This document shows, one piece after another, positions 1 to 64,000 of a stretch of 64,000 nt of DNA. Position 1 is the stretch's first letter; each line of letters begins with the position of its first letter. The DNA comes from Minisyncoccota bacterium. GTDB lineage: Bacteria > Patescibacteriota > Minisyncoccia > JAHIHE01 > JAGLIN01. The notes beneath the pieces are model-generated. The model was not told where the DNA came from. It saw only the letters and a program-made list of their open reading frames with translations, and ran no database searches. Both the position numbers and the translations under genes were made by a program. The stretch is taken from the NCBI GenBank assembly GCA_041661265.1, contig JBAZUT010000001.1, forward strand, positions 1,854 through 65,853, given 5' to 3'.

Positions 1-3000
1 GAAGGATTGGTCGATTCTTTATTAATGAAGCTTAGAGGAAGAGTGTCTGACGCTTCATAGGCAACCGAAAGAAGGACGCTTCCGCTCGAATCCGTTCCTG
101 AAAAAACGAGAGATGCGGTATTATCGGTTATCTCCACGACATCATCATTTAAACTATGCGAAGCGGGACTTGATCCTCTTGCAATGCCGGATATTGTATC
201 GGCAGTATTATTCTTGGACGTATAGGAAATGTGCTCATCCCCTATCTGGATCGTGCCCGAGCTTCCCATAAGATCGGTTGAGGTGAGAGAAATATCCGAA
301 GTACTGGAATTATCAAGAGCCTGATTCAATTTGATGCCATAGGCTATCGTCGGATCGGTCGTATCTGTCTGGTCTCCGGCAGTCTCAAATTGGAGATATG
401 GAGAAACATTCGGATAGGTTTTTGTGTTGGGAGTTGCAGCAGCATCCGCAGAGACGACCTGATAGTTATAGAACCTTCCGGAGGCCAGATTGGCATCAAT
501 AATGACATAATGTTCGGTAACTTTCTCGGTCTGCGTTGCTGTTGAAAATCCGGTTGCGGGATCCACAGTAAAATCATCCAGTGTGGATTCAACGTATTTC
601 ACTTGTGAAGTGGAAGCCTCGTCCGTCCTCCAATAGACAGTGGCATTGGTTCTCCCCGGAGTGACCGTAGGACCCAATGTTATGCTTGGCTCTTGGATAT
701 CCGGAACCTGAGCATTGGTTGTAAAAGTGTGATATGGATCGGTCGGAGGATTGAGGGGATGCTCCATGAGATTTCCCGCGCCATCCGCGGAAAGCACCTG
801 GTATTCATAAGCTGAATCCGATGTCAGGCTGGATAAAGCGACTGTGTGCAGATAGTCCGAACCGGGAGTAACCTCCGTTACAAAAGCAGCATCGTCTTTG
901 TTTACGGAGCCGGCAATGGAAAATTCAGCCGCACCGATTCTGTATTTAACCAGAGAATATGATCTTTCATTTGTGTTCCAAGTGATCGTGGCCGAGTTTG
1001 TCGATCCGGAGCTTACGCCATCCGGAGCGGGACCGGAGATCAGAACCGGCTTCGTGCTGTCCGGATCAGTGGAAGTGCCGAACTGCAAAAAGGGAGCGGC
1101 GGAAGGAGAGGTTGCAGTGTTCGGCGTTGCGGCATTATCGGAAAATATCACCTGATAATTATAGAACTTGCCGGAGGAAAGATTGGTGTTTATTATCACA
1201 TAATGCTCGGTAACTTTTTCAGTTTGCAGGGCCGTAGAGAATCCTCCTGCGGGATCAACCGTAAAATCATTTTCGGTCGATTCGATATAGTTTACCATGG
1301 AATCCGATACCTCATTCGTCTGCCAATAGATAGTGGCAGTATCTCTTCCCGGAACAACGGTGGGTCCCGAAGTCACAGAAGGAGAAGTGCTTGTGGTAGA
1401 AAAAGTATAATAGGGATCGGTCGGAGGATTATTGGGACTCTTCATAAGAAGGCCCGCCGCGTCCGCAGAAAGAACCTGATATTCATATTGCGTTCCCTCT
1501 GCAAGTCCCGTGATATCGACCGTATGGCTGAAATTGACCGAACTGATCTCCTGCACGAAATTGACATCATCCTTATCGACTGAGCCTGCAATAAAGAAAG
1601 GAGAAGTTCCTGCTTTTCTGTATTTCACGATGGAATATGATCTTTCATCCGTATACCAAGTTATTCTTGCAGAAGTATTGCTATTATTCGAATCAACAGG
1701 AAGAGGAGAAATGAGGCGCGGAGGAGTCGTGTCTCCGATTGGCGTCTCTCCGATGCTGGATCCGTCGGGTCGGGCGGAAACTACCGAGGAATATATGGAA
1801 ATGCCGTCGGCATCTTCGGCAGTTACTCTGTAGTAATAGTCAGTCGTGCTGTTTAAGGTTCCGGGAGTGGCGCTGTCCGCGCAATTTCCGTCTCCCTCGT
1901 CGTAGCAATAATTGGTTGAGCCGCTATTGATCGTGACAAAGGGAGACAACCCATAGTCGGCGCCATCGGTAGAGCGCCACACGTTATATTTGGTCGCACC
2001 CGACACTATCTCCCACCAGACAACAAGGCTGTAATCGGAATTAGGAACAACTGTTATGTCGGACTTGTTCATCCCTTTCGGATTGGCGGGTATGGTCACA
2101 AACTTTATCGTCGGATTTTCGTTATTGAAATTATCCTTGGCCTGAAAGCATACAGTAGCTATATTGGTTGCATCAAAAGAAAGAGTCCAGACTCTGGTGG
2201 CGGAAATAGCTTCCCAGCCGGTAGCGGAAGGATCGCTGGCAAGATCGGTGGCACAAGTTGAACCATCGATATTGGAAGCATTGGCGAAGCGGACATATTT
2301 CGTGGAGCTCTCAGTGAGAGAGATATCCGTAAGCTTATACCCCGAAGCATTGGCATTGATCTTGAAAGGAGGAGTCGCATAGACCGGTATCACGGTATCC
2401 ACGGCAAAATTGGAGCTATCCGCTGTTCCGACCTGCCCCCCTCCGTTTGCATCGTTCAAAGCTATGCGGACTTTGACATTACTCAGATATATTCTTGAGT
2501 TGAGATCAGACGCCGGATCAAGAGTAAGACCGGAAGTGACAATGGGGTTTTCCGTGTATGAAACTCCAGTGACATCCCCTTTTACGGTTGCGCTCAGAGC
2601 ATAGACCCATACTGTGGTCGGGACCGTCTCATGGGCTACGGCAAGGGTTGTATATCCCACTTCCGGCCACTTGCCCCTTCCCGTTGTCACAGTAAGAACG
2701 CCTCCACTATTAGAATCATAGTATATCACCTCGTCCTCGATCATAATGTATCCGGAAGTTTTTAGAACCGAATTGGGATCGCTCACGCTGACATTGCCTG
2801 AAGCCAGAACTCCGGCAGTCGTTGTAACTCCGGCATCATAGAAATATTGGATATTGACAGTACCTCCATCCTTGTCTCCGGGCGAGTCGGATAGTCCCGA
2901 TTCCTCAAAATCAGAGATCTGATAAGAACCGACTACGATCTTTCCAATGTTGCTCGGACTTGCATCGCTGTTCTGGCTCGCAGTGATCGTGTTTTTCACG

Positions 3001-6000
3001 CAATCTCCGGTCACATCATCAGTAACCCCGACACAAGGCGGAGTGTTTCTTACATAGAGGACGGAAGCATCGGAAAGCACCGGAGTTTGAGACCCGTCAG
3101 TCGATTCCAGCCAAGCCTTATATTGCATCCACTGATCATTCGCACCTGCGCTCTGGGTCGAATTTATGGTTTCTCCGGATGAAGTTGTTTCGTAATAGGT
3201 CTGCGTTCCTCCTCCGCCGTCGCAGTTCGTCGCGTCCCCCGGACCGCACCAGGATGCCGTTGTGAGCCCCGCCTTGGATGCTGCAGTCCTGATCCTGAAT
3301 TTGAGATTCGTTCCCGCCGGTTTCTCTCCGAGATTTCCCGACTGAGCATTCCAGGAAAAAGTATTGAGCATGGAAGCGGGGCTTCCTGTATCATAAGGAG
3401 AAGAAACCAGAGTCTGAGGAGACACACCGGTATCGGGATAGTGAGTATAGTAAACCTTGAGATCGGAGAAAGTGGGTGTCGATACGCCATCGGAAGAGGT
3501 CATGGTTACTTCATATTGAAAATAGCGATGGCCGGCAACCATGGAGCTCAGAGCGCTCAATGCTGAGCTGCTGGCGCCAGCGGTCATAGCAATGCTCTGA
3601 GCAATACCGCTAAAAGCGGTTTCGCCTGAACAGGCAGAATCGTCGCAAGAGCGGACTTTGACGGTCATTCCGGTATTCGAAGGAATAGCTGTAGCCGCCG
3701 ACCACTCGGCAAGACCCCAAGAAAGATCTTTCTGTCCGGTATCGATGATCTGGGAAGTGAAAGTGCCGGAAGAATAATATCCTATGGAAGTAGAATAATA
3801 ATTTGGTGTCGGTATGGTACCGCTAAAAGAACCGTATTTAGCATATGTTCTTCCTTCACCGCCATTCCCACCGGAATAACTACCTGTTCCTCCGCCTGCT
3901 CCGCCTACGCCGCCATTAGCGCCTATACTACCGCTATCAGTGATATTTTGAGCTGTAATAATCAAAGAACCGCCTGCGCCTGCTCCGCCACCACCACCTT
4001 TATCCAAAGAAGAAACAGCCGCATTACCTCCATTATTTCCATTGGAATTTATTGAACTACCGGCAGAAATTACTAAATTATTAGAATAAATTACAACTAC
4101 TCCTCCGCCTTTACCGCCTGCTCCACCAGATGAAGCGGCCCAAGCACAACCACCCGCTCCTGCACCACCAGCCCCGCCACCACCGCCAAAATATGCGCGC
4201 GTATTTAGTGTTGAGGAACCAGCGCCGCTAGCAGTTCTTCCATCATTTCCACCACCACCACCACCACCACCCACAATATTACCACCACTACTGCCACCTG
4301 TCCCGCCATTGGAATTTGAACCAACGGATCCAGTACTAAAACCAGCCCCACCACTACCTGGAGAACCGTTACCACCTCCTCCTCCACCGCCGCCTTTTGA
4401 AGAGTTACTTCCTGAAGTAGCCACACCGCCACCGCCACCGCCATTCCCTAAAGTTCCATCCCCGCCTACTCGCGTTCCACTCCAAACAGAACCACCGCCG
4501 CCGCCGCCACCATTGAGACTATTACCCGTGCTAGCACACAAGCCTCCGCTTCCTCCGGTGCCATTATAAGATTCGCCTCCAGCTGACCCGCTAGCAGCAC
4601 TAGCCGCGGCCGCTCCACTAAAACCTAAACCATTGGCATTAATCCCATTAGCTGCACCTACCGTGACCGTACCAGTTGCCCGAAAAGCCAACACTCCGCC
4701 TTTAGTGCCGTTCCAGGCTGTCGAAATAAGCGATGCTCCGGAACTAATCGTGACATCCGTATAATTCGGAACACGCTGAACCATTGTCTTCTGTGTCGTA
4801 CTATCGCCAAATGTATAGCTAAGAGCGGAGTCTAAGGTAAGCGTGTTGGTATTAATGGCAGTTATCGTCCTAAACTCGTAATTACCAGTGTTACTATAAT
4901 CGCTGGACGTCCCCTTGAGGTTTATGATCATTATTTCATCATTAACAGCCAGGCCTGTTGGCGTTGAAGACAGCGTAACGGTTGTTGCCCCCGAGTTGAT
5001 CGTCCCAGTTGTGGAAAAATTAACCGCACTCAGAACCGTGTTCAGCGATGAAACGACCAATGCGCCATCCGCGCCATCTCCTGATCCATAATCATAATTT
5101 AATTTTATATCATTTGCATTCACTGTCACATTATTCCAGGTGCTCTCATAATAAATCTTCACTTCGCTTAAAGTCGGGGTCGCGCTGAGATCGGTTTTAG
5201 AATTCAAAGTAGCTCTATATTGAATATATCGTTTATTGTTTAAATTATAAAGGGAACCTCCGTTTGTCACCGATGCAAATGATCCGTCTGAGCAATTGGA
5301 ATTGGCGCAAGATCGCACTTCCATTGTGACCGACGATCCGCCTCCGACAGTTGAGCTGTTGTCGGTCCATGCAATTTTTCCAAAATTCTGATTCACACCC
5401 ATATCAAATATGCGGGAAGTGAAAGTGCCGGATGAATTGTATAACAAAGATGCGGCATAATAATTCGGACTCGGCGCCGTACCGCTGATGGAAGCATATT
5501 TAGCATAGGTTCTTCCTCCTCCTCCCGCCCCTCCCGCATAGCCCGATGTGATGGTCCCGCCACTACCGCCATTGGACGTGATGCTTCCGCTATTACTCAG
5601 GTTTGGCGTAAGAATAATAATTGATCCGCCAGCTCCGCCACCGCCGCCGCCTGAATACTGTTGAGAATTAATTGTGCCATTTGTGCCATTTGTGCCATTT
5701 GCAGAAATAGAAAAACCTGTCGGAATCGTAATTTGCCGGGCAAAAATTGCTATAATTCCTCCTCCTTTTCCCCCTCCTCCACCGTTTATCCCGCCGCCTG
5801 CACAAGTTGTAGAATTTTGACGTGCGCCTCCTCCAGCCGCGCCGCCGCCGCCAAAAATCGCTTTCCTGTAAAGATTAGACGAACCGGTACCATCCGCGGT
5901 TAAACCATCATTGCCGCCGCCGCCGCCGCCGCCGCCTAATGCATAAGTTGCGCTATTTCCTCCACCGCCGCCATTAAGAACTCCTCCGTCAACACCATTA

Positions 6001-7238
6001 TTTCCGCCATATCCCAAAGATCCAGCTGAACCTCCTCCTCCTCCTCCTCCTCCGCCGCCCTTTGTGGTACTTGAAGAGCCTCTTAGTGCGCCGCCGCCGC
6101 CGCCGCCGCCAACACCGGCGAGTCCGCCTGCTCCTATATATAAAGTACCATAAACACCTCCCCCTCCTCCACCACCCTGTCCGGAATTTCCATCAGTAAG
6201 AGAAGTCCCCCCGCTTCCTCCCGTGCCGTTATACGACTCGCCGCCTCCCGCATTTACACCGCAATTTCCTCCGGCTCCTCCCGCAAAGCCTAAAGCATTG
6301 GCATTGATCCCATTGGCAGCATTTACTGTTACTGTTCCAGTCGATCTAAAAGCCAATACGCCCCCCTTGGTGCCATCCCAGGTCGAGGGGATGAGAGATG
6401 CGCCGGAATTGATCGTAACATCAGTATAATTCGGCACCCGCTGAACCATTATTTTTTGCGTGGTACTGTCGCCATAGGTATAGCTAAGCGCGGAATTTAA
6501 AGTGAGAGTGTTGGTATTTATCGCAGTTATCGTTTTAAATTCATAATTACCCGCATTGCCAGAATCCGCAGAAGTACCCTTAAGATTGATTATTATGATC
6601 TCATCATTAACAGCCAGGCCTGTTGGCGTTGCAGATAAAGTGACAGCAGTCGCTCCGGCGCTGATCGTACCAGTGGTGGAAAAATTAACTGCACTCAGAA
6701 CCGTGTTCAACGATGAAACGACCAATGCGCCATCCGCGCCAGTGCCGCCGCCATAATCATAGTCAAGCTTTACGCCGCTCAAAATTTGCACCTTGCCAGA
6801 CTCCGGAGTTCCTAAATTAAAATTCTCATCAGTCGAATCGGTGGAAAGAGCGGACTTTCCGTTAAATTGCGTATCCGCGGTTTCTTCCACGTTTTCGCTT
6901 ACGACAGAAAGCTTCAATACTTTATCTTCATTAGGCTGGCCCGAGTTGAGGACGATCGAATCGATGGAGTCCTTGCTCTCATAGGTAGCCCATCCTGTTT
7001 TGTTGGAAGCATGAGTCGGATAGCAGACCGAGCCGTCCCACGTTCCATTGACCGCAGTGCATTCTCCGGCATTGGCGGGAGGAGCTATGTCCCAGCCCGC
7101 CTGTATCCATGAATTCGTGGCCGCCCTTCCGCTTGGCTTGCCGGGCATAAAAAAATACAGCACGGAACTCGTGACTATCGTGCTTACCAGGATCATAATA
7201 AAAGCGGTCTTGCTTAGAAATCTGACTTTTCTTTCCAT
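1..7238 (-). CDS. giant secreted/cell-surface protein, 3'-truncated by window edge (>2400 aa): N-terminal signal anchor, two ~560-aa tandem units (beta-rich domain + ~300-aa Gly-rich tract + Cys-containing domain), then repeated FN3-like modules
   Basis: Start ATG at 7236-7238 (rc), protein begins MERKVRFLSKTAFIMILVSTIV. This minus frame stays open to position 1, and no listed minus-strand ORF lies in it. Repeated motifs ITWxTxE...YEYQV and PLNPPTDPYHTF occur twice. Plus-strand poly-Pro ORFs are antisense artifacts of GGN codons. Confidence 0.8.
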   Translation of the reverse strand, partial: MERKVRFLSKTAFIMILVSTIVTSSVLYFFMPGKPSGRAATNSWIQAGWDIAPPANAGECTAVNGTWDGSVCYPTHASNKTGWATYESKDSIDSIVLNSGQPNEDKVLKLSVVSENVEETADTQFNGKSALSTDSTDENFNLGTPESGKVQILSGVKLDYDYGGGTGADGALVVSSLNTVLSAVNFSTTGTISAGATAVTLSATPTGLAVNDEIIIINLKGTSADSGNAGNYEFKTITAINTNTLTLNSALSYTYGDSTTQKIMVQRVPNYTDVTINSGASLIPSTWDGTKGGVLAFRSTGTVTVNAANGINANALGFAGGAGGNCGVNAGGGESYNGTGGSGGTSLTDGNSGQGGGGGGGVYGTLYIGAGGLAGVGGGGGGGALRGSSSTTKGGGGGGGGGGSAGSLGYGGNNGVDGGVLNGGGGGNSATYALGGGGGGGGNDGLTADGTGSSNLYRKAIFGGGGAAGGGARQNSTTCAGGGINGGGGGKGGGIIAIFARQITIPTGFSISANGTNGTNGTINSQQYSGGGGGGAGGSIIILTPNLSNSGSITSNGGSGGTITSGYAGGAGGGGRTYAKYASISGTAPSPNYYAASLLYNSSGTFTSRIFDMGVNQNFGKIAWTDNSSTVGGGSSVTMEVRSCANSNCSDGSFASVTNGGSLYNLNNKRYIQYRATLNSKTDLSATPTLSEVKIYYESTWNNVTVNANDIKLNYDYGSGDGADGALVVSSLNTVLSAVNFSTTGTINSGATTVTLSSTPTGLAVNDEIMIINLKGTSSDYSNTGNYEFRTITAINTNTLTLDSALSYTFGDSTTQKTMVQRVPNYTDVTISSGASLISTAWNGTKGGVLAFRATGTVTVGAANGINANGLGFSGAAAASAASGSAGGESYNGTGGSGGLCASTGNSLNGGGGGGGSVWSGTRVGGDGTLGNGGGGGGVATSGSNSSKGGGGGGGGNGSPGSGGAGFSTGSVGSNSNGGTGGSSGGNIVGGGGGGGGNDGRTASGAGSSTLNTRAYFGGGGGAGGAGAGGCAWAASSGGAGGKGGGVVVIYSNNLVISAGSSINSNGNNGGNAAVSSLDKGGGGGAGAGGSLIITAQNITDSGSIGANGGVGGAGGGTGSYSGGNGGEGRTYAKYGSFSGTIPTPNYYSTSIGYYSSGTFTSQIIDTGQKDLSWGLAEWSAATAIPSNTGMTVKVRSCDDSACSGETAFSGIAQSIAMTAGASSSALSALSSMVAGHRYFQYEVTMTSSDGVSTPTFSDLKVYYTHYPDTGVSPQTLVSSPYDTGSPASMLNTFSWNAQSGNLGEKPAGTNLKFRIRTAASKAGLTTASWCGPGDATNCDGGGGTQTYYETTSSGETINSTQSAGANDQWMQYKAWLESTDGSQTPVLSDASVLYVRNTPPCVGVTDDVTGDCVKNTITASQNSDASPSNIGKIVVGSYQISDFEESGLSDSPGDKDGGTVNIQYFYDAGVTTTAGVLASGNVSVSDPNSVLKTSGYIMIEDEVIYYDSNSGGVLTVTTGRGKWPEVGYTTLAVAHETVPTTVWVYALSATVKGDVTGVSYTENPIVTSGLTLDPASDLNSRIYLSNVKVRIALNDANGGGQVGTADSSNFAVDTVIPVYATPPFKINANASGYKLTDISLTESSTKYVRFANASNIDGSTCATDLASDPSATGWEAISATRVWTLSFDATNIATVCFQAKDNFNNENPTIKFVTIPANPKGMNKSDITVVPNSDYSLVVWWEIVSGATKYNVWRSTDGADYGLSPFVTINSGSTNYCYDEGDGNCADSATPGTLNSTTDYYYRVTAEDADGISIYSSVVSARPDGSSIGETPIGDTTPPRLISPLPVDSNNSNTSARITWYTDERSYSIVKYRKAGTSPFFIAGSVDKDDVNFVQEISSVNFSHTVDITGLAEGTQYEYQVLSADAAGLLMKSPNNPPTDPYYTFSTTSTSPSVTSGPTVVPGRDTATIYWQTNEVSDSMVNYIESTENDFTVDPAGGFSTALQTEKVTEHYVIINTNLSSGKFYNYQVIFSDNAATPNTATSPSAAPFLQFGTSTDPDSTKPVLISGPAPDGVSSGSTNSATITWNTNERSYSLVKYRIGAAEFSIAGSVNKDDAAFVTEVTPGSDYLHTVALSSLTSDSAYEYQVLSADGAGNLMEHPLNPPTDPYHTFTTNAQVPDIQEPSITLGPTVTPGRTNATVYWRTDEASTSQVKYVESTLDDFTVDPATGFSTATQTEKVTEHYVIIDANLASGRFYNYQVVSADAAATPNTKTYPNVSPYLQFETAGDQTDTTDPTIAYGIKLNQALDNSSTSDISLTSTDLMGSSGTIQIGDEHISYTSKNNTADTISGIARGSSPASHSLNDDVVEITDNTASLVFSGTDSSGSVLLSVAYEASDTLPLSFINKESTNP
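3430..6790 (-). repeat. intragenic tandem duplication (~1680-bp period, two units) inside the giant surface-protein gene, with stretches of near-identical nucleotide sequence
   Basis: For example 4720-5080 vs 6400-6760 share long identical runs (cagccaggcctgttggcgttg; gtggaaaaattaac.gcactcagaaccgtgttca.cgatgaaacgaccaatgcgccatccgcgcca). The two protein units align over ~560 aa. Confidence 0.7.
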
Positions 7239-7695
7239 CTTTTTATATTGACAGAAAGAATTATTACAGAATATCACCGATTCTTTTCCAAGCTTGGAAA
7301 AGATGAGAAAATTTTCTGCGCTATCGCCAAAAAGAAGGCAGATAAATCTTACAACCAACCTTGCAGCCTCCAGAGAGTATAGCTTCAGAGAGTCAAAAAA
7401 CATCAGAACTTTGTTCCCTTCTGTTTTCGACTGCTCTATTTCCTTCCTGATCCTGTCTGTGAGCAATATTATCTTTTCATACAAAGCAAGAAGCCTCATT
7501 TTTTTGTTTTGTTATATGCACCTCAGGAATAACAATTAGCTCTATTTATTAACTACAATATATCAGCAAGAAGATGCCTTCTGTTTTTTTTATTTGGGTA
7601 ACTCATAATAGAATTATACAATAAATTGCAAAATATAACAAATAGGCGTGCTAGTCCACCTCATATTGCATCAAGTAACCAGGTGCAAAGACATA

Positions 7696-8181
7696 TCATG
7701 CAAGCGACTCATCTATTTTTTTGGCCCAATCCATGGCCTTTTTCGCATTTTCATCCTTGTTTTTCAGAACATCGACAAAATCCGCCTCACCGATAAATTC
7801 ATTCCCTTTCAGTTCTTTTTTCATATCTTCCAGCGCTCTTTTCATCCCTCCGCTATGAGAGCAGAACGGTGCTATTTTCTTTCCGGAAAGTTTTGCTTTC
7901 GAAAAAAAAGTTCCGATGGGAGGAGAGAACGTGAAAGACCAGACAGGAGTGCCGATAATGATCGCATCATAATCGCCGGGATCCACGGAGAAAGGAAAAA
8001 GTTCCGGCTTTTCCTTCATGAACACCTGCCTTCCTCCCCAAAAATATTTCATAAATCCATTTGCGGAGATCTCCTTTTTCGGTTTCAGTTCCATGACATC
8101 TGCGCCAAGCGCTTTTGCAACAGCTTCCGCGATGAATTTGGTGTTACCCTCAAGCGAATAATAGACTACCAGTTTTTTCAT
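7696..8181 (-). CDS. flavodoxin-family protein
   Basis: MKKLVVYYSLEGNTKFIAEAVAKALG...AIIIGTPVWSF flavodoxin-like fold signature. The overlapping plus ORF 7648-8499 is low-complexity antisense. Confidence 0.65.
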   Translation of the reverse strand: MKKLVVYYSLEGNTKFIAEAVAKALGADVMELKPKKEISANGFMKYFWGGRQVFMKEKPELFPFSVDPGDYDAIIIGTPVWSFTFSPPIGTFFSKAKLSGKKIAPFCSHSGGMKRALEDMKKELKGNEFIGEADFVDVLKNKDENAKKAMDWAKKIDESLA

Positions 8182-8301
8182 ATTTTTTCATTATGGATTA
8201 TTAAAGCCACCGCGCGACGGCTGATCGCTGCCTGCATTTATTATAACACAAAACGCATCAAAATTGATGCGTCAAATCCAAAGTCCCAAGAAACACGATC
8301 C

Positions 8302-8526
8302 CTAGAACAACTTATCAAAATCTCTCGAATATTTTCCCATTTTTTCGATCATTATATCCACGATCCCGCTCTTGTAGATCTTGTCCTTATATGCCACAGT
8401 CAATGCCAGAACCGCAAGAAGAATAAAAACCATAACTATAAGCAGGTCCCTTTTCTTGTTCAAGTTTTTTCTTATCAGCATTGGCATGTCTCTATTTGAA
8501 AAATAAAGAATTGATGTGCTTGGCAA
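8302..8526 (-). CDS. small membrane protein (hypothetical), between TetR and flavodoxin genes
   Basis: 74 aa with one predicted TM helix (LLIVMVFILLAVLALTVAY), co-directional and overlapping the TetR stop. Confidence 0.3.
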   Translation of the reverse strand: MPSTSILYFSNRDMPMLIRKNLNKKRDLLIVMVFILLAVLALTVAYKDKIYKSGIVDIMIEKMGKYSRDFDKLF

Positions 8527-9079
8527 TATCTTTCGATTTCAGGTTCTTTCCACCGTCCAAAATCTCTCCAAGAACGAACGTGTTGAGCATTCCAATAAGA
8601 AGATGAGTCGCCATGTTGCTCGAGATGGAATCTTTTTTTCTGAGAACGAGAACGTCCTTGACTATGGGCTCGAATTGGCCCGCTATCTCATCCTTTTTTC
8701 TGGAAATAAAATCCACGATATTCTCATCTTCCTTGGCATATTTCTCATTCGTAAGCTTTGCAAGGTCTTTTTCCTCAAGGCAAAAATCCACATAGGAAGT
8801 TATCGCCTTGCAAAATTTTTTCTGGACCGAGAAATCCCCTTCGCTTATCTTTTTTATCATGCCGGAAAATTCGCTGAAGGCTCCGTCGATCACTTCCAAA
8901 TAAAGCTTCTCCTTGCTTGGAAAATGATAATAAAGCGCGGCCTTGGTCATCTCGAGAGACTTTGCGATATCCGACATCGAAACCCCGAGATAGCCGAACT
9001 TCGAAAACAGCTTTTCCGCCACATCGACTATGAGGTTTTTCGTCGGCGACGACTCTAGTTTTTCCGAATTAGGATCCAT
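8492..9079 (-). CDS. TetR/AcrR-family transcriptional regulator
   Basis: N-terminal HTH KNLIVDVAEKLFSKFGYLGVSMSDIAKSLEMTKAALYYHFPSKEKLY. Confidence 0.8.
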   Translation of the reverse strand: MDPNSEKLESSPTKNLIVDVAEKLFSKFGYLGVSMSDIAKSLEMTKAALYYHFPSKEKLYLEVIDGAFSEFSGMIKKISEGDFSVQKKFCKAITSYVDFCLEEKDLAKLTNEKYAKEDENIVDFISRKKDEIAGQFEPIVKDVLVLRKKDSISSNMATHLLIGMLNTFVLGEILDGGKNLKSKDIAKHINSLFFK

Positions 9080-9395
9080 ATATGTAAATTTCTTATTACC
9101 AAAAAAAGGGAGATCGGAGAATTTTATTATTCTCTCATTCTACTTCCGGCACGTTTGCCTTCTCCATCTCCGCAATTCTGCGTTCTACTACTCCCATAAA
9201 TTCTTGCTGCGTCCTGGCTGCTTTTACTTCCGGCTCATTGAAGAACTCGGACATTTCTGCAACCAACGTTGTGAATCTGTCTATTCCTTGGAACATTTCT
9301 TTCCTCTTTTTTTGTTTTACTTACTTACCGTTCGGTAAGTAGCTATTATCATCGTACACCCCGGACATTATCTGTCAAGGCAAAATATGAGTGAA

Positions 9396-9833
9396 TTATT
9401 CGAATTTCTTGTAAAAAAAGCCATTAAGATAGCATTCTATGCTTCTTTCGCTTGCATCAAAATGGGGCATGGGAATGTTCTTTGGGTCCGCCCAGATCCA
9501 TCCCTCGCATTTCTCGGGTTCCATGATCCGTGGTTCTCCTGAGAAATCTTTAGCCAGAAGGACAACGGAAATATAGTGCACTCCTTCGTTCCTGTATGTT
9601 TTCAAATTATTCGTTACGGCGATCACTTCCGGATGCGAGATATCCATTCCGGTCTCTTCCTTGATCTCCCGAATGGCGCAATCCTCGAACGTTTCCCCGG
9701 CCTCAAGCCGCCCTCCGGGGATCGAAAAGAACGGCGCATGGCTCCCCTTTCTTTTCCCAAAAAGAACGTTTCCATCTTTGTTGATTATAATGACGCCAAT
9801 GCCGACGCCGGGCCTCGGTTTATCTTTTTTCAT
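9396..9833 (-). CDS. NUDIX hydrolase
   Basis: Nudix box GGRLEAGETFEDCAIREIKEETGMDI. Start moved to the internal ATG (MKKDKPRPGV) at 9831-9833. Confidence 0.75.
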   Translation of the reverse strand: MKKDKPRPGVGIGVIIINKDGNVLFGKRKGSHAPFFSIPGGRLEAGETFEDCAIREIKEETGMDISHPEVIAVTNNLKTYRNEGVHYISVVLLAKDFSGEPRIMEPEKCEGWIWADPKNIPMPHFDASERSIECYLNGFFYKKFE

Positions 9834-10059
9834 AATAAAAAAGTTACGATTTATTATTGTCCATAAAGGATATGCTTTAATATTATCAAAGTTCCGGCTT
9901 TGTTTCAAATTACCGCCGGAAATAAGGATCACATCCGCATTGTAATACTATTACGGCATGTTCCGTCTTTACCTTGAGTGGATAAGATCAGCATTTACGG
10001 AATGCCTGAATCATCGATAGATGCTATAATCATATCATTGCCGAAAGATAAAAATAAAT

Positions 10060-11370
10060 ATGAACGCAATGGCGCAAAAAAACACAGCGTGGATGGTGAT
10101 TTTGTTCATGACAATTCTGCCTGTTTTGAGATGGGCCCAGATCTCCCCCCTGGAATACAGATTCCTGGATTTTGGCGCGACCATGGGAAGTGCCGGACAA
10201 ATTACTGCGCTCATGGGCATGGTCTTGTTTTCCATAAATCTCATTCTCTCCGGAAGGTTCAAGGTTCTCGATAGATCCATGCACGGACTTGTTGATGTTT
10301 ACAACAAGCACCACATCGTCGGCGCGATCTCCTTTTCCCTACTCTTGTTCCATCCCCTGTTTCTGGCTCTGAGATTTATGCCCATATCTCTCCGGGAGGC
10401 GGCGCTATTCCTTCTTCCCGGTCAGAACCAGGCTATAAACTACGGCATAATCTCGCTCCTCCTTTTTATCCTGCTTATAGTATTCACTTTTTTTGCCTCT
10501 CTAGGATACAAGCGCTGGAAAATTTCGCACACCTTTATGATCCTGGTCGCTTTCTTCGCGATCCTGCATTCATTCAGGACGACAAGCGATGTATCACGGG
10601 ATCCATTGTTGAGATCTTATATATTAGGATTGGCTTTCATTGGGTTTGCTTCTGCGTTCTATCAGGCATTTCTCAGCAAATTCATCCGGAAAAAATATAT
10701 TTACGTCGTGGAAAAAGTATCCAAAGTCGGTCCGGGGATCGTCGAGATCGAAATGTCTCCGAAGAACAGACGGATGACCTTTGAAGCGGGACAATTCATT
10801 TTCATCCGTTTTTCAAGCAAGATCGTCGGAAACGAGGTCCACCCGTTCTCCATTTCTTCGGGAGAGGACGATCCGAATTTGTCCGTATCGATAAAATCAC
10901 TTGGAGATTTCACAAAAAATGCCGCCGGCATCGAGATCGGAAGCGAGGCGGCGATCGAAGGACCATATGGCAAATTTTCACGCAGGAATTCTGCGAGCAA
11001 AGATCAGATCTGGGTGGCGGGCGGGATCGGCATCACTCCGTTCCTCAGCATGGCGAGAAGCCTGAAGGATGACGATTATAGGATAGATCTTTTCTACAGC
11101 GTGAAAAGCGTTGAGGAGGCGGCATTTCTGAACGAACTCGAAGAGATCTCAAGGTCTCATCCCGGATTCAAAGTGATAAGCTGGATCTCCAACGACAAAG
11201 GATTCCTCAGCTGCAACGCGATCTCGGAAATAAGCCTGAATTTTTCGGATAAAGACATATTTCTCTGCGGCCCCCCTGTTTTCATGGAATGCATCCATGC
11301 TCAGCTTATTGGCCTTGACATTCCGGAATCAAGGATCCACTGGGAAATTTTTAATTTTTCTCCAAAATAA
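10060..11370 (+). CDS. ferric-reductase/NOX-like membrane flavocytochrome (bis-heme TM domain + FAD- and NAD(P)H-binding domains)
   Basis: Paired His in TM helices (HHIVGAISFSLLLFHP; ILHSF), HPFSISS FAD motif, GGIGITP and CGPP NAD-binding motifs. Confidence 0.75.
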   Translation: MNAMAQKNTAWMVILFMTILPVLRWAQISPLEYRFLDFGATMGSAGQITALMGMVLFSINLILSGRFKVLDRSMHGLVDVYNKHHIVGAISFSLLLFHPLFLALRFMPISLREAALFLLPGQNQAINYGIISLLLFILLIVFTFFASLGYKRWKISHTFMILVAFFAILHSFRTTSDVSRDPLLRSYILGLAFIGFASAFYQAFLSKFIRKKYIYVVEKVSKVGPGIVEIEMSPKNRRMTFEAGQFIFIRFSSKIVGNEVHPFSISSGEDDPNLSVSIKSLGDFTKNAAGIEIGSEAAIEGPYGKFSRRNSASKDQIWVAGGIGITPFLSMARSLKDDDYRIDLFYSVKSVEEAAFLNELEEISRSHPGFKVISWISNDKGFLSCNAISEISLNFSDKDIFLCGPPVFMECIHAQLIGLDIPESRIHWEIFNFSPK

Positions 11371-11374
11371 AACT

Positions 11375-12226
11375 ATGAAAAAATTAGTAGGCGTTTCGCT
11401 CTTTGTTTTTTGGGCATTTGTTGCGGCGATCCTGACCGCAGGACTTGTCTTTTATCAGAACAATAAAAATTCTCCGGCTGGAAATTCCGTCCTCCCCTCC
11501 GGAGCAAGCGACCCGGTCCAGGAAGAACAAATAACGCTTGATGCGGCCGAGATCGCAAAACACGGATCGACCCAGGACTGCTGGCTTCTGATAAACAGCA
11601 AAGTTTACAATGTTACAACCTATCTTGGAACCCATGCGGGCGGAGTGGCGACCATCGCTCCCTATTGCGGAAAGGAAGCGACCCAGGCCTTTGCCACAAA
11701 AGAGACGGGATCCTCCCATTCTTCATATGCGAATGAGCTTCTTGCTTCGTATTACGTCGGAGATCTGAATCAAAAGATCGGCGCGCCTCAACCCGGACAG
11801 AATACGCAAAACGCGAACACGCCTCCCCCGCCGCAACCAAATCCCTCCGCCGCAGATCCGGCTCCGAAACCTCCGCCGCCCCCGGTCAGTCAGACGTCTC
11901 TCAATGCCGCCGAGATCGCAAAGCATAATTCAACGGGCGACTGCTGGATAATTATCAGCAGCAAAGTGTACAACGTCACAAGCTATCTTCAAGCGCATCC
12001 GGGCGGAGTCGGAACAATCTCTCCTTATTGCGGACAAGATGCAACCCAGGCATTCCAGGGAAAAGGGCATTCTTCTTATGCAGACAGCCTGCTTGCTTCA
12101 TATTACATCGGATCATTGAATCAGACCGTTGACACTCCCGTAATACAGCAGAATGTCCAAAACACCAACAACACTCCTCCTCCGATCAACATACGAGGAG
12201 ACGATGACGATGACAATGACGATTAA
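11375..12226 (+). CDS. secreted/membrane-anchored protein with two cytochrome b5-like heme-binding domains and Pro-rich linkers
   Basis: Two copies of DCW(L/I)(L/I)I(N/S)SKVYNVT.YL..H.GGV cyt b5 signature (HPGG). N-terminal signal/TM MKKLVGVSLFVFWAFVAAIL. Starts 4 nt after the upstream stop. Confidence 0.75.
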   Translation: MKKLVGVSLFVFWAFVAAILTAGLVFYQNNKNSPAGNSVLPSGASDPVQEEQITLDAAEIAKHGSTQDCWLLINSKVYNVTTYLGTHAGGVATIAPYCGKEATQAFATKETGSSHSSYANELLASYYVGDLNQKIGAPQPGQNTQNANTPPPPQPNPSAADPAPKPPPPPVSQTSLNAAEIAKHNSTGDCWIIISSKVYNVTSYLQAHPGGVGTISPYCGQDATQAFQGKGHSSYADSLLASYYIGSLNQTVDTPVIQQNVQNTNNTPPPINIRGDDDDDNDD

Positions 12227-12248
12227 AGATACGCCACGCACTGCAAAA

Positions 12249-12273
12249 ACACATACGACTTATGTGTTTTTTA
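12249..12273 (+). terminator. rho-independent terminator after the cyt b5 gene
   Basis: acacata-cgact-tatgtgt hairpin followed by TTTTTT. Confidence 0.6.
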
Positions 12274-12307
12274 TTGACTAGAACCGGTTTTATGCCAAAT
12301 GCGAGGA

Positions 12308-12336
12308 TTGACTTTAAATTGGATATATGCTAAAAT
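12308..12336 (+). promoter_or_regulatory. sigma70-type promoter TTGACT-17-TAAAAT
   Basis: Consensus-like hexamers with 17-nt spacer upstream of the 12428 gene. A 7-bp hairpin GTTGCAT..ATGCAAC lies in the leader. Confidence 0.5.
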
Positions 12337-12427
12337 AGCATGTTATCGGTTATTTTACAACTCCCGATAATGCCAGTTGCATGGTTTAATGCAACGAAAT
12401 GCACATTTATATGCAGGAGAGAAAAAT

Positions 12428-13240
12428 ATGTATCTGAAGAAATATACAGAAATACTGAAAAGATTACGAAACGATCCTATGATAAATCCGTCAGCCGGAG
12501 ATATCGCGAAGCTATGTCCGCACCTGGCCGCAGAGGAAATAGAGAGAATGTTCAATCAAAGCGATACTATGTTCATCGCCTGTCCGAGCTTAAAGGTTCG
12601 GGGCGCATTCCAGATCATCTATCTTGAACCGGCCGCAAAGAATCAACCCGTGACGCTCAGATGGGGCCATACGGGCAAGATCAATTATGCTCCGGAATAT
12701 CCATATACGGCGGAAGCGATTAAATTTGCCGAAGATAACTGGGGAAAATATCTGATCGATGATAGCTGGTCGGAAGTCGCCGAAGTGAGGATAATGGATC
12801 CGACAGATCTCGTATATGGCGAGCTCTATCCGGGAGGCGCTCCTAAAAATGTAATGACCATTATCGCCATCATGAGCCAAAGAAGCGAAGTGATGTCCCG
12901 CGACCATTCGCGTCCGAGAAACAAATTGTTCGATGAAGCGATCATCGAAATGTCCACCGATCCTCTGATATCAGAAGAACTGAAAGACGGACGCCACCCG
13001 TACACATATTATTTTTGCGGATTTTGCGGATCGGGATTCGAACCTTCATATTGTCCCGGATGTGACAACGGATTTGAGGGAGGCTACTTTGAAGATCGTG
13101 CTTCAAGAATGGCTCTGCCGCCAAAATTGGCGGAGTTTGCCAGACAGAATGGACACGTCTTTAAAAAAGACCCCAAGATAGCCCTGGAGAAGGAATTGAA
13201 AGGATTCAGAGAAAACAAGTATTATTATTGGAGAAAGTAA
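12428..13240 (+). CDS. hypothetical protein with C-terminal Cys4 zinc-ribbon (CGFCGSG...CPGCDNG)
   Basis: ORF with AGGAGA-N7-ATG, terminator hairpin GCCAGTTG..CAGCTGGC at ~13270-13300. Confidence 0.5.
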   Translation: MYLKKYTEILKRLRNDPMINPSAGDIAKLCPHLAAEEIERMFNQSDTMFIACPSLKVRGAFQIIYLEPAAKNQPVTLRWGHTGKINYAPEYPYTAEAIKFAEDNWGKYLIDDSWSEVAEVRIMDPTDLVYGELYPGGAPKNVMTIIAIMSQRSEVMSRDHSRPRNKLFDEAIIEMSTDPLISEELKDGRHPYTYYFCGFCGSGFEPSYCPGCDNGFEGGYFEDRASRMALPPKLAEFARQNGHVFKKDPKIALEKELKGFRENKYYYWRK

Positions 13241-13349
13241 AGCGGCGATATTTTTTGCCGCGATATAAATGCCAGTTGCAACGAACAGCTGGCATCTTTT
13301 AATTATCATTCAAATTTCAATCGCACAGAAAATATGCAGGATAAACTGC

Positions 13350-13378
13350 TTGACAAATCATGTTTGATGTAATATAAT
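13350..13378 (+). promoter_or_regulatory. sigma70-type promoter TTGACA-17-TATAAT (perfect consensus)
   Basis: 13350 TTGACA, 17-nt spacer, 13373 TATAAT. Drives the 13448 gene via a ~70-nt leader. Confidence 0.6.
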
Positions 13379-13447
13379 GCATCGTTTCAAGCTGAAATAC
13401 AGACATCAGAAGCTTGCAAACGAAAAGATATATCAGGAGAGATTATT

Positions 13448-13810
13448 ATGGATATGAATCCAATATTGCACATAGTATATGCGATCTTGATCGCCGCAGG
13501 TTTTATCACGATGATGTGGTCCTGGGCGTCCAGCGAGGGCGAACGCATTTCTGATGAACAAAGAAAGTTTTACGGACGCACATTCCTGGCAGGTGCCGGT
13601 CTAATATGTGTCACAGTGGTATATATCTACCCTGCAGCTTTGGGTGTTATAATCACAATAGCATCATTAGTCGGGCTTGCATGGTTCATGACAAACTACC
13701 ATATGAATAAAGATACGGAAGAGCGCCGCCGGATAGACAGCGCGATAATAACAAGATGCCACGCAGCGATAACAGAAATAAACCAAAGAAATAAAGCAAC
13801 AAAGGGATGA
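13448..13810 (+). CDS. small membrane protein (hypothetical)
   Basis: 120 aa with 3 predicted TM segments, RBS AGGAGAG upstream. Confidence 0.5.
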   Translation: MDMNPILHIVYAILIAAGFITMMWSWASSEGERISDEQRKFYGRTFLAGAGLICVTVVYIYPAALGVIITIASLVGLAWFMTNYHMNKDTEERRRIDSAIITRCHAAITEINQRNKATKG

Positions 13811-13892
13811 AAGAGCATCCTCTTTTTTTATCTTAATAGATCACATTCGTGTTTGAGAGAAACCGTTTCAACTCATTGAATAATTCGATGGC

Positions 13893-13921
13893 TTGACAAA
13901 TTACGTTTATTACAATAGAAT
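13893..13921 (+). promoter_or_regulatory. sigma70-type promoter TTGACA-17-TAGAAT, paralogous to the 13350 promoter/leader
   Basis: Same hexamers and a similar downstream leader (caggctg..ggcttg hairpin). Confidence 0.55.
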
Positions 13922-14003
13922 GCGATGTTTCAGGCTGGAATATAAATATTACTGGCTTGTGAACAAAACAAATGTTTACTGGGATAAACAAGGGAGAAAA
14001 AAT

Positions 14004-14417
14004 ATGGCAGTTCAAATGTCTATACAAATTAATGTGAAAGAGCCGGAAGAGATGAGCAGACTTTCCCGAGCAGCTGAGACACGATCGTGGACATATAGTG
14101 ATTGGCAGGCCATCGAAGAAGCAGAAAAACATTATGAAGAAGAGATCATAGAAGCCATAAAAAGAAAAATGGAAACCGTCATAGTGATTCCAGAAAGTGA
14201 AAATGTACTTATCTACAGACAGCAAGTCATTAGCGAAGACAAGGAACGGTCCTTGGAAGACGCACTAGACTTCATGGTAAACATGGCATCAAGATCAGGA
14301 CGAAAAGTTTTGAGCCACAGTGTGGCCTATGAACCAAAAATCAATGATCCGCTTTCAGGCTGGGATTCAGCGCCAAAATATTTCTATTGTATCACCATGA
14401 TCCTCGCTCCAAAATAA
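14004..14417 (+). CDS. hypothetical protein
   Basis: ATG at 14004 preceded by AAGGGAGAAAAAAT, 137 aa, charged. The upstream ORF extension overlaps the promoter. Confidence 0.45.
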   Translation: MAVQMSIQINVKEPEEMSRLSRAAETRSWTYSDWQAIEEAEKHYEEEIIEAIKRKMETVIVIPESENVLIYRQQVISEDKERSLEDALDFMVNMASRSGRKVLSHSVAYEPKINDPLSGWDSAPKYFYCITMILAPK

Positions 14418-14476
14418 AAAACATCGAAAACCGCCTGGAATGATCCGGCGGTATTTCTTATACGCAATTTTGATAT

Positions 14477-15046
14477 TTAATAAATAATATTCGTATTCGG
14501 GAGAAGCCGTTTCAATTCATTGACGCTGTCCAGGGAATATTTATTATTCGATATGTCCAAGGTCTTAAGATTGTCTTTGAGATTTGCGATCTCATTTGGA
14601 AAAGTATCAAGACCGTTATAGGAATAATTCAGCGTGGAAAGATTCTTGAGTTGTCCGATCTCCGCCGGAATGCCGGTCATGCTGTTATATTGGACATCCA
14701 GGATCCTCAAATTGGACATTTTCCTTATTTCCCCGGCAAGCGATCCCTGAAGTTCATTGTGATCGAGATACAGCTCCTCGATGTTCGAAAGCCCGCCGAT
14801 CTCGGAAGGCAACGACCGGAGTTTGTTGTTGGAAAGAACGAGCTTCGTCACCTGGGTCTGGCTCAGTGTTTCTTTCGGGATCGAGGTTAGATCCTTTCCG
14901 CTTAAATTTATTTCCTTCGCGCCGCCGACACCGGGAATATTCGGAATGATACTGGCTGGAGTTGTCCGCATTGTCCCCAAAAGATATGCAGAAGCAACAA
15001 CCAGAATGGCGGCGACCGCGATCAGCAAGATCGATGTTTTTGTCAT
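14477..15046 (-). CDS. leucine-rich-repeat (LRR) protein with N-terminal signal anchor
   Basis: Repeated LxxLxLxxNxL units (LVLSNNKLRSLPSEIGGLSNIEELYLDHNELQGSL...). Confidence 0.75.
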   Translation of the reverse strand: MTKTSILLIAVAAILVVASAYLLGTMRTTPASIIPNIPGVGGAKEINLSGKDLTSIPKETLSQTQVTKLVLSNNKLRSLPSEIGGLSNIEELYLDHNELQGSLAGEIRKMSNLRILDVQYNSMTGIPAEIGQLKNLSTLNYSYNGLDTFPNEIANLKDNLKTLDISNNKYSLDSVNELKRLLPNTNIIY

Positions 15047-15081
15047 GTATTTATAATAATTATTAACGAATTATGAACGGG

Positions 15082-15573
15082 TCAATCTATCTTCGCAAAA
15101 AGAACGACATAGTTCTTGCCATATGCTTTGGCACATCTGGGACAGGTGGTGTATGAAAAATAAAGCTTCTTCATTTCTTTCCCTTTGTTTTTCACATAGT
15201 CCGCCATATCCTGCGCCCATTTCCCCGCATTGCCATAGGGGCCTTCATATACCCTGGTAAGATACGTTCCGGAAATTCTTGCCATCTCGCAGCCCGGAAC
15301 TTCCTTGGCCACATCTATATAGACGTCCGCACCCCACAAAGATTTCTCATCGGTAAGCATCAGCTGATGCAAAGCGGAAGCATCCGCGTCATTTATTGCT
15401 TCCATGTTTTTTACGATCACTTTCCCCATGTTCAACGGAATGTGCAAAAAACACGCGACATGATCTTTCACGAATAATTTATCTTTCCAGACTATTTCCT
15501 TCTCCTGCCAGGGTGCGGGATCGAACGGTTCGCAGCACCCGGTCGGTTTGATAGTCTTACTGACACTTTCCAT
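15082..15573 (-). CDS. hypothetical protein
   Basis: 163-aa ORF, no confidently recognised domain. Confidence 0.45.
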   Translation of the reverse strand: MESVSKTIKPTGCCEPFDPAPWQEKEIVWKDKLFVKDHVACFLHIPLNMGKVIVKNMEAINDADASALHQLMLTDEKSLWGADVYIDVAKEVPGCEMARISGTYLTRVYEGPYGNAGKWAQDMADYVKNKGKEMKKLYFSYTTCPRCAKAYGKNYVVLFAKID

Positions 15574-15760
15574 ATTTTTAATTTAAATATTATTTATCTT
15601 TTTTGTCCGCAAAAAGAAAAACTGTCCCAAGGGCCGAAAAAAGCAGCGCTTCCGGAAAATTCCCCTTTTGAACCGCTTCAATGAGCGCAACTCCGAAAAA
15701 CAATATAAAAACCGCAAAATTCTTTCCGATCTTGATCTTTACCATATTTTTGTATGTTAG

Positions 15761-16279
15761 TTATTTTCTCTTTATCAGCATGTCGCTATAGGAATCGGCA
15801 AGAAGATCTTCTTTTTTGATGCCAAAGAGCTCAAGGTAGCGGTTGCACTGCTCCAGCAGTTTCTCCCTGCCTATCTTCCCGTCTTTATCGGCAGCCTCGA
15901 TCTCGGCAAAAGTCCCAAGACCGCTGACGTCATCCAGATGGAATTTCACATTATCTATATAATAGATCTCCCTTTTTTTGTCGACTACGACCAATTGTCC
16001 CAGAGACCTTGAAAGAACCTCTTTCAGGCTTGATCGCGGATCGGAATCGAACAGGATCGTGCTTGACTCCTTGGGGCCCTTTTTGTTCTCCCGTTCGTAA
16101 TAGACAAGATGATTCTCAATATCCCCCTCCCGCAATTTCAGCCTCCCTGAGTTCACATTGAAATATGTATCGATCTGATGGTCGATCCCCTTGAAATCCG
16201 CATTATGCGAATTCAATATCTTCCTGATCTTGTCCTGATCGGAGCACTTTGCCTTTATTTCTATATTCAAATACTTCAT
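15761..16279 (-). CDS. CYTH-like domain protein (class IV adenylate cyclase / triphosphate tunnel family), tentative
   Basis: ~170 aa with N-terminal NIEIKAK (ExExK-like) and a downstream acidic cluster. Call is weak. Confidence 0.4.
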   Translation of the reverse strand: MKYLNIEIKAKCSDQDKIRKILNSHNADFKGIDHQIDTYFNVNSGRLKLREGDIENHLVYYERENKKGPKESSTILFDSDPRSSLKEVLSRSLGQLVVVDKKREIYYIDNVKFHLDDVSGLGTFAEIEAADKDGKIGREKLLEQCNRYLELFGIKKEDLLADSYSDMLIKRK

Positions 16280-16319
16280 TTTATTTATTTTTTTATCTTA
16301 TAATATTCGGAAGTTCCCT

Positions 16320-17015
16320 TCAGATCCCGGCAGAAAAACCTTCCTTATGCCTTCCGTCGCAAAATGGCCTGTTCTTCGACCTTCCGCACCGGCAAAGAGT
16401 GACGCGGTTCCGGACCTCGTAAACCTTGCCATCCGACCCCTCGACGGGAATGCCTCCGCGCGCCCAGATCGGACCGCTGACACCGGCCTCGGGATCTTCG
16501 ACAAGCCCTATGGACGGCTTGAAGTCCGGCTCAATGGCTTTCTTCGTTTTTTTATCCCAAGCCACAAGGCGGCCTCCCGGGCAATTGCACGCCTGTTCCG
16601 TTGCGAGTTTTTTGGATCCGGGATCATCCGATTTGGCTGTCAGTTCCCACGTCCCTTCAAAGCGGTCGCAGAATCTTGCAGACACGCAAAGGTCTTCGCG
16701 ATCCGTCAGCACAAGATCAGGCCCTTCAAGCTTCTCGGCGCAGTCAATATATTTCTTCCTGCTGGCCGTTTCCGACCCGTCAAATCCCACTTTCTCATGA
16801 GTTTTGTCGCAATAGGGCATGTCCCCGGACCTTCCGCAACGGCAAAGATAATATTCTTCCTTGTCGGGATAGCGCCTGCCCTCCTCCCACTCCTTTGAGT
16901 ATCCGTGCTCGTCCGCGATTATGGTCTGCTTTGACATCGGAACGCCTCCCGTCACCTTATAGGGACCGTTTTTCATAATCTTTATTCTCGGATCTTTTTT
17001 GTTATTTTTTTCCAT
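16320..17015 (-). CDS. CDGSH-type iron-sulfur domain protein (two CDGSH modules)
   Basis: CRCGRSGDMPYCDKTH and CRCGRSKNRPFCDGRH motifs. Confidence 0.75.
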   Translation of the reverse strand: MEKNNKKDPRIKIMKNGPYKVTGGVPMSKQTIIADEHGYSKEWEEGRRYPDKEEYYLCRCGRSGDMPYCDKTHEKVGFDGSETASRKKYIDCAEKLEGPDLVLTDREDLCVSARFCDRFEGTWELTAKSDDPGSKKLATEQACNCPGGRLVAWDKKTKKAIEPDFKPSIGLVEDPEAGVSGPIWARGGIPVEGSDGKVYEVRNRVTLCRCGRSKNRPFCDGRHKEGFSAGI

Positions 17016-17041
17016 ATATTTTAAATTATATGATAACAAGT

Positions 17042-17743
17042 TTAAAATCTTTTATTCTCCAATTCCCTGATCGCATCGCCCGCGATCCACTTTGCGGACC
17101 GGGAATCCGATCTTCTTATTTCCTTTGCAACCTTCAGAGCCTCCTTGTTCAGAGTTCTATTTCTCTTTCCGATCTGGCGGAGCGCCCAATTGACAGCTTT
17201 TTTCACAAAGTTCCTTTCATCAACGCATTCTTTTTTTATGTATGGAAAAAAATCAATGAATGCGCCGTCATTCGCAGACTTATCATGCACCGCAAGAGTC
17301 GCCATCAGCACGAACCCGGCACGTTTCACAAACTCTTCTTTTCGTTCGCTCCACTCGGCCGCCTTGTCATATGCGAATTCGGTCCTGTCAAAAAGGTTTC
17401 CACAGGCCTGGTCGCACAGGTCCCAGGACTCCAGATCCGAAACCCAGGACTCCATCTGCGCCTCGGTCACCAGATCCGGATCATCGACAAGCACGGCAAC
17501 GATCCTTGCTTCATGGATCTTTGAATTCCAGAGCTTAAGCGCCAGATCATGGCGATATCCGGAAACGTCTTTTTCTCTCTTCGCTTCTTTTTTCACCGTC
17601 CGGGCAAGGTCCCTCAGATACGGCATACCCACACCAAGAGTGTTCTTTGAGCTGATGCCGAACCTCGCCATTCCCTCAACGTTCTTCCGGCTCCCATTGG
17701 CTCTAAGTTTTGAGATTATCTCTTTGCAATTCATATGTTTCAT
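17042..17743 (-). CDS. DNA alkylation repair enzyme (AlkD-like HEAT-repeat protein)
   Basis: Overall similarity pattern of the DNA_alkylation family (WNSKIHEARIVAVLV..., WALRQIGKRN). Confidence 0.65.
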   Translation of the reverse strand: MKHMNCKEIISKLRANGSRKNVEGMARFGISSKNTLGVGMPYLRDLARTVKKEAKREKDVSGYRHDLALKLWNSKIHEARIVAVLVDDPDLVTEAQMESWVSDLESWDLCDQACGNLFDRTEFAYDKAAEWSERKEEFVKRAGFVLMATLAVHDKSANDGAFIDFFPYIKKECVDERNFVKKAVNWALRQIGKRNRTLNKEALKVAKEIRRSDSRSAKWIAGDAIRELENKRF

Positions 17744-18516
17744 TGAAGATTATCGAAAAAATTGCATCTTGAAGCCGCATCCAGATCGTCCGTCTCTCCT
17801 ATATAGATTTCAGTAAATTTCGAAACATCCAGCCCATCAATGCCCACATGGCAGATAATGCCGCCAGAAAGAAAATATTTCAGCGGTCCGTCCGAGAAAG
17901 TGCCGTTCGGGACATTCAGGCATACCGTATCTATCCTATTGTCTTTCAGAAGTTTCCTGATGCCGCCCAGCAAATTTTCATATTTATCCGAGATCAGGAG
18001 GTCATCGGGAAGCCATTTGCAGCTCGCACAGGTCGAAACTTGCGGAAATTTTTTCTTGAACGAAAGCAGCCTTCCGAGGTTTGACCACTCCGTGAGATAA
18101 TCAGGCTCCCCTTCCCTGCGGCTATATCCAAACCTCAATTCCTCCGCAAAAGAATGAACCAGACATTTTTGCGCACCGATCCTGGAAACCGTTTTTTCGA
18201 CGACCGGCCACGCATCAGGATGTTTGCAATCGATAACGACAGGGATCATTGCTTTCGAAACCAGACCCACAGCTTCCCAGATGGGCATGGAAACGGCCCG
18301 AGCTTCCCCGCTTTTTTCATAATATTCTTCCGAGTGGCCGAGATACGGTTTTCCCGAACCGTCCACGCATACATCAAGGTCCATGCTCTTCTTCTCGCCG
18401 ATCGCCTTCCGGACGATGTCTTCGCTTGCCGAATATGTGTGAAAAAGCGTGAAAGGCTTTTTTGAATCAAGTATTTTTTTTGTAAGAGACATATTATATA
18501 GAGTTATTCTCGACAT
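17740..18516 (-). CDS. hypothetical protein (start uncertain: 18516, 18492 or GTG 18534)
   Basis: Long ORF overlapping the downstream gene stop by 4 nt, no recognised domain. Confidence 0.4.
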   Translation of the reverse strand: MSRITLYNMSLTKKILDSKKPFTLFHTYSASEDIVRKAIGEKKSMDLDVCVDGSGKPYLGHSEEYYEKSGEARAVSMPIWEAVGLVSKAMIPVVIDCKHPDAWPVVEKTVSRIGAQKCLVHSFAEELRFGYSRREGEPDYLTEWSNLGRLLSFKKKFPQVSTCASCKWLPDDLLISDKYENLLGGIRKLLKDNRIDTVCLNVPNGTFSDGPLKYFLSGGIICHVGIDGLDVSKFTEIYIGETDDLDAASRCNFFDNLQ

Positions 18517-18715
18517 ATATATGATAACATCCACCGGTGTTTATTGGAATATAGTTATCAACACAAAATGCGTATTTTCCCGGCATGATCCGAAAATGCA
18601 GCTTGATTTTATTATCGTCGGCAAGTGCCGCTAAAAACAAAAAAGGAAGCCGGATCGATCGACTTTCGGCCTCTATTTAAAATACGAAAACGGAAAAAAC
18701 TGATCCGCGATCGCT

Positions 18716-19702
18716 CTATCCGTCGGATAATTCTTTTTTCAATCCGTTGCGTCCCAGATCAAGCCAGTATCCGGTTTCTTCACTGTCATTGCCGTTGATA
18801 TATTTCTCCTGGTGAGCACCCATGAATTCCATCGCTATGCCGGCTAATGCATACGGATAGACATACTTTCGCTCTTCCTGGGTGAGCGGATTAAACCCGG
18901 AATATTCGTCTGAAACCAGTTCCGCTTTATCCCGCAAGGACAAGGAGTCATTCTTGTCATAAAGCAAATTAGCCAGAATTACCGATATCTCCTGGATCCT
19001 CGGCTGCCAATTCGAAACTGAAAAATCCAAAATATACATTTTTCCATCGTCGCCCTTTATAATGTTGGCTTTTGTGAAATCGCCATGGACAAAACAGCAA
19101 GGCAGACTGCCGGCCGGAATTGCATCGTATTGAGCCAGAACTCTTTCGACCAGCTTGAGGTCATCGGCCTGAATGAACTTCCGAACCTTCTGAAATGTTC
19201 TATGGATATTTGGAATAGCCCAGCTGTCGGACAAATATGCAGGGTGATGGTCTATCCTGTCTATCTTGGCAGCCTGTTTAATTATCGCCCGCCGCTCGCT
19301 GTCATCAGGGCAGCGGCCCATGTCCAAAAATGTCTTGCCCTCGATGAATTTCATCAGCACCATCGAGATACCGTTGGCAGCGCTGTCCATATACACCACC
19401 CCTCCATCGCTCGTTTTTTCCAAAAAGGGATGATTGACCCCCGCATCTATGGCTTTTTTCATTATAGTGCCGTATCGCAAAATGATCACGGGCGTACGTT
19501 CTTTGGAAAATATTTTCGCCACATATTTTCCCCCCGATGCTTCGATGGCCACGTTGCAATCTTCATAGCCCATTTCAATCACATAGTAGCCTGCGGGCTT
19601 CCCGATCCCATAGGCACCGCAAAGACGGTCTACTACCGGGCCAAGATCTCCCGAGTAATTCAGCCTGTCGGCCGGCGTTTTTTTGTTCATTTCCATGCTC
19701 AT
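18716..19702 (-). CDS. aminoglycoside/choline-kinase-like phosphotransferase (APH family protein kinase-like fold)
   Basis: HGDFTKANII catalytic loop and ILDFS motif. Confidence 0.7.
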   Translation of the reverse strand: MSMEMNKKTPADRLNYSGDLGPVVDRLCGAYGIGKPAGYYVIEMGYEDCNVAIEASGGKYVAKIFSKERTPVIILRYGTIMKKAIDAGVNHPFLEKTSDGGVVYMDSAANGISMVLMKFIEGKTFLDMGRCPDDSERRAIIKQAAKIDRIDHHPAYLSDSWAIPNIHRTFQKVRKFIQADDLKLVERVLAQYDAIPAGSLPCCFVHGDFTKANIIKGDDGKMYILDFSVSNWQPRIQEISVILANLLYDKNDSLSLRDKAELVSDEYSGFNPLTQEERKYVYPYALAGIAMEFMGAHQEKYINGNDSEETGYWLDLGRNGLKKELSDG

Positions 19703-19817
19703 TATATTAATACCCTATTTTAATATGAATAACGCAACTCTTCAAGGTCTTTCGTAAAAATGACTCCGGGTTGACTTCCATAAAAACCGTGTGTTATTGT
19801 TGAGATCGGAGGCAAGA

Positions 19818-19970
19818 ATATGTGCGAAAAATGCAAAAAATGCCATGAAAATCCTGCGATCTCGAGCGGTTTTTGCATCGAGTGCCTGGCAGACGAATGG
19901 GGAAAAATAATAGATAGCGGGCATCCGATGATCTCGCCGCAATCACTGATAAAAACCAAGACAGAAAAAT
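19818..19970 (+). CDS. small Cys-rich (CxxCxxC...CxxC) protein, ~50 aa, not in ORF track
   Basis: GGAGG-N7-ATG, MCEKCKKCHENPAISSGFCIECLADEWGKIIDSG. Confidence 0.3.
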
Positions 19971-20013
19971 GATATCTGTCTTTTTTCTTGCGCCTTTTCA
20001 GAATGCTTGGCCG

Positions 20014-20607
20014 TTAACTCTGCCAGCGGCATTTCTTTTTGAAAATATTCTTCCTGTGTATGCAGATGACAAGCGACGCGTTTATGATCACAAGATATGC
20101 CGGAAAAGCGTATGAAGAAAAATTCCAGGTTTTGATCGCAGTGAAACTCGTAAGCGCGCTGAAAAATCCGGCCGAAAAAGCATCCGCCGTTTCCGTTTCG
20201 GGATATTTCCATGATTTCACCAAAGTGGGATATGTGGCAAAGAGGTCGCTCACGAGCGCAAATACTATGGCGACCGTCGGTTCTTTGGTTATTCCCCAAA
20301 GGACCAGGGCCAGAATTGAAAATAGCCCGCAAAAATAATCGCTTTTTTCCAGTTTCCAATATGATTTCTTATTCGCGAAAGACGCCGCAAGCACCAGCAA
20401 TGGAGCCAATCCTGAAACAAAGACCGGAACCGCGGCAAGCCCCACTCCGTCCGAGACCGCGGCAAATGCCGCAATAAGCGGAGCTATGGACCAGAGGAGC
20501 CACGAGATCCTGTTCGGCTTGGTCCTGCCCTTCAATGTTTGTTTGATATATGAAGCTTTTCCGATCAGCTGAACCGCAACTGCAACAAAAACTAGATTTT
20601 CGATCAT
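20014..20607 (-). CDS. multi-pass membrane protein (hypothetical)
   Basis: 197 aa with ~6 hydrophobic segments. Confidence 0.5.
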   Translation of the reverse strand: MIENLVFVAVAVQLIGKASYIKQTLKGRTKPNRISWLLWSIAPLIAAFAAVSDGVGLAAVPVFVSGLAPLLVLAASFANKKSYWKLEKSDYFCGLFSILALVLWGITKEPTVAIVFALVSDLFATYPTLVKSWKYPETETADAFSAGFFSALTSFTAIKTWNFSSYAFPAYLVIINASLVICIHRKNIFKKKCRWQS

Positions 20608-20758
20608 ATAAGTCTTAATAGATAATTACCATGCTGTTATTATCATATAATAGATCCTGTGTATTTGAAAGAGGATATTTTTTCGCCTCACATTTTTTTC
20701 TGACGCTCCGGCGGCCGCCGGTTTTCTTCGCCATACACCTTGACAAAACGCATATTTT

Positions 20759-21130
20759 TTGATAGTCTTTCATTGCAAAAAGGAGGCATTGTTTTTGACA
20801 GGAGAAAATATAATAGTTGTCGTAGAAGCGAATATCGGCCGCGAAGACAGAGAAAGCGGAGAAAAAGTCATCAGGGACGCCGCATGGGATATTGTATCCC
20901 GCGTATTGATCACGGAAATTATCGGCTTAGTGTCAAAAGCTTCGCTGATTCTCAACATGATCGATGCTCCGTTTAAAGATACGAAAGTGTATGTGCAAAC
21001 ATATATAATAGGCGGCTACCCCAGGGAAGAAGAGGTGGAAGATATAAGAAAATCGTTCGCGAAAATACCCTGGTGCGTTAAATCGCAGATAGTCACGATA
21101 CCTGAGAAAAATTTAATAAAAATAATCTGA
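20759..21130 (+). CDS. hypothetical protein
   Basis: ORF only. Confidence 0.3.
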   Translation: MIVFHCKKEALFLTGENIIVVVEANIGREDRESGEKVIRDAAWDIVSRVLITEIIGLVSKASLILNMIDAPFKDTKVYVQTYIIGGYPREEEVEDIRKSFAKIPWCVKSQIVTIPEKNLIKII

Positions 21131-21266
21131 AGGGCCGTCGCTCTTTTTTTTCTATTTTACCCGCCCGATAGATTTTTTTGGAACACATTTTCGCATATGC
21201 GATGACCGGCGTTGCACGCCGATCCGCACTATGATAAGGTGAAATTAATAACAACTATGTTTTAAT

Positions 21267-21698
21267 ATGACCAGCAATAATAAGATCGAGAAAAAAGAGC
21301 TCTATGACGCTTTCAAGGATGACGACGTCAAAGAATACCAAGAAGAAGCAAAACGGCGCTGGGGCGCAACCGATGCCTACAAGCAGAGTATGAAAAAAAT
21401 CGGAAAACTTACCAAGGCCCAAATGGAAAAACTGAAAAAAGACGGCATTGAACGCACCAGAGAAATTGCCGCCGGCATGGACAAGGGCGTCGGGGACAAA
21501 AAAGTGCAGGAACTTATTGCCCGGCACTACCGGGGCATCCAATTTTTCTATGACTGCCCTCTTGAAATGTACCAGAACCTCGGAAAAATGTACGTGGATG
21601 ATCCCCGCTTCACGGCCCACTATGACAAGCACCGCCCGGGACTTGCTGTTTTCATGAGAGATGCTATCGCATATTTCTGCGAAACAAATCGGAAATAG
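21267..21698 (+). CDS. TipAS-like (antibiotic-recognition domain) protein
   Basis: Pattern WGATDAYKQS...HYRGIQFFYDCPLEMYQNLGKMYVDDPRFTAHYDKH...AIAYF typical of the TipAS/Mta C-terminal domain. Confidence 0.55.
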   Translation: MTSNNKIEKKELYDAFKDDDVKEYQEEAKRRWGATDAYKQSMKKIGKLTKAQMEKLKKDGIERTREIAAGMDKGVGDKKVQELIARHYRGIQFFYDCPLEMYQNLGKMYVDDPRFTAHYDKHRPGLAVFMRDAIAYFCETNRK

Positions 21699-21893
21699 CT
21701 TGCGAATTTGCCGTTCATTGCAGGGAACATATTGAGCGCATTTGTGTGACTACATCCCTCTGCCATTCCCGACCTGATCGGGAATCCATTTAGTACGAAA
21801 TATTTCAATTTTATTGGATTCCTGCGTTCGCGAGAATGAAAAATTGCACGACAGGTATAGTTTTGGCAACGACCTATCGTATCGGGTTATCCT

Positions 21894-21923
21894 TTGACAT
21901 CAATATCTTATTTAAGATAGAAT
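21894..21923 (+). promoter_or_regulatory. sigma70-type promoter TTGACA-18-TAGAAT for the HD gene
   Basis: Hexamers at 21894 and 21918. Confidence 0.45.
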
Positions 21924-21948
21924 GACATAAATGAATAAAGGAGGTAAA

Positions 21949-22575
21949 ATGCCCAAAAAAATAAACTACATAAAAAAGATCATACAGGAAGCGGAAAGAT
22001 CCCTGAAGAGAAAGGAGAAACAATCGATCAGCCACCGGATGGACCACATGGAACGGGTCTGGAAAAGGGCCAAAGCAATTGCCATGAAAATGATGGAAGA
22101 ACTGGATATCGTGATCGATATGGAAGCACTGGAAGCAGCCTGCCGCCTCCACGATCTGGACGAATCCTATGAAGGGAAAAAAGCGGACCATGTGGAAAAC
22201 AGCATGACGGACGGAGAAACGCTGATGCGGAAGATCAAGTATCCTCCATGCAGAAGGCGCAAAGTCCTCCAGATAGTCTCGGAACATTCCTCGGAGAGCA
22301 TCAGGACGCCGACCAGCATTGAAGCAAAGATACTGTTCGATGCGGATAAGCTCGACGGCCTTGGAGCCATAGGGATCGCCAGAGTATTCGCGCTGTGCGG
22401 ACAGCAGGGACTGAGCATCGCCGAAACCGCAAAGTGGTATCGCGCCAAAATACAGAAAGCAATTCCATATATGCAGACGGACATCGGCAAAAAGCTCGCC
22501 GCAAAAAATCTGCCATATGTGATCTCATATCTTGAAAAGATCGAGAAGGAGCAGGCGGAACTGGAAGCCATCTAA
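21949..22575 (+). CDS. HD-domain phosphohydrolase
   Basis: H..RV and LHDLD motifs. AAGGAGG-N6-ATG at 21949. Confidence 0.7.
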   Translation: MPKKINYIKKIIQEAERSLKRKEKQSISHRMDHMERVWKRAKAIAMKMMEELDIVIDMEALEAACRLHDLDESYEGKKADHVENSMTDGETLMRKIKYPPCRRRKVLQIVSEHSSESIRTPTSIEAKILFDADKLDGLGAIGIARVFALCGQQGLSIAETAKWYRAKIQKAIPYMQTDIGKKLAAKNLPYVISYLEKIEKEQAELEAI

Positions 22576-22681
22576 TAAAGATGGTTTATTTTTTTCGGAT
22601 AAATCAAGGTTCAAAAAAATCCGCCAAGACGTCATGCCGGGTGGTTTTTTTATTTGCTTTTCCGGACTTTTGCATGCCCTA

Positions 22682-23521
22682 TCAGCTTGAGATCGGGAGA
22701 TTATCGGAAGAAATAAGCTCAAGCAGGGCTCCTTTATTTATTTCCCAATCGCTTTGATAATCTTTCGATATTTCCACCGTGATAGCCGGATTTCCTGTCA
22801 TCTCCTTGAACCACTTCGTCGCCGTACCCGAATAATCCCAGCCGCCATAGAATTCGTATCCGGTCCTAGCGGAATACCATTTTGCCAAGGCGACGGAAGG
22901 TTCACCTGCTTCCGGCGAGATCAGATTTCCGTGAGCGTGGAAAGATATCATGGCCTTCGGTTTATACTGCTCGACAAGATCCCTGATCACGCGACTCTCA
23001 CTTTCGGAGAATGGCGCCGGACCGGCATAGTTCCCCTCGGGTCCGTATTGCTCCCACAAGGAAGTAGCGAAATTCAGATTCAGATTAACGCCGCTGGCAT
23101 TCAGCTTGTCTGTCCGGTCCTCATATCCGTCCGGATTGGCAACCGGAATAATGATCAGTTTTTTTGACTGGGAAACAATGTCAGGATCCAAAGAGATCTC
23201 CAGCACCAGGCGATTGAGAAGATCGGCCGTGCCCATCTCGTTGCCATGGATCGCCGCAAATATCAGCAGACTGTCTTTTCCCGACCCGATCTCATAGCCC
23301 TCAATGTTCTTCCCCTGCTGCGACTGACCGAAAACCTTCTTTTCGATCTTTGTTTCTTCCGGAACTTTGATTTCTTCTTCGTCAACCGTTGCGATTTCAT
23401 CCGAAGGCGGCCGGATGATATTGTTCGCGAAAAGGGAGTATCCGCCCGCCAAAAATACGAACAAAAAAATTACGAGATAATACAATAAGGAATTTTTTCT
23501 TTTTGCATAATATAATTCCAT
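22682..23521 (-). CDS. M14-family zinc carboxypeptidase (MpaA-like)
   Basis: Zn-ligand motifs AIHGNE and HAHGN. N-terminal signal anchor. Confidence 0.7.
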   Translation of the reverse strand: MELYYAKRKNSLLYYLVIFLFVFLAGGYSLFANNIIRPPSDEIATVDEEEIKVPEETKIEKKVFGQSQQGKNIEGYEIGSGKDSLLIFAAIHGNEMGTADLLNRLVLEISLDPDIVSQSKKLIIIPVANPDGYEDRTDKLNASGVNLNLNFATSLWEQYGPEGNYAGPAPFSESESRVIRDLVEQYKPKAMISFHAHGNLISPEAGEPSVALAKWYSARTGYEFYGGWDYSGTATKWFKEMTGNPAITVEISKDYQSDWEINKGALLELISSDNLPISS

Positions 23522-23692
23522 CTTTGTTCCCTTGGAAATTAAAAAGTACTTTTCGTCCCATGCTTATTACATCGGATAACATCGGGATTTTGCATGTATA
23601 TTGTCAATATATCAAATTACATCCGTCCGGGCAAAAAAAACCCGCGAATTTTCGCAGGTAAATATGCTATTTTTTTTTGAAGTCTCTTCGGC

Positions 23693-24175
23693 TCAAAATT
23701 CCGACAAGAATAATATTATTATGGCTTCAATGAAAGAAGTGATCAATGATGCCTTGGCTCCGGCGATCATGGCTCCCGCAAATCCGTTCAGCAGATAAGC
23801 GGCGGATGCCGCCTGAATGAAAAAATGCGCAGGAAGAGCCAGCAGCAGAATAATAATGACTATATTTTTTATGGATATTATCTTTTGGTCGAAATCGAGC
23901 TGCCGGCTTACTATTTCCAGAGCGCACCAGAATATTCCGATCACCAGCGCCGCAGCTACTGTAATAATTATGCCATATATTATTGTTACAAAGTTGCGCG
24001 AGACTATATAGTCAATGACCAATACTGCGATGATCGCCAATATTATCGTCAAGATCGCAATATTTTTTCCATACAATCGCAGAGACCTTTCCTTCATGTC
24101 TTTAAGCTTTCCCTTAATCGCAAAGACCCATTCCAACACCGTTTTTTTATTTTTCTTTTCCTTTCCACTACTCAT
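23693..24175 (-). CDS. membrane protein (hypothetical)
   Basis: Start at MSSGKEKKNKK with AAGGAGGG RBS, 3-4 TM segments. Confidence 0.45.
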   Translation of the reverse strand: MSSGKEKKNKKTVLEWVFAIKGKLKDMKERSLRLYGKNIAILTIILAIIAVLVIDYIVSRNFVTIIYGIIITVAAALVIGIFWCALEIVSRQLDFDQKIISIKNIVIIILLLALPAHFFIQAASAAYLLNGFAGAMIAGAKASLITSFIEAIIILFLSEF

Positions 24176-24223
24176 CTTTTCCCTCCTTAGTTCATTAAAT
24201 TCAGCCAACACATTTATTCCCTT

Positions 24224-24586
24224 TTATTCAGGCAGATGCCGGTTTCTTGCTTCAGCCGTACAGTGTTCGCAGAAACGTATCCTCAAGCACGGCACATCGA
24301 CATATTCTCTCCCGTGCTTCTCACATATTTTACTTGATATCAGCGTCAGTACGGCAGTTCCGGATTTGGCATTCATAATGCCATTATATTTAAAACCATC
24401 TTCTTTCAGCCTCTTTAGATACAAATTCGACACAACGCCGTTGCACCTCGGAGTAATTCTGGAGATGTCGAACAGATAAACGCGATCGGGAATGTCCCGA
24501 GGTTTAAAAAGAATGTTTCTTTTTTCATCTCCTTTCACATTTATTCCTAATTTTTTCAGAACATGGAGAACTATATTTTTATTCAT
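24224..24586 (-). CDS. hypothetical protein
   Basis: ORF only. Confidence 0.4.
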   Translation of the reverse strand: MNKNIVLHVLKKLGINVKGDEKRNILFKPRDIPDRVYLFDISRITPRCNGVVSNLYLKRLKEDGFKYNGIMNAKSGTAVLTLISSKICEKHGREYVDVPCLRIRFCEHCTAEARNRHLPE

Positions 24587-24739
24587 TACTTTTTTCCTCC
24601 CCCTGTTCGCGAAAAATGTTTCGCGATCTTTTTTGAAAGTCTTCCGGTTTTAGCTGATGCCTTTTCTCTTTTTTCTTTCCACTTCCATTGTTCATCTTTT
24701 CCCTCCTTCAAGTTTTACGTTATGCGCACCGACGCAATA

Positions 24740-25096
24740 TTACGCATGACACACATTTGAATCTTTTTTTATTTTTTCATCCCGCTGCGAGGCCCCTACC
24801 TGACGCATGTTTTCAAATTCCGTTTTCATGTATTTGAATACCCTTTTTGCATGTTCGCAAAGCTTATTATCCAAAGCCCTTCTGATCGCTATTAACAATA
24901 CGATCAATGAATAAATATTGATCATTGCCAGATCCACGCCTTTGTACATCAGGTAAAATTCGACAGCAAACAAAAGAATGAACAGCCTGATCTCATAGCA
25001 AACAAATATAGCAAGCACCAGCGGGTCTATGATCGCTTCAGTAAACGCTGATCTGTTTTTTTTCGTTCTATCATTTACATTATTATCTTTTTCCAT
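24740..25096 (-). CDS. small membrane protein (hypothetical)
   Basis: ORF with hydrophobic segments. Confidence 0.4.
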   Translation of the reverse strand: MEKDNNVNDRTKKNRSAFTEAIIDPLVLAIFVCYEIRLFILLFAVEFYLMYKGVDLAMINIYSLIVLLIAIRRALDNKLCEHAKRVFKYMKTEFENMRQVGASQRDEKIKKDSNVCHA

Positions 25097-25404
25097 ATTT
25101 TTCCTCCATCTGATTCCTTTCCAAAGATACCGGGATCCCTTCCTTCTCTTTGAAACAGGGAATATAGGCGCAAACAGTGTTTATGCCCATGTTACCTGCT
25201 TAAAAGTTTTGGATTGTAAATGTGCAGCTAAGCCCTCGATAATTAATCAGAGTTCTTCTAAGTTTACCTTTTTAAAAGATAAACTTGGAAAAAGTTGGAA
25301 GTTAAAAAATCTTAACTTCCATAATTGTTATTTTTTTTAACAACCAACAAACCTTTTTATTATTTCTTGTCTGCAATCTTCCTCGGCAGGTTTATTATTT
25401 TTAT

Positions 25405-26019
25405 CTATTTTTTTTCGAAACAACGGACAGATTGAGCATAACTTTTAGGAGTAGCTACAGATGAACTGCCATTTAAACCTATCAAGCCTATTTCATAACT
25501 GTATGCCTCCCTCGAAAGGCGGTGCCAATGAGGCACATTGAGATCATCATCGCACCAAAAATACGCGCGATTACCCTGATCTTCAAACACTCTGTCAACG
25601 CTATATCCACAGCAAACCTTGATACAGTGTCTCCCTGCAAAAACAATGTTTGGAATGCTTAGCCCATATATTTCCCACTCGTCACTGTTTGGCATAAATT
25701 TTCCAGCTCTCCGAGTTTCACGCCTTGCTGCTCTCCATGAAAAAAGCTGCTCTCCTTTAAATTTTCCATGAAGGAATTCGCAAATATCTCCTTCCGGATT
25801 CATTAAAAAGCTTTTTTGTCCCAACCACCCCCTCCAGATTTTCTCCCAGCCAGCGGAGTCAACATGGAAATTCCTTTCTTCTAACTTCAATATTACCTTT
25901 GTATTTTCATCCATTTCTTTTTCATCTTCTCCTGCCAAAATTGTTAGAATATTCTCTTTCTCTTTGGAGCAGGCAACCTGGACATTCATTATATTAAATG
26001 CCCATATTGTCTGCTTCAA
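25405..26019 (-). CDS. hypothetical protein, possible Fib_succ_major-like domain (ends ...SVRC)
   Basis: Weak motif similarity only. Confidence 0.4.
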   Translation of the reverse strand: MKQTIWAFNIMNVQVACSKEKENILTILAGEDEKEMDENTKVILKLEERNFHVDSAGWEKIWRGWLGQKSFLMNPEGDICEFLHGKFKGEQLFSWRAARRETRRAGKFMPNSDEWEIYGLSIPNIVFAGRHCIKVCCGYSVDRVFEDQGNRAYFWCDDDLNVPHWHRLSREAYSYEIGLIGLNGSSSVATPKSYAQSVRCFEKK

Positions 26020-26380
26020 AGTTTTTTGTTTTCGTTATTAATTCGATTTTCAAGGTGCGATCCCTGCCTTCAAAAAACGATCAGAGGCAAATAAAAAACC
26101 TTCCCATAAACAAAAAACGCTCTTATCACTAAGAGGTTATTCAGGAAAGGTCCTTAAATTTTTATAAAAGACGAACCAAGCTAACCCCTTAATGATAAGG
26201 GGTTCTGACGATCCAACTGCACCTTTGTTTCGAACTGTGAATTATACGTCATAGGATTTTTTGATACTAACTTCAAAGTGTATCATACAATTTTGGAAAT
26301 GTCAAGCCCGGCCAGCACACATGCTACGTTCTATCTTCAACGATAAAAAATCCCCTCGGCGGTGCCGGGAGGAGTCGGTT

Positions 26381-26779
26381 TTATGTATTGACGATCTTTG
26401 CCCGGATATCAGGCCACTTCATGCTGATCCTTTCAAAGATTATTTTCGCCTGGTTGGCGGTTTTTTCCAATAACTTTTTTTCTTCGTCCGGTCCGCTCAT
26501 GGCGGACAGAAATCCGATGAATCTCTTGTAAATAAATTGTTCTCCATCTCTGGTTGTGGACATCAGCCGGACAAAATATCTGCGTCCTACAATTTCCGTA
26601 AAGAACAAATAATTGTCCGAAACGACATTCTGGCTTTTTTGGATCTCGAATGTCGCCATGATCTCAATGGGGTTTCCGTTTTCGATCGCCGCCTGTGCAA
26701 AATCATTTAGTGTTTCCGCCTCCGGGGGAAACATATTCCTTATGAACCTCAGTATTGGTCCTATTATTCTATCGAACAC
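26381..26779 (-). CDS. hypothetical protein
   Basis: ORF only. Confidence 0.4.
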   Translation of the reverse strand: MFDRIIGPILRFIRNMFPPEAETLNDFAQAAIENGNPIEIMATFEIQKSQNVVSDNYLFFTEIVGRRYFVRLMSTTRDGEQFIYKRFIGFLSAMSGPDEEKKLLEKTANQAKIIFERISMKWPDIRAKIVNT

Positions 26780-26891
26780 ATAATCACCTCTTTTGTTGCC
26801 TTCATATTAAATGATTGACGGAGTTTGTCAATGAATTCTTTATGGCGGCCTTCGAAAAAAAAACTGCTATCGAAAAAAAAATAAAGGTGAT

Positions 26892-27383
26892 TTATTCACC
26901 TTTTATCCTGTTCACCTTGAAAATAAGTATATTCTCGAAATATTTATTCGCAGCCTTTGCGAATCTCTTTGCATCCTTTTTGGAAATAAAGTACATATCT
27001 TTGAGCAGATATTCTCCTTCAGTATCTTCATAATTATTCAAGAATAAATTATATGAATTGGACACAAGATAAACATTATTCAGCTTCCTGGAAATAATTC
27101 CACATGCAACCAATAGAATCTGCTCCCAGAAAAAGAATACGCCTTTATCATTACCGCCTTTCATTTTCAGCGATTCCATGTGTGATTTTATATACATTTT
27201 ATTCTTTCCCTCCAGATATAATGGCCAATTTATTTCCGTACCATTTTTATTCAGAATTATTCGGAAATGGTTTTTCATTGCCTCTTTATCGTCATTGGTT
27301 GTTTCTTTGTCATCAAAAAATGAGTCAATGAATTCACTGGCCTTTTCAAATAGAGTTTGTTTCTTCAAAGTTTTTTTCTTCAT
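26892..27383 (-). CDS. hypothetical protein
   Basis: ORF only. Confidence 0.4.
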   Translation of the reverse strand: MKKKTLKKQTLFEKASEFIDSFFDDKETTNDDKEAMKNHFRIILNKNGTEINWPLYLEGKNKMYIKSHMESLKMKGGNDKGVFFFWEQILLVACGIISRKLNNVYLVSNSYNLFLNNYEDTEGEYLLKDMYFISKKDAKRFAKAANKYFENILIFKVNRIKGE

Positions 27384-27492
27384 GTTAAAGACCTCCGCCT
27401 GCTATTTGCGCAGAACTGGACAAAATAGCATGGAAAGTTCATTTTGTCAACAGTCCATGGCAAAACCAAACGGCTTTTTAAAGCCGGCCATC

Positions 27493-27521
27493 TTGACAAA
27501 CAGCAAAAGATGGTGTAGTAT
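27493..27521 (+). promoter_or_regulatory. sigma70-type promoter TTGACA-17-TAGTAT plus identical leader and AGGAGG (27527-27532)
   Basis: Near-identical to the cassette at 32465-32503. Confidence 0.6.
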
Positions 27522-27540
27522 CTCGCAGGAGGCTTCGACA

Positions 27541-27846
27541 ATGATCACGCCAGATTTTATAATGGATGCCCTTGGAGCAATGTTTTTTTTGGGCGCGGCT
27601 TATTTTGGACTTTGTCTGATATTCAGAAAATCTATATGGAACTATCCGCCTATAGCATCAATGTATATCGCCATTGTGATATATTCAGTGTTTTCCGGGA
27701 TAGTGCTCATCCTGCAAATAGCTATTTCGAACACAGCTATCATTCTTTTCTGCATAGTCACATTCGTCTGGGGATACATCACCAGCCGCCTGCCGGCAAG
27801 AAAAGTAGAAAAAGAAATAATAATTGAAACAAATAAAGGCACCTGA
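27541..27846 (+). CDS. small 3-TM membrane protein (paralog of 32029-32334)
   Basis: ATG 8 nt after AGGAGG, ends ...TNKGT, followed by an AGGCA..TGCCT-T8 terminator. Confidence 0.6.
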   Translation: MITPDFIMDALGAMFFLGAAYFGLCLIFRKSIWNYPPIASMYIAIVIYSVFSGIVLILQIAISNTAIILFCIVTFVWGYITSRLPARKVEKEIIIETNKGT

Positions 27847-27860
27847 ATGCCTTTTTTTTA
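27837..27860 (+). terminator. rho-independent terminator
   Basis: AGGCA-cctgaa-TGCCT + TTTTTTTT. Confidence 0.6.
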
Positions 27861-27892
27861 TTGTCTTCAAGCTCGGATCGGATCGAAGCAAT

Positions 27893-28795
27893 TCAGGAAA
27901 AGAATATCATTATGATCGAGGTGGAAACGAATCCAAGCAGGATCGAAAGCGAGATTATTTCCGCGGCGAATTCTTTGTCCAAATTCTCCAGCGATGAGAA
28001 CGTCAGAGTGTTATAGCCTACCGGCGCGGCGGAGGAAAGGAGCACGATCGTCCTCGTCAGCCCCTCAAGACCAAACACCTGCGAGAAGATCAATCCGAGA
28101 ATGAATCCGAAAAACATCCTGATCAAAAGAACGCAAGCGGCGGGAGCGGCATGTTTTATATTAAGACTGAAATATATCCCGAGCGCCAGCATGACGAGGG
28201 GCGTGACCATGTTTCCCAGAAGCTGGAAAAAATCATCCGCCACGCCGGGCATGCGAATGTTGTAAGCGTTGAGGGTGATGCCGATCATAAGCGCCCAAAG
28301 AAGCGGAGAGAAAAACAATTTTCTCGATATGCTTTTGGGATCATATCCATTGGTTCCATATTTACAGGCGACATAATATACGAACGTAAATACAACCAGC
28401 GCGTTTCCGAGATCAAACAAAGAATATCTCGCCATCCCATCTTTGCCATAGACAGCGATCACAAAAGGAAGGATGAAGTGGGTGTTCATGATCATCGAGC
28501 CGACCAGGAAAACCCCAAGGGTCGGCCTTTCAAGACCCAGCTTCCTACCCGTCGCGCGAGCAAGCACCGAGGTGCACAAGATGATGAGCATGGCGATCAC
28601 CGGAAGATAAATGAAAGCGAACTCAAGCGCGAGGCTCGAAACTGAAACAATGACGAGAGACGGCGCCGCCGCATAAAAAACTATCTTCAAAAAAAGGTCC
28701 GCGTCTTCTTTTTTAAAAATGCCGATCCTTTTCAGGATGTTTCCCGATAGAAATATAAGGAATATGGGCGCGATCTTTATTATTATCTCATTCAT
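27893..28795 (-). CDS. AEC-family (auxin efflux carrier / malate permease-like) transporter
   Basis: ~10 TM segments, N-terminal MNEIIIKIAPIFLIFLSGNILKR typical of the family. Start at ATG 28795 preferred over GTG 28819. Confidence 0.7.
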   Translation of the reverse strand: MNEIIIKIAPIFLIFLSGNILKRIGIFKKEDADLFLKIVFYAAAPSLVIVSVSSLALEFAFIYLPVIAMLIILCTSVLARATGRKLGLERPTLGVFLVGSMIMNTHFILPFVIAVYGKDGMARYSLFDLGNALVVFTFVYYVACKYGTNGYDPKSISRKLFFSPLLWALMIGITLNAYNIRMPGVADDFFQLLGNMVTPLVMLALGIYFSLNIKHAAPAACVLLIRMFFGFILGLIFSQVFGLEGLTRTIVLLSSAAPVGYNTLTFSSLENLDKEFAAEIISLSILLGFVSTSIIMIFFS

Positions 28796-28999
28796 AGGAT
28801 TGCAATTTAGCAGTTTCACTTTCTATATCCTAACAAATTTCCGAAGTTTATTCAAACAAAAACGCGATGACGGAGTAATAATTAATGCTTTTTTTAAAAG
28901 TACGGATTATTCTATATCTTATTTTGTATAAAAAAAATCTCCCTGCAATATTTTATGATATCGCGAGAGAGATCAAATGTTTACTTATTCCGATTTTGT

Positions 29000-31156
29000 T
29001 TATTCAAACAAAACCTTACGAAGTCTTATCAATTCTTCTTTTGTCAAGTCACCCAGATTCTTGACTTCCAATTTGACTCCTTCAGCAAATTCTTTTTGCC
29101 TTAACTCCGACGTTGTTTTCTCTATAGTATTTTTGAATTCCGCCGGAGACTCATATGCTTTTTTGGCTAATTCTCTTGCCTCTTTTTTCCCTACATATCT
29201 ATATCCTATCTTTAGAGTACCTTGTACTACTGGTGCCGAAAATGCAATAAACTCAAGATACTCCAAATCAATATAATATACCGTTTGGTTCAATACATTA
29301 TCTGGAATATTTCCTTTTATTAAAACGGAACTTAAGTTTACTGAATTCTCATCTTTAACACTATACTCATAACTAAGGCTATAGTTATATTGAGGATAGG
29401 ATAGCCTGCTAAGAAGATACATAGGTTTACCGTCATATAAAATTGTTTTATTGAAAGTATAAACTTCGGTCTCAATACCTTTATTTAGTATGTATTTATC
29501 CTTAATACTCTCGTACTGGACTATAGCTGCTTCCCAGCTATCCGAAGTTACATTCCTTTTCAATTTTATATCCTTGTTTTCAAGGATGTAATTCAAGCAA
29601 GACGAAACCTTCCAAGTCTCTGGCTGTGAATCAACGCCCGAAAGAGTACAGGCATTTCCTTTTATTACCAATGTCATTTCCTCATTCAAACTGTACATTC
29701 TCGAATTAGGTACTGACAATATAGGTTTTGATTCTTCAATTTTCTCCAGCTTTACATCGTCGATATAATATATATCTCCTGCCGCTGCTTGGGACGCAAG
29801 CCAGAACATTAAGCGTCCGTCATTTACCGCACCGGTAAAACCGGTTGTGGTAAATTCAGTCGTAAATGTCTGCCAGCCAGTGCCAAGATTAACATAATAA
29901 TCCGGCATATAAGGAGTATATGGCGATGCGTGCTTGATCAGCCTAACCTTTATATTTCGACCTACATTCGAGTAAGCCGCAAAGGTCAACCGATATCGCG
30001 TATTCGATTCCAATACTACTCCAGCTTGATACAACTGGATATTTGAACTGTTGCCGGTAATTGCAAGCTTTGCAACATTTCCCGTAACGTTGGAAGGCTC
30101 AATACTGAAAGTTCCTGCTTTTTTTGCATAAAATATCCAGGGCAATGTTCCTGATTCAAACCCGCTGTCGCCAATAATATTTACTGGGGTTGGTTCCGGG
30201 GTTAGTTCTGGCGTGGGTTCCGGAGTCGGTTCCGGAGTCGGTTCCGGCGTGGGTTCTGGAGTTGGTTTTTCGAGCTCAAAAGTTATCCTCCTATCCGCAT
30301 CGGAATAAAAGGAATAGGAATCACTTGGCGTGATATTCTGTAGTTTATTTGCCCATGCCCATTCCGGATTATCCATAGCAGGATCGTAGAATATCCATGC
30401 GCTATTGGACCAATTATAATGCCAGACTATTACTCCTGTAAGATTTTTAAAAATCTTTGTGCTGGTTACACCTGATTCTTTCGGTGCTTGCCAAACATTT
30501 CCATCTGGCACTCCGGTAGCAAGGTTCAATGTTACAGACCATGGCTGGACCGGAGTAATTACCGGTTCAGGAGTTACTTCGGGGGTTGGTGCCGGAGTTG
30601 AAACTGCCGTAGGAGCTACGGTTGGCTCCGGAGTTGCTACGGGCTTTTCTTCTAAAGTGACGAATACATCAGAACTACTGAAATCAACTCTTTTTGTTTG
30701 AGTTCTATATTCCGAACTTTCAAAAACAAGTAATTTACCAGTATCTCCTTGGCAAACCTCAACCTTAAACGGAGTAGTGCCTATCCAGCCTACATTAAAC
30801 TCAGTTATATCAATTCCTGACGGACTGGATGAAATTACCAGATATTTGCACTGCGAATACGCAATCGGTGTATCTGAAATAATTATATCCGCAAAGGAGT
30901 TTGTAACTCTTTTGACTGTTATATAAATATGCCCGTGAGCCGTATTTATTGCCCCTTCCTGGTAAAATACATCTTCTCCTGAAATGGTTAATGTAACCAA
31001 ACACCTTTCTCCGCATCCGAAATCTTTTACCACAACATCATATCCCGGATACTGATCTCCTTTGTGCATTTCCACTGCACCAACTGTCGATGGTGCCATC
31101 AGAAGCACCATTGCGGCAAATATTATTGCCCTTACTATGTCTCCATTTCTATTCAT
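29000..31156 (-). CDS. large secreted protein with (PTPE)n linkers (hypothetical surface protein)
   Basis: N-terminal signal peptide. PTPEPTPEPTPEPTPEPTPELTPEPTP linker encoded by 12-nt tandem repeats at ~30180-30265. Confidence 0.7.
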   Translation of the reverse strand: MNRNGDIVRAIIFAAMVLLMAPSTVGAVEMHKGDQYPGYDVVVKDFGCGERCLVTLTISGEDVFYQEGAINTAHGHIYITVKRVTNSFADIIISDTPIAYSQCKYLVISSSPSGIDITEFNVGWIGTTPFKVEVCQGDTGKLLVFESSEYRTQTKRVDFSSSDVFVTLEEKPVATPEPTVAPTAVSTPAPTPEVTPEPVITPVQPWSVTLNLATGVPDGNVWQAPKESGVTSTKIFKNLTGVIVWHYNWSNSAWIFYDPAMDNPEWAWANKLQNITPSDSYSFYSDADRRITFELEKPTPEPTPEPTPEPTPEPTPELTPEPTPVNIIGDSGFESGTLPWIFYAKKAGTFSIEPSNVTGNVAKLAITGNSSNIQLYQAGVVLESNTRYRLTFAAYSNVGRNIKVRLIKHASPYTPYMPDYYVNLGTGWQTFTTEFTTTGFTGAVNDGRLMFWLASQAAAGDIYYIDDVKLEKIEESKPILSVPNSRMYSLNEEMTLVIKGNACTLSGVDSQPETWKVSSCLNYILENKDIKLKRNVTSDSWEAAIVQYESIKDKYILNKGIETEVYTFNKTILYDGKPMYLLSRLSYPQYNYSLSYEYSVKDENSVNLSSVLIKGNIPDNVLNQTVYYIDLEYLEFIAFSAPVVQGTLKIGYRYVGKKEARELAKKAYESPAEFKNTIEKTTSELRQKEFAEGVKLEVKNLGDLTKEELIRLRKVLFE

Positions 31157-31505
31157 TTTTTCACCTTTTTTGTTTCTGTTTTTTCTTTACTTACCTTTTT
31201 TTGCAACTAATAAATAGCTGCTTTTTGTTTCTTCTCCGCGGAAAATCTGATGACTCTTCCGTTCGACCCATCTATCATGCACCCTCAGAACACTCCTCCA
31301 TGTCCCTTCAATCAGCAAATTGTAAAGTGCGATAATTGACTCTGAACATATTTTCTCGTCCAGGCCAACTAAACAGATTACTACTTATTGTAAAATTGTC
31401 AAGAGTAATGTAATGATTATCATTTAAAAAATGAAAACGGGCAGTTCTCCTAAGCCTATTATTGACATTTTTTATTTTTGGGTTAAAGTTTGAAAAGGAG
31501 GCATA

Positions 31506-31889
31506 ATGTCGAAAGAAAAAGTTATCGCGCATTTGAACAAAATGCTTGAACACACAAAGGAAGCGGAAGCTGACGGATCATTGCAGGATAGCGGAAGAAC
31601 GGTGGCAAGTTTGGAGAAAGCGATAGAAGCGGTCAAGAACAGCAAGGATTTCGAAATATTTTTCTCTAAATTTATTTCATGCAGAAAATTCCCCTGTAAG
31701 TGCGTATCATTCACCTTGCTTCACAACAATATCCGCATAAGATCGGATTTTTATTATCGGGGAATCGTATTATGCACAAATCTGAAGCAGAGTACCAATA
31801 CAAATATATATTGCCAGGGAATCGACGTGCACCCTGATATCTACAAAAACCCAAAGAAGGAACAGCTATATGAATTACTTATGTTGTAG
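31506..31889 (+). CDS. hypothetical protein
   Basis: AAAGGAGG-N6-ATG. Confidence 0.45.
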   Translation: MSKEKVIAHLNKMLEHTKEAEADGSLQDSGRTVASLEKAIEAVKNSKDFEIFFSKFISCRKFPCKCVSFTLLHNNIRIRSDFYYRGIVLCTNLKQSTNTNIYCQGIDVHPDIYKNPKKEQLYELLML

Positions 31890-32028
31890 CATGCAGTCTC
31901 GCTACAACTTTTTTTATTCACACGTTTCCTTTTGTTCAGATCATATGCGAGCCGGACTATTTTCACAAGCAGCTGGATTGACAAAGCGCAGAATATAAAT
32001 TAATGTCTATATCACAGGAGGTTTTAAA

Positions 32029-32334
32029 ATAGTCTCGTCGGATCCGTTGATACTCGGCATGGGAATCCTAGCGCTCTTAATTGCAGCATCTCTTGGTTTA
32101 TGCCTATATAAAGCCAAGAGCATGTGGAATTATCCGTATATTCTGTCGATATATATCGGCGTCATAGTATTTTTCGTTTTTTACGGAATAATGTTCATTG
32201 AAGAAATCGAGTTTACATTCGAAATGAATATAGCGTTCTGGGTTATTGCAGGCATATGGGCATTAGTAACGCTGTGCTTGCCATCCGAAAGAAAAAAGGA
32301 TGAAGAAGTAAACATAACAAGCAAAGGCACCTAA
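32029..32334 (+). CDS. small 3-TM membrane protein (paralog of 27541-27846); start codon uncertain (ATA 32029, TTG 32047 or ATG 32059)
   Basis: Alignment with the paralog extends to MVSSDPLILG. The only codon 7 nt after AGGAGG is ATA. Same C-terminus ...SKGT and same terminator. Confidence 0.5.
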   Translation: MVSSDPLILGMGILALLIAASLGLCLYKAKSMWNYPYILSIYIGVIVFFVFYGIMFIEEIEFTFEMNIAFWVIAGIWALVTLCLPSERKKDEEVNITSKGT

Positions 32335-32348
32335 ATGCCTTTTTTTTA
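32325..32348 (+). terminator. rho-independent terminator
   Basis: AGGCA-cctaaa-TGCCT + T8. Confidence 0.6.
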
Positions 32349-32359
32349 CTTTTCAACTT

Positions 32360-32392
32360 GTCATTGCGAGACACGGCAACACCGTGGCAATC
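32360..32392 (+). repeat. partial copy of the interspersed GTCATTGCGAG...CGTGGCAATC repeat family
   Basis: gtcattgcgagacacggcaacaccgtggcaatc. Compare 39781-39852 and 55377-55506. Confidence 0.5.
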
Positions 32393-32396
32393 TAAT

Positions 32397-32429
32397 CCCC
32401 TCTTGAGAGGGGCGGGGGTGTGTTGAATT
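32397..32429 (+). repeat. palindromic element CCCCTCTTGAGAGGGG + CGGGGGTGTGTTGAATT (copy 1 of 2)
   Basis: Second copy at 32921-32954. Confidence 0.55.
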
Positions 32430-32464
32430 TGAAAAAGACATCCGACACCCTCATTTCGGCCGTC

Positions 32465-32493
32465 TTGACAAAAGACAAGAAATGAGGTAGTAT
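32465..32493 (+). promoter_or_regulatory. sigma70-type promoter TTGACA-17-TAGTAT plus leader and AGGAGG (32498-32503), duplicate of the 27493 cassette
   Basis: 17-nt tagtatctcgcaggagg identical in both copies. Confidence 0.6.
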
Positions 32494-32509
32494 CTCGCAG
32501 GAGGTTGTT

Positions 32510-32890
32510 ATGACAATTGAAGATAGTATAAAGAGAATTCAAGAACTCGCAAAAAAGATCCAGGACGATACATCAATGCATCCGGCCAAACGGAAAGCCA
32601 TCGTTCAGCATCTGGAAAGCGCGGAGGAATCACTTTTGAAAAGCGAGAGTGATTATATAAAGAAAGAACAGATCATGGGAATAGCAGGCAAATTGACGAT
32701 AATATTCGTTCCATTGTTTATGATCTGCCTTCTGATCTATAGCTATGGAATTCCGAATTATGTTCCCCGTGAATCAATTACGTTTTTCCGCATAAGCATT
32801 GCCTCATTCGCCATCGCGATGGGCAATATGGTAATTGCACCCGGATTATACTGGATGCAACATAAGATTTTCTCACCCAAAAGTGCCTAA
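32510..32890 (+). CDS. hypothetical protein with C-terminal TM segments
   Basis: ATG 7 nt after AGGAGG. Hairpin terminator AGTGC..GCACT-T7 follows. Confidence 0.5.
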   Translation: MTIEDSIKRIQELAKKIQDDTSMHPAKRKAIVQHLESAEESLLKSESDYIKKEQIMGIAGKLTIIFVPLFMICLLIYSYGIPNYVPRESITFFRISIASFAIAMGNMVIAPGLYWMQHKIFSPKSA

Positions 32891-32920
32891 AGCACTTTTT
32901 TTCTTTTTCATCTGACAATT

Positions 32921-32954
32921 CCCCTCTTGAGAGGGGCGTAGGGGTGTGTGAATT
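32921..32954 (+). repeat. palindromic element CCCCTCTTGAGAGGGG + CGTAGGGGTGTGTGAATT (copy 2 of 2)
   Basis: See 32397-32429. Confidence 0.55.
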
Positions 32955-33110
32955 GTCACCCTGAGCAAGCCTACTGAATTTATCGTCCCAGGTCCATGAA
33001 AAAGGGACGTGACACCTTTATTTTTTCCAAAAAAATATAACTATTATTGACACCAACGTCTTTCTTCATTATCATGTCATAGCAAATGCCGATCCGGCAG
33101 GAGGAATAAC

Positions 33111-33563
33111 TTGATAAAAAATGTATTGATCAAAACTTCAGGAGACACGAGCGATCTCGCCGCATTCCGGGAATTCGCCATTGAAAAAGCGAAAAGCAAT
33201 TATGTCGTGGTGATCTGCGGAGGAGGATCCCAGATCAACCAGGCGCTGAAGAATGCGGGGTTCGAGATCAAATTCAACGACCACGGACGAGTGACCGAGA
33301 CATGGGAAGAAAGAAAGATCGCGCGCGACATTCTTGAAAAGGAGCAAAAGGATCTTCAGGATTCTTTCGTCGGAAAAGGAATCTCCGTCCTGGCTCCCCT
33401 TCTTGAAGCCTCTTCCGTGCTCTGTCCCATCAATGGCGACAACATGGTGAAAGCATTCTATCTCGGATTCGACGAGATATATGTCTTCACGCTCAAAGAC
33501 AGGATCGATGCGAAGAAGGAAGTCTTCAAGAAATATGAAAAAGTGCAGATCGTGGGAATTTGA
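33111..33563 (+). CDS. compact amino-acid-kinase (AAK) superfamily-like protein, tentative; TTG start
   Basis: AGGAGG-N7-TTG. N-lobe VLIKTSGDT...VVVICGGGSQIN and C-lobe NGDNMVKAFYLGFDEIYVFTLKD resemble AAK motifs, but only 150 aa. Confidence 0.35.
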   Translation: MIKNVLIKTSGDTSDLAAFREFAIEKAKSNYVVVICGGGSQINQALKNAGFEIKFNDHGRVTETWEERKIARDILEKEQKDLQDSFVGKGISVLAPLLEASSVLCPINGDNMVKAFYLGFDEIYVFTLKDRIDAKKEVFKKYEKVQIVGI

Positions 33564-34099
33564 GGAGGAATATGTTTCTCACGGACATCTTCATGAAGAT
33601 GGTCATCTTCTTCGGATGTAAAACGGGATTATATCACCTGAGAGCAAAGTGGACCAAGGAAGGGCTGGTTTGCGAAGATTGCGGATATTTCGAAGATAAA
33701 GCTGCATATCAAGCAAGCCTGCACTCCGGTGCGGGATAACAAAAATACACGAAAATCGTGTAATTTTTTTAGGTGAAAAAAGCACCTTACACTTTTTTTC
33801 CCGAACAAATCCTTTTCGTCTGACTTTCACAGACTCATCAGTAAGCTAAGCTTATAAGGAAAAATGGCCTCAAGATAAAATAAAAGAAGATAAAGTATTT
33901 TCATAACAGTAAGAATTATTGTATTTATTAATCTTAAAAACAGCATCAATTTTAAGGTACGTACAAATATTATGTCGCCTGCCATCATCAGTTTAGAGAG
34001 GCCATTCTCTAAAGACACAAATTGATAACCCAAATGTGTTTCGGCTATGAAACTAGGATGTATATATTCTAACAAGAAAATAAAAAGATGCAACCATGA

Positions 34100-34495
34100 C
34101 TATATCCTTTGAATAATTCGATCTATAATTTTCTGGCCGTTTTTTAATTGATGCTCCCAAATTCGAAAAATTTTCCAGCCAATTTTTTTATAATATTTCG
34201 TTACTTCCCTATCTCTTTCAACATTCCGTGCTAACTTTAATTGCCAAAATCTTTTTCTGGTATTTGGCATACTCCCATGCCTTTTGCATCCATGCCAGAA
34301 ACAAGAATCTACAAAAATGACAGCCTTGTATTTTGATAAAACCAAGTCGGGCTTCCCGAAATATTTTGATGAATTTTTACAGTAACGAAATCCCACTTTC
34401 CAGAGTTTTTTTCTAAATTCAATCTCCAGCTTGCTGTCCTTGCTTCGGACTTTAGACATTATCTCGCTTCGCTTCTTTTTTGAGTAAATATCCAT
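34100..34495 (-). CDS. vsr: very-short-patch repair endonuclease Vsr
   Basis: FRKKLWKVGFRY, GKPDLVL, FVDSCFWHGC, ...IFRIWEHQ family signature. Confidence 0.85.
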   Translation of the reverse strand: MDIYSKKKRSEIMSKVRSKDSKLEIEFRKKLWKVGFRYCKNSSKYFGKPDLVLSKYKAVIFVDSCFWHGCKRHGSMPNTRKRFWQLKLARNVERDREVTKYYKKIGWKIFRIWEHQLKNGQKIIDRIIQRI

Positions 34496-34500
34496 ATACT

Positions 34501-36207
34501 TTAGATTGTTTCCGCATTATCCAATCGATTGAATAAATGTGATAAAAGACTTAATGCGTCTAGACAATCTTGTTCCGTATATAAGCCAGACTGTCTCAAA
34601 TCTTCAGCAGTTTCGTGCGCCTTTGGATTTCTAAAAGCCATCCACATCGCACGAGCCAATAGACCATGTCCTTTGGAAATGTTTTCCAATGTAAGTGGCT
34701 TAAAATCTGTACCATCGGGCCGTTTATACTTTTTTGTTACAGATAATATTGGTAGAACAGGAGGCAGAGGCGGGTTTTGTGGTTTCGGCTGATCCGGTGA
34801 AAAAGCTTCTTTAATCAATCTAAGATCAACATTACTGGATGCGGTTTTAGCTTTAATCTGATTAACATATTCAGTCACACCCTCCAGTACGGCACCATAA
34901 TAATCGCTATTTTTATAATAATTAAAGACAATTTTTTTTAAAACTGGATGCAAATTGCGCCAGTGAAAGTACGGATATGGTTTAATTATATTTTGAAGAC
35001 CCTTTAAACTGCTTACAAGCTTTTCTTCTGTCATCTCAGAATCTTTCAATAAAGCACCGATGATAGGATCAAGATCTTCTCTAATATTTTCAGGTATATG
35101 ATTTCGCCACTCACCAATACTCATGCCAGTTTTATTTTCTGCCTCTTTTGATCTTATTTCTGCTCTTCTTTTACGCCAATCTTGTTCCAGCCAATTAATA
35201 ACTTTTCTTAAATAATCTCTTAATTTTAACATTTCCGGATGACCCCAATTTAAAGATTTTCGATCTGTAGCTATAACGTCTTCATCAAGATCATCAATAA
35301 AATCTACTTCCAGCCAACCAGTCAAATACGAAAAGAAATGACTTGACATGCTTTCAGAAAAATACTCCGGTAAATTTACCAATTTTTTCCTAGAAAATAA
35401 AGTAACTCCACGCATATTAGTTTTTGGTGAAATCGGCGTTTCTGTCGCAATAAGATATCCAGTAACTTTATTTTTTTCTGAATAATCTGATTCGAGTTTA
35501 ATTTCTTTTGGAACGTCCCACTCAACTTCTTTTTTTAAATCCGCATACTTCTTCTCGTTTTCAACAAAAAAAGGGTTTTCTTCATTATACTGGATAGAAA
35601 CTTTAAAAGTATTATCTACAATAAAGATTTTTGACAATGCAACAGCAAGAGCTGACGAATCAAATTCGGTTTGACGATGAAGTCCACGAAGGATAATTGT
35701 TGTACCATTTTTAGCATCGCAAGGTTCATCAATCTTTATAAGTTGCGGATGATATTCAGCGGTTTTAGATTCTTTTATGTCTTGCCATCGAAGAATAAAA
35801 ACGTTCATTTTTAAATTCTTCTTCGTAATCACTTCAATCTCCTCAGCAATCCCAAAAAATGATAACTTCCCTATGCCCTTTTTCCCTATTACTTTTCTCC
35901 CTCCTGTAATACTTTCTACTTCTTCCTCATCTCGTCTATTACGACCGATACGAAGAAATTTACTATTGATTTCTTCGAGATTCATTCCAATACCATTATC
36001 TTTGACAGCAATTTCCCGTTTTCCGTATTTATCATATAGAAAAACAGTCACGTCTGAGGCATTAGCATCATAAGAATTTGCTACCAACTCAGCGAGAACC
36101 GGTGGTAACGTTGAGTACATTCGAACGCCAAGATGTTCAATCGTCGCCGGATCAAATGTCATTTTTAAAATATCCTTTTCTTGATCATTTTGATTCATAA
36201 TTTTCAA
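34501..36207 (-). CDS. GHKL/MORC-like ATPase (HATPase_c_3-type) with C-terminal HEPN-like Rx4H motif; uncharacterised defense-associated protein
   Basis: Bergerat-fold motifs ELVANSYDA (N-box), DNGIGM (G1), GKKGIGKLS (G2). C-terminal FRNPKAHE (Rx4H) at 34612-34635. Overlaps the dcm stop by 23 nt, 5 nt upstream of vsr. Confidence 0.75.
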   Translation of the reverse strand: MKIMNQNDQEKDILKMTFDPATIEHLGVRMYSTLPPVLAELVANSYDANASDVTVFLYDKYGKREIAVKDNGIGMNLEEINSKFLRIGRNRRDEEEVESITGGRKVIGKKGIGKLSFFGIAEEIEVITKKNLKMNVFILRWQDIKESKTAEYHPQLIKIDEPCDAKNGTTIILRGLHRQTEFDSSALAVALSKIFIVDNTFKVSIQYNEENPFFVENEKKYADLKKEVEWDVPKEIKLESDYSEKNKVTGYLIATETPISPKTNMRGVTLFSRKKLVNLPEYFSESMSSHFFSYLTGWLEVDFIDDLDEDVIATDRKSLNWGHPEMLKLRDYLRKVINWLEQDWRKRRAEIRSKEAENKTGMSIGEWRNHIPENIREDLDPIIGALLKDSEMTEEKLVSSLKGLQNIIKPYPYFHWRNLHPVLKKIVFNYYKNSDYYGAVLEGVTEYVNQIKAKTASSNVDLRLIKEAFSPDQPKPQNPPLPPVLPILSVTKKYKRPDGTDFKPLTLENISKGHGLLARAMWMAFRNPKAHETAEDLRQSGLYTEQDCLDALSLLSHLFNRLDNAETI

Positions 36208-37243
36208 TTATAATTTTACCAAGCTGTCTCGCAAATTCGGGAGGAACAGCGTTCCCTATCATTCGCGCAATATCTGACATATTCTTCGCATAAAATACAT
36301 AGTCTTTGGGAAATGTTTGCAGCGTCGCACCTTCTCGAATAGAAATAGCCCTATTTTCTTCAGGATGAGCAAACCTACCATTAGAAATGCTTAAAAATTT
36401 AGTCGTAATAGTCGGGGCAGGCTTATCCCAGCTCATACGACCATAATTATCAATAAAACCATTACCTTTGTATTTTTTCCTTTTTAAATTCTTATCATGG
36501 GCCCAATCAAGCCAAGAACCTCCATTTTTTGCAGTCTTCTTAAGACGAAGTAAATTCTTTGATGTAAGGCCGGCAACCGAATGATTAAATTCCGTATCAT
36601 CCCTAAATCCAGCCTTCACTTTTTGAAATCCATTTTTCTCCCCTAAAACATCAGCAACGGTACGTTTTTTATTTATTGAATATTCTGGAAATATTTCTTT
36701 GTCAATCACTCTGCTGGCAACCAAGGAAAATCTTTTGCGAGCCTGAGGAATGCCATAATCACTCATATTCACAATCTCAAAATGAACCTTGTATCCCCTG
36801 TCTTTTAAATTGGAAACAAAATTATTCAAGCCGCTCTGATCTTTTTTCCGTAATATTCCCGGGACATTTTCAACCAATACATAACCAGGGTTAAAGTAGT
36901 CAACGAATCTCTTAAATTCAATAAGAAGATTTTTTGATTTTTGCGATTTTGTTTTATCATGCTGAATAATAGACCAATACTGACATGGGCTGCAACCAAT
37001 AAACACAATCTCATCATCGTTTTTTTTCAATCCAAGTCTTTTCGCAAGATCAATTTCTTTTAAAGCAAATACATCAGCCGTTATGAATTGCGAGTTGGGA
37101 TTATTCTTTTCATATGTCTCTTTGCATGAAGAATCATTATCTATGCCAGCAATCACGTCAATCCCTGCCTGAATTAGACCATTCGTCATTCCACCTCCCG
37201 AGCAAAAAAAGTCAACTGCTCTTATTTTTGTTTTTTTTTGCAT
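36185..37243 (-). CDS. dcm: DNA (cytosine-5)-methyltransferase
   Basis: Motif I DFFCSGGG, IV GCSPCQ, VI ENVPG, VIII QARKR, X GNAVPP. Confidence 0.9.
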   Translation of the reverse strand: MQKKTKIRAVDFFCSGGGMTNGLIQAGIDVIAGIDNDSSCKETYEKNNPNSQFITADVFALKEIDLAKRLGLKKNDDEIVFIGCSPCQYWSIIQHDKTKSQKSKNLLIEFKRFVDYFNPGYVLVENVPGILRKKDQSGLNNFVSNLKDRGYKVHFEIVNMSDYGIPQARKRFSLVASRVIDKEIFPEYSINKKRTVADVLGEKNGFQKVKAGFRDDTEFNHSVAGLTSKNLLRLKKTAKNGGSWLDWAHDKNLKRKKYKGNGFIDNYGRMSWDKPAPTITTKFLSISNGRFAHPEENRAISIREGATLQTFPKDYVFYAKNMSDIARMIGNAVPPEFARQLGKIIIENYESK

Positions 37244-37246
37244 ATA

Positions 37247-38083
37247 TTAAAAGTTTATAAACCATTCTTTATTCACCTCTACAACTTCTTCCGTCTTGAG
37301 ATTAATTCCAATTTTGAGTTCTTTCATTTTTTCCACCAGTTCATCTCCTTCGATCAAATCAATAGGAGGCGCGCCATCTCTCGTCGCTTCTTGTTTGGCA
37401 TCCCGAGTAAATGTGCCAGTTGTAATAACCAGACCCTTGTCAGCTCGACCTACCATCGCACCTCTAAAATCTCGTATTTGTTGTGACGAGACACTTCCCG
37501 CATAACGTTTACATTGAAATATAATTCTAAAACTCAATAGGCCTCCAATTTTAATAATACCCCTCCCATCTATACCGCCATCACCCGAACGACCAGTAAC
37601 TTCTACTTGGACAAAACCTGATTCACGCAAAATTCTCTGACATAACCTCTCGAAAGCTTCCGGGCTCAGTTGCAAACATTGTTCAAGTAATTCTTCCTCC
37701 CAAAGTTTCGGCGCACCTTCCGGCTCAGTACCTTCTGCAACCTCCGCCTCAATTGAATCAGTTTCACGATCGATGGTTTTAACAAAATGATTCACAATAT
37801 TTTTGTCAACGCTATTCACCTCTCTTCCCTTGGTTGTAAGGGCCCATACTCCTCTTGATGAATTCTCCAATACACCAAAACGCTTCAAATAATTACGCGA
37901 CCAAGCAAGGCGATAACCAAGCTTGGTTCTGTTTCCCCGATGAATTTCATTAATTTCATCTTCGCTAAGTTTCAATAAATTAGCAACTTTTTCCTCAATT
38001 TCAGCAATAGAACCGGAGCCGCCAAGTTCATGCAAGGCTTTGATTACTGGATTAAATAAATTATCATAAGTTGGGATAGCCAT
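37247..38083 (-). CDS. mrr: Mrr-family restriction endonuclease (Mrr_N winged helix + Mrr_cat PD-(D/E)xK)
   Basis: N-terminal IPTYDNLFNPVIKALHELGG. Catalytic region GDGGIDGRGI...FQCKRYAGSVSSQQIRDFRGA...GLVITTGTFT. Confidence 0.8.
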   Translation of the reverse strand: MAIPTYDNLFNPVIKALHELGGSGSIAEIEEKVANLLKLSEDEINEIHRGNRTKLGYRLAWSRNYLKRFGVLENSSRGVWALTTKGREVNSVDKNIVNHFVKTIDRETDSIEAEVAEGTEPEGAPKLWEEELLEQCLQLSPEAFERLCQRILRESGFVQVEVTGRSGDGGIDGRGIIKIGGLLSFRIIFQCKRYAGSVSSQQIRDFRGAMVGRADKGLVITTGTFTRDAKQEATRDGAPPIDLIEGDELVEKMKELKIGINLKTEEVVEVNKEWFINF

Positions 38084-38283
38084 AATGAATTAGTTTAATT
38101 GTTTTCGCGAATTCTACCACTTAAAAGTTACCAATAAAGGGTTTTTATCTCACCCAAATTATACTTCATTTATATTGATATTACAAGAAAATCCAGCCTT
38201 TCGGCTGGATTTACTTAAATCCCCTTTTTCAAGGGTAAGAACCAAAATATGCGCATTCCCTGCCCTATAATTATTCAAAACTA

Positions 38284-38715
38284 TCAAGCCTTCTCCGGCT
38301 TGCTCTTTATTCTATTCCTGCATTTCTTGCTTCCGCATTTGCATTTCATTTTCAAACCGACTATAGATTCTTCGGAAAAATTGATCGTGATCTCTTCGCC
38401 TTTTTTGATATCCCTGGAAGCGATATCACGGGCATTTTTCGCGAATGTGTTTGCATCGCAGGAATGATTTAGATATTTCCCAGGAGACGTCGGAATGATA
38501 TATTTTCCTTTGTAGTAATAGACATTTTTTCTGATCGGATCCGGAAGATCCGGAATGTCTTCTTTTTTCACTTGACTCTTCAAGTCCCACTCGATGACAA
38601 CTTCCCCTTTTTTGAAATCGCGCGCCGCAAACACGCCCTTGCCAAGTATCTTTGATCTCTTCACTATCCAATCTTTGTGCCTGGAAGGATCTTTTCCTAC
38701 TGATGTTTTTTTCAT
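38284..38715 (-). CDS. SET-domain protein (putative lysine methyltransferase) with post-SET Cys cluster
   Basis: GKGVFAARDFKKGEVVIEW, NHSCDAN, post-SET CKCGSKKCR. Confidence 0.8.
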   Translation of the reverse strand: MKKTSVGKDPSRHKDWIVKRSKILGKGVFAARDFKKGEVVIEWDLKSQVKKEDIPDLPDPIRKNVYYYKGKYIIPTSPGKYLNHSCDANTFAKNARDIASRDIKKGEEITINFSEESIVGLKMKCKCGSKKCRNRIKSKPEKA

Positions 38716-38750
38716 TCAATTAATTTTAACTGGTTACAAAACAGTTCCCA

Positions 38751-38818
38751 CTATGAGACGAGATAAAGTATGGGATTGCCGGCACTGTGTCGTGTATCAA
38801 AATGACAGTCTTAATTTA
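38751..38818 (+). repeat. partial copy of the interspersed repeat family (GAGATAARGYATGGGATTGCC...CAAAATGACAG)
   Basis: Aligns to 39786-39852. Confidence 0.45.
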
Positions 38819-38908
38819 TATACCTTCTACCCCCAACAAATCTCCCTCAATCCCTCTTTTCCAAAGAGGGAAATTACTAGGAAAGAAAAAACCAACGAAT
38901 ACCGGATT

Positions 38909-39712
38909 TCATTTCTTTGGCTTGTTCAGCTCCCCCACCTTCCCGATCACAAATCTTATAAACTCCACCACCTCTTTCTGCCGTTTCATCTCCTGACCAT
39001 AGCGCCAAGCCTCGGCTTCTTCGATCAGGTTTTTCCATTCGCCAAATTCATTCTTAATCCAAGCGGCGGATTTCGGCTTGGAAGCAAGTTTCCCAGTCAA
39101 GATCGTATAGAGGATCCGGCACAGGTGCAACACGAGATAGGACTGCTGGTGCGGATCGTTCAGATATGCCGTGTCCTTTATTTTCGGCTCCCATTCCTCG
39201 AACAAGTCTCGTATGCGAGCTTCGATTAAATCTTTGCTTTCAATCCGTTTCTTGATGAGCGTTTTGAACTCCGGACCGATAAGCGCAATTCCATCGTGAA
39301 CAAGAACATACTGATCAATGATCCATTCGTTTCCATATTTCGCCATGGGACAAAATTTTCCCGCTCCGAAATAGGGCCGTCCTTCTTTGGGCGGAAGAAT
39401 GTTTTCAAGCATGAAAAGTGAAATATATGAGCACTCGATCCTTTTGGCCCATCTTGGGAATTTTTTCTCCGCGTCAATGTGCAATTGTTTCACTTTTTGG
39501 ATCTTTTCGCCAGGCGCCGGATTTTTCAGAACGACCGCAAGATCGATGTCGCTCCGCTCTTTGTTGAAATCGCCATAGGATAGAGATCCGGTGAGATAGA
39601 TCCCGACCAGATCATCGGCAAAAATATTCTGAATCCCCTCTGTCAAAAAGCAGAGTACATTGTTGATGACCTTGTGCGGCGTCGCTTTTTTGATGTGTTC
39701 AAGATTTTCCAT
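38909..39712 (-). CDS. aminoglycoside nucleotidyltransferase-like protein (ANT(3'')/AadA fold: NTase domain + DUF4111-like C-terminus)
   Basis: GIYLTGSLSYGDFNKERSDIDLAVVL NTase motif (GS...D.D), length 267 aa as AadA. Confidence 0.7.
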   Translation of the reverse strand: MENLEHIKKATPHKVINNVLCFLTEGIQNIFADDLVGIYLTGSLSYGDFNKERSDIDLAVVLKNPAPGEKIQKVKQLHIDAEKKFPRWAKRIECSYISLFMLENILPPKEGRPYFGAGKFCPMAKYGNEWIIDQYVLVHDGIALIGPEFKTLIKKRIESKDLIEARIRDLFEEWEPKIKDTAYLNDPHQQSYLVLHLCRILYTILTGKLASKPKSAAWIKNEFGEWKNLIEEAEAWRYGQEMKRQKEVVEFIRFVIGKVGELNKPKK

Positions 39713-39780
39713 TTATATTTTCTATTATAATCCCGGTGTATTGCGAAGGACAGCAGTGCTTCCGATATCCATCGGAACAA

Positions 39781-39852
39781 GCTCCGCTAGATGAGATAAG
39801 GCATGGGATTGCCACGCTCTCCGCCCCAGGCGGATCGCTCGCAATGACAGAA
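39781..39852 (+). repeat. interspersed MITE-like repeat copy (GATAAGGCATGGGATTGCCACGCTC...TCGCTCGCAATGACAG)
   Basis: Matches the reverse complement of 55430-55506 and 38751-38818. Confidence 0.55.
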
Positions 39853-39881
39853 TTGGTACGACCAGCTCCCGTTTGGAGGCC

Positions 39882-40523
39882 CTATTCCTTATCACAAACT
39901 TCTCTGTTATTAATATGTCTTAAGGATTCTATAATTATTTGTAACGATGAACGAATAACAATAAGAGCTATAATAAAGCCAATGGTGATATCCGGCCATA
40001 TAGAATTAAAATGCGCCACCAAAAAGCCGGCTGCGATGACACCAACATTCGCCAGCATATCATTGCGAGAACAGAGCCACGATGACCTGACATTTAGATC
40101 TGTCGACCTGTGCTTATAAAGCAAGATAAAAGAGACAGCATTTGCCATTAATGCCGCAAAGCCTATGATAGTGATCGTTCCGGCAGTTGGAACAACAGGA
40201 TTAATAATTTTGAATATGATTTCGGCAAAAACAAAAACTCCCAGGAGAAGCATTATGATACCCTTTGCAAGAGACCCCTTGGCTCGGACAGAAGGATGTT
40301 TCGACATTACCGCAATAGTAATCCCATAAATAAAAGCATCCCCGAGCATATCAAGAGAATCGGCAAGCAGAGAATTCGAATGTGCTATAAAACCGCCAAT
40401 TATTTCTACAAAAAACATCCCAAAGTTAATTAAAAACACTATGATCAAAACCGTTTTAATATTTTTATTCCCGGAATTTTCTAAGTTAATAGCGCAACAA
40501 TCATCTCCATGATCTTTTTGCAT
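39882..40523 (-). CDS. cation diffusion facilitator (CDF) family metal efflux transporter (TM domain only)
   Basis: HSNSLLADSLDMLGDAFIYGI signature, 6 TM segments. Confidence 0.8.
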   Translation of the reverse strand: MQKDHGDDCCAINLENSGNKNIKTVLIIVFLINFGMFFVEIIGGFIAHSNSLLADSLDMLGDAFIYGITIAVMSKHPSVRAKGSLAKGIIMLLLGVFVFAEIIFKIINPVVPTAGTITIIGFAALMANAVSFILLYKHRSTDLNVRSSWLCSRNDMLANVGVIAAGFLVAHFNSIWPDITIGFIIALIVIRSSLQIIIESLRHINNREVCDKE

Positions 40524-40661
40524 ATTTTATTTGGATTATAAAGATTAGAGGATGCTAAATACTTTTTAAAATAATTCATCTCTAGGACTTTCCTTTCGCC
40601 CAAATTATAAGCTATTTGTGCCATTTTTACAAGAGAATAAGATAAAAAAATAGAGAAGCGT

Positions 40662-41057
40662 TCAGCTTCCCTTTCGGAAAAATATCGTATGCGAAGGCCT
40701 TCCGCATCCAGAATATTGATATTGGCGCTTGGAGCTGAGCTCCATTGCGATCTTTGCCCCTTCTGTTTCGACTAATTCTTCGAGTATTTTGCGGGCTCTT
40801 TCCGGCTTGCCCGCCACAAACGCTTTTGAGATCTTCTCAATCGCATCTTTGTATGCCTCATCCCGCCTTTTCTCTTCCTCCTCAAGGCGCTGTTTTTCCG
40901 CGATCTTCATTTCTTCTGTCATTTTCGCGATTACCTTATCGAGTTCGGACTCGTGTTCGGGCGCTTTCGGATAGACCCATTTCGTTTTTGCGTCCTTCTT
41001 TTCGATCTTTTCATCGCCCGTTCCCGCGCCGATCTCGCTTGGAATCCTGTCTTCCAT
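40662..41057 (-). CDS. hypothetical charged helical protein
   Basis: ORF only. Confidence 0.4.
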   Translation of the reverse strand: MEDRIPSEIGAGTGDEKIEKKDAKTKWVYPKAPEHESELDKVIAKMTEEMKIAEKQRLEEEEKRRDEAYKDAIEKISKAFVAGKPERARKILEELVETEGAKIAMELSSKRQYQYSGCGRPSHTIFFRKGS

Positions 41058-41191
41058 TTATTTTCCTCCGTTAATCCATGCTAGCGCAATAATATTGGAA
41101 GGTCAATAGGATTATGGACGCGAGGCTGAACGGATCTCACGGATTCCGCAGGAGGCCGCCATATGTGATGATTATTGTTTCTTGATCCCTA

Positions 41192-41335
41192 TTATTCGAT
41201 ATCTTTCGGCCGGAAGCTGTCTTGCGGGCATTGATTCGCGTCCTTTTCCGCCTCCACTTCATGGCCGAAACAATCCCCCTTGGTTGAATCGTCTTCATCG
41301 GCTTTGTAAAATTGGCAGTCTCTGCATACTGGCAT
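41192..41335 (-). CDS. 47-aa CxxC/C...C mini-protein (copy 1), not in ORF track
   Basis: MPVCRDCQFYKADEDDSTKGDCFGHEVEAEKDANQCPQDSFRPKDIE. Paralog at 42197-42343. No SD, so coding status uncertain. Confidence 0.35.
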   Translation of the reverse strand: MPVCRDCQFYKADEDDSTKGDCFGHEVEAEKDANQCPQDSFRPKDIE

Positions 41336-41442
41336 AGTTTTATATAAAAGATTAATTAACGAAAATATTTATTATACCGATAACTTTGGATTATTTTCAT
41401 CGTTCTTTTTCATTCGCGCTTTCACAAATTAACAGCCGCTTA

Positions 41443-41952
41443 CTACAACACTTTCTCAAGCTTGCGCAGAGACTGCTTCCAACCCTCCTTCATTTTGAAT
41501 AGATCGTCGGAGCTGATTCCGCCGACATCGGGGCATTGCAGAGTAAGTTTCGTGTCTCCATCTTCCTCTTTGAATGTAACCGCTATCATCATTTCCAAAG
41601 GGAAATTTTCGTTCATTCCATAATATGAAGCAGGAACTTTATTCCCTTTTTCGTCAGTGAAAGAATCGATCATCACGATCTTTCCCTGCTGCATCGAATC
41701 CGGCGACGAAATGTCACGGAAGACTCCACCTCTCCAAAAATCCCGTTCCTTTCCGCCGGGACTGTTGACTCCGCGAATACAATAAAGATATTTTCCCCCG
41801 ACGCGGAGATCAATTTCGATATGTGTCGCAACAAAACCATCGGGTCCCCACCATTTTTTGATCTGATTCTTATGCGTCCACGCCTTCCACACTTTTGCAG
41901 GCGGAGCATTGAATTGATAGGTCACAATAAGATCGCTTTTTTCAATTGCCAT
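41443..41952 (-). CDS. AHSA1/SRPBCC-domain protein (activator of Hsp90 ATPase homolog-like fold)
   Basis: VWKAWTHKNQIKKWWGPDGF...GG...GW pattern. Confidence 0.65.
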   Translation of the reverse strand: MAIEKSDLIVTYQFNAPPAKVWKAWTHKNQIKKWWGPDGFVATHIEIDLRVGGKYLYCIRGVNSPGGKERDFWRGGVFRDISSPDSMQQGKIVMIDSFTDEKGNKVPASYYGMNENFPLEMMIAVTFKEEDGDTKLTLQCPDVGGISSDDLFKMKEGWKQSLRKLEKVL

Positions 41953-42196
41953 ATTATTTTATGATTATTTATCCGGAATGTTTTCTTGGATATTGTTCGA
42001 TCAATGCATGAAGACCGGAAAATCCTGCTTTGATCTAATCATATTATAATCAAAACTTCCGGGCAAAAAAACTATGCACACAGAGAAAAGCAAACGGATC
42101 GCCGCGCTTTTTCCAGTTTATCCCGAGCTTATCGAAGGGTCGAAGGACTCGAAGCGGCAGAGCGGGCAATCAATGTGGTTATTGCTTTTTTGATCC

Positions 42197-42343
42197 CTAT
42201 TCTTCGATATCTTTTGGCTGGAAGCTCTCTTGCGGACAATAGTTCGCGTCCTTTTCCGCCTCCACTTCATGGCCGAAACAATCCCCCTTGGCCGAATCGT
42301 CTTCGTAGGCTTTATAAAATTTGCAATCTTTGCATGCTGGCAT
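42197..42343 (-). CDS. 48-aa CxxC/C...C mini-protein (copy 2)
   Basis: MPACKDCKFYKAYEDDSAKGDCFGHEVEAEKDANYCPQESFQPKDIEE, embedded in a ~190-bp block duplicated from 41150-41340. Confidence 0.35.
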   Translation of the reverse strand: MPACKDCKFYKAYEDDSAKGDCFGHEVEAEKDANYCPQESFQPKDIEE

Positions 42344-42400
42344 AGTTTTTTCATTATAAATTAATTTGGAAATACTGTTTACTTTATAGCTTTGATTAAA

Positions 42401-42889
42401 TTATTTTTGCAGCTCGATCCTCTTTTCCGTCGTCAGGATCTTGACTATCCTGACAGAGACCGCCTGCGAGGAGTCGTATTCTTTCGGAAAATTATTGAGA
42501 TTGAAATAGATCGCATAAAATCCCGTGGGAATATTCTCGAAAAGCGCGGCCCCCGCGTCGTCCGTTTCCATCATGTAGTATTTGTTGGCTCCCGGAACAG
42601 TCCCCAAATCAACTTCCACCTTTGCCATCGGCTTCCCTCCGGCCGTGACCATCACTTTCAAATTTCCCGAATCTTCGGGTTTTTTGAACGCGGAGCAGGA
42701 ATTTGTCTGGATTTCGCAAAGGACGGTTCCTTGGGGCTTCTCTTTTCCATCGACCGGCGCCTTGGCCCCGTTATTCTGGAGAAGATACAGCTGTTTTGTT
42801 ATATTCGTGTCAGCGCCATTATTGAGGGCGAAGTATCCTCCCACGAAGATCAAAGTTGCAGAAAGGAATCCCAGAAGAAATTGTTTCAT
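42401..42889 (-). CDS. secreted protein (hypothetical)
   Basis: N-terminal signal peptide. Confidence 0.5.
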   Translation of the reverse strand: MKQFLLGFLSATLIFVGGYFALNNGADTNITKQLYLLQNNGAKAPVDGKEKPQGTVLCEIQTNSCSAFKKPEDSGNLKVMVTAGGKPMAKVEVDLGTVPGANKYYMMETDDAGAALFENIPTGFYAIYFNLNNFPKEYDSSQAVSVRIVKILTTEKRIELQK

Positions 42890-42896
42890 ATGTTTA

Positions 42897-43457
42897 TTAT
42901 AGATTTAAAGGGTTCTTGGGGGTGGAATTGGTTTTGAATATATCCACGCTGCCGCCGGAATTCAAGAGTTCTTCCCGCGCGATTTTCTGAAGTTTCATTT
43001 CCAGGGGGCGGATGTCATGCGCCCGGATGCGCAACTGGACATTCAAAGGAAAGATCTTTTTGACGTCTTCCGCATATCGGGATCCGTCGCTTGGCGCTTC
43101 AAAAGAGAACATGCTCGGATCATAGTTCTCCGTCAAGCCGGAATAGTTTATCTTCACAGGCCCGGAAGAACCGCTTATGATCTTCAGGGCGCCGCTTTCC
43201 ATCGACAGTTCTTCGCACAGCGCCCAGACATACACGGGGAAAGATTCGCGTCCGGGATCCAAATTCTCGATCTCACAATAGTTGCGGCTGTTCGCCTGAT
43301 TTTTCCAGCTGAAATAACTCCGGGTCAGAAGATAATTATTTATGGCTTTTTCCAGGTTGCTGTTCCCGAAACCGGAATACATCCGGACATATAGCAAAGC
43401 CATCGCGCATATTGCGATCGGGATGGCAGCTAATAATATGACCTTTTGCCTGGACAT
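42897..43457 (-). CDS. secreted protein (hypothetical)
   Basis: N-terminal signal anchor. Confidence 0.5.
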   Translation of the reverse strand: MSRQKVILLAAIPIAICAMALLYVRMYSGFGNSNLEKAINNYLLTRSYFSWKNQANSRNYCEIENLDPGRESFPVYVWALCEELSMESGALKIISGSSGPVKINYSGLTENYDPSMFSFEAPSDGSRYAEDVKKIFPLNVQLRIRAHDIRPLEMKLQKIAREELLNSGGSVDIFKTNSTPKNPLNL

Positions 43458-43487
43458 GGTTGTTGATATTTTATCTTATGGAACAAA

Positions 43488-44252
43488 TTAAGCTAATTCC
43501 TGCGACGGCATTCTTTCCACGACCGGATCATCAAAATCGCTGTTGTTGATGGCTATATCCGCTTTTTCTTTCGGGTTCGCGTTTTTGAAATATAATTTCT
43601 GCCCGGGGATATAACGTTTTTCGTATTTATCTGTGATATTGCTATCCGTCCCCAGATATTTTTTATCCTTTGTCCTCTTGCGAACTCTTTCCAGTGTGAT
43701 CTCAAAAGGAACATCGAGAAATATTTTCAGGTCCCAAAAAGAAAAAAGTTCCGGCCTGAAAAGGAATATCCCGTCGAAGATCAATATTGAATCTTTTTGG
43801 GCTTTTTCCGGCGACGAATCCGATTCCTTGTCGCTCATATAGTCGAATATGCCTTTTCTGTATTCCATCGGCCCGTTCGACCCGAGGGGTTCAAGCAAAT
43901 TATCAATCAACGCCCGGTTATCGAATGAACCAAAATAGTAGCCTTCGGGAGAATATTCCCCTTTCTGATATCTCACTTGTTTCGCGTTATGAAATTTATC
44001 GATCGATGCTCTGATGATCTGCCTTTTCGTCCTTTTGAGATGATCCGCAAGATCATCGGCAAACACGGTCTTTCCCGATCCATCAACGCCGTCTATCGCG
44101 ACCCTGGCGGGATGGCTCAAATTGATATCCCTGATCTTTTTCTCCAGAAGTTTGAAAATATTCTTTCTTTCCATAAATTTATCATGCTTTTTAAAATAGT
44201 TCCGGAGCTTCTTCCTGCGATCAGTTACCGGAAATATCCGGTGCGAATACAT
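43488..44252 (-). CDS. P-loop kinase, uridine kinase/phosphoribulokinase-like
   Basis: Walker A IDGVDGSGKTVFA. Confidence 0.5.
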   Translation of the reverse strand: MYSHRIFPVTDRRKKLRNYFKKHDKFMERKNIFKLLEKKIRDINLSHPARVAIDGVDGSGKTVFADDLADHLKRTKRQIIRASIDKFHNAKQVRYQKGEYSPEGYYFGSFDNRALIDNLLEPLGSNGPMEYRKGIFDYMSDKESDSSPEKAQKDSILIFDGIFLFRPELFSFWDLKIFLDVPFEITLERVRKRTKDKKYLGTDSNITDKYEKRYIPGQKLYFKNANPKEKADIAINNSDFDDPVVERMPSQELA

Positions 44253-44392
44253 TCCTCCTGCTTAAATTATATTCCAACATCACCCATACTACAAGGAGAT
44301 CAAGCTAAAAGGATTGCCTATTCAATAAGGCATGTTTTATTCTCATCGGATTTCTTTTGAAGCCCCCGAGTAGAGAAAAAAAGAAAGGTGAG

Positions 44393-44881
44393 TTAATCAC
44401 CTTCGTATACATAGTTTTCCACTGTTTTTACAAGAACTATTTTTATTTCCGGTTTATAATCGTGCGCTTTCTGGTGCGAGGACCTGTAGGCCCGCGCAAA
44501 ATCATTTGCATCCTCTCTTGTTTTACATACAAATGTTCTATTATCCAAACCGGACGAGCTTATTCCGAATACCGACAAGCAACTGATATGCGCATAGCCG
44601 TTTTCAGCGCCCGATACCCTCAATACACTACCATCGAATTGTACGGCGATTATTTTAGCATTAAGCAGCAAGTCGCAGACCTGGCAAAAAAGATCTTTCT
44701 CTTTCATATTCGTTTCTTTTTCGATTTCTTTGCGTGGGACATAAAGCGGCGAATTGGTTCGCCTTATTTCATACCCTATGATCAGGTCGGTTAACACCTC
44801 CCAATCGCCTTTTTCAATTATTCCTTTTACAATTTCTTCGGCTGTTTTTTCTCCGGTTATTCCCATTTTCTTTCTTCTCAT
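44393..44881 (-). CDS. hypothetical protein
   Basis: GGAGG-N6-ATG (MRRKKMG...). Confidence 0.45.
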   Translation of the reverse strand: MRRKKMGITGEKTAEEIVKGIIEKGDWEVLTDLIIGYEIRRTNSPLYVPRKEIEKETNMKEKDLFCQVCDLLLNAKIIAVQFDGSVLRVSGAENGYAHISCLSVFGISSSGLDNRTFVCKTREDANDFARAYRSSHQKAHDYKPEIKIVLVKTVENYVYEGD

Positions 44882-44943
44882 TTCATTCCTCCAAAAAAAT
44901 TCGTATTCAAACTCTAGCAAATGTTCACGCTGGTGTCAATTTA

Positions 44944-44961
44944 ATATATATATATATATAT
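44944..44961. repeat. (AT)9 dinucleotide microsatellite in divergent intergenic region
   Basis: atatatatatatatatat immediately upstream of a TTGACA -35 on the minus strand. Confidence 0.8.
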
Positions 44962-45119
44962 CAACTCATTGTTAATTTGAATATGCAAAAAAAGAAGACG
45001 GCTAGGGATTCTTAGGCGTCCGCAATGCTTCCGAATGCCCTGACGGGGAAAATTGTTTTGAACTTGACCCAAAGACAGCGTTCTTATAAGATGAATATAC
45101 AATTGCCAAGGAGGCTTCA

Positions 45120-45377
45120 ATGTTAGAAAAAGATCCGGAAGGGTTGTTCGCTGTCCTGTTTTGCTCCAACATAGAGCATTGCGGCGAAATAATTATTGAA
45201 AAAAGACGGAAGGGGGAAGTTCCTATTATCAAAGTCAGATCTGATCATTGTTTGACCAACTTCGAAAAATCCGGCAATGGACCGTTTATTCAAATGGTCC
45301 CCGATAGTGTCAAGATCTTCCCGAAAAAGTTCGGATACACTATGAAAAGATCCGGTGAGTATGTTATTTTCCGATAA
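45120..45377 (+). CDS. hypothetical protein
   Basis: AAGGAGG RBS. Hairpin AACCCC..GGGGTT-T7 terminator at 45384-45409. Confidence 0.45.
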   Translation: MLEKDPEGLFAVLFCSNIEHCGEIIIEKRRKGEVPIIKVRSDHCLTNFEKSGNGPFIQMVPDSVKIFPKKFGYTMKRSGEYVIFR

Positions 45378-45383
45378 ATTTCC

Positions 45384-45409
45384 AAACCCCAAAAATCAGG
45401 GGTTTTTTT
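45384..45409 (+). terminator. rho-independent terminator
   Basis: AACCCC-aaaaatca-GGGGTT + TTTTTTT. Confidence 0.6.
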
Positions 45410-45511
45410 ATGGCGAGAAGTCCAGTCTTTCAAGGCGATCTTCATTCTCCTTATTGACATCATCAATATTCCGTCTTATTCTTCAAATACCCCAAAAAGG
45501 GAGGAGAACAA

Positions 45512-45859
45512 ATGAAATACACAAGACTGGACGAACTGTGGGAAGAAGATGAAGAAGTGCAGAAAATAATTGCGATAAATGAAGGGATCCTGAAACTTCT
45601 GGATGTCCTGACCGCAAGACAAACTCCGGTGAGGCTCCGAAGCTATAGAGCGGGAGTCGAGCTGATGGCCGCAATGGAAAAAGACAAAAAGCCGGTCGGA
45701 CTATCCGATTCCGGCTCATTCAGACAGACCGAATATAACGCAGGGATCATCCCGATCCTGACGGAGGCTCTAGAAAAAAGATCGTGCAATCTCATGCAGA
45801 AAAAAAAGATCGCGATCTTGGACATGTTCTTCACAAACCTCGAGATCGGAGAAGACTAA
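45512..45859 (+). CDS. hypothetical protein
   Basis: GGGAGGAGAACAA-ATG. Confidence 0.45.
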   Translation: MKYTRLDELWEEDEEVQKIIAINEGILKLLDVLTARQTPVRLRSYRAGVELMAAMEKDKKPVGLSDSGSFRQTEYNAGIIPILTEALEKRSCNLMQKKKIAILDMFFTNLEIGED

Positions 45860-45915
45860 GCAAGAAACATCTTGCTTTTTTTATTTCATTACTATCCGTC
45901 CAATTCTGAATTATA

Positions 45916-46197
45916 TTATTCAATCAGGTCGTGCACTTCTTTCTTTCCCTTTTCCGGCTCAACGACCTGCTCCAGATCGTCCCTGAGAAGCAAAGTCTGA
46001 AACTCCCCCATGTGGGTTTTTTCTTCCCTGGCGATATCAAGAAGTATCTCTTTGATGATCTTGCTATCCGTAACCGCTGCCAGCTGCTCATATAGATTGA
46101 TCGCATCCAGCTCCGCGATCATTCCAACGCGCAAGATCTCCTTGTTTATATCTTCTTTGGCCACTTTCTTGCTGCCATCGGGTATTTGCGACATCAT
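45916..46197 (-). CDS. small ferritin-like (EncFtn/rubrerythrin-like) protein, tentative
   Basis: ELDAINLYEQLA...IAREEKTHMGEF (E..H) four-helix-bundle-like motifs. Confidence 0.4.
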   Translation of the reverse strand: MMSQIPDGSKKVAKEDINKEILRVGMIAELDAINLYEQLAAVTDSKIIKEILLDIAREEKTHMGEFQTLLLRDDLEQVVEPEKGKKEVHDLIE

Positions 46198-46241
46198 ATT
46201 TTAATTTTTAGCGATTAAATCAGGCAAGAAACTCAAAAAGA

Positions 46242-46781
46242 TCAGTACGAGCTCGGCGACGCAGCAGTGCCGGCCGGGACCAGATTATCAGATGCGACCT
46301 TGTAGACCGACCAAACTCCCCCCACGCCCTGCCCGTTGGTGTCGCCCGCTTTTTTATCCTGGATATAATAGTATAGCGGCATGCCTTCAAAAGTTACCTG
46401 TTTTCCCCCATCGGTCCGGGTTGTGACGCCAAACTTGCTTGCGATCAGGTTGGATCCGATCTTGGGAGAGGCGCTCACTAATAGAGGCGGCCAATTCACG
46501 GCGCAACCGCCATAACAAGCGCTTACGTCCTTCGTGTCTTTGCTGTAGGTGTATAGAGTCATTCCGTTGCCATCAGTAAAAATATCCCCAAGAGCAACGT
46601 TGTTCTTGACCATTACATCGATTTGCCCCTGTGCGGGAGAAGCCGGGTTATTATTCGCCTGCTGATCCTGAACTGTATTGGCAGGAGAATAGGGCGAACT
46701 GTATCTGGTCTGCATGATATAGGCAGCCCCGGCGATAACGATCAAAATTCCCGCTATGGCGATGATAATTTTTTGATTCAT
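46242..46781 (-). CDS. secreted protein with two Lipoprotein_15-type repeats
   Basis: GMTLYTYSKDTKDVSACYGGCAVNWPP and GMPLYYYIQDK...W motifs. Confidence 0.55.
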   Translation of the reverse strand: MNQKIIIAIAGILIVIAGAAYIMQTRYSSPYSPANTVQDQQANNNPASPAQGQIDVMVKNNVALGDIFTDGNGMTLYTYSKDTKDVSACYGGCAVNWPPLLVSASPKIGSNLIASKFGVTTRTDGGKQVTFEGMPLYYYIQDKKAGDTNGQGVGGVWSVYKVASDNLVPAGTAASPSSY

Positions 46782-47235
46782 ATTTTTATATTAATTATTA
46801 AAGCTGAAATATGCGGGGTACGTCTTCTCTATAATGAGTTTATTTCATGGTTTTGTTTTAATAATTAAAGCTGGACTTTGATCTCAGAAAATGACGCGGA
46901 AGATATTCCGGATATTATCTGGCAGGCTTCGATAAGTTCTATGCCGAGATCGATCGGCCCGCGACATATGAAAACGGCTTTTAAAAAATGCGCCTGTTTT
47001 AAAAAACAAGCGCTCGAAAAAACTCTGCATTTTCCGTGAATATATTTCTTCTGGCATTATCCATCTTCATATATCTGTTATGAATGTTTATGCAACGAAT
47101 TCCATGATCCGAATTTTCAATGATACAGCCACCCTCCTTCTTATATTCTATAACATTAAAGAGCTGATGCAAGATAATTATTAACAGGTAAAAGAACCAA
47201 GATGAAAAAATTGCCTTCTTTGAAAGCAGCTATCA

Positions 47236-48141
47236 TTACGAAAGATCTTTCCCTATCTCATAGACCTTCCGCGCATCTTTCAAAATATCCATATCAACTT
47301 CCCGGACAAACATCGCCTCCCTGCTGTGCGGCAATTTTTTCAAACACCCCTTGAACGGAACCGCTATCTGTGAATGTCCCGCCAAAGTGTCCATTGAATT
47401 CCCGACCTTCGTTTTTCCGGCGGCATTGCAGAAAACAAAAATGATCCCGTTCTCAAACGCCCTTGCTGTGCAGATGGAATCAATGAGCTTTATCTCGGAA
47501 TTTTTGTCATATTTCATCCCGATGCCCGCATCTTCAAGACGCCAATAGCTCGAACAAAACACCAGCTCGGCCCCCTTTGCCGACATTCCGGCGAATATAT
47601 CCGGAAAGAAAAGATCCCAGCAGATGACAAGCCCGATTTTCCCGAACCTCGTATCAAAAACGGAGGACTCGCTCCCGGCGGAAAGACTCGGCTTTTCTGT
47701 GCCCCAAAGATTGATCTTCCTGTATTTTCCCAGCACCTCCCCGCCGCGATCGATATAGTATGAAGTATTGTATAGTTTTTTCTTGTCCCTTTCCACCATC
47801 GATCCGGCCACAATATCGATCCTGTGGACCTTTGCCAAATTCCGGAAATATTCCACATATTCATTTCCATGGCTAAAACGATCGAGATCCCGCTTTCTCG
47901 TTCCGTCAATGAAATATTCGGGAAAAATGACCACTCCGGCTTTCGAATCGGCGGCTTTCTTTATGAATTTTTCAGCGCGCAACAGATTATTATCGCAAGA
48001 TAGCTGATCGATCATGAATTGCGCGACGGCGATCTTTAGTTTCATATTGTTTTGCATCAAATTTTTTAGCGTTTTGGTGGAAATCATCAGTCCGTCATCT
48101 CCATCACCCCCATGAAAATCATTTAAAGCCAAGATCAGCAT
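47236..48141 (-). CDS. carbon-nitrogen hydrolase (nitrilase superfamily)
   Basis: Catalytic triad context: FPEYF (Glu), YRKINLW (Lys), VICWDLFFP (Cys). Confidence 0.75.
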   Translation of the reverse strand: MLILALNDFHGGDGDDGLMISTKTLKNLMQNNMKLKIAVAQFMIDQLSCDNNLLRAEKFIKKAADSKAGVVIFPEYFIDGTRKRDLDRFSHGNEYVEYFRNLAKVHRIDIVAGSMVERDKKKLYNTSYYIDRGGEVLGKYRKINLWGTEKPSLSAGSESSVFDTRFGKIGLVICWDLFFPDIFAGMSAKGAELVFCSSYWRLEDAGIGMKYDKNSEIKLIDSICTARAFENGIIFVFCNAAGKTKVGNSMDTLAGHSQIAVPFKGCLKKLPHSREAMFVREVDMDILKDARKVYEIGKDLS

Positions 48142-48169
48142 TTATCATTGCGCCGGATAACATGTTCAG

Positions 48170-49036
48170 CTATTTCGGATCATTTAGCTCTGAAGTGCGC
48201 CCGATTCCCTTGCATGCCGGACATGCTGCCTGATAGGATTCCTCGATCTCGATCTTCTTATTGCCCTTGCAGACGCTGCAAGGTAATGGTGTTTCCATGA
48301 ATCCCGTTCCGCCGCAATAATCGCATTTCATATAGCTTTCGAGATTCTCTTCGGTCTCCGGTACTGTGAGCCCCACGCCATATCTGCCCGTTCCATTGCA
48401 GTATTTGCACAATTCCCTGCCCGTTTTCTTGCAGCTTCCGCAATCAACGGTCTTTTTCCTTTTTTGCTCCACTTTTCCGCTTCCGCTGCAAGTCTTGCAA
48501 ACAGTTCCGTCATCTTCAGCCGGCAGTTCACGTTTCTTGTCCTTTTTCAACAGCCTGCGCCACCACTCAAATCCGAAAAAAGCCGAAATAATAGCGGCAA
48601 TAACTGCAAGATAAAATAAGTTTTTAAATCCCTGTGGGGAAACTGGATCGATAATTTGTTGACTGTATTTATCTGACGGTATATTTTTATCCTCTGCCTG
48701 TGTCTGCGCCTCCGGCAATGCTTCATCCGATGCAATTATATTATTTTCTGCAGCCGGAGTTTCCAATGCCGAAGATGGCGCCTGGCCGGTTTGGGGCTGG
48801 ATCACAGATTCCGGATTGATTGCCGGCGACACCCCGCCCCCGGAAGCATCGGGAACATTGCTCGCACTATTGACCTGCCTCTGATATTGCTGAATCATTT
48901 CCGGAGAGATATTGTTCACTTGAGCCAAAGCAAGATCAAAAACGGACAATATGCCCAGAAGAACAAATGAAGCTTTATTTAATCTTTGTTTCATATCCAC
49001 TGAATGGTAAATTGATTTAAAATTGTTTTTATTCAT
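48170..49036 (-). CDS. secreted/membrane protein with C-terminal CxxCxGxG (DnaJ-like zinc-finger) repeats
   Basis: CKTCSGSGK, CGSCKKTGR, CKYCNGTGR, CDYCGGTGF, CSVCKGNKK, CPACKGIGR. Confidence 0.5.
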   Translation of the reverse strand: MNKNNFKSIYHSVDMKQRLNKASFVLLGILSVFDLALAQVNNISPEMIQQYQRQVNSASNVPDASGGGVSPAINPESVIQPQTGQAPSSALETPAAENNIIASDEALPEAQTQAEDKNIPSDKYSQQIIDPVSPQGFKNLFYLAVIAAIISAFFGFEWWRRLLKKDKKRELPAEDDGTVCKTCSGSGKVEQKRKKTVDCGSCKKTGRELCKYCNGTGRYGVGLTVPETEENLESYMKCDYCGGTGFMETPLPCSVCKGNKKIEIEESYQAACPACKGIGRTSELNDPK

Positions 49037-49365
49037 ACTTTCTTGTCTTTTCTGTTCATCTTGATCTCCCTGAATCCCAAGATCACCAATATCAGAATAA
49101 CGGCTTTCAGGAAATAGTAGCCTTTCGGATCGAGAAATTCCTCCGTCATAGGCGTTTTATTTCCGGAAAAAGAGTGGGCCAGGATGCCGATCGGCAAAAC
49201 GAGATATAGCCAGCTCTTTCGCGAAATGTCCAGACCCGCAAGTCTGAACAGTCTGGAAAGAAGCGGGGCAAGAAGATAAACCGCCAAAAACGAGGCTGCC
49301 GTATCAAAAACGGTGAAACCTCCGATCCGGAACTGCCTTAAAAAAGTAAGAATATCGGTGTCCAT
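49033..49365 (-). CDS. small membrane protein (hypothetical)
   Basis: ORF overlapping the upstream stop by 4 nt. Confidence 0.4.
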   Translation of the reverse strand: MDTDILTFLRQFRIGGFTVFDTAASFLAVYLLAPLLSRLFRLAGLDISRKSWLYLVLPIGILAHSFSGNKTPMTEEFLDPKGYYFLKAVILILVILGFREIKMNRKDKKV

Positions 49366-49391
49366 ATATATGAATTATCAAATTAGCATAG

Positions 49392-50216
49392 TCATTCGTT
49401 CTTCCCGGCTCTTTTCCAAAAAAAATAAGCGCCTGAGATATATGCAAAATAGCCCAAAACTTCGACAAGCGACGGATTCCCATTGTATCCAAACAGGCTT
49501 TTGAATATGCTTCCAACAGACCCGTTTTCATGAAGTGCGGGAAAAGAGCCGTCGGAATTGACCGGAGGATTTATGTCCCAGACATGCTCGATCAAGACAG
49601 GTATCGCTCCCGCCTCCTCGAACTCGTGCACGCCCTGAGCCACCAGTCCGGCCGCAAAAAAAATCAGGATCAGGCTCGTGAAGTTGAAAAACATTTTCAC
49701 ATTTATTTTCATCGAGCCCACAAAAACGGCATATCCCAAAAGAACCGCAACAGAAACTCCGAGCACCGCCCCGATCAAATTGCTGTTCCCCGATGCAAAA
49801 CTCGCCGCACCAAGAAAGATGACCGTTTCCACTCCCTCCCGCAAGATCGATATGAAAACCAGGAAAAACAGTCCGGCCTTGTGCTTTGCCGAAAGCTCCA
49901 AGGATATATTTTTCCGGAGATCCTGCGCGACATGCTTTTGCCCCATCATCCAGAAGATCATGGTCGAAAGAAGGAATGCGCCGAAGAACATCGTGACTCC
50001 CTCAAAGATCATCTCGCCCCTGCCGCTGAATCCGCCATATATATTTTCAAATATGAAAGCGGCAAACACGCTGGCTATGATCCCCGCCGCAATTCCGACA
50101 TAAACGACGTTGTTATATTTCGTCTGGCCTGTTTTCGAAAGATATCCGAGAACGATCCCGACCACGAGAGCGGCTTCGAAAGTTTCCCGGAACGTGATGA
50201 TAAAATCCGCGATCAT
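49392..50216 (-). CDS. FTR1-family high-affinity iron permease
   Basis: Two REXXE motifs (RETFE, REGVE) in TM helices. Confidence 0.8.
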   Translation of the reverse strand: MIADFIITFRETFEAALVVGIVLGYLSKTGQTKYNNVVYVGIAAGIIASVFAAFIFENIYGGFSGRGEMIFEGVTMFFGAFLLSTMIFWMMGQKHVAQDLRKNISLELSAKHKAGLFFLVFISILREGVETVIFLGAASFASGNSNLIGAVLGVSVAVLLGYAVFVGSMKINVKMFFNFTSLILIFFAAGLVAQGVHEFEEAGAIPVLIEHVWDINPPVNSDGSFPALHENGSVGSIFKSLFGYNGNPSLVEVLGYFAYISGAYFFWKRAGKNE

Positions 50217-50442
50217 AGTTTTTCATTAAATTATTTTTTTGATTTTCACAGAGAGGCTTGTCGGGAAATGCACCGGAGCGCTCTCTCTTCAGCCCCTACG
50301 GTCGATCCCCTGTATTTTTTGTCCATATATAAATTATAGACCAAATATGCGGAAAATGGAATGAACTTCCCGATATTTATCGTAAAATATCAAAAAAGGC
50401 GTTGCCAAAATCAAACGTCGTATTCTTGACATATTCCTTATT

Positions 50443-50742
50443 TTGTATTATCATTATGCGTTGACAACGGGAGGTGTTGACATGAACGGGAACATGAAAA
50501 TGGCCATATTGAATGTTCAGATCGAGACTAATATGACATCAATAAGGGCAGGACTGGCGTTCAATAAGAACGGGAAAATAGAGCTCCATTTTTGCGATCC
50601 TGCAGACCTGGGATTGGACACTGAAATTTTATCAGAAAGTTCTTTTCCCAATTCGGGATCAGCATCTGGGGGAAAATACAGTTTATGGATGTCTATGTTT
50701 GAAAGATATATAAAAAAAGGAAGCAATACCGACGATCTTTGA
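50443..50742 (+). CDS. hypothetical protein
   Basis: ORF only. Confidence 0.3.
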   Translation: MYYHYALTTGGVDMNGNMKMAILNVQIETNMTSIRAGLAFNKNGKIELHFCDPADLGLDTEILSESSFPNSGSASGGKYSLWMSMFERYIKKGSNTDDL

Positions 50743-50928
50743 TCGATTCGGTTTTTTTATTTTCCGGCCGTTATTCATTTCTTGATGCATAAAACAAAAT
50801 AATCCATGAGGTCCGAATAATTCGAAATGCTCCTTCAGACACGCCGGACATTTCCGCATGCAAAAACATTGGCTTATTCGCGCCCGTATATATACTTATT
50901 TTGCTGATATTCACAGGGGGGTGAAAAA

Positions 50929-51288
50929 ATGACAGCAACAACGCTAAGGCCTGATCTTGAGACCATGCTTGAACTATTGAGGAGAAGAGCGACAAAGGCT
51001 GATCTGGAATGGTTCAGAAGAACAAGCCCCCGACGCTATGAAAGATATGAGGAGCTGATCGGAAATAAAGATGATCTTGCGGATGTCATAAACGCCGAAA
51101 CAATAACGCTGGGCATACAATATCTTGTGGATGCGATCACTCGCAAGACCGGAAGCGTCTATCAATATTCGGACATTCCCAAAAATTATCTCCCGAGGTT
51201 AGCATCGATCCTTGGTGTGCCTGTCCCCAAAAAGTTCAGGAAAAAAGAATTGATCGCAAAAATATTGGAAAATATCGGGAAAAATTAA
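50929..51288 (+). CDS. hypothetical protein
   Basis: GGGGGTGAAAAA-ATG. Confidence 0.4.
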   Translation: MTATTLRPDLETMLELLRRRATKADLEWFRRTSPRRYERYEELIGNKDDLADVINAETITLGIQYLVDAITRKTGSVYQYSDIPKNYLPRLASILGVPVPKKFRKKELIAKILENIGKN

Positions 51289-51403
51289 GCATACCAAAAA
51301 GCGACTCCCTGAAGATCGCTTTATTTTTTTTCTCCCACCCCCCGTACTATGGGCCGGCAATCGTAATATCCGAAAAAAAATAGGCTTTTGCCTATTATCA
51401 TTT

Positions 51404-52159
51404 TTAATCCGCGTTCCAAATATGATCCGCGCTGACCGCATCGATAGCGGTGTGCGCGAGTGAATCTATATGATCTATACTGCGCCGGTTGTATACTCCG
51501 ATCACTCCTCCGCGCGATCCGCGTTCGCACGACCTGCGAGATCCGATCCTGAATTCTCTCCTTCCGAATTTCCAGATCCTCTTGGCAAGATCAATGCCGA
51601 AAAACCCATCATCATATTCCTCCATGGCTTCCTTCACGGAAACGACTTGGACACAGCAGGTGTTATCGGCATATTTCATGACGACCAATTCCTTCATTGA
51701 AATAGCATTCTCTTTGCGTATTGCCGTGAGCGTCTTGCAAAATAGCTCCTTGGGCAGCGACGTATCCTGGCCCTGCGAATCCGCTTCATGTGTTATGGTT
51801 TTTTTCCCGGTCGAAAGAAGCGCCTCCATCGCATCCGGATTGTCCCTGTATTTGGACCTCATCGCCCTTGCGATAAGCTCATGATGCGCATCGGAATCAT
51901 AGACGATTCTCTTGCCCCGCCAATAAACGAAATCATTCTTGGCGCTGGCGCCAAGAAGCCTCGCTTCAAGCGGTGTAGCTTTCATGATGAGAGACCTCAT
52001 CGGATCGCCTTCAGGAAACTTCAGCCACTCTATGAATATATCCACGCGGGGCATCCATTCGCGTCCGATCCAGAACCGGTGAGCCGAAGAATTATCCAAT
52101 ATTCTTTCTATTGGATCCTCCGAACTGCTATTCACGTTTACTATTCCTTCATTTTTCAA
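51404..52159 (-). CDS. hypothetical protein
   Basis: ORF only. Confidence 0.45.
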   Translation of the reverse strand: MKNEGIVNVNSSSEDPIERILDNSSAHRFWIGREWMPRVDIFIEWLKFPEGDPMRSLIMKATPLEARLLGASAKNDFVYWRGKRIVYDSDAHHELIARAMRSKYRDNPDAMEALLSTGKKTITHEADSQGQDTSLPKELFCKTLTAIRKENAISMKELVVMKYADNTCCVQVVSVKEAMEEYDDGFFGIDLAKRIWKFGRREFRIGSRRSCERGSRGGVIGVYNRRSIDHIDSLAHTAIDAVSADHIWNAD

Positions 52160-52378
52160 TCTTTACACCTCCATTTATTTCCGATCAAAACGGCATGTTT
52201 TGATCTCTGATTCTAGCACGACCGAACATTAAGTCAAATCCGGATTAGCCGATTCTGCAGCCTGCTCCTCCAAAAAACCGATAATGTCCATAAGAAAGGC
52301 TAGAACTTATTGCATAAAAAGCTATTTATTGTAGAATTAAGTTAGATCCGTCCCGGTTCACTTGCCTAACATAAATAC

Positions 52379-52777
52379 ATGAAAAATATGGAAACTTTAC
52401 ACGCAGAAAAAGAAACTGAAAATAATGAGACGAAAGATGAGATCGATAATGCCAATGAAGCGAAAGTTTTTCCAAACGAAACCAAAATGGCAGAAAAATT
52501 AAGTTCTGATGAAGATCTCGAGGGTGCGAAAATATTCGATGTAAAAAATAATATATCTAAAGAGGCAGCTCCGGTTGTTGCTTCCATGGAAGATGCAGAA
52601 AACACAGTGATCGGAAATGAGGAAGGATATAGACAGGACACAGATAAAAAGATCCGGGAGGCACGAGAAACACTTAGCTCTCTTTTTGATAATGCCGGCG
52701 AAGATACGGAGAAACTTGGAAATGGCAAAGAAAAAAAACGGCCCGTTCCAAACGCAGACATTTTGGATGCTGAATAA
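52379..52777 (+). CDS. hypothetical acidic protein
   Basis: ORF only. Confidence 0.4.
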   Translation: MKNMETLHAEKETENNETKDEIDNANEAKVFPNETKMAEKLSSDEDLEGAKIFDVKNNISKEAAPVVASMEDAENTVIGNEEGYRQDTDKKIREARETLSSLFDNAGEDTEKLGNGKEKKRPVPNADILDAE

Positions 52778-52807
52778 GACCTATCTTGGCGCAAGAAACA
52801 TCCGCTA

Positions 52808-52836
52808 TTGACAAATAACGTTTTTTATGATATTAT
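52808..52836 (+). promoter_or_regulatory. sigma70-type promoter TTGACA-17-TATTAT driving a 38-aa ORF (52857-52973)
   Basis: Hexamers at 52808 and 52831. ORF METYEYGDRVLEIGSVISMLMCIAIMAVLYYSSHPIHI, followed by hairpins. Confidence 0.45.
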
Positions 52837-53019
52837 ATGAGCAGAGGTATAATTTAATGGAAACATACGAATATGGCGATAGAGTATTAGAGATCGGTTC
52901 AGTGATCAGCATGTTAATGTGCATTGCAATAATGGCAGTACTATACTACTCCTCACACCCTATCCACATATAAACACAAATAAAATGACTTACGATGTAA
53001 GCCTTATTTTTTTATGCGT

Positions 53020-53052
53020 TTAACAAAAAAGATCATGCCCGGAGCATGATCT
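53020..53052 (-). terminator. rho-independent terminator for comB
   Basis: Perfect 10-bp stem AAGATCATGC/GCATGATCTT, loop ccgga, followed by a T-run on the minus strand. Confidence 0.6.
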
Positions 53053-53100
53053 TTTGATATTTCAGCATTACTAAACTGTGATAGCGTAATGCGGGAACCG

Positions 53101-53799
53101 CTACTTTTTCATTTCGATCCTCTTCAGATAGACCAGGCCATCTTCATATGGCTCAGCTTTCAGGATGAAGGAAAATCTGTCCAAGGCGATACAAAGATGA
53201 AAATCCCCTTCCGGATGGGATTCGATCTTGGGATCAAAAAAGTGCTTCGCAAAGCCGGCCGTTTTTAAATGTTCTACGATCGCACCAAAATCATTGGGTT
53301 CTCCGAGCAGGGCATTCCTGATGTATCGCGCGCATACTGCGTCTTCATCCAGAATGGTTTCATTGGCCGTTCCAGTGCAGACCAGCGAAATATTTTCAGG
53401 ATTTTTTGATCTTATATATTCGATAATTGCCGCCACATTCACAAAGCTTCCCGTGATGATCTCTGCAGCATTGATAGCATTGGCCATCCCGTTCGTTCCA
53501 TTGGCTGTGGTGTGCACGACTGTCCTGCCGCCAAAATCAACGCCCTGGATCTCGAAAGGAGAATTTCCAAAATCAAAACCTGGCTGGATGGCCCCGTCGC
53601 GTTCACCCATTAAAATAAAATCGGGATTTTCTTTTTTCAATCTGTAGGCAAGTTCTATGTCTCCTACCGGGATGATCCTCTCTGCGCCCTGGGCAACAAC
53701 ATAGCAAGCCGTAGAAAAAGCGCGGAAAACATCAATGATTACCGCGAGACCCCTCGCTTTTTTTGCGCCCTCGATATTCTGCAATATTTCTATTTCCAT
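53101..53799 (-). CDS. comB: 2-phosphosulfolactate phosphatase family protein (ComB-like)
   Basis: IIDVFRAFSTACYV, GERDG, FGNSP motifs of the ComB family. Confidence 0.6.
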   Translation of the reverse strand: MEIEILQNIEGAKKARGLAVIIDVFRAFSTACYVVAQGAERIIPVGDIELAYRLKKENPDFILMGERDGAIQPGFDFGNSPFEIQGVDFGGRTVVHTTANGTNGMANAINAAEIITGSFVNVAAIIEYIRSKNPENISLVCTGTANETILDEDAVCARYIRNALLGEPNDFGAIVEHLKTAGFAKHFFDPKIESHPEGDFHLCIALDRFSFILKAEPYEDGLVYLKRIEMKK

Positions 53800-53811
53800 A
53801 GATTTCTTCAG

Positions 53812-54645
53812 TTATATTTCTGTTATTTTCGCTCCCGCTGCCAGCGTTCTTTCGTCCATATTATAAATGGCATCGAGAAACGCGACTTTGAAACTGGCGG
53901 GACCTTCGATCTTTTTTTTCACTGCCAATTCCGCAGCGAGGCCGAAACAGGCCAGAGCGCCCGCGCTTGCGAGAGCTTGATCGTGATCAACGGCGCAAAA
54001 TGCTGCAACTGCCGTAGTGGACATGCATCCCGTACCCGTGATCCTGGGCAGCCAGGAATTTCCATTGTCGACGACATAAACTATCTTGCCGTCGGAAACG
54101 ATATCCCTCTTTCCTGTCGCAATAACGGTAGCCTTTGTTTTCGCTGCATATTTTTTCACCGCAGATACAAGATCGATCGAACTGCCGACGCTTTCCACTC
54201 CCCTGACCTTTCCTCCCGCTCCGCTCAAGATCCCGATCTCTCCGGCATTGCCTTTGATGACCGAAATATGCAATTTTTCCATAAGCTGTTCACACGTTTT
54301 TGTCCGATATGACGTTGCCCCCGCTCCCACCGCATCAAGCACTATCGGGATCCCTTTTTTGTTGGCAACAGCGCCTGCCAAGAGCATCGCCTCGATCCAA
54401 TATTCCGTCAGAGTCCCGATATTCAAAACCAGAGCGCCCGCATTTTTTGTCATCTCTTCCATTTCTTCATGGGCATGAGCCATGACGGGAAGCGCTCCCA
54501 GAAAGAGCGTCACATTCGCCGTGTCGTTCATCACCACAAGATTAGTGATGTGATGTATGAGCGGTTTTTGTTTTTTTATCTCGCCCAATAATTCCGAAAC
54601 CCGGGTATTTATTTTATCCACGTTGTTGTTTGTTATTTTTAACAT
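53812..54645 (-). CDS. thiM: hydroxyethylthiazole kinase
   Basis: HHITNLVVMNDTANVTLFLGALPVMAHAHEE...ALVLNIGTL family signature. Confidence 0.8.
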   Translation of the reverse strand: MLKITNNNVDKINTRVSELLGEIKKQKPLIHHITNLVVMNDTANVTLFLGALPVMAHAHEEMEEMTKNAGALVLNIGTLTEYWIEAMLLAGAVANKKGIPIVLDAVGAGATSYRTKTCEQLMEKLHISVIKGNAGEIGILSGAGGKVRGVESVGSSIDLVSAVKKYAAKTKATVIATGKRDIVSDGKIVYVVDNGNSWLPRITGTGCMSTTAVAAFCAVDHDQALASAGALACFGLAAELAVKKKIEGPASFKVAFLDAIYNMDERTLAAGAKITEI

Positions 54646-55303
54646 TTATGAATATTTTCAAGAGTTCTTCGGCCGCCCGCTTCGGGTCCCTGGCCGGCAT
54701 GATCGCTGAGACAACCGCAACGCCATCGGCTATTTTCGCGACTTCTCCGGCATTTTTCATATTGATGCCTCCGATCGCAACCACAGGAATTGAAACCGCA
54801 TTCTTTATGTTCTTCAATCCCTCCAGACCGATGGCGGGAGAAGCATCCGGTTTTGTCGAGGTCGGGAAAATAGGACCTGCGCCGATATAGTCCGCTCCAT
54901 CTTTTTCGGCCCTGATCGCCTCTTCAACGCTGCTTGCCGACACGCCGAGGATCATCGCATCCCCGATCATTTCTTTCGCCTTCAGAGCCGGCATGTCTTT
55001 CTGTCCCAAATGGATCCCTTGGGCGCCGATCGCCATGGCAGCTTTGATGTTGTCATTAATGATAAGCGGAATTTTCCCCTGCGTTATTTTCATCAATTCT
55101 TTCCCGACAGCGATCAATTCTTCATCGCTGGCATCCTTGTCCCGAAGCTGTATGATCGTTGCTCCGCCCAAGACAGCCCGTCTCACAACATCAGTTATCA
55201 ACCTTGATCCGGCCAGCTTCCTGTCGGTTATGACATAAAGGCTAAAACCAAGATTATTTTTCATCTTCATGTGAAAATACATATTAATATAAATATATCG
55301 CAA
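54614..55303 (-). CDS. thiE: thiamine-phosphate synthase (start uncertain; may begin at an internal Met near 55264-55270)
   Basis: LYVITDRK, GATIIQLRDKDAS, GADYIGAGPIFPTSTK motifs. Confidence 0.8.
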   Translation of the reverse strand: MRYIYINMYFHMKMKNNLGFSLYVITDRKLAGSRLITDVVRRAVLGGATIIQLRDKDASDEELIAVGKELMKITQGKIPLIINDNIKAAMAIGAQGIHLGQKDMPALKAKEMIGDAMILGVSASSVEEAIRAEKDGADYIGAGPIFPTSTKPDASPAIGLEGLKNIKNAVSIPVVAIGGINMKNAGEVAKIADGVAVVSAIMPARDPKRAAEELLKIFINVKNNKQQRG

Positions 55304-55376
55304 TATAAGTAGAATCTAAAATGCTTTATTGTTTCATCTTATAATTTATTTCTGTTGAAACAGTTATTAATCGGGC

Positions 55377-55506
55377 CATTGCGAGCGACCAGAAGGAGCG
55401 TGGCAATCCCTTATCCAAGCCATAAATACGAGATTGCGGAGTTTACCCTGAGTAAGCTCGAAGGGTCGTACCTCCCTGTCTACCGGTCAGGCAGGCTCGC
55501 AATGAC
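55377..55506 (+). repeat. interspersed MITE-like repeat copy with ~12-bp terminal inverted repeats (CATTGCGAGCG...GGCTCGCAATGAC)
   Basis: Internal CGTGGCAATCCC. rc matches 39808-39852. Confidence 0.55.
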
Positions 55507-55558
55507 AAGCAGAATTAGCACTATTTCATCATAAACTAATTAATATATTCACTGAAAC

Positions 55559-56017
55559 CTAATGGCGTTCCCTTAGATCTATCAAATGTTGATATTGCCA
55601 ATTGCGTTCCTTGGCTATGGCATCGTTGGAATCCGTGGCTCTACAAATAGCCTGCTGAGCATAAATTGCTGAACCGATAGAATGTCTGGGAACATGCGCG
55701 GTCGCAACCGCCTGGCCGCAAGCTCGGGCAGCAGAGCGGGCCGCATCATCCTCCCCCGCTTCACGAGCGGCGGCATGAGAGTCAAGCGAAGCTTTGCGAA
55801 TAACCGCCATTTTGAATATTCCCGTATTTATCCATTCCTGGAGTGTTTCCAGAGCTTGCCGGGGACGACGGTCTTGGGGATGTTTTTTCTCAAAATATGG
55901 CAAAATGCGCTTGGCGCAATCGATCGCCCAAACAGCCAAAGTTTTCTTCTCGGTTTTTTTCACAAGCTCTAAAGTTGCCTCGTCCCTGAACGAAACTAAG
56001 GACCTTGGTCTTTTCAT
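55559..56017 (-). CDS. hypothetical protein
   Basis: ORF only. Confidence 0.45.
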   Translation of the reverse strand: MKRPRSLVSFRDEATLELVKKTEKKTLAVWAIDCAKRILPYFEKKHPQDRRPRQALETLQEWINTGIFKMAVIRKASLDSHAAAREAGEDDAARSAARACGQAVATAHVPRHSIGSAIYAQQAICRATDSNDAIAKERNWQYQHLIDLRERH

Positions 56018-56059
56018 ATTTTTAAAATTATAGGGGATCAGACGCCAATCGTCAACTCT

Positions 56060-56674
56060 TTAGTTCCACGGACTCAAAAATTCCCACAAAGACGCGATCA
56101 AAAATATCGGCAGCACAAGACAATAGATCCACAAAATATCCCGCAGCGCTTCCCTGGGAATCCCGAACCACATAAATCCTGCGTTTTTGAGCCGCGAACG
56201 GAACATGGAGAGGCCCGCCTGGATGCCCGCTCCGGCAGCAAGCGAATATGCGAGGAGTTGCATAAACACGACGGAAAAATAATAGAAAGCCTGCTTCGGA
56301 TGAATCAACCGGCTTATATGATCAGAATCAACTGAAACAATTCCCCCGACCCATCCTCTATATGCAACCACAGGATAGGGAAAAATAATCCCGAACCCTC
56401 CCAAAGTATCAGCCGCCGCCCCGATAGAATTACCGCCAAAATCAGCCAGCCCTTTTGATAGTTGACTCTTCTGATTCAAGATGACGCCGGCATGAGCTTT
56501 CGCCACCAAATTATCCCGATATGACAAAGCAAACTGGTTTCCCGAATGTACCATGACAATTCCAATCGCAACAGAAACAAAATATGTTGCTGCCACAGTG
56601 AGAATGGGAATTTTTGCCCGCCAGAGTGCGGATCTTATCTGAGTGATTATCATATTGTTTAATAACTCATGCAT
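56060..56674 (-). CDS. membrane protein, possibly SpoIIM/DUF95-like
   Basis: ~6 TM segments, weak family resemblance. Confidence 0.4.
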   Translation of the reverse strand: MHELLNNMIITQIRSALWRAKIPILTVAATYFVSVAIGIVMVHSGNQFALSYRDNLVAKAHAGVILNQKSQLSKGLADFGGNSIGAAADTLGGFGIIFPYPVVAYRGWVGGIVSVDSDHISRLIHPKQAFYYFSVVFMQLLAYSLAAGAGIQAGLSMFRSRLKNAGFMWFGIPREALRDILWIYCLVLPIFLIASLWEFLSPWN

Positions 56675-56710
56675 TAGAATGTCCAGCTCCTTAGATTGTA
56701 ACCAACCACC

Positions 56711-57088
56711 CTACCCCCCTTTCCCGAATTGGGCTGATTCCCAGCTATGCCCCAATTCAGCAAGTATTAGCCATACCCTAACTTCACCAAACAATGCATC
56801 CTTTTTTTGAAGATACTTGGCGATGTTCAAACATATTTGGTCTTGTCTTTCTACCCGATCCTTAAAAGAGTGAGCCGTTATTTCAATTTCTACATCACCG
56901 ATCATTCCCTCACCGCTAACATTAACGAGACGAATACTTACTTCTTCCGGTTTAAGCTTAATATCATTACAAGTTAATTCTTGAGCAATAAACTTTTTCA
57001 GATCATCTTTTAGTGAATTCGACATTAGCTGCCGACCAACGTCTTTTTGTTGACCTAAATCTTTATAAAAAATATTTACGGTTGGCAT
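56711..57088 (-). CDS. hypothetical protein (Pro2 after Met; tautomerase-like fold cannot be excluded)
   Basis: ORF only. Confidence 0.35.
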   Translation of the reverse strand: MPTVNIFYKDLGQQKDVGRQLMSNSLKDDLKKFIAQELTCNDIKLKPEEVSIRLVNVSGEGMIGDVEIEITAHSFKDRVERQDQICLNIAKYLQKKDALFGEVRVWLILAELGHSWESAQFGKGG

Positions 57089-57347
57089 AATAAATGATAT
57101 TTATGTTTATTTTAATTATTTTATAATTAATTCTTAAAACAAAAAACTTATCCCTTCTAAATTAACCACATTAAAACTCTTAGAGCGAATTTTATTATCT
57201 GAAAAATATATATCCAATTATACCCCCAACCAAACAGTTAACGGAATATTAGAAAAATAGAACAGAACATCAAACTCCTAATCTTTTAATTCAATCACCT
57301 CGAAATTTCCGCGGCGTCAGAAAAGGAATCCGGTACCTTTTAAATAT

Positions 57348-58454
57348 TTATATTCGTAGATCATTTATCCCCGCCAACTCTAATCCGCAAGCTGAAACTG
57401 CTCGTTTATAGCCATATAATTCATTTAAGGAACGATACCATTGATTTCTATATACAGCACGAGTAGCAACGGCGAGCATTTTCTTCTCTAAAGAATTGTC
57501 AAATAACTGTAAATATGGCAAAGCTTTTTCGATAAACTTAGAAGCGTAAATTTGCGATTCTTTAATAATTTCTCTTTCAACCATAATTTTGGCTATACTT
57601 TCAAGATCATTCTTTTGCGCTTTTTGATTACCAAAAGCTTTTTTGAACAACTCTTTTTCATTTTTACTTGCTTTTTCTAGAAATAAAATATTTATTATTG
57701 TATATCGACCATTTTTTATGTCTTCAAAATCTTTTATAATATCGCTTATATCATTGGTAACCATATAAGCTATACCGATATTTTCACCGAAATTTGATAA
57801 TGCATTAATTCTTTCATTACTGCCACCGGCGGCAATTCCACCAATTTTTAAAATATGCTCCCAATAATTATATGCATAAGTTCTTCTTTCGTAAACATCC
57901 ATAGAGGGTTCATTATTATGATTTTCAATAAAAAATCCTTCATAAATATCCTTTATAAAGCTAGATACAGTATTTAAAATATAATGTGTTTGTTGCTCAT
58001 TTAATTTTAATTTTTCTATTGATTCTCCAATTAAATCATAGGCTAAGCTAATAAGTATATGAGAGATTATAATTTTATCCTGTACATTTTGACGATTTTG
58101 ATAATATCCAGGATAATCAAAAATTTTGTCACAACAGTAATAAGAAAATTCTAACAAATCCATTGATGCTGCTATCGGTAAAAAATTTATTAAATCCTTA
58201 CCACCGCAAATCTCATATCCCAATCTTGCAATGTGAGATCTCATTTTTGGTTTACCAAGTCTTCCTATGGCTGCTTCGTATAGTTTTTTATAAATCTCGT
58301 CATTATTGCATATTCTGCCTTTCGACTTTTCAAAATAATTTAATATTATTGGATCTACGAGATTTGAAGTTTCCTCCATTATACGAAAATATTTATCAAG
58401 CAAAAGCATGATCTCTTTTCTTTCATCTTTTTTGGTTTTTTGACCTTGTTCCAT
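57348..58454 (-). CDS. polyprenyl-synthetase-superfamily-like protein with degenerate Asp-rich motifs
   Basis: GIAYMVTNDISDI resembles the second DDxxD motif. The first motif is replaced by CDKIFD. Confidence 0.4.
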   Translation of the reverse strand: MEQGQKTKKDERKEIMLLLDKYFRIMEETSNLVDPIILNYFEKSKGRICNNDEIYKKLYEAAIGRLGKPKMRSHIARLGYEICGGKDLINFLPIAASMDLLEFSYYCCDKIFDYPGYYQNRQNVQDKIIISHILISLAYDLIGESIEKLKLNEQQTHYILNTVSSFIKDIYEGFFIENHNNEPSMDVYERRTYAYNYWEHILKIGGIAAGGSNERINALSNFGENIGIAYMVTNDISDIIKDFEDIKNGRYTIINILFLEKASKNEKELFKKAFGNQKAQKNDLESIAKIMVEREIIKESQIYASKFIEKALPYLQLFDNSLEKKMLAVATRAVYRNQWYRSLNELYGYKRAVSACGLELAGINDLRI

Positions 58455-58563
58455 ACATTTATATAACTTGCGGATGTTTAATTAAATCTCTGATTGAAAC
58501 CGCCTATACTTTAACGATTTTAATTTACAACTATTCCATTGTATTATTAGGTAAATAAAACAG

Positions 58564-59028
58564 CTATTCTGTCCCCAACTGAATAGTCAAAGGAATATTT
58601 GAAAAATAAGAAAGCACATCGAACTTTGAATCTTTTAATTCGATCATCTCGAAATTTACACGATCAATAAGCTTAAAATGCTCGTCATCTTTCAAATACT
58701 TTTCCTTGAAAGAATTGTAATCCCTGAGAGTAAAATCGGCGTCTCCGCGCTCCAGACGTGCTGGATCTGGCTTGCGAACTTTGAGAAGCCAAAGAGGCCC
58801 GGCAAGAGTTTGAAGCGGTTTATAAAATTTATAAAGAGGTCCAGTCGAGTTATCCTCCACAACATCACCAAGCTCAGAGGCTTCCCTGTTCAGCGCTTCA
58901 TATTCAGCCCTACTCTGACAAAAAATCGCCGAGTAGTTTACTTTTGTTGATTCATCCAATATATGAATTTTATTTAATTCTATTGTTCTTGGAATAATGT
59001 ATTCCAAGATTCCAGAAACTGTATTCAT
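58564..59028 (-). CDS. hypothetical protein
   Basis: ORF only. Confidence 0.4.
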   Translation of the reverse strand: MNTVSGILEYIIPRTIELNKIHILDESTKVNYSAIFCQSRAEYEALNREASELGDVVEDNSTGPLYKFYKPLQTLAGPLWLLKVRKPDPARLERGDADFTLRDYNSFKEKYLKDDEHFKLIDRVNFEMIELKDSKFDVLSYFSNIPLTIQLGTE

Positions 59029-59049
59029 AATAATTTGAAAAATGTGACT

Positions 59050-59790
59050 TTATCCAATCAGCACTTTGATAGCGGAAATTATAACAACAGTGCTGAAAAA
59101 AGCTTTTACCCATCTGTTCCCTTTCTTCACTGCGATATGAGCACCTAAATAACCGCCGATCAGCATTCCGATAAACAAAGGGATTCCTATCTGATAATCT
59201 ATTATACCATTAGCCATAAATATTATAACCGAGGCAACGGAAAAAATAGTGAAGGAAACCAGTTCGGTGGCATTCGCTTCGATCATCGGCAGTCCAAAAA
59301 AGAAAACAACGATACTGATCAAAATGGCGCCAAAGCCGCCAAAAAAACTGGCAATTATTGAAATTAGAAAATACAGGATATAGCCAACTATTTTATAATT
59401 TCTTGAAGTGGTTTTGTTTTCCAAACCAAAATCCTTTTTAAGAAAAATAGTCGGCACAAGAAGAAGGAGCAAGACTCCGGTCAGAGTTTTTAATGAAGCG
59501 GGATCAGCGGATAATAAGATTTTTGATCCGATCACGCTGGAAAAAATACCAGCGACGCTTAAACCAATGGCATATTTCCAAACTATTTTCTTTTCTTTTA
59601 TAAATTTATACAACCCGCCGATACTGAGCCCGATCCCGCCGAATTTGTTCGTCGCCAAAGTTATCTGCGGCGGAATGCCATAAAGCAGTAGGAGAGATAT
59701 CGAAAATAGTCCCCCTCCGCCGGCTACCGCTCCAACAAATCCGGAAAGGACACCGGCGAAAAAAATTGAAATTAATTGGACAAATATCAT
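59050..59790 (-). CDS. TauE/SafE-family (DUF81) sulfite exporter-like membrane protein
   Basis: GFVGAVAGGGGLFSISLLLLYGIPPQIATNKF signature. Confidence 0.75.
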   Translation of the reverse strand: MIFVQLISIFFAGVLSGFVGAVAGGGGLFSISLLLLYGIPPQITLATNKFGGIGLSIGGLYKFIKEKKIVWKYAIGLSVAGIFSSVIGSKILLSADPASLKTLTGVLLLLLVPTIFLKKDFGLENKTTSRNYKIVGYILYFLISIIASFFGGFGAILISIVVFFFGLPMIEANATELVSFTIFSVASVIIFMANGIIDYQIGIPLFIGMLIGGYLGAHIAVKKGNRWVKAFFSTVVIISAIKVLIG

Positions 59791-59972
59791 TTAAATATTT
59801 TTATTGTTCGGAAAAGATATCGGGTTATTTTAGTTACATTTGGCCATCGGTACATAAAACTCCTTGAACCAATGATAGCTTAAACTATAGGAAAAATCAA
59901 CAAAAAAACCGCCTTAAAGCGGATTTTTACGGCTTGCTGACATTCCCTAAGTCTTTCTCATTCAAACCTCGC

Positions 59973-60296
59973 TTATTCAACCCAAACTGCTGTTCCATAG
60001 CAAAGCACTTCGGTCACTCCTGACATAATTTCATTCGCATCATAGCGGACTCCGACAATGGCATTCGCGCCCATTTCTTCCGCGTGCTTGACCATCAGAT
60101 CAAAAGCTTCCTGACGCGTTCTTTCGCATAAACTTGTGAACAGAGTGATATTCCCTCCGACGAGAGTATGAAGCGCGCCGCCAAGAGTTCCGAAAATCGA
60201 TCTGGATCTCACCGTGATCCCTTTCACCAAGCCGAAATTCTTAACTATTTTCTTGCCCGGCAATTCGAGCACCGTGGTGATATTGTTGTATTCCAT
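59973..60296 (-). CDS. YbjQ/UPF0145 heavy-metal-binding-domain protein
   Basis: TVRSRSIFGTLGGALHTLVGG...GANAIVGVRYD family signature. Confidence 0.75.
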   Translation of the reverse strand: MEYNNITTVLELPGKKIVKNFGLVKGITVRSRSIFGTLGGALHTLVGGNITLFTSLCERTRQEAFDLMVKHAEEMGANAIVGVRYDANEIMSGVTEVLCYGTAVWVE

Positions 60297-60487
60297 ATTT
60301 ATAAATATTATTTAATAAACAATACGATGTCCGTCCTTAAATTTCAAACTGTAAATTTAATACGTAAAATTAATCTAGTTTTTTTTAATCAAGCTCGCCT
60401 TCGCGAATCTACTGGCCTGGCTTCGCCGGAGGCTACGCCAAGGCGAGCGGACTGTGTCACGCCGTAGCTTCGCTTCGGCGAAGCGAA

Positions 60488-60632
60488 GGCGGTGTGCGTT
60501 CGAAAATATCCGAACCGATTTCAGCGAAAATTAAGCGGAGCGGGCAGAATTTTTACCCCGTAGCGAGCTCGCTCTGCTTCGGGGCACCCCCAAACCCCCC
60601 TTCCGCCCGCCCGCGGAGGCGACCATTTCAGA
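60488..60632. repeat. left copy of 145-bp perfect inverted repeat (IR-A)
   Basis: Reverse complement of 61942-62086, identical over ~145 bp, contains the 12-bp palindrome AGCGAGCTCGCT (60562-60573). Confidence 0.85.
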
Positions 60633-60724
60633 TTGGACGATTTCAAGTTTTCTTTGGCGGCAAATTCTTTTAATTCGGAAAGTCGGGACTCAACGCTAAA
60701 AATTGTCGTTTTGTCCGGCATAAA

Positions 60725-61123
60725 CTATATTAATCTTATAAGAATAAAAGCTCCGATAATCCAATCATAGATCATACAAAAATAAATGTACCATTCCGGC
60801 ACTTTTGTTTTTACAATTTGAGATTCTCTGCGATGAATCGCATCCCATATCCCGTGCCAAAAATAACCGATAACGAGAACTAAAGGATTAATCCATAAAC
60901 CAGCGAGTATTAAGATAAAAAATAGCGTAATATTCGTTACTTCTATAATAATTTCTTTAGCGCCCCCGCTCAAAAAAGCATAACCAAAATAAACCGCAGC
61001 AATTCCCATAAGAACTACTGCAAAGAATTCTATTTCTTTTGGCTTTGAAAAAAACGAAGCAATAATAATCGTTATCAATGATAGAATTATTCCTAATATT
61101 AATCCTCTGTTTTTTTCACTCAT
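60725..61123 (-). CDS. membrane protein (hypothetical), paralog of 61159-61581
   Basis: Shared LAGLW(I/V)NPL...WD...P motifs, 4 TM segments. Confidence 0.5.
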   Translation of the reverse strand: MSEKNRGLILGIILSLITIIIASFFSKPKEIEFFAVVLMGIAAVYFGYAFLSGGAKEIIIEVTNITLFFILILAGLWINPLVLVIGYFWHGIWDAIHRRESQIVKTKVPEWYIYFCMIYDWIIGAFILIRLI

Positions 61124-61158
61124 AGTTCATAAAATTTAATAGTTAATATTTATCATTT

Positions 61159-61581
61159 TTACCGCCACCAAACTAAAATAAACACGCCGAGCAGAATGTC
61201 GAAAGCAACACATGTAGGCACATACCAAAATGCAACGGATGTATTGAGAGTCTTTGGATGTTCAATGATGATGTCCCAGACAGCATGTACAAAACATGCC
61301 AACGCGAGAAATAATGGATTCACCCAAAGACCTGCAAGCGCGAGAACGAAAAAAACCGCGGAAGCTCCGTCTTGAAGAGCAGCCTTCTTTAGGCTGGCAG
61401 TTAACAGTCCTACACCCAAATAAACGCCGCCAAAATATCCGACTAAAACAACCAAAATATCTCGAGCATGTGCCTTAGATAATAATGTAATAGCAAAAGA
61501 GACAACAATGGCGCCAATTACGCCAATGAACATAGGTATTTTACGATTCATAATATTTCCCTTCATATTTTCTTGTTCCAT
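61159..61581 (-). CDS. membrane protein (hypothetical), paralog of 60725-61123
   Basis: As above. Confidence 0.5.
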   Translation of the reverse strand: MEQENMKGNIMNRKIPMFIGVIGAIVVSFAITLLSKAHARDILVVLVGYFGGVYLGVGLLTASLKKAALQDGASAVFFVLALAGLWVNPLFLALACFVHAVWDIIIEHPKTLNTSVAFWYVPTCVAFDILLGVFILVWWR

Positions 61582-61590
61582 ATTATTATT

Positions 61591-61797
61591 TTATTTTATT
61601 AGATCTTCAATTGAAACGCCAAGAGCTTTAGCAATCTTTGCCATAATTAACACAGACGGTTTTTTAATCACATTACTCTCAATTTTTGTCAGGGTGGTAT
61701 ATTTAACACCAGATTTTTTGGCAAAATCCTCCTGCGATAAACCTAGCTTTGCGCGATATCGTTTTATATTTTCTCCAATATTGATTTCTGTTGCCAT
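61591..61797 (-). CDS. XRE-family (Cro/C1-type) helix-turn-helix transcriptional regulator
   Basis: IKRYRAKLGLSQEDFAKKSGVKYTTLTKIESN HTH signature. Confidence 0.8.
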   Translation of the reverse strand: MATEINIGENIKRYRAKLGLSQEDFAKKSGVKYTTLTKIESNVIKKPSVLIMAKIAKALGVSIEDLIK

Positions 61798-61941
61798 AAT
61801 TTCAATAATTTGATAGTATTATACTGATATGATATTATTTCAATATAATACTATCACAAAATTATAAATTCGGGAAGCCCGCTTTTGGCCTAAAATGAAT
61901 TCGAGCCGATATTTTTTCAGGTTCTTTGGCAGTTTTTCAAT

Positions 61942-62086
61942 TCTGAAATGGTCGCCTCCGCGGGCGGGCGGAAGGGGGGTTTGGGGGTGCCCCGAAGCAG
62001 AGCGAGCTCGCTACGGGGTAAAAATTCTGCCCGCTCCGCTTAATTTTCGCTGAAATCGGTTCGGATATTTTCGAACGCACACCGCC
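61942..62086. repeat. right copy of 145-bp inverted repeat (IR-A); its last 5 bp (CCGCC) are shared with IR-B
   Basis: Reverse complement of 60488-60632. Confidence 0.85.
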
Positions 62087-62140
62087 AGTTGGAAAACTGG
62101 GGGGAATTGGCAAGGGTTCGCCAGCCGATTTTCCCTTTAT
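62082..62140. repeat. left copy of ~58-bp inverted repeat (IR-B), begins with CCGCCA (= tRNA-Ser 3' end sequence)
   Basis: Reverse complement of 63600-63657. Confidence 0.8.
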
Positions 62141-62217
62141 GAATTTTTTATCTTTGCCCGCAGTAGCGGGCAGGCCAAAAGCGGGCTTCCCGAATTTTCT
62201 ATTTAATTTTAAAAACT

Positions 62218-63690
62218 ATGAAATATTTTATCTACACAAGAAAATCAACGGACAGTGAAGAAAGGCAAGTTTTAAGCATTGAATCTCAAATTTCCGAATT
62301 AAAAGAATTTGCCGCCAAAGAAAAACTTGAAATCGTCGCCTCGCCAAGCGAGGCAAAAACTGCCAAAGAACCTGGCCGAACTGTGTTCGGCGAAATGCTT
62401 GATCGGATTGAAAAAGGCGAAGCCTGCGGAATTTTGGCTTGGCATCCGGATCGACTGGCTAGAAATTCAATTGACGGAGGTAAAATCATTTATTTGCTGG
62501 ACACTGGAAAAATAAAAGATTTGAAGTTTCCGACATTTTGGTTTGATAGTACGCCGCAGGGAAAATTTATGCTAAACATTGCCTTTGGCCAAAGTAAGTA
62601 TTACATCGACAATCTAAGCGAGAATATCAAGCGTGGACACCGAGCAAAACTACGAAAAGGCATTTGGCCGACTTTTGCCCCGCTTGGTTATTTGAATAAC
62701 CACAAAACCAAAGGGATTGATATTGACCCTGAAAGAGCGTCATTTATTAGAAAAGCCTTTGAGCTTTACGGAACTGGTGAATACACACTAAAAGCCATTG
62801 TAAAGGTTTTGGGGCAAGCGGGGCTAAAAAGCTACAAAGGCAATGTTCTTTCCGTCTCCAGTGTCCAGCGTATGCTTCAAAACTCGATTTATTACGGCGT
62901 ATTTTCTTTCAATGGCTAAGTTTACGACGGAACGCATGAGCCGATTATTTCCAAGAAACTTTTTGATACTGTTCAACAAGTCATGAGTAATCGAGGAAAA
63001 AAGCAAAGAAAGAGAAAGCGTGAATTTGCTTTTTCAGGTTTGATGAAATGCGGTTCTTGTGATTGCCTCATAACCGCCGAAAAGCAAAAAGGACATCACT
63101 ATTATCGCTGCACCAAGAAAAAGCAAAAGTGCGATGAAAAATATTTGCGGGAAGAAAAACTTGTTGAACAAATGAAAGCAGTTATTCAAAAAGTTTCTTT
63201 GCCTGACGATTGGGTGAAAAATATGCTTTTAGAGATAGACAAAGAAAAAGAGCAAGTCAACGAAGAAACAAAAAATATTGTTCAAAATCTTTATAGCCGA
63301 AAAATTGAAATTGAAACAACAACCGAAAAACTGCTTGATCTTTTTATTGAAGGCAAAAGCATTGAGCCCGAAGAATACCAAGCTAAAAAACAAAAACTTC
63401 TCAATGAGAAGCTGGACATACAACAGCGGATAAAGGATTTTGAACAAATGGGAAATAATCGGCTCGAACCGATGAAAGAAATGATTTTAGCCAGTAGCCA
63501 AGCCAAAATTCTTTTGTCGCAAGGCGACAATCAAAAAATCCGAGCATTTCTAAAAAATATCGGCTCGAACTTCATTTTGAAAGATAAAAAATTCTTATTT
63601 AAAGGGAAAATCGGCTGGCGAACCCTTGCCAATTCCCCCCAGTTTTCCAACTGGCGGAGAGGGAGGGAGTCGAACCCTCGAGACTTTTGA
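62218..63690 (+). pseudogene. large serine recombinase (resolvase catalytic domain + recombinase domain + zinc-ribbon + coiled coil) interrupted by an in-frame TAA at 62917-62919; 3' end uncertain (ORF runs into IR-B/tRNA)
   Basis: YTRKSTDSEERQ catalytic Ser region. ...FSFNG*VYDGTHEPIIS... continues in the same frame. FSGLMKCGSCDCLITAEKQKGHHYYRC zinc ribbon. Confidence 0.8.
63600..63657. repeat. right copy of IR-B, abutting/overlapping the 3' end of tRNA-Ser
   Basis: Reverse complement of 62082-62139. Last 6 nt are the tRNA 3' terminus. Confidence 0.8.
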
Positions 63691-63741
63691 CGGTCTACCG
63701 CCTTTCCAAGGCGGCGCACTCGACCACTATGCGACCTCTCC
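63652..63741 (-). tRNA. tRNA-Ser (anticodon GGA), type II with long variable arm, encoded CCA
   Basis: GGAGAGG acceptor, 3-bp D stem, anticodon loop TTGGAAA, T-arm GAGGG-TTCGACT-CCCTC, 3' CCTCTCC-G-CCA. Confidence 0.9.
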
Positions 63742-63985
63742 AAATGTGTCATGTAGCAAAAAACATGAAACTTGAAACAAAGAACAAGCCGTTTATCAAT
63801 CGATATTTTTGCTAATTAAATATACTATTATTTCGGGGATTTGTAAATAATGGAGGTCAAAAGGCTTTTTTCGGAAAATAGCAGGATATTGTTGACCGAT
63901 GGGAGATTTTGTGATACAAGATAATGATACTCGGTCCAAACGCCTGAGTATAAACAGATAGGACAGTTCTAAAGGAGGAATTTGG

Positions 63986-64000
63986 ATGAAAAGGTTTATA
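63986..64000 (+). CDS. 5' end of a plus-strand gene (partial, only MKRFI visible)
   Basis: AAAGGAGG-N7-ATG at the window edge. Confidence 0.25.

Follow-up and report, generated by a model that had tools for sequence, protein, structure and literature searches.

[quoted passage not shown] 2010, PMC2938202), and the "self-destructive" puzzle posed by this arrangement was resolved either by non-overlapping specificity, as for LpnPI, which coexists with an active M.LpnPI (GGNCC), or by an inactive M.MspJI (PMC2938202). A review covers how type IV enzymes and resident methyltransferases can be compatible (PMC3874153). A further described case is the immigration control region of E. coli K-12 (mrr-hsdRMS-mcrBC), in which, as is proposed for the locus studied here, a type IV gene lies beside a compatible methyltransferase-containing restriction-modification (R-M) system. 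Modules of the NmeAI/NgoAXIV type, in turn, combine an m5C methyltransferase and a Vsr protein with a GHKL ATPase–HEPN fusion, whose GHKL plus Hypoth_Ymh architecture is that of the REBASE entry R.NmeAIP, listed as putative (PMC2441816). The literature also places fusions of paraMORC and Ymh domains near cytosine methylase and Vsr genes in R-M contexts (PMC2441816, PMC3710099, PMC2292703), and M.NmeAI yields C5mCGG; a literature search found no experimental restriction by a module of this type. The restriction enzymes BbrUII and HgiDII (GTCGAC) also possess an N-terminal GHKL plus S5 (paraMORC) region of ~400 residues and an m5C methyltransferase partner.

In the window, i.e., the whole 64-kb stretch of DNA analysed, four genes are sequentially organized along the minus strand in the order Mrr-type nuclease, m5C methyltransferase, GHKL ATPase–HEPN fusion and Vsr (Table 1), and all elements lie where the preliminary description had placed them. 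As it had stated, the methyltransferase follows Mrr at a distance of 3 nt: the Mrr stop codon TAA (37247–37249) is separated by the spacer TAT from the methyltransferase ATG. The 3' end of the methyltransferase gene overlaps the GHKL-HEPN gene by 14 nt, a tighter junction than that between Mrr and the methyltransferase, and the GHKL-HEPN stop and the Vsr start are 5 nt apart. Within the cluster, a hairpin and the best promoter-like match are found only upstream of Mrr. The hairpin, with a 10-bp stem (AAAUCCAGCC/GGCUGGAUUU), a GAAA loop and a U-rich tail, may act as a terminator, and the RNA fold of 38150–38290 on the minus strand has an energy of −38.2 kcal/mol (z = −3.2). The promoter match, TTGTAA-17-TATAAT, precedes the Mrr start by ~75 nt and fits the consensus at 10 of 12 positions, in a region where the count of sigma-70-like matches equals the shuffle expectation. 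GC content is 0.34–0.41 in all four genes versus 0.43 in the flanks, and GC3 is 0.25–0.37 versus 0.47–0.56. The four genes, from Mrr to Vsr, are probably read as a single transcript. An exact copy of the locus is present in the samples SRR6484324, SRR18595301 and ERZ27249449.

Table 1. Features of the four-gene cluster, numbered along the window.
Feature	Position	Strand	Evidence
Mrr-type nuclease, 278 aa	37247..38083	−	Pfam, PADLOC, EcoKMrr alignment
C5-cytosine DNA methyltransferase, 352 aa	36185..37243	−	Pfam, NCBIfam, motifs
paraMORC-type GHKL ATPase–HEPN fusion	34501..36198	−	Pfam, NCBIfam
Vsr very-short-patch repair endonuclease, 131 aa	34100..34495	−	PF03852, TIGR00632
Terminator-like hairpin after upstream SET-domain gene	38189..38212	−	sequence, RNA fold
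Sigma-70-like promoter match	38158..38186	−	consensus match only

The Mrr protein carries both domains previously noted in it, Mrr_N (PF14338; residues 6–89, 2.8e-20; score 72.7 bits, cutoff 29.5) and Mrr_cat (PF04471; residues 138–252, 1.1e-32), and the strings IPTYDNLFNPVIKALHELGG, GDGGIDG, FQCKRY and ITTGTFT are all present. Its plan consists of an N-terminal winged helix, a disordered linker at about residues 108–125 and a C-terminal PD-(D/E)xK variant, with the catalytic site formed by E145, D172 (GGID) and Q190-x-K192. An inactive nuclease, or one lacking catalytic residues, had been named in the preliminary description as grounds for setting its reading aside; this objection was checked and fails, since the catalytic quartet is retained in full and none of the four positions varies among 26 homologs, down to 31% identity. 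The PADLOC model mREase_IV matches at 8.7e-32, while an NCBIfam search with the protein matched no model. The protein aligns with EcoKMrr over its full length from residue 1 (26% identity, E 1e-25), sharing an identical two-domain architecture in which GDGGIDG and QxK are conserved. The settings differ, as E. coli mrr is divergent from hsdR and adjoins an m6A type I system, whereas Mrr in the window is co-oriented with the m5C methyltransferase. The modification-dependent enzymes MspJI and AspBHI head the PDB matches of the protein by sequence as well as by fold (AF2 model, pLDDT 82); the sequence match to the MspJI structure covers the catalytic domain only (Mrr 145–253 versus MspJI 305–418). 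Like MspJI-family loci, the window places an Mrr_cat nuclease of the D...QxK type beside an m5C methyltransferase and Vsr; however, MspJI-family enzymes exceed 400 aa and bear an SRA-like, 5mC-flipping N-terminal domain in place of the Mrr_N winged helix. By homology, the protein is a member of the Mrr family with EcoKMrr architecture and probably a type IV enzyme, for which modification dependence is predicted.

The methyltransferase is, as judged from its sequence, a Dcm-superfamily C5-cytosine enzyme (PF00145 at 3.5e-58, 198 bits; TIGR00675 at 141.4 bits versus a cutoff of 100.65), with motifs I (FCSGGG), IV (SPCQ), VI (ENV), VIII (QARKR), IX (REGATLQTFP) and X (GNAVPP) intact. It shares 59.5% identity overall with the methyltransferase of the N. 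gonorrhoeae module, and 56% over residues 182–350, TRD included. The gonococcal gene would correspond to NgoAXIV, with CCGG as its target, and the window methyltransferase may mark CCGG, as M.NmeAI does, or a related site. Across the window, CCGG occurs about as often as expected (654 sites observed, 655 expected); among palindromes, GGCC, CGCG and CTAG are depleted, GATC is enriched, and CCGG and GTCGAC are neutral. Palindrome avoidance was abandoned as a guide to the target, because 64 kb of sequence is too little for so indirect a signal. Solved structures were no help either, as the matches to DNMT1 and M.HaeIII were confined to the catalytic half and the TRD gave no information.

The GHKL/HEPN and Vsr genes named in the preliminary description are real. 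In the fusion protein, HATPase_c_3 (9.3e-23) delimits a GHKL ATPase of about residues 1–400 and Hypoth_Ymh (9.2e-13) a Ymh-family HEPN domain of about residues 417–562, whose R523-x4-H528 (Rx4H) motif is invariant; no recognisable DNase domain was found in it. The AF2 model (pLDDT 79) has Hsp90/MORC ATPase modules as its top folds. The BbrUII/HgiDII model NF050001 scores 229.5 bits against a cutoff of 550 and aligns only over model positions 2–400 of 659. Membership of that family was rejected, as the score falls below the cutoff and the C-terminus differs, being an unassigned domain in BbrUII and HgiDII and HEPN in the window protein. Vsr is identified by PF03852 (6.3e-28) and TIGR00632 (123.9 bits versus a cutoff of 97.85). 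For all four proteins the family matches are strong and well above what chance would give.

We then took a census of partners in 80 species-level genomes encoding a GHKL-HEPN protein, with 76 loci assessable for the upstream gene. An m5C methyltransferase lies directly upstream of GHKL-HEPN on the same strand in 64 of the 76, and Vsr is present at 38–46 of the 80 loci. In contrast, Mrr immediately precedes the methyltransferase at only 1 of 59 assessable loci. The N. gonorrhoeae locus (L167) has the same methyltransferase/GHKL-HEPN/Vsr order at 59.5%, 37% and 44% identity, respectively; its methyltransferase homolog appears frameshifted in the strain examined. Genes two to four of the window thus share order and domains with the NmeAI/NgoAXIV-type module (PMC2441816, PMC3710099, PMC2292703), and the window departs from it in the upstream Mrr, which the Neisseria module and nearly all homologs lack. 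Because GHKL-HEPN loci mostly carry the methyltransferase and rarely Mrr, the methyltransferase belongs to a known module: together with GHKL-HEPN and Vsr it is, by homology, a paraMORC-HEPN module of the NmeAI/NgoAXIV type, a putative type II system in REBASE. Descriptions of the MspJI locus include no R-like partner of this kind, whereas the window methyltransferase has a conserved one.

Homologs number roughly 8000 for Mrr and 1800 for GHKL-HEPN. Relatives of Mrr at 76–83% identity stand alone among housekeeping genes (L164, L165, L087) or beside unrelated partners, and in a neighbour-joining tree copies linked and unlinked to the module are intermixed; as its close relatives are so often solitary, the nuclease is probably autonomous. 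On the other hand, the order Mrr–methyltransferase–GHKL with a 2–4-nt junction recurs in the window and at loci L016, L156, L157 and L160–162. This junction is found in at least four lineages with differing flanks, and is kept in Mrr lineages at 71–83% identity with two rather dissimilar methyltransferase–ATPase pairs (41% and 29% identity). The Mrr clade occurs with four paraMORC types (a 565-aa HEPN type and types of 633, 557 and 549 aa), and m5C methyltransferase is its commonest neighbour family (8 of 92 neighbour proteins). Linkage of Mrr to the module amounts to ~20–25% in the unbiased sample versus ~40% (6/15) over all lineages, the latter biased toward linkage by two context lookups (P0006 and P0058) that were picked with GHKL matches in view. 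The linkage is not random, and the recurring junction hints at something beyond coexistence. Module shuffling is also evident, L156 and L157 sharing 80% identity in GHKL and 69% in Mrr.

Collectively, the paradox is only apparent: the locus pairs two defence systems, probably compatible, in a manner already known, and calls for no new mechanism. The preliminary description was right in its domain calls and spacing, but the pairing is less unexpected than it stated, because the conserved partner of the methyltransferase is GHKL-HEPN rather than Mrr, because the same puzzle had been posed in print for the MspJI family (PMC2938202), and because E. coli mrr itself adjoins hsdRMS. The reading we favour, with a probability of roughly 0.6, is that a type IV Mrr shares a transcript with a compatible m5C module and leaves that module's mark uncut. 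The cluster would then comprise two restriction systems of opposite logic in one low-GC, horizontally acquired unit. In one, the methyltransferase would mark host DNA, with CCGG or a related site as the candidate target, its R-like partner, the ATPase-HEPN protein, would act on unmarked DNA, and Vsr would mend the T:G mismatches arising from m5C deamination. In the other, an autonomous Mrr would cut foreign modification patterns that exclude the mark of the linked methyltransferase, i.e., DNA marked by other methyltransferases, as in modified phages or incoming rival R-M systems. The two would be compatible and complementary, since one acts on unmarked DNA and the other on foreign-marked DNA.

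Three explanations had been offered for the pairing, of which the best supported is that the methyltransferase mark is invisible to Mrr; we infer this non-recognition, together with modification dependence, and coexistence of the two genes suggests their compatibility. EcoKMrr reportedly acts on some CG-methylated DNA, and an EcoKMrr-like specificity would therefore clash with C5mCGG. The neutral CCGG count in the window, the missing DNase domain of GHKL-HEPN and an Mrr–methyltransferase linkage closer than in a loose defence island also weigh against the favoured reading. A conventional restriction partnership, with the methyltransferase giving protection from Mrr, is disfavoured, as nearly all homologous modules lack Mrr and near-identical Mrr proteins are solitary. 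Buffering of self-damage by GHKL/HEPN and Vsr finds no support, the former probably being the methyltransferase's R-like partner and the latter a repair enzyme for m5C deamination; that Vsr or HEPN buffers damage by Mrr was rejected, as both genes track the methyltransferase, not Mrr, across genomes.

An alternative worth weighing, though unlikely, joins all parts into one integrated system in which, within this subclade, Mrr supplies DNA cleavage to the paraMORC module: the GHKL ATPase would sense or loop the unmethylated target and license Mrr, the methyltransferase would protect self DNA, and HEPN would serve as an RNase backup. The missing DNase domain of GHKL-HEPN fits this proposal, as does the fact that the true restriction enzymes BbrUII and HgiDII match its N-terminal ~400 residues only. 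Its recurrent order and short junction with Mrr, and the occurrence of the Mrr clade beside four different paraMORC types, point the same way; paraMORCs are proposed in the literature to act with fused or stand-alone nucleases, and the Mrr_cat fold alone does not dictate modification dependence, cf. LlaGI (PMC3874153). However, Mrr is missing from 58 of 59 assessable modules and from the Neisseria module, which argues that the module works without it; moreover, Mrr at 76–83% identity is found solitary or with unrelated genes, mixed with linked copies in the tree, and keeps the full EcoKMrr architecture, Mrr_N included. A more specific version, which we consider quite improbable, is that Mrr was recruited in a Patescibacteria-rich subclade as the trans-acting DNase of DNase-less paraMORC m5C systems, giving a modular machine of reader/nuclease, methyltransferase and ATPase-HEPN in which Mrr stays nearly constant while methyltransferase–ATPase cassettes of different specificity are swapped behind it. 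If so, an Mrr_N/Mrr_cat enzyme could work in a system that modification blocks, as opposed to one that depends on modification, and the classification of Mrr-type genes would change.

Conflict would also be absent if one partner were silent, the methyltransferase being inactive or Mrr latent or inactive. M.MspJI was inactive when expressed (PMC2938202), the gonococcal methyltransferase homolog is apparently frameshifted, and CCGG is not avoided in the window, yet the methyltransferase keeps all its ten-motif hallmarks and Mrr its catalytic residues, both sets conserved across lineages at 40–83% identity, and the retention of Vsr is sensible only if m5C is made; we therefore give a silent partner little credence. 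Equally little goes to an incidental adjacency in a defence island, in which the pairing would be unselected and the genes possibly not co-transcribed. Clustering is indeed general among defence genes, unrelated genes flank many Mrr relatives, and the unequal GHKL and Mrr identities of L156 and L157 betray shuffling, whereas the top rank of m5C methyltransferase among Mrr-clade neighbours, the same orientation and 2–4-nt junction in different genomic contexts, and the confinement of the hairpin and best promoter-like match to the region upstream of Mrr all speak against this explanation.

Under the favoured reading of two compatible systems, the annotation is to be corrected such that the methyltransferase and GHKL-HEPN form an NmeAI-type module and Mrr is a separate, predicted type IV enzyme. 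The locus extends the MspJI-family observation to proteins of canonical EcoKMrr architecture in uncultivated bacteria, in keeping with Mrr-fold modification-dependent nucleases being repeatedly found beside m5C methyltransferases and vsr. It also offers a compact natural test case for type IV avoidance of a resident mark and for the role of the paraMORC-HEPN "R" protein. A plasmid search with Mrr returned only distant matches, at ≤52% identity, with no informative context. The Mrr subclade was found mostly in metagenome bins of the candidate phyla radiation (Patescibacteria).

Domain matches and coordinates bear out the gene set of the preliminary description, including the 3-nt Mrr-methyltransferase junction. 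The methyltransferase and ATPase genes overlap by 14 nt, the ATPase and Vsr genes lie 5 nt apart, and we infer that all four genes probably share one transcript. Following the upstream hairpin is the region's best promoter-like match, TTGTAA-17-TATAAT; shuffled sequence contains promoter-like matches at least as often. The GC content of all four genes is 0.34-0.41 versus 0.43 in the surroundings, and their GC3 is 0.25-0.37 versus 0.47-0.56 in the two upstream genes; the cluster looks like a single horizontally acquired unit. Directly upstream on the minus strand lie genes for a 143-aa SET-domain protein (38284-38715) and an AadA_C/NTP_transf_2 nucleotidyltransferase (38909-39712); SET-domain genes are uncommon among bacteria.

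Features of the cluster and its upstream spacer (window positions)
Feature	Position	Strand	Evidence or location
Mrr-type nuclease, 278 aa	37247-38083	minus	Pfam Mrr_N 2.8e-20, Mrr_cat 1.1e-32; PADLOC type IV methyl-directed restriction enzyme 8.7e-32
C5-cytosine methyltransferase, 352 aa	36185-37243	minus	PF00145 3.5e-58; TIGR00675 above cutoff; motifs I, IV, VI, VIII, IX, X readable
GHKL ATPase + HEPN, 565 aa	34501-36198	minus	HATPase_c_3 9.3e-23; C-terminal Hypoth_Ymh HEPN 9.2e-13
Vsr, 131 aa	34100-34495	minus	TIGR00632 above cutoff
Strong hairpin + U-rich tail	38189-38212		RNA folding; in 200-nt spacer upstream of Mrr

Over its whole length the nuclease can be aligned to E. coli K-12 Mrr (26% identity, E 1e-25), and it keeps the GDGGIDG and QxK motifs, while E145, D172, Q190 and K192 are present and invariant across 26 homologs with identity down to 31%. 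Its sole PDB sequence match is the MspJI catalytic domain, and MspJI and AspBHI are the top folds for its AF2 model (pLDDT 82); both are modification-dependent enzymes. In the ATPase, the GHKL motifs and the HEPN motif R523-x4-H528 are invariant, and the first ~400 residues of the AF2 model (pLDDT 79) match Hsp90/MORC ATPase modules. Homolog alignments and models of the nuclease and the ATPase thus reveal no sign of a dead gene, and therefore the objection that the nuclease lacks its catalytic residues fails.

To place the methyltransferase, we surveyed 80 ATPase-HEPN loci, one per species, with relatives of 36-63% identity from bacteria and archaea, and mapped in them any relatives of the remaining three genes. 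In 64 of 76 assessable loci the next gene upstream of the ATPase-HEPN gene, in the same orientation, encodes an m5C methyltransferase (present anywhere in the locus in 73/80), Vsr is found in 38-46 of the 80, and an Mrr relative directly precedes the methyltransferase in one of 59 assessable loci (L016). No further family recurs in more than 8 of the 80 loci. Because of this upstream placement, the rarity of Mrr and a conserved methyltransferase-ATPase overlap (8-22 nt in comparison loci L156, L157 and L160), the methyltransferase belongs with the ATPase-HEPN gene. The module is spread over bacteria and archaea: NCBI assigns the exact window proteins to a Candidatus Paceibacterota MAG, and a 62%-identical ATPase-methyltransferase pair (L006), apparently from one and the same series of samples (isolates named SO_2017_LW...), is binned as Methanoregula.

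The methyltransferase-ATPase-HEPN-Vsr module is already present in the literature. Orlowski and Bujnicki list "R.NmeAIP" among GHKL proteins, its C-terminus being Hypoth_Ymh (PMC2441816), Anantharaman et al. describe fusions between Ymh HEPN domains and paraMORC ATPases in R-M neighbourhoods, and Iyer et al. tie paraMORCs to cytosine methylases and Vsr. A Neisseria gonorrhoeae chromosome (L167) carries methyltransferase, GHKL-HEPN and Vsr in the same order (59.5, 37 and 44% identity) but without Mrr. M.NmeAI marks C5mCGG, and we infer that the window methyltransferase may recognize this site or one related to it. The L167 record (NZ_CP119140.1, 2.17 Mb) is filed as a plasmid in a plasmid collection, and its methyltransferase matches as two pieces in different frames; the change of frame near residue 182 points to a frameshift in this strain. 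Assignment of the ATPase to the NCBIfam "BbrUII/HgiDII restriction enzyme" family was rejected: only the first 400 of 659 model positions match, far below cutoff, and the C-terminal domain differs, making it a relative only.

The genomic context of Mrr was sampled in 72 metagenomic loci with nuclease relatives and nine context look-ups (relatives of 71-82% identity). Many copies are solitary among housekeeping genes (L164, L165, L087); other neighbours are a 1305-aa PIN-TPR protein (L159), DUF559 and AIPR (L163), DUF4145 (L086), or an N6/N4 methyltransferase and a DndB-like protein (L166, L088, L118). In a neighbour-joining tree, linked and unlinked copies, 76-83% identical to the window Mrr, intermix, which argues that the Mrr protein functions on its own. 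The last three loci (L166:5001-8543, L088:2307-5846, L118) represent a second recurrent arrangement of Mrr, methyltransferase and large protein, here with a non-m5C enzyme and a 581-aa DndB-like protein within 16 nt after Mrr (75-77% identity). The Mrr relatives of L159 and L163 (78-82%) have large serine recombinases a few genes away, suggesting that they ride on mobile elements.

The Mrr-methyltransferase linkage is nevertheless non-random. Of the 92 proteins that flank Mrr in 40 loci, C5 methyltransferase is the commonest family (8), followed by Vsr (3) and HATPase_c_3 (3). The Mrr-methyltransferase-GHKL order with a 2-4 nt first junction occurs in the window, L016, L156, L157 and L160-162/L084, in differing genomic contexts; in L160, an 81%-identical Mrr precedes a different pair (methyltransferase 41%; ATPase 29%, 633 aa, without HEPN). 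Other orders include methyltransferase-GHKL-Mrr (L107) and Mrr-GHKL with a reversed methyltransferase (L111). In L109:6001-10135, Vsr comes next after a 60%-identical Mrr relative, then an m5C methyltransferase and finally a 532-aa protein that has a FokI cleavage domain. The gene trees are incongruent, the ATPases of L156 and L157 being 80% and their Mrr genes 69% identical; the modules are shuffled, not co-inherited. Of the closest Mrr lineages, 20-40% have an m5C/GHKL module linked to them, a range set by the counting and including two look-ups whose choice favours linkage.

The main rival reading, that Mrr is the DNase otherwise absent from the paraMORC module, would suit both a GHKL-HEPN protein without a DNase domain and the recurring Mrr-methyltransferase junction; however, homologous ATPase-HEPN modules are almost all without Mrr and closely related Mrr genes stand solitary, making this role rather unlikely. 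Silence of one partner is unlikely, since motifs are conserved and Vsr is kept, and the repeated junction makes pure chance adjacency equally unlikely. The reading we favour is that the cluster couples an m5C module of the NmeAI type with a type IV enzyme that works independently and would not target the resident methyltransferase's mark; the pair could then cover unmodified invaders as well as invaders or rival R-M systems bearing other methylation patterns.

Such a pairing has precedents. Zheng et al. expressed surprise at MspJI adjoining a cytosine methyltransferase and vsr, found that about half of MspJI homologs adjoin methyltransferases, nearly all m5C-specific, and described non-overlapping specificity for LpnPI/M.LpnPI (GGNCC) and an inactive methyltransferase for MspJI (PMC2938202). 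Compatibility of type IV enzymes with resident methyltransferases is reviewed by Loenen and Raleigh (PMC3874153), and E. coli mrr, 187 bp from hsdR, likewise adjoins a methyltransferase-containing R-M system. The juxtaposition that the preliminary description called unexpected is real, but every component and the apparent paradox were already known, and the new part is modest: the Mrr/m5C association now reaches canonical EcoKMrr-architecture proteins and takes in paraMORC-type m5C modules as well, found in organisms labelled mostly Patescibacteria in sequence records.

Over both strands of the whole window, GATC is strongly over-represented (observed 1030 versus expected 697), GGCC (280 versus 417), CGCG (314 versus 431) and CTAG (60 versus 116) are depleted, and CCGG and GTCGAC counts are neutral; the excess and depletions may reflect other host R-M systems. 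Elsewhere on the minus strand, positions 29000-31156 encode a protein of 718 aa that contains a long (PTPE)n/PT-rich repeat and has no recorded Pfam family, and a stop-free frame extends from 7511 past the left edge (1-7511) for at least 2503 codons, a giant protein gene cut by the window edge.

Follow-up and report, generated by a model that had tools for sequence, protein, structure and literature searches.

Two pairs of inverted repeats beside a tRNA gene

The window analysed here is a stretch of 64,000 nucleotides. Its sole tRNA gene, tRNA-Ser(GGA) (63652-63741, minus strand), is adjoined by two adjacent pairs of inverted repeats, and the question raised by the locus is what is bounded in this way: one mobile element, two, an invertible switch or an artefact. 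The first pair, IR-A (60488-60632 and 61942-62086), is 145 nt long, with 100% identity between its arms (self-BLAST E = 1.8e-71), and stretches to 150 nt at 99% identity in a repeat search. The second, IR-B (62082-62139 and 63600-63657), covers 58 nt at 100% identity and, when gaps are included, reaches 62155 and 63580 at 93.6% identity by self-BLAST. The two pairs overlap in the pentamer CCGCC (62082-62086), GGCGG is found in direct orientation at 60488-60492 and 63653-63657, and IR-B terminates in the 3' end of the tRNA gene. No further copy of either repeat was detected by self-BLAST in the rest of the window. The repeat pairs, their common pentamer and the outer GGCGG copies had been listed in a preliminary description of the region and were all recovered on re-computation (IR-B being 58 nt long and ending at 62139), as were two palindromes, one of 10+1+10 nt at 60468-60488 and AGCGAGCTCGCT at 60562-60573. 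The gene content also agrees: an XRE regulator, two membrane proteins (DUF6010), a large serine recombinase and tRNA-Ser. The host genome is that of a Candidatus Paceibacterota (CPR) bacterium.

Read in order, the junctions are host trailer-core-a, an inverted b-core-a, and b-core-tRNA, a and b being the arms of IR-A and IR-B. From their sequence they are interpreted as the attL, a complete internal inverted attP and the attR of a large serine recombinase (LSR) element. The two adjacent inverted-repeat pairs would then be present because the element carries a second, inverted copy of its own attachment site, IR-A being made up of arm a at attL and a' in the internal attP, and IR-B of b' in the internal attP and arm b at attR. 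In the reading preferred here, to which a probability of about 0.7 is assigned, the segment 60488-63657 represents a single integrated LSR-driven mobile element, compact and with an internal inverted attP.

The core, common to the three junctions, is first found in attL as the left GGCGG (plus strand). It opens arm a, the left arm of IR-A (plus strand), which comprises the P' half-site of attP and about 120 nt more, including a lineage-specific 35-nt hairpin insertion (60552-60586, plus strand), present in both arms in the window and without counterpart in the related locus L005. The internal attP (61942-62139, minus strand), whose reverse complement reads b-core-a, consists of a' (61942-62086), the core CCGCC and b' (62082-62139, more weakly to 62155). 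Arm b, the right arm of IR-B (plus strand), is the P half-site of attP; it encodes the C-terminal tail of the recombinase and ends with the third core copy, in attR (63653-63657).

In this reading, comparison of loci shows that integration proceeds by recombination of attP (b-core-a) with attB (trailer plus tRNA 3' end), with the crossover within the core of 3-7 nt, and gives attL at 60488 (host trailer hairpin joined to a) and attR at 63657 (b joined to tRNA-Ser). The second complete attP, inverted (a'-core-b'), separates the cargo/xre operon from the recombinase gene, and the three-site unit travels whole while its cargo is exchanged. An integrative element at the tRNA-Ser 3' end, with the outer GGCGG copies as att core and a large serine recombinase as the enzyme, had already been proposed and is retained. 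Two nested integration events, considered in the same description, are not: the middle junction corresponds to the element's own inverted attP, and at least 26 other genomes have inherited the layout of three junctions as one unit.

Reliability of the assembly

Inverted repeats may also be made by fold-back during assembly or amplification. Such chimeras usually are inverted, the region lies close to the end of the window, and short-read assemblies break exactly at IR-A. Against this origin, each of the three junctions is also found in an independent assembly made with k=141, the left one by contig coordinates. The ENA MEGAHIT contig k141_269461 begins exactly at 61946, its first 141-mer being the outermost IR-A k-mer, and is 100% identical to the window across the IR-A/IR-B junction, the recombinase gene and the tRNA gene; contig k141_266943 bears the left flank, and its end is expected at window position 60628 from coordinates, without alignment. 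In addition, a JGI contig corresponds to 60510-62064 at 100% identity, thus containing the segment between the IR-A arms (module X) with 123 nt of each arm, and the same architecture, with lineage-specific sequences, recurs in dozens of MAGs obtained with various assemblers and in a complete genome. The chimera, which the preliminary description had left to be excluded, is effectively refuted. Only which way round the segment enclosed by the 145-nt arms lies is left unfixed by the k-mers; for module X in the window, the orientation given is that of the depositor's assembly across this repeat.

Target site and crossover

The tRNA-Ser(GGA) gene, providing the B' half-site of attB, is intact, and its CCA now comes from the element. 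The other half-site, l (60468-60487, minus strand), is host DNA outside the element, and represents the trailer hairpin located 3' of tRNA-Ser before integration. The same hairpin is found directly 3' of tRNA-Ser at three uninterrupted loci of other organisms, and the palindrome at 60468-60488, previously listed along with the element, is accordingly assigned to the host. The reconstructed empty site, l-core-tRNA, is present uninterrupted in three other organisms, and none was found within the same species. The left flank is different in every related locus, and often contains a terminator-like hairpin.

The three junctions were compared in 26 loci. The first is always variable host-core-a and the reverse complement of the second is b-core-a, while the flank following b-core is a called tRNA in 21 of the 26. 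By this comparison, attL and attR are attP/attB hybrids with only a short core in common, measuring 3-7 nt in 22 of 26 loci. Its right edge always falls after the second acceptor-stem base; the core consists of the tRNA discriminator base and the first two acceptor-stem bases, contained here within GGCGG. In attB, a tRNA gene contributes its 3' end and the trailer may have any sequence, the left half being non-specific. In 61 of 70 related loci a minus-strand tRNA lies directly 3' of the recombinase gene: it is tRNA-Ser in 32, and Gln, Leu, Trp, Val, Ala, Arg, Asn and Tyr tRNAs are also used.

A motif ending in GAAC is shared by the two right-hand half-sites at different spacing. In all 16 loci printed, [TC][TC]CGAAC occupies positions +17..23 in arm a and TTCGAAC, the T-loop, positions +12..18 in the tRNA arm, so that the motif ends 23 and 18 nt past the core, respectively, and TCGAAC is 5 bp farther from the core in arm a than in the tRNA; in the window the corresponding sequences are TCCGAAC (60509-60515, plus strand) and GTCGAAC (63669-63675). 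The offset agrees with the rule described by Rutherford et al. 2013 (PMC3783163), by which the zinc-ribbon-domain motif is 5 bp nearer the centre in attB than in attP half-sites. The tRNA T-loop would then be read by the enzyme as its zinc-ribbon-domain motif and, from site symmetry and motif spacing, the crossover dinucleotide would be GG (60491-60492 and 63656-63657).

The recombinase gene

The LSR gene (62218-63690, plus strand), a pseudogene in the window, encodes Resolvase, Recombinase and Zn_ribbon_recom domains in an ORF of 490 aa, which crosses IR-B and runs 33 nt into the tRNA gene. The translation matches PF00239 at residues 4-149 (E = 1.4e-18), with the nucleophile motif YTRKST containing Ser10, as well as PF07508 and PF13408; a coiled coil was judged from the sequence only. 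Residues 172-437 match the C-terminal domain of A118 integrase (4kis, E = 7.3e-9). An in-frame TAA is located at 62917-62919, at a codon specifying Glu (GAA/GAG) in 89 of 92 homologues, and the TAA base is identical in the independent ENA assembly. The window copy does not have an intact recombinase ORF and, because of this nonsense codon, is probably immobile.

Database matches to the recombinase number in the thousands; the best 120 of them are 61-93% identical and 366 to 817 aa long. Among 2.9 million viral contigs one distant match only was found. A 7-bp hairpin, sigma (62338-62354, plus strand), is contained in the ORF at codons 41-46, exactly at the position where module X has the a'...a palindrome, and shows covariation (53 double changes versus 17 expected, a value found in 0 of 500 shuffles). 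No recombination directionality factor was identified, and the conserved backbone offers no candidate besides xre.

Cargo and regulatory region

Module X contains two cargo genes for DUF6010 membrane proteins of 132 and 140 aa (60725-61123 and 61159-61581, minus strand) and a gene for a 68-aa XRE-family HTH regulator (61591-61797, minus strand), divergent from the recombinase gene. An ORF of about 70 aa occupies the xre position in at least 10 relatives, the copy at L014 matching HTH families, and comparison of these sequences indicates that xre is a backbone gene of the element family. By consensus matches only, an imperfect palindrome 5' of xre overlaps divergent promoter-like sites (61791-61876, unstranded), the best of which (61810-61838, plus strand) faces the recombinase gene; the palindrome is likely to be an operator. 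The internal attP, being located between the divergent promoters, probably also serves as an operator or insulator bound by the recombinase.

The cargo between xre and the left arm is swapped freely among relatives, in which DNA methylases, restriction enzymes, transporters and other genes are found. Related composites have in common arm a with an adjoining patch of recombinase sequence, r', on one side, and xre..a'-core-b'-rec-b on the other, while their interiors are unrelated.

The patches, overlooked in the preliminary description, are located at the inner ends of IR-A. Self-BLAST detected reverse-complement fragments of the recombinase region at 60636-60702, 61866-61891, 61892-61917 and 61918-61937. 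On the left, r' (60636-60711, minus strand) is a degraded copy of recombinase codons ~15-40, stopping exactly at the start of the sigma hairpin of the intact gene, a boundary repeated in 27 other loci. On the right, U' (61859-61891), e' (61892-61917) and s' (61918-61937), which together span 61859-61937 on the minus strand, are reverse-complement copies of 62172-62204, 63552-63578 and 62355-62374, respectively, and their boundaries are unchanged in relatives. Crossover at the core cannot generate r', s', e' and U', nor account for their exact boundaries at the sigma hairpin.

The element family and its rearrangements

The two-repeat layout, each time with its own sequences, was found in at least 26 other genomes, one of them complete (L079, AP024682.1), at many different tRNA genes. 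The family is widespread in ultra-small (CPR) bacteria, and no published description of an element family with an internal inverted attP was found. IR-A could be measured in 33 loci (mean length 105 nt, identity of at least 98% in 24) and IR-B in 49 (mean 92 nt, at least 98% in 39). Most pairs of arms are 97-100% identical within one genome, against 82-96% between related genomes, which suggests that they are held identical through arm-to-arm copying (gene conversion).

Long, near-perfect arms would also be expected if the element, taken up or transferred as ssDNA, were recombined as a single strand, folded into a double hairpin or dumbbell in which stacked stems rebuild a double-stranded b-core-a, on the model of folded attC sites and of the CTX phage attP, both used by tyrosine recombinases. 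The geometry fits, the pairs being a/a' and b'/b and both ends being splinted by the uninterrupted a'-core-b' strand; CPR bacteria are, moreover, widely thought to take up DNA. Mismatches between arms, however, do not show the strand bias expected from G.T wobble (17 versus 15 in IR-A, 20 versus 17 in IR-B), and the backbone showed neither a relaxase nor a Rep gene. In duplex DNA, both strands are cleaved by serine recombinases, so that cutting a dumbbell stem would leave hairpin-capped chromosome ends, and the recombinase promoter would be single-stranded. Folding of this kind is regarded as highly improbable.

An equivalent of the internal attP was found 5' of the recombinase gene in all inspected loci having enough upstream sequence, 35 of standard layout and eight printed, deletion derivatives and loci L053 and L087 being counted apart. 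Its conservation is a puzzle: the canonical LSR reaction is attP x attB only, attL x attP and attP x attR not being permitted in characterised serine integrases, and these rules give no partner inside the integrated element. The internal attP may still be a live site, able to recombine with other tRNA genes. This is suggested by L087, where the recombinase module lies in inverted orientation between two tRNA-Ala 3' ends, and by L079, a tandem composite in which b-core-a-r' and a second, degraded recombinase gene follow downstream; L023 may be another tandem composite. L087 and L053 are single rearranged loci, and could also have originated by homologous recombination between elements. The junction of an excised circle (recombinase 3' end-b-core-a-r') was not found.

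Since each module has a perfect inverted repeat of its own at its borders, two independent elements could be stacked side by side, as in integrons: a minimal autonomous recombinase module (Y) with a perfectly symmetric attP (b-core-b'), and module X as a cassette that is not autonomous, has a symmetric attP of its own (a'-core-a) and is mobilised in trans. The repeats around each module would follow from its attP being a palindrome. Otherwise related elements do have unrelated cargo, in L085 a+r' precedes each of two cargo units, L065 contains three copies of r', and the non-specific left half of attB makes successive insertions beside a tRNA conceivable. Yet the recombinase module was found alone beside host DNA (l-core-b') in none of 80 loci; the inspected loci have a'-core-b', apart from the deletion derivatives, which are without it, and L053 and L087, where a tRNA takes its place. 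At the junction between the units of L085, a palindrome has lost the ~40 nt nearest the core on each side, which is more in keeping with a decaying tandem composite than with site-specific insertion of cassettes, and recombination between two attP-type sites is no known LSR reaction. Two elements are therefore considered rather unlikely.

An invertible switch had been put forward in the preliminary description: the recombinase would flip either the xre/DUF6010 cassette or its own gene, or the two together, thereby changing expression. Both segments are flanked by perfect inverted repeats with a recombinase encoded alongside, frequent recombination between arms would produce their near-perfect identity, the cargo module of L015 is in the opposite orientation, and L005/L010 and L044 derive from the flipped state by deletion. 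But the cargo module is in the standard orientation in 35 loci and flipped in one, counts which refer to differences between genomes, the 145-nt arms being longer than the k of the assemblies, and the recombinase gene points to the tRNA in 61 of 70 loci, the sole clear exception having unrelated b arms. Promoter-like sequences are contained inside both modules, no orientation-dependent promoter or gene fusion was seen, the enzyme is of the 490-aa integrase type and not a small invertase, the reactions required are those barred for characterised integrases, and the window gene is truncated by a stop codon. A switch is judged unlikely. Inversion on an evolutionary time scale does appear to happen, as indicated by the sequences of L015, L005/L010 and L044: under the single-element reading the cargo module would invert rarely, and the flipped state would decay via deletion between patches that have become direct repeats.

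Comparison with known systems

Serine DNA-invertases (Hin/Gin/Pin) are proteins of about 190 aa with a C-terminal HTH, versus 490 aa and integrase-type C-terminal domains here, and the inverted repeats of the element are att arms of 58-145 nt rather than short crossover sites. The orientation-dependent ORF fusion typical of such systems was not found at the locus, where both modules have promoter-like sites of their own. An integron-like platform (IntI, attI, attC) was ruled out, the recombinase being of the serine type; the multi-unit loci L085 and L065 recall integron arrays, but the inner junction resembles the collapsed palindrome of a tandem composite and arm mismatches are without strand bias.

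The yeast 2-micron circle is divided by two inverted recombination sites into segments, one of which encodes the recombinase, and the excised element would likewise be a circle with two unique segments and two inverted sites. FLP, however, is a tyrosine recombinase, which recombines identical sites and flips segments for copy-number amplification, whereas the element has no replication genes and its enzyme type is not known for attP x attP recombination. In Tn3/gamma-delta, res is a serine-recombinase site between divergent genes, and binding represses both promoters; by analogy, a similar repressor role is possible for the internal attP between xre and the recombinase gene. Res itself has three subsites and serves to resolve cointegrates, where it acts on direct repeats.

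SCCmec composite islands are driven by Ccr LSRs and have a conserved housekeeping gene (rlmH) as their target, at its 3' end, and their arrays place recombinase-less cargo modules beside a recombinase module, with att repeats at the borders and terminal inverted repeats. By architecture only, the element resembles them in its LSR, its insertion at a gene 3' end, its cargo beside a recombinase module, its repeated att sequences at module borders and its terminal inverted repeats, and is set apart by a single recombinase instead of the CcrA/CcrB pair, by a target which is a tRNA 3' end (61/70 loci) and not rlmH, and by the inverted internal site; the last two features place it outside the SCC type. 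Internal att copies of SCC are direct repeats, so that modules can excise separately; here the inverted internal site restricts recombination with either end to inversion.

Tycheposons, like the element, are small islands at tRNA genes of reduced genomes, with variable cargo including defence genes and with tandem arrays, but 910 of 937 tycheposons and cryptic elements use tyrosine recombinases (bioRxiv 10.1101/2020.12.28.424599). An internal inverted att site is not mentioned in the text of that preprint, where 'inverted repeat' appears only in a cited reference. Identity with the tRNA is limited here to 3-7 nt, in contrast to tycheposons.

Compared with the phage-type large serine integrases (A118/LI, phiC31, Bxb1, SPbeta), the element is without phage genes and without an evident directionality factor, its attB is a tRNA 3' end with the T-loop as motif and a non-specific left half, it has a second, inverted internal attP, and its recombinase ORF crosses attR. 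It shares with these integrases the domain order (resolvase, recombinase, zinc ribbon with coiled coil), the quasi-symmetric attP with a short common core, and the attP-arm motif placed 5 bp farther out than that of the attB arm.

Structure and assembly of the element

The sequence features which a preliminary description had reported for the island at the 3' end of tRNA-Ser(GGA) (60488-63657) are all present where it placed them. IR-A is perfect over 145 nt (60488-60632 and 61942-62086) and IR-B over 58 nt (62082-62139 and 63600-63657), with a weaker extension of the latter, at 94% identity, to 62155 and 63580. The two repeats have CCGCC (62082-62086) in common, and the right arm of IR-B ends with the final six bases (..GCCA) of the tRNA gene, located at 63652-63741 on the minus strand. 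No further copies of IR-A or IR-B were found in the rest of the window. Module X, on the cargo side, codes for an XRE regulator and two DUF6010 membrane proteins; module Y contains a large serine recombinase (LSR) gene of 490 codons, interrupted by one in-frame TAA.

Four fragments of the recombinase region, reverse-complemented and located within module X, had been overlooked. Fragment r' (60636-60711) adjoins the left IR-A arm on its inner side and corresponds to recombinase codons ~15-40. The others precede the right IR-A arm: U' (61859-61891) reproduces the 33 nt that immediately precede the recombinase gene, e' (61892-61917) the 27 nt leading up to IR-B, and s' (61918-61937) codons 46-52. 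In the intact recombinase gene r and s are separated by the 17 nt of a hairpin, sigma (62338-62354). A role of r' as terminator U-tract, behind arm a or, on the antisense strand, behind sigma, was discarded because the T-rich run begins more than 10 nt past the stems.

The repeats consist of two arms, a and b, whose inverted copies are denoted a' and b'. Read from the tRNA 3' end, arm b' (62082-62160; 63575-63657) is made up of CCA, a stable hairpin and a T-rich run, and resembles a trailer or terminator that replaces the tRNA's own. In arm a' (61960-62050) a long GC hairpin is followed by TTAATTTT. A search of the GC-rich arms for structured RNAs in Rfam, at E<=1, returned the tRNA and, besides it, only overlapping matches below threshold (tRNA-like); the whole-window search at gathering threshold detected the tRNA alone.

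The layout was compared with other assemblies. In an independent MEGAHIT assembly (ENA ERZ27249449, k=141) a 113-kb contig starts exactly at the outermost 141-mer of IR-A and is 100% identical across the IR-A/IR-B junction, the recombinase gene and the tRNA. A 61-kb contig has the left flank, its end at window position 60628 being predicted from coordinates alone, and a JGI contig consists of module X plus 123 nt of either arm. Because of these contig ends, IR-A must be a true repeat in the assembly graph, its outer side leading to the left flank and to IR-B, its inner side to both ends of X. The path followed in the window is the only linear one, save for the orientation of X, and the IR-A/IR-B layout is not an assembly artefact.

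Among 80 related contigs, 19 have their start inside IR-A or IR-B, no more than ~320 nt ahead of the recombinase gene (L011-L013, L017, L018, L020, L036, L037, L047, L049, L058, L062, L073, L076, L078, L080 and L081, among others). The element is a recurrent cause of assembly breaks beside tRNA genes in CPR genomes. The start points were also considered as a sign of orientation heterogeneity, which was rejected, since they follow the likely k values of the assemblers.

Related loci and target tRNAs

A search with the recombinase produced thousands of matches, the best 120 of which show 61-93% identity, range from 366 to 817 aa, in many cases sit on contigs of 1.5-3.5 kb and carry the labels Patescibacteria, Nitrospira, Brocadia and Saganbacteria, among others. 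A phage or plasmid origin was set aside after a scan of viral contigs, which gave a single distant, truncated match. Scanning one genome per species resulted in 80 loci. Of the 70 loci whose downstream sequence is long enough, 61 have a minus-strand tRNA directly after the recombinase gene; the target is tRNA-Ser in 32 loci, and Gln, Leu, Trp, Val, Ala, Arg, Asn and Tyr tRNAs are also used. IR-B surrounds the recombinase gene in 49 loci (mean 92 nt; at least 98% identical in 39), and IR-A lies immediately upstream in 33 (mean 105 nt; at least 98% identical in 24), overlapping IR-B by a few bases and enclosing 0.8-5.6 kb. L079 (AP024682.1), one of the loci with the two-repeat layout, belongs to a complete genome. 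L009, examined first among the relatives, shares the layout and the small patches of the window, with ~81% nucleotide identity over the shared backbone and an MFS transporter as cargo; a second tRNA-Ser(GGA) (L009:48-138), oriented like the target tRNA, is located ~530 nt to the left of that element.

Attachment site junctions

The three junctions of the element were aligned in 26 loci. In all of them the left junction consists of variable host DNA, core and arm a, the right one of arm b, core and tRNA, and the middle one, read on the other strand, of arm b, core and arm a. Judging from this sequence comparison, the left, middle and right junctions are attL, attP and attR, respectively. The earlier suggestion of an integrative element is supported and made more precise. 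IR-A and IR-B are not the ends of two transposon-like units: each repeat is an attP arm with two copies, of which one sits at a chromosomal junction and the other belongs to a complete internal attP in inverted orientation (61942-62139). The core measures 3-7 nt in most loci, and its right edge always falls after the second base of the acceptor stem.

On the host side of attL, a terminator-like hairpin is found in many loci. The palindrome at 60468-60488 is this host-side hairpin, and the same hairpin directly follows the tRNA in three uninterrupted tRNA-Ser loci of other organisms. An empty tRNA-Ser site was not found in the same species; it was found in these three distant organisms, by a 24-nt pattern made up of host trailer, core and tRNA. 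Because the three loci carry the hairpin directly after the tRNA, the reconstructed attB corresponds to a natural sequence.

Arm a contains [TC][TC]CGAAC at positions +17..23 from the core, and the tRNA arm contains the T-loop TTCGAAC at +12..18, both in 16 of the 16 loci printed. In A118 and other serine integrases, the motif of the zinc-ribbon domain lies 5 bp further out in attP than in attB (PMC3783163); the shift between arm a and the tRNA arm, 5 bp outward, matches this rule. Judged by the spacing of the motifs and the symmetry of the sites, the crossover would fall on the terminal dinucleotide of the core, in this element GG. A palindromic central dinucleotide, allowing joins in either orientation, was considered and rejected: a Ser-type core could contain CG, and the minimal cores of Gln, Val and Ala sites, CTG or TGG, have no palindromic dinucleotide in the right place.

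The internal attP, preceded by U', e' and s', is located upstream of the recombinase gene in 35 loci with the cargo module oriented as in the window. The inspected loci without a detectable left arm still contain an a'-like arm and core, several of them without the U', e' and s' patches. By canonical serine-integrase rules, the internal attP is without a partner inside the element.

Movement as a unit and arm copying

Insertions of the recombinase module alone, with host DNA joined to core and b', were found in none of the 80 loci. The earlier idea of nested events is largely unsupported. Related composites in different hosts have in common a and r' on one side and the stretch from xre through a', core, b' and recombinase gene to b on the other, with unrelated interiors. 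Among the cargo proteins are DNA methylases and restriction enzymes as well as transporters and an S24 peptidase. Because no recombinase-alone locus was found and the backbone is common to composites with unrelated interiors, we conclude that the three-site unit moves whole and swaps its cargo.

Arm identity is 97-100% within a genome, for most pairs, and 82-96% between related genomes. Both arms of the window (60552-60586 and 61988-62022) have a 35-nt hairpin insertion, in which AGCGAGCTCGCT occurs. BLAST shows it to be absent from the related locus L005; by eye, it also looks missing in the arms of L015, L044 and L053. Its presence in both window arms and absence from L005 therefore indicate arm-to-arm copying. 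Mismatches between arms show no G.T bias on either strand (wobble counts 17 vs 15 and 20 vs 17) and thus offer no evidence for folding of one strand; strand-specific single-strand folding of the arms was consequently discarded.

A hairpin within the recombinase gene

Alignment of 66 loci revealed that sigma is a 7-bp hairpin within the recombinase ORF, at codons 41-46 ('AS[LF]xEA'). It is upheld by compensatory synonymous changes, 88% of the cells being paired; double changes number 53 against 17 expected, a value equalled in none of 500 shuffles. The 33 and 20 nt on either side of it hardly vary in nucleotide sequence across the main clade, and the flanking r and s remain close to invariant even where protein identity is down to 53%. 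In the aligned loci r' and s' stop exactly at the sigma borders. The topology of module X is that of a circle, composed of s, e, U, cargo and r, opened at the sigma position of the gene and capped by a and a'. These inner-end junctions cannot be created by crossover at the core. A subfamily with 'xxFxES' at the sigma site has neither hairpin nor patches and retains both the a'-core-b' junction and IR-B.

Orientation and rearranged loci

The cargo module is oriented as in the window in 35 loci and in the opposite way in one (L015), so that the previously proposed recombinase-driven switch finds little support. In L005/L010 and L044 the recombinase gene begins at codon 29, without the catalytic serine, and a-s-e-U is found at the left end; from their sequence, these loci look as if the module had first flipped and then undergone a deletion between the r copies, which the flip had made direct. 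The gene starts at codon 28-29 in L039 and L059 as well. Because L015 is flipped, and L005/L010 and L044 resemble post-flip deletions, inversion does occur, and the flipped state seems short-lived. A 559-aa homologue found in 7 contigs (P0051; 80% identity, 93% query coverage), in which an XRE HTH is fused to the recombinase, may be another deletion product of the flipped state.

The recombinase gene points toward the tRNA almost everywhere, with the exception of L053, where (2500-4400) it is directed away from a tRNA-Trp and the left and right b arms are unrelated. In L087 (5750-7620) a recombinase module lies, in inverted orientation, between tRNA-Ala(cgc) and a tRNA-Ala 3' fragment, and adjoins an apparently empty tRNA-Ala(tgc) site; such an arrangement would result from recombination between an internal attP and a second tRNA gene, and L087 is its only example. 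In L079, a tandem composite, the gene is followed by b-core-a-r' and then by another recombinase gene, which is degraded; L023 may be of the same kind. Multi-unit arrays are found at L085:199-2600 and L065:1800-4900, and the L085 junction between two cargo units is a palindrome minus ~40 core-proximal nt in both arms. Of the nine loci without a tRNA after the gene, none, as far as they are resolved, requires an excised circle junction: L079 and perhaps L023 are tandem composites, L053 has its gene inverted and L086 is masked.

State and possible regulation of the recombinase gene

The TAA at 62917-62919 is due to a single G-to-T change in a codon specifying Glu in 89 of 92 homologues (GAA 77, GAG 12), and is present in two independent assemblies. 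In this element the recombinase gene has probably become a pseudogene only recently, and unless recombinase is supplied in trans the element is probably stranded. Over 63580-63690 the ORF crosses IR-B and enters the tRNA gene, on the opposite strand, by 33 nt; the last ~10 recombinase codons are therefore host-encoded. In a b-core-a context the tail would read CAFENIRTDFSEN, and such context dependence probably explains much of the length spread among the best 120 homologues.

The best sigma-70-like site of the 61791-62217 region, at 61810-61838 (+), lies within the putative xre operator palindrome and is directed toward the recombinase gene. The leader predicted from it, of ~370 nt, encloses the whole internal attP, with U' pairing with U, and has a predicted fold of -165.6 kcal/mol (MFE; z = -7.5). 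Because the internal attP sits between the operator palindrome and the recombinase gene, and the leader RNA is predicted to fold very stably there, these data suggest that it could serve as an additional operator or insulator.

Interpretation and comparison with known systems

The tested features of a serine integrase were found, save that the recombinase gene is not intact in this copy, and enzyme and site logic are those of a serine integrase. If the junctions are read correctly, the related loci form a very large family of compact serine integrases, the closest 120 matches (61-93% identical) bearing labels from several phyla, in which both attachment sites are legible from genomes and the bacterial site is the universally conserved tRNA 3' end. 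Such a family would inform on DNA recognition, the tRNA T-loop apparently acting as the zinc-ribbon-domain motif, displaced by the textbook 5 bp. It might also yield integration tools, among others for CPR bacteria, which to our knowledge are genetically intractable so far. The element also marks small islands with restriction-modification and other accessory genes.

A permanent internal inverted attP and gene fragments at repeat ends fall outside the predictions of the current model of serine-integrase elements, and may point to an unrecognised regulatory or rearrangement mechanism. A bolder interpretation, to which we assign a probability of roughly one in four, is that the element represents a new class of bipartite serine-recombinase element, which is 'armed' while integrated. 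An intact inverted attP would stay between the cargo and recombinase modules, so that the enzyme, without a directionality factor, could turn modules around or swap them and engage additional tRNA genes in recombination; such rearrangements would reshape small CPR chromosomes, and a second, novel junction type would be used at palindrome centres, namely at the sigma hairpin and at the inner ends of IR-A and IR-B.

Searches of full-text literature, which did not cover all journals, brought up no account of serine integrases that target tRNA genes and have an inverted attP inside the element; tRNA goes unmentioned in the large LSR discovery papers. The architecture of the element is unlike that of phage integrase modules and of small-invertase switches. 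It also differs from SCC composite islands, whose internal repeats are direct while its internal site is inverted, and from tRNA islands with a tyrosine recombinase, such as tycheposons (bioRxiv 10.1101/2020.12.28.424599). Were the 'armed' interpretation to hold, the element would be the serine-recombinase counterpart of shufflon or integron platforms.
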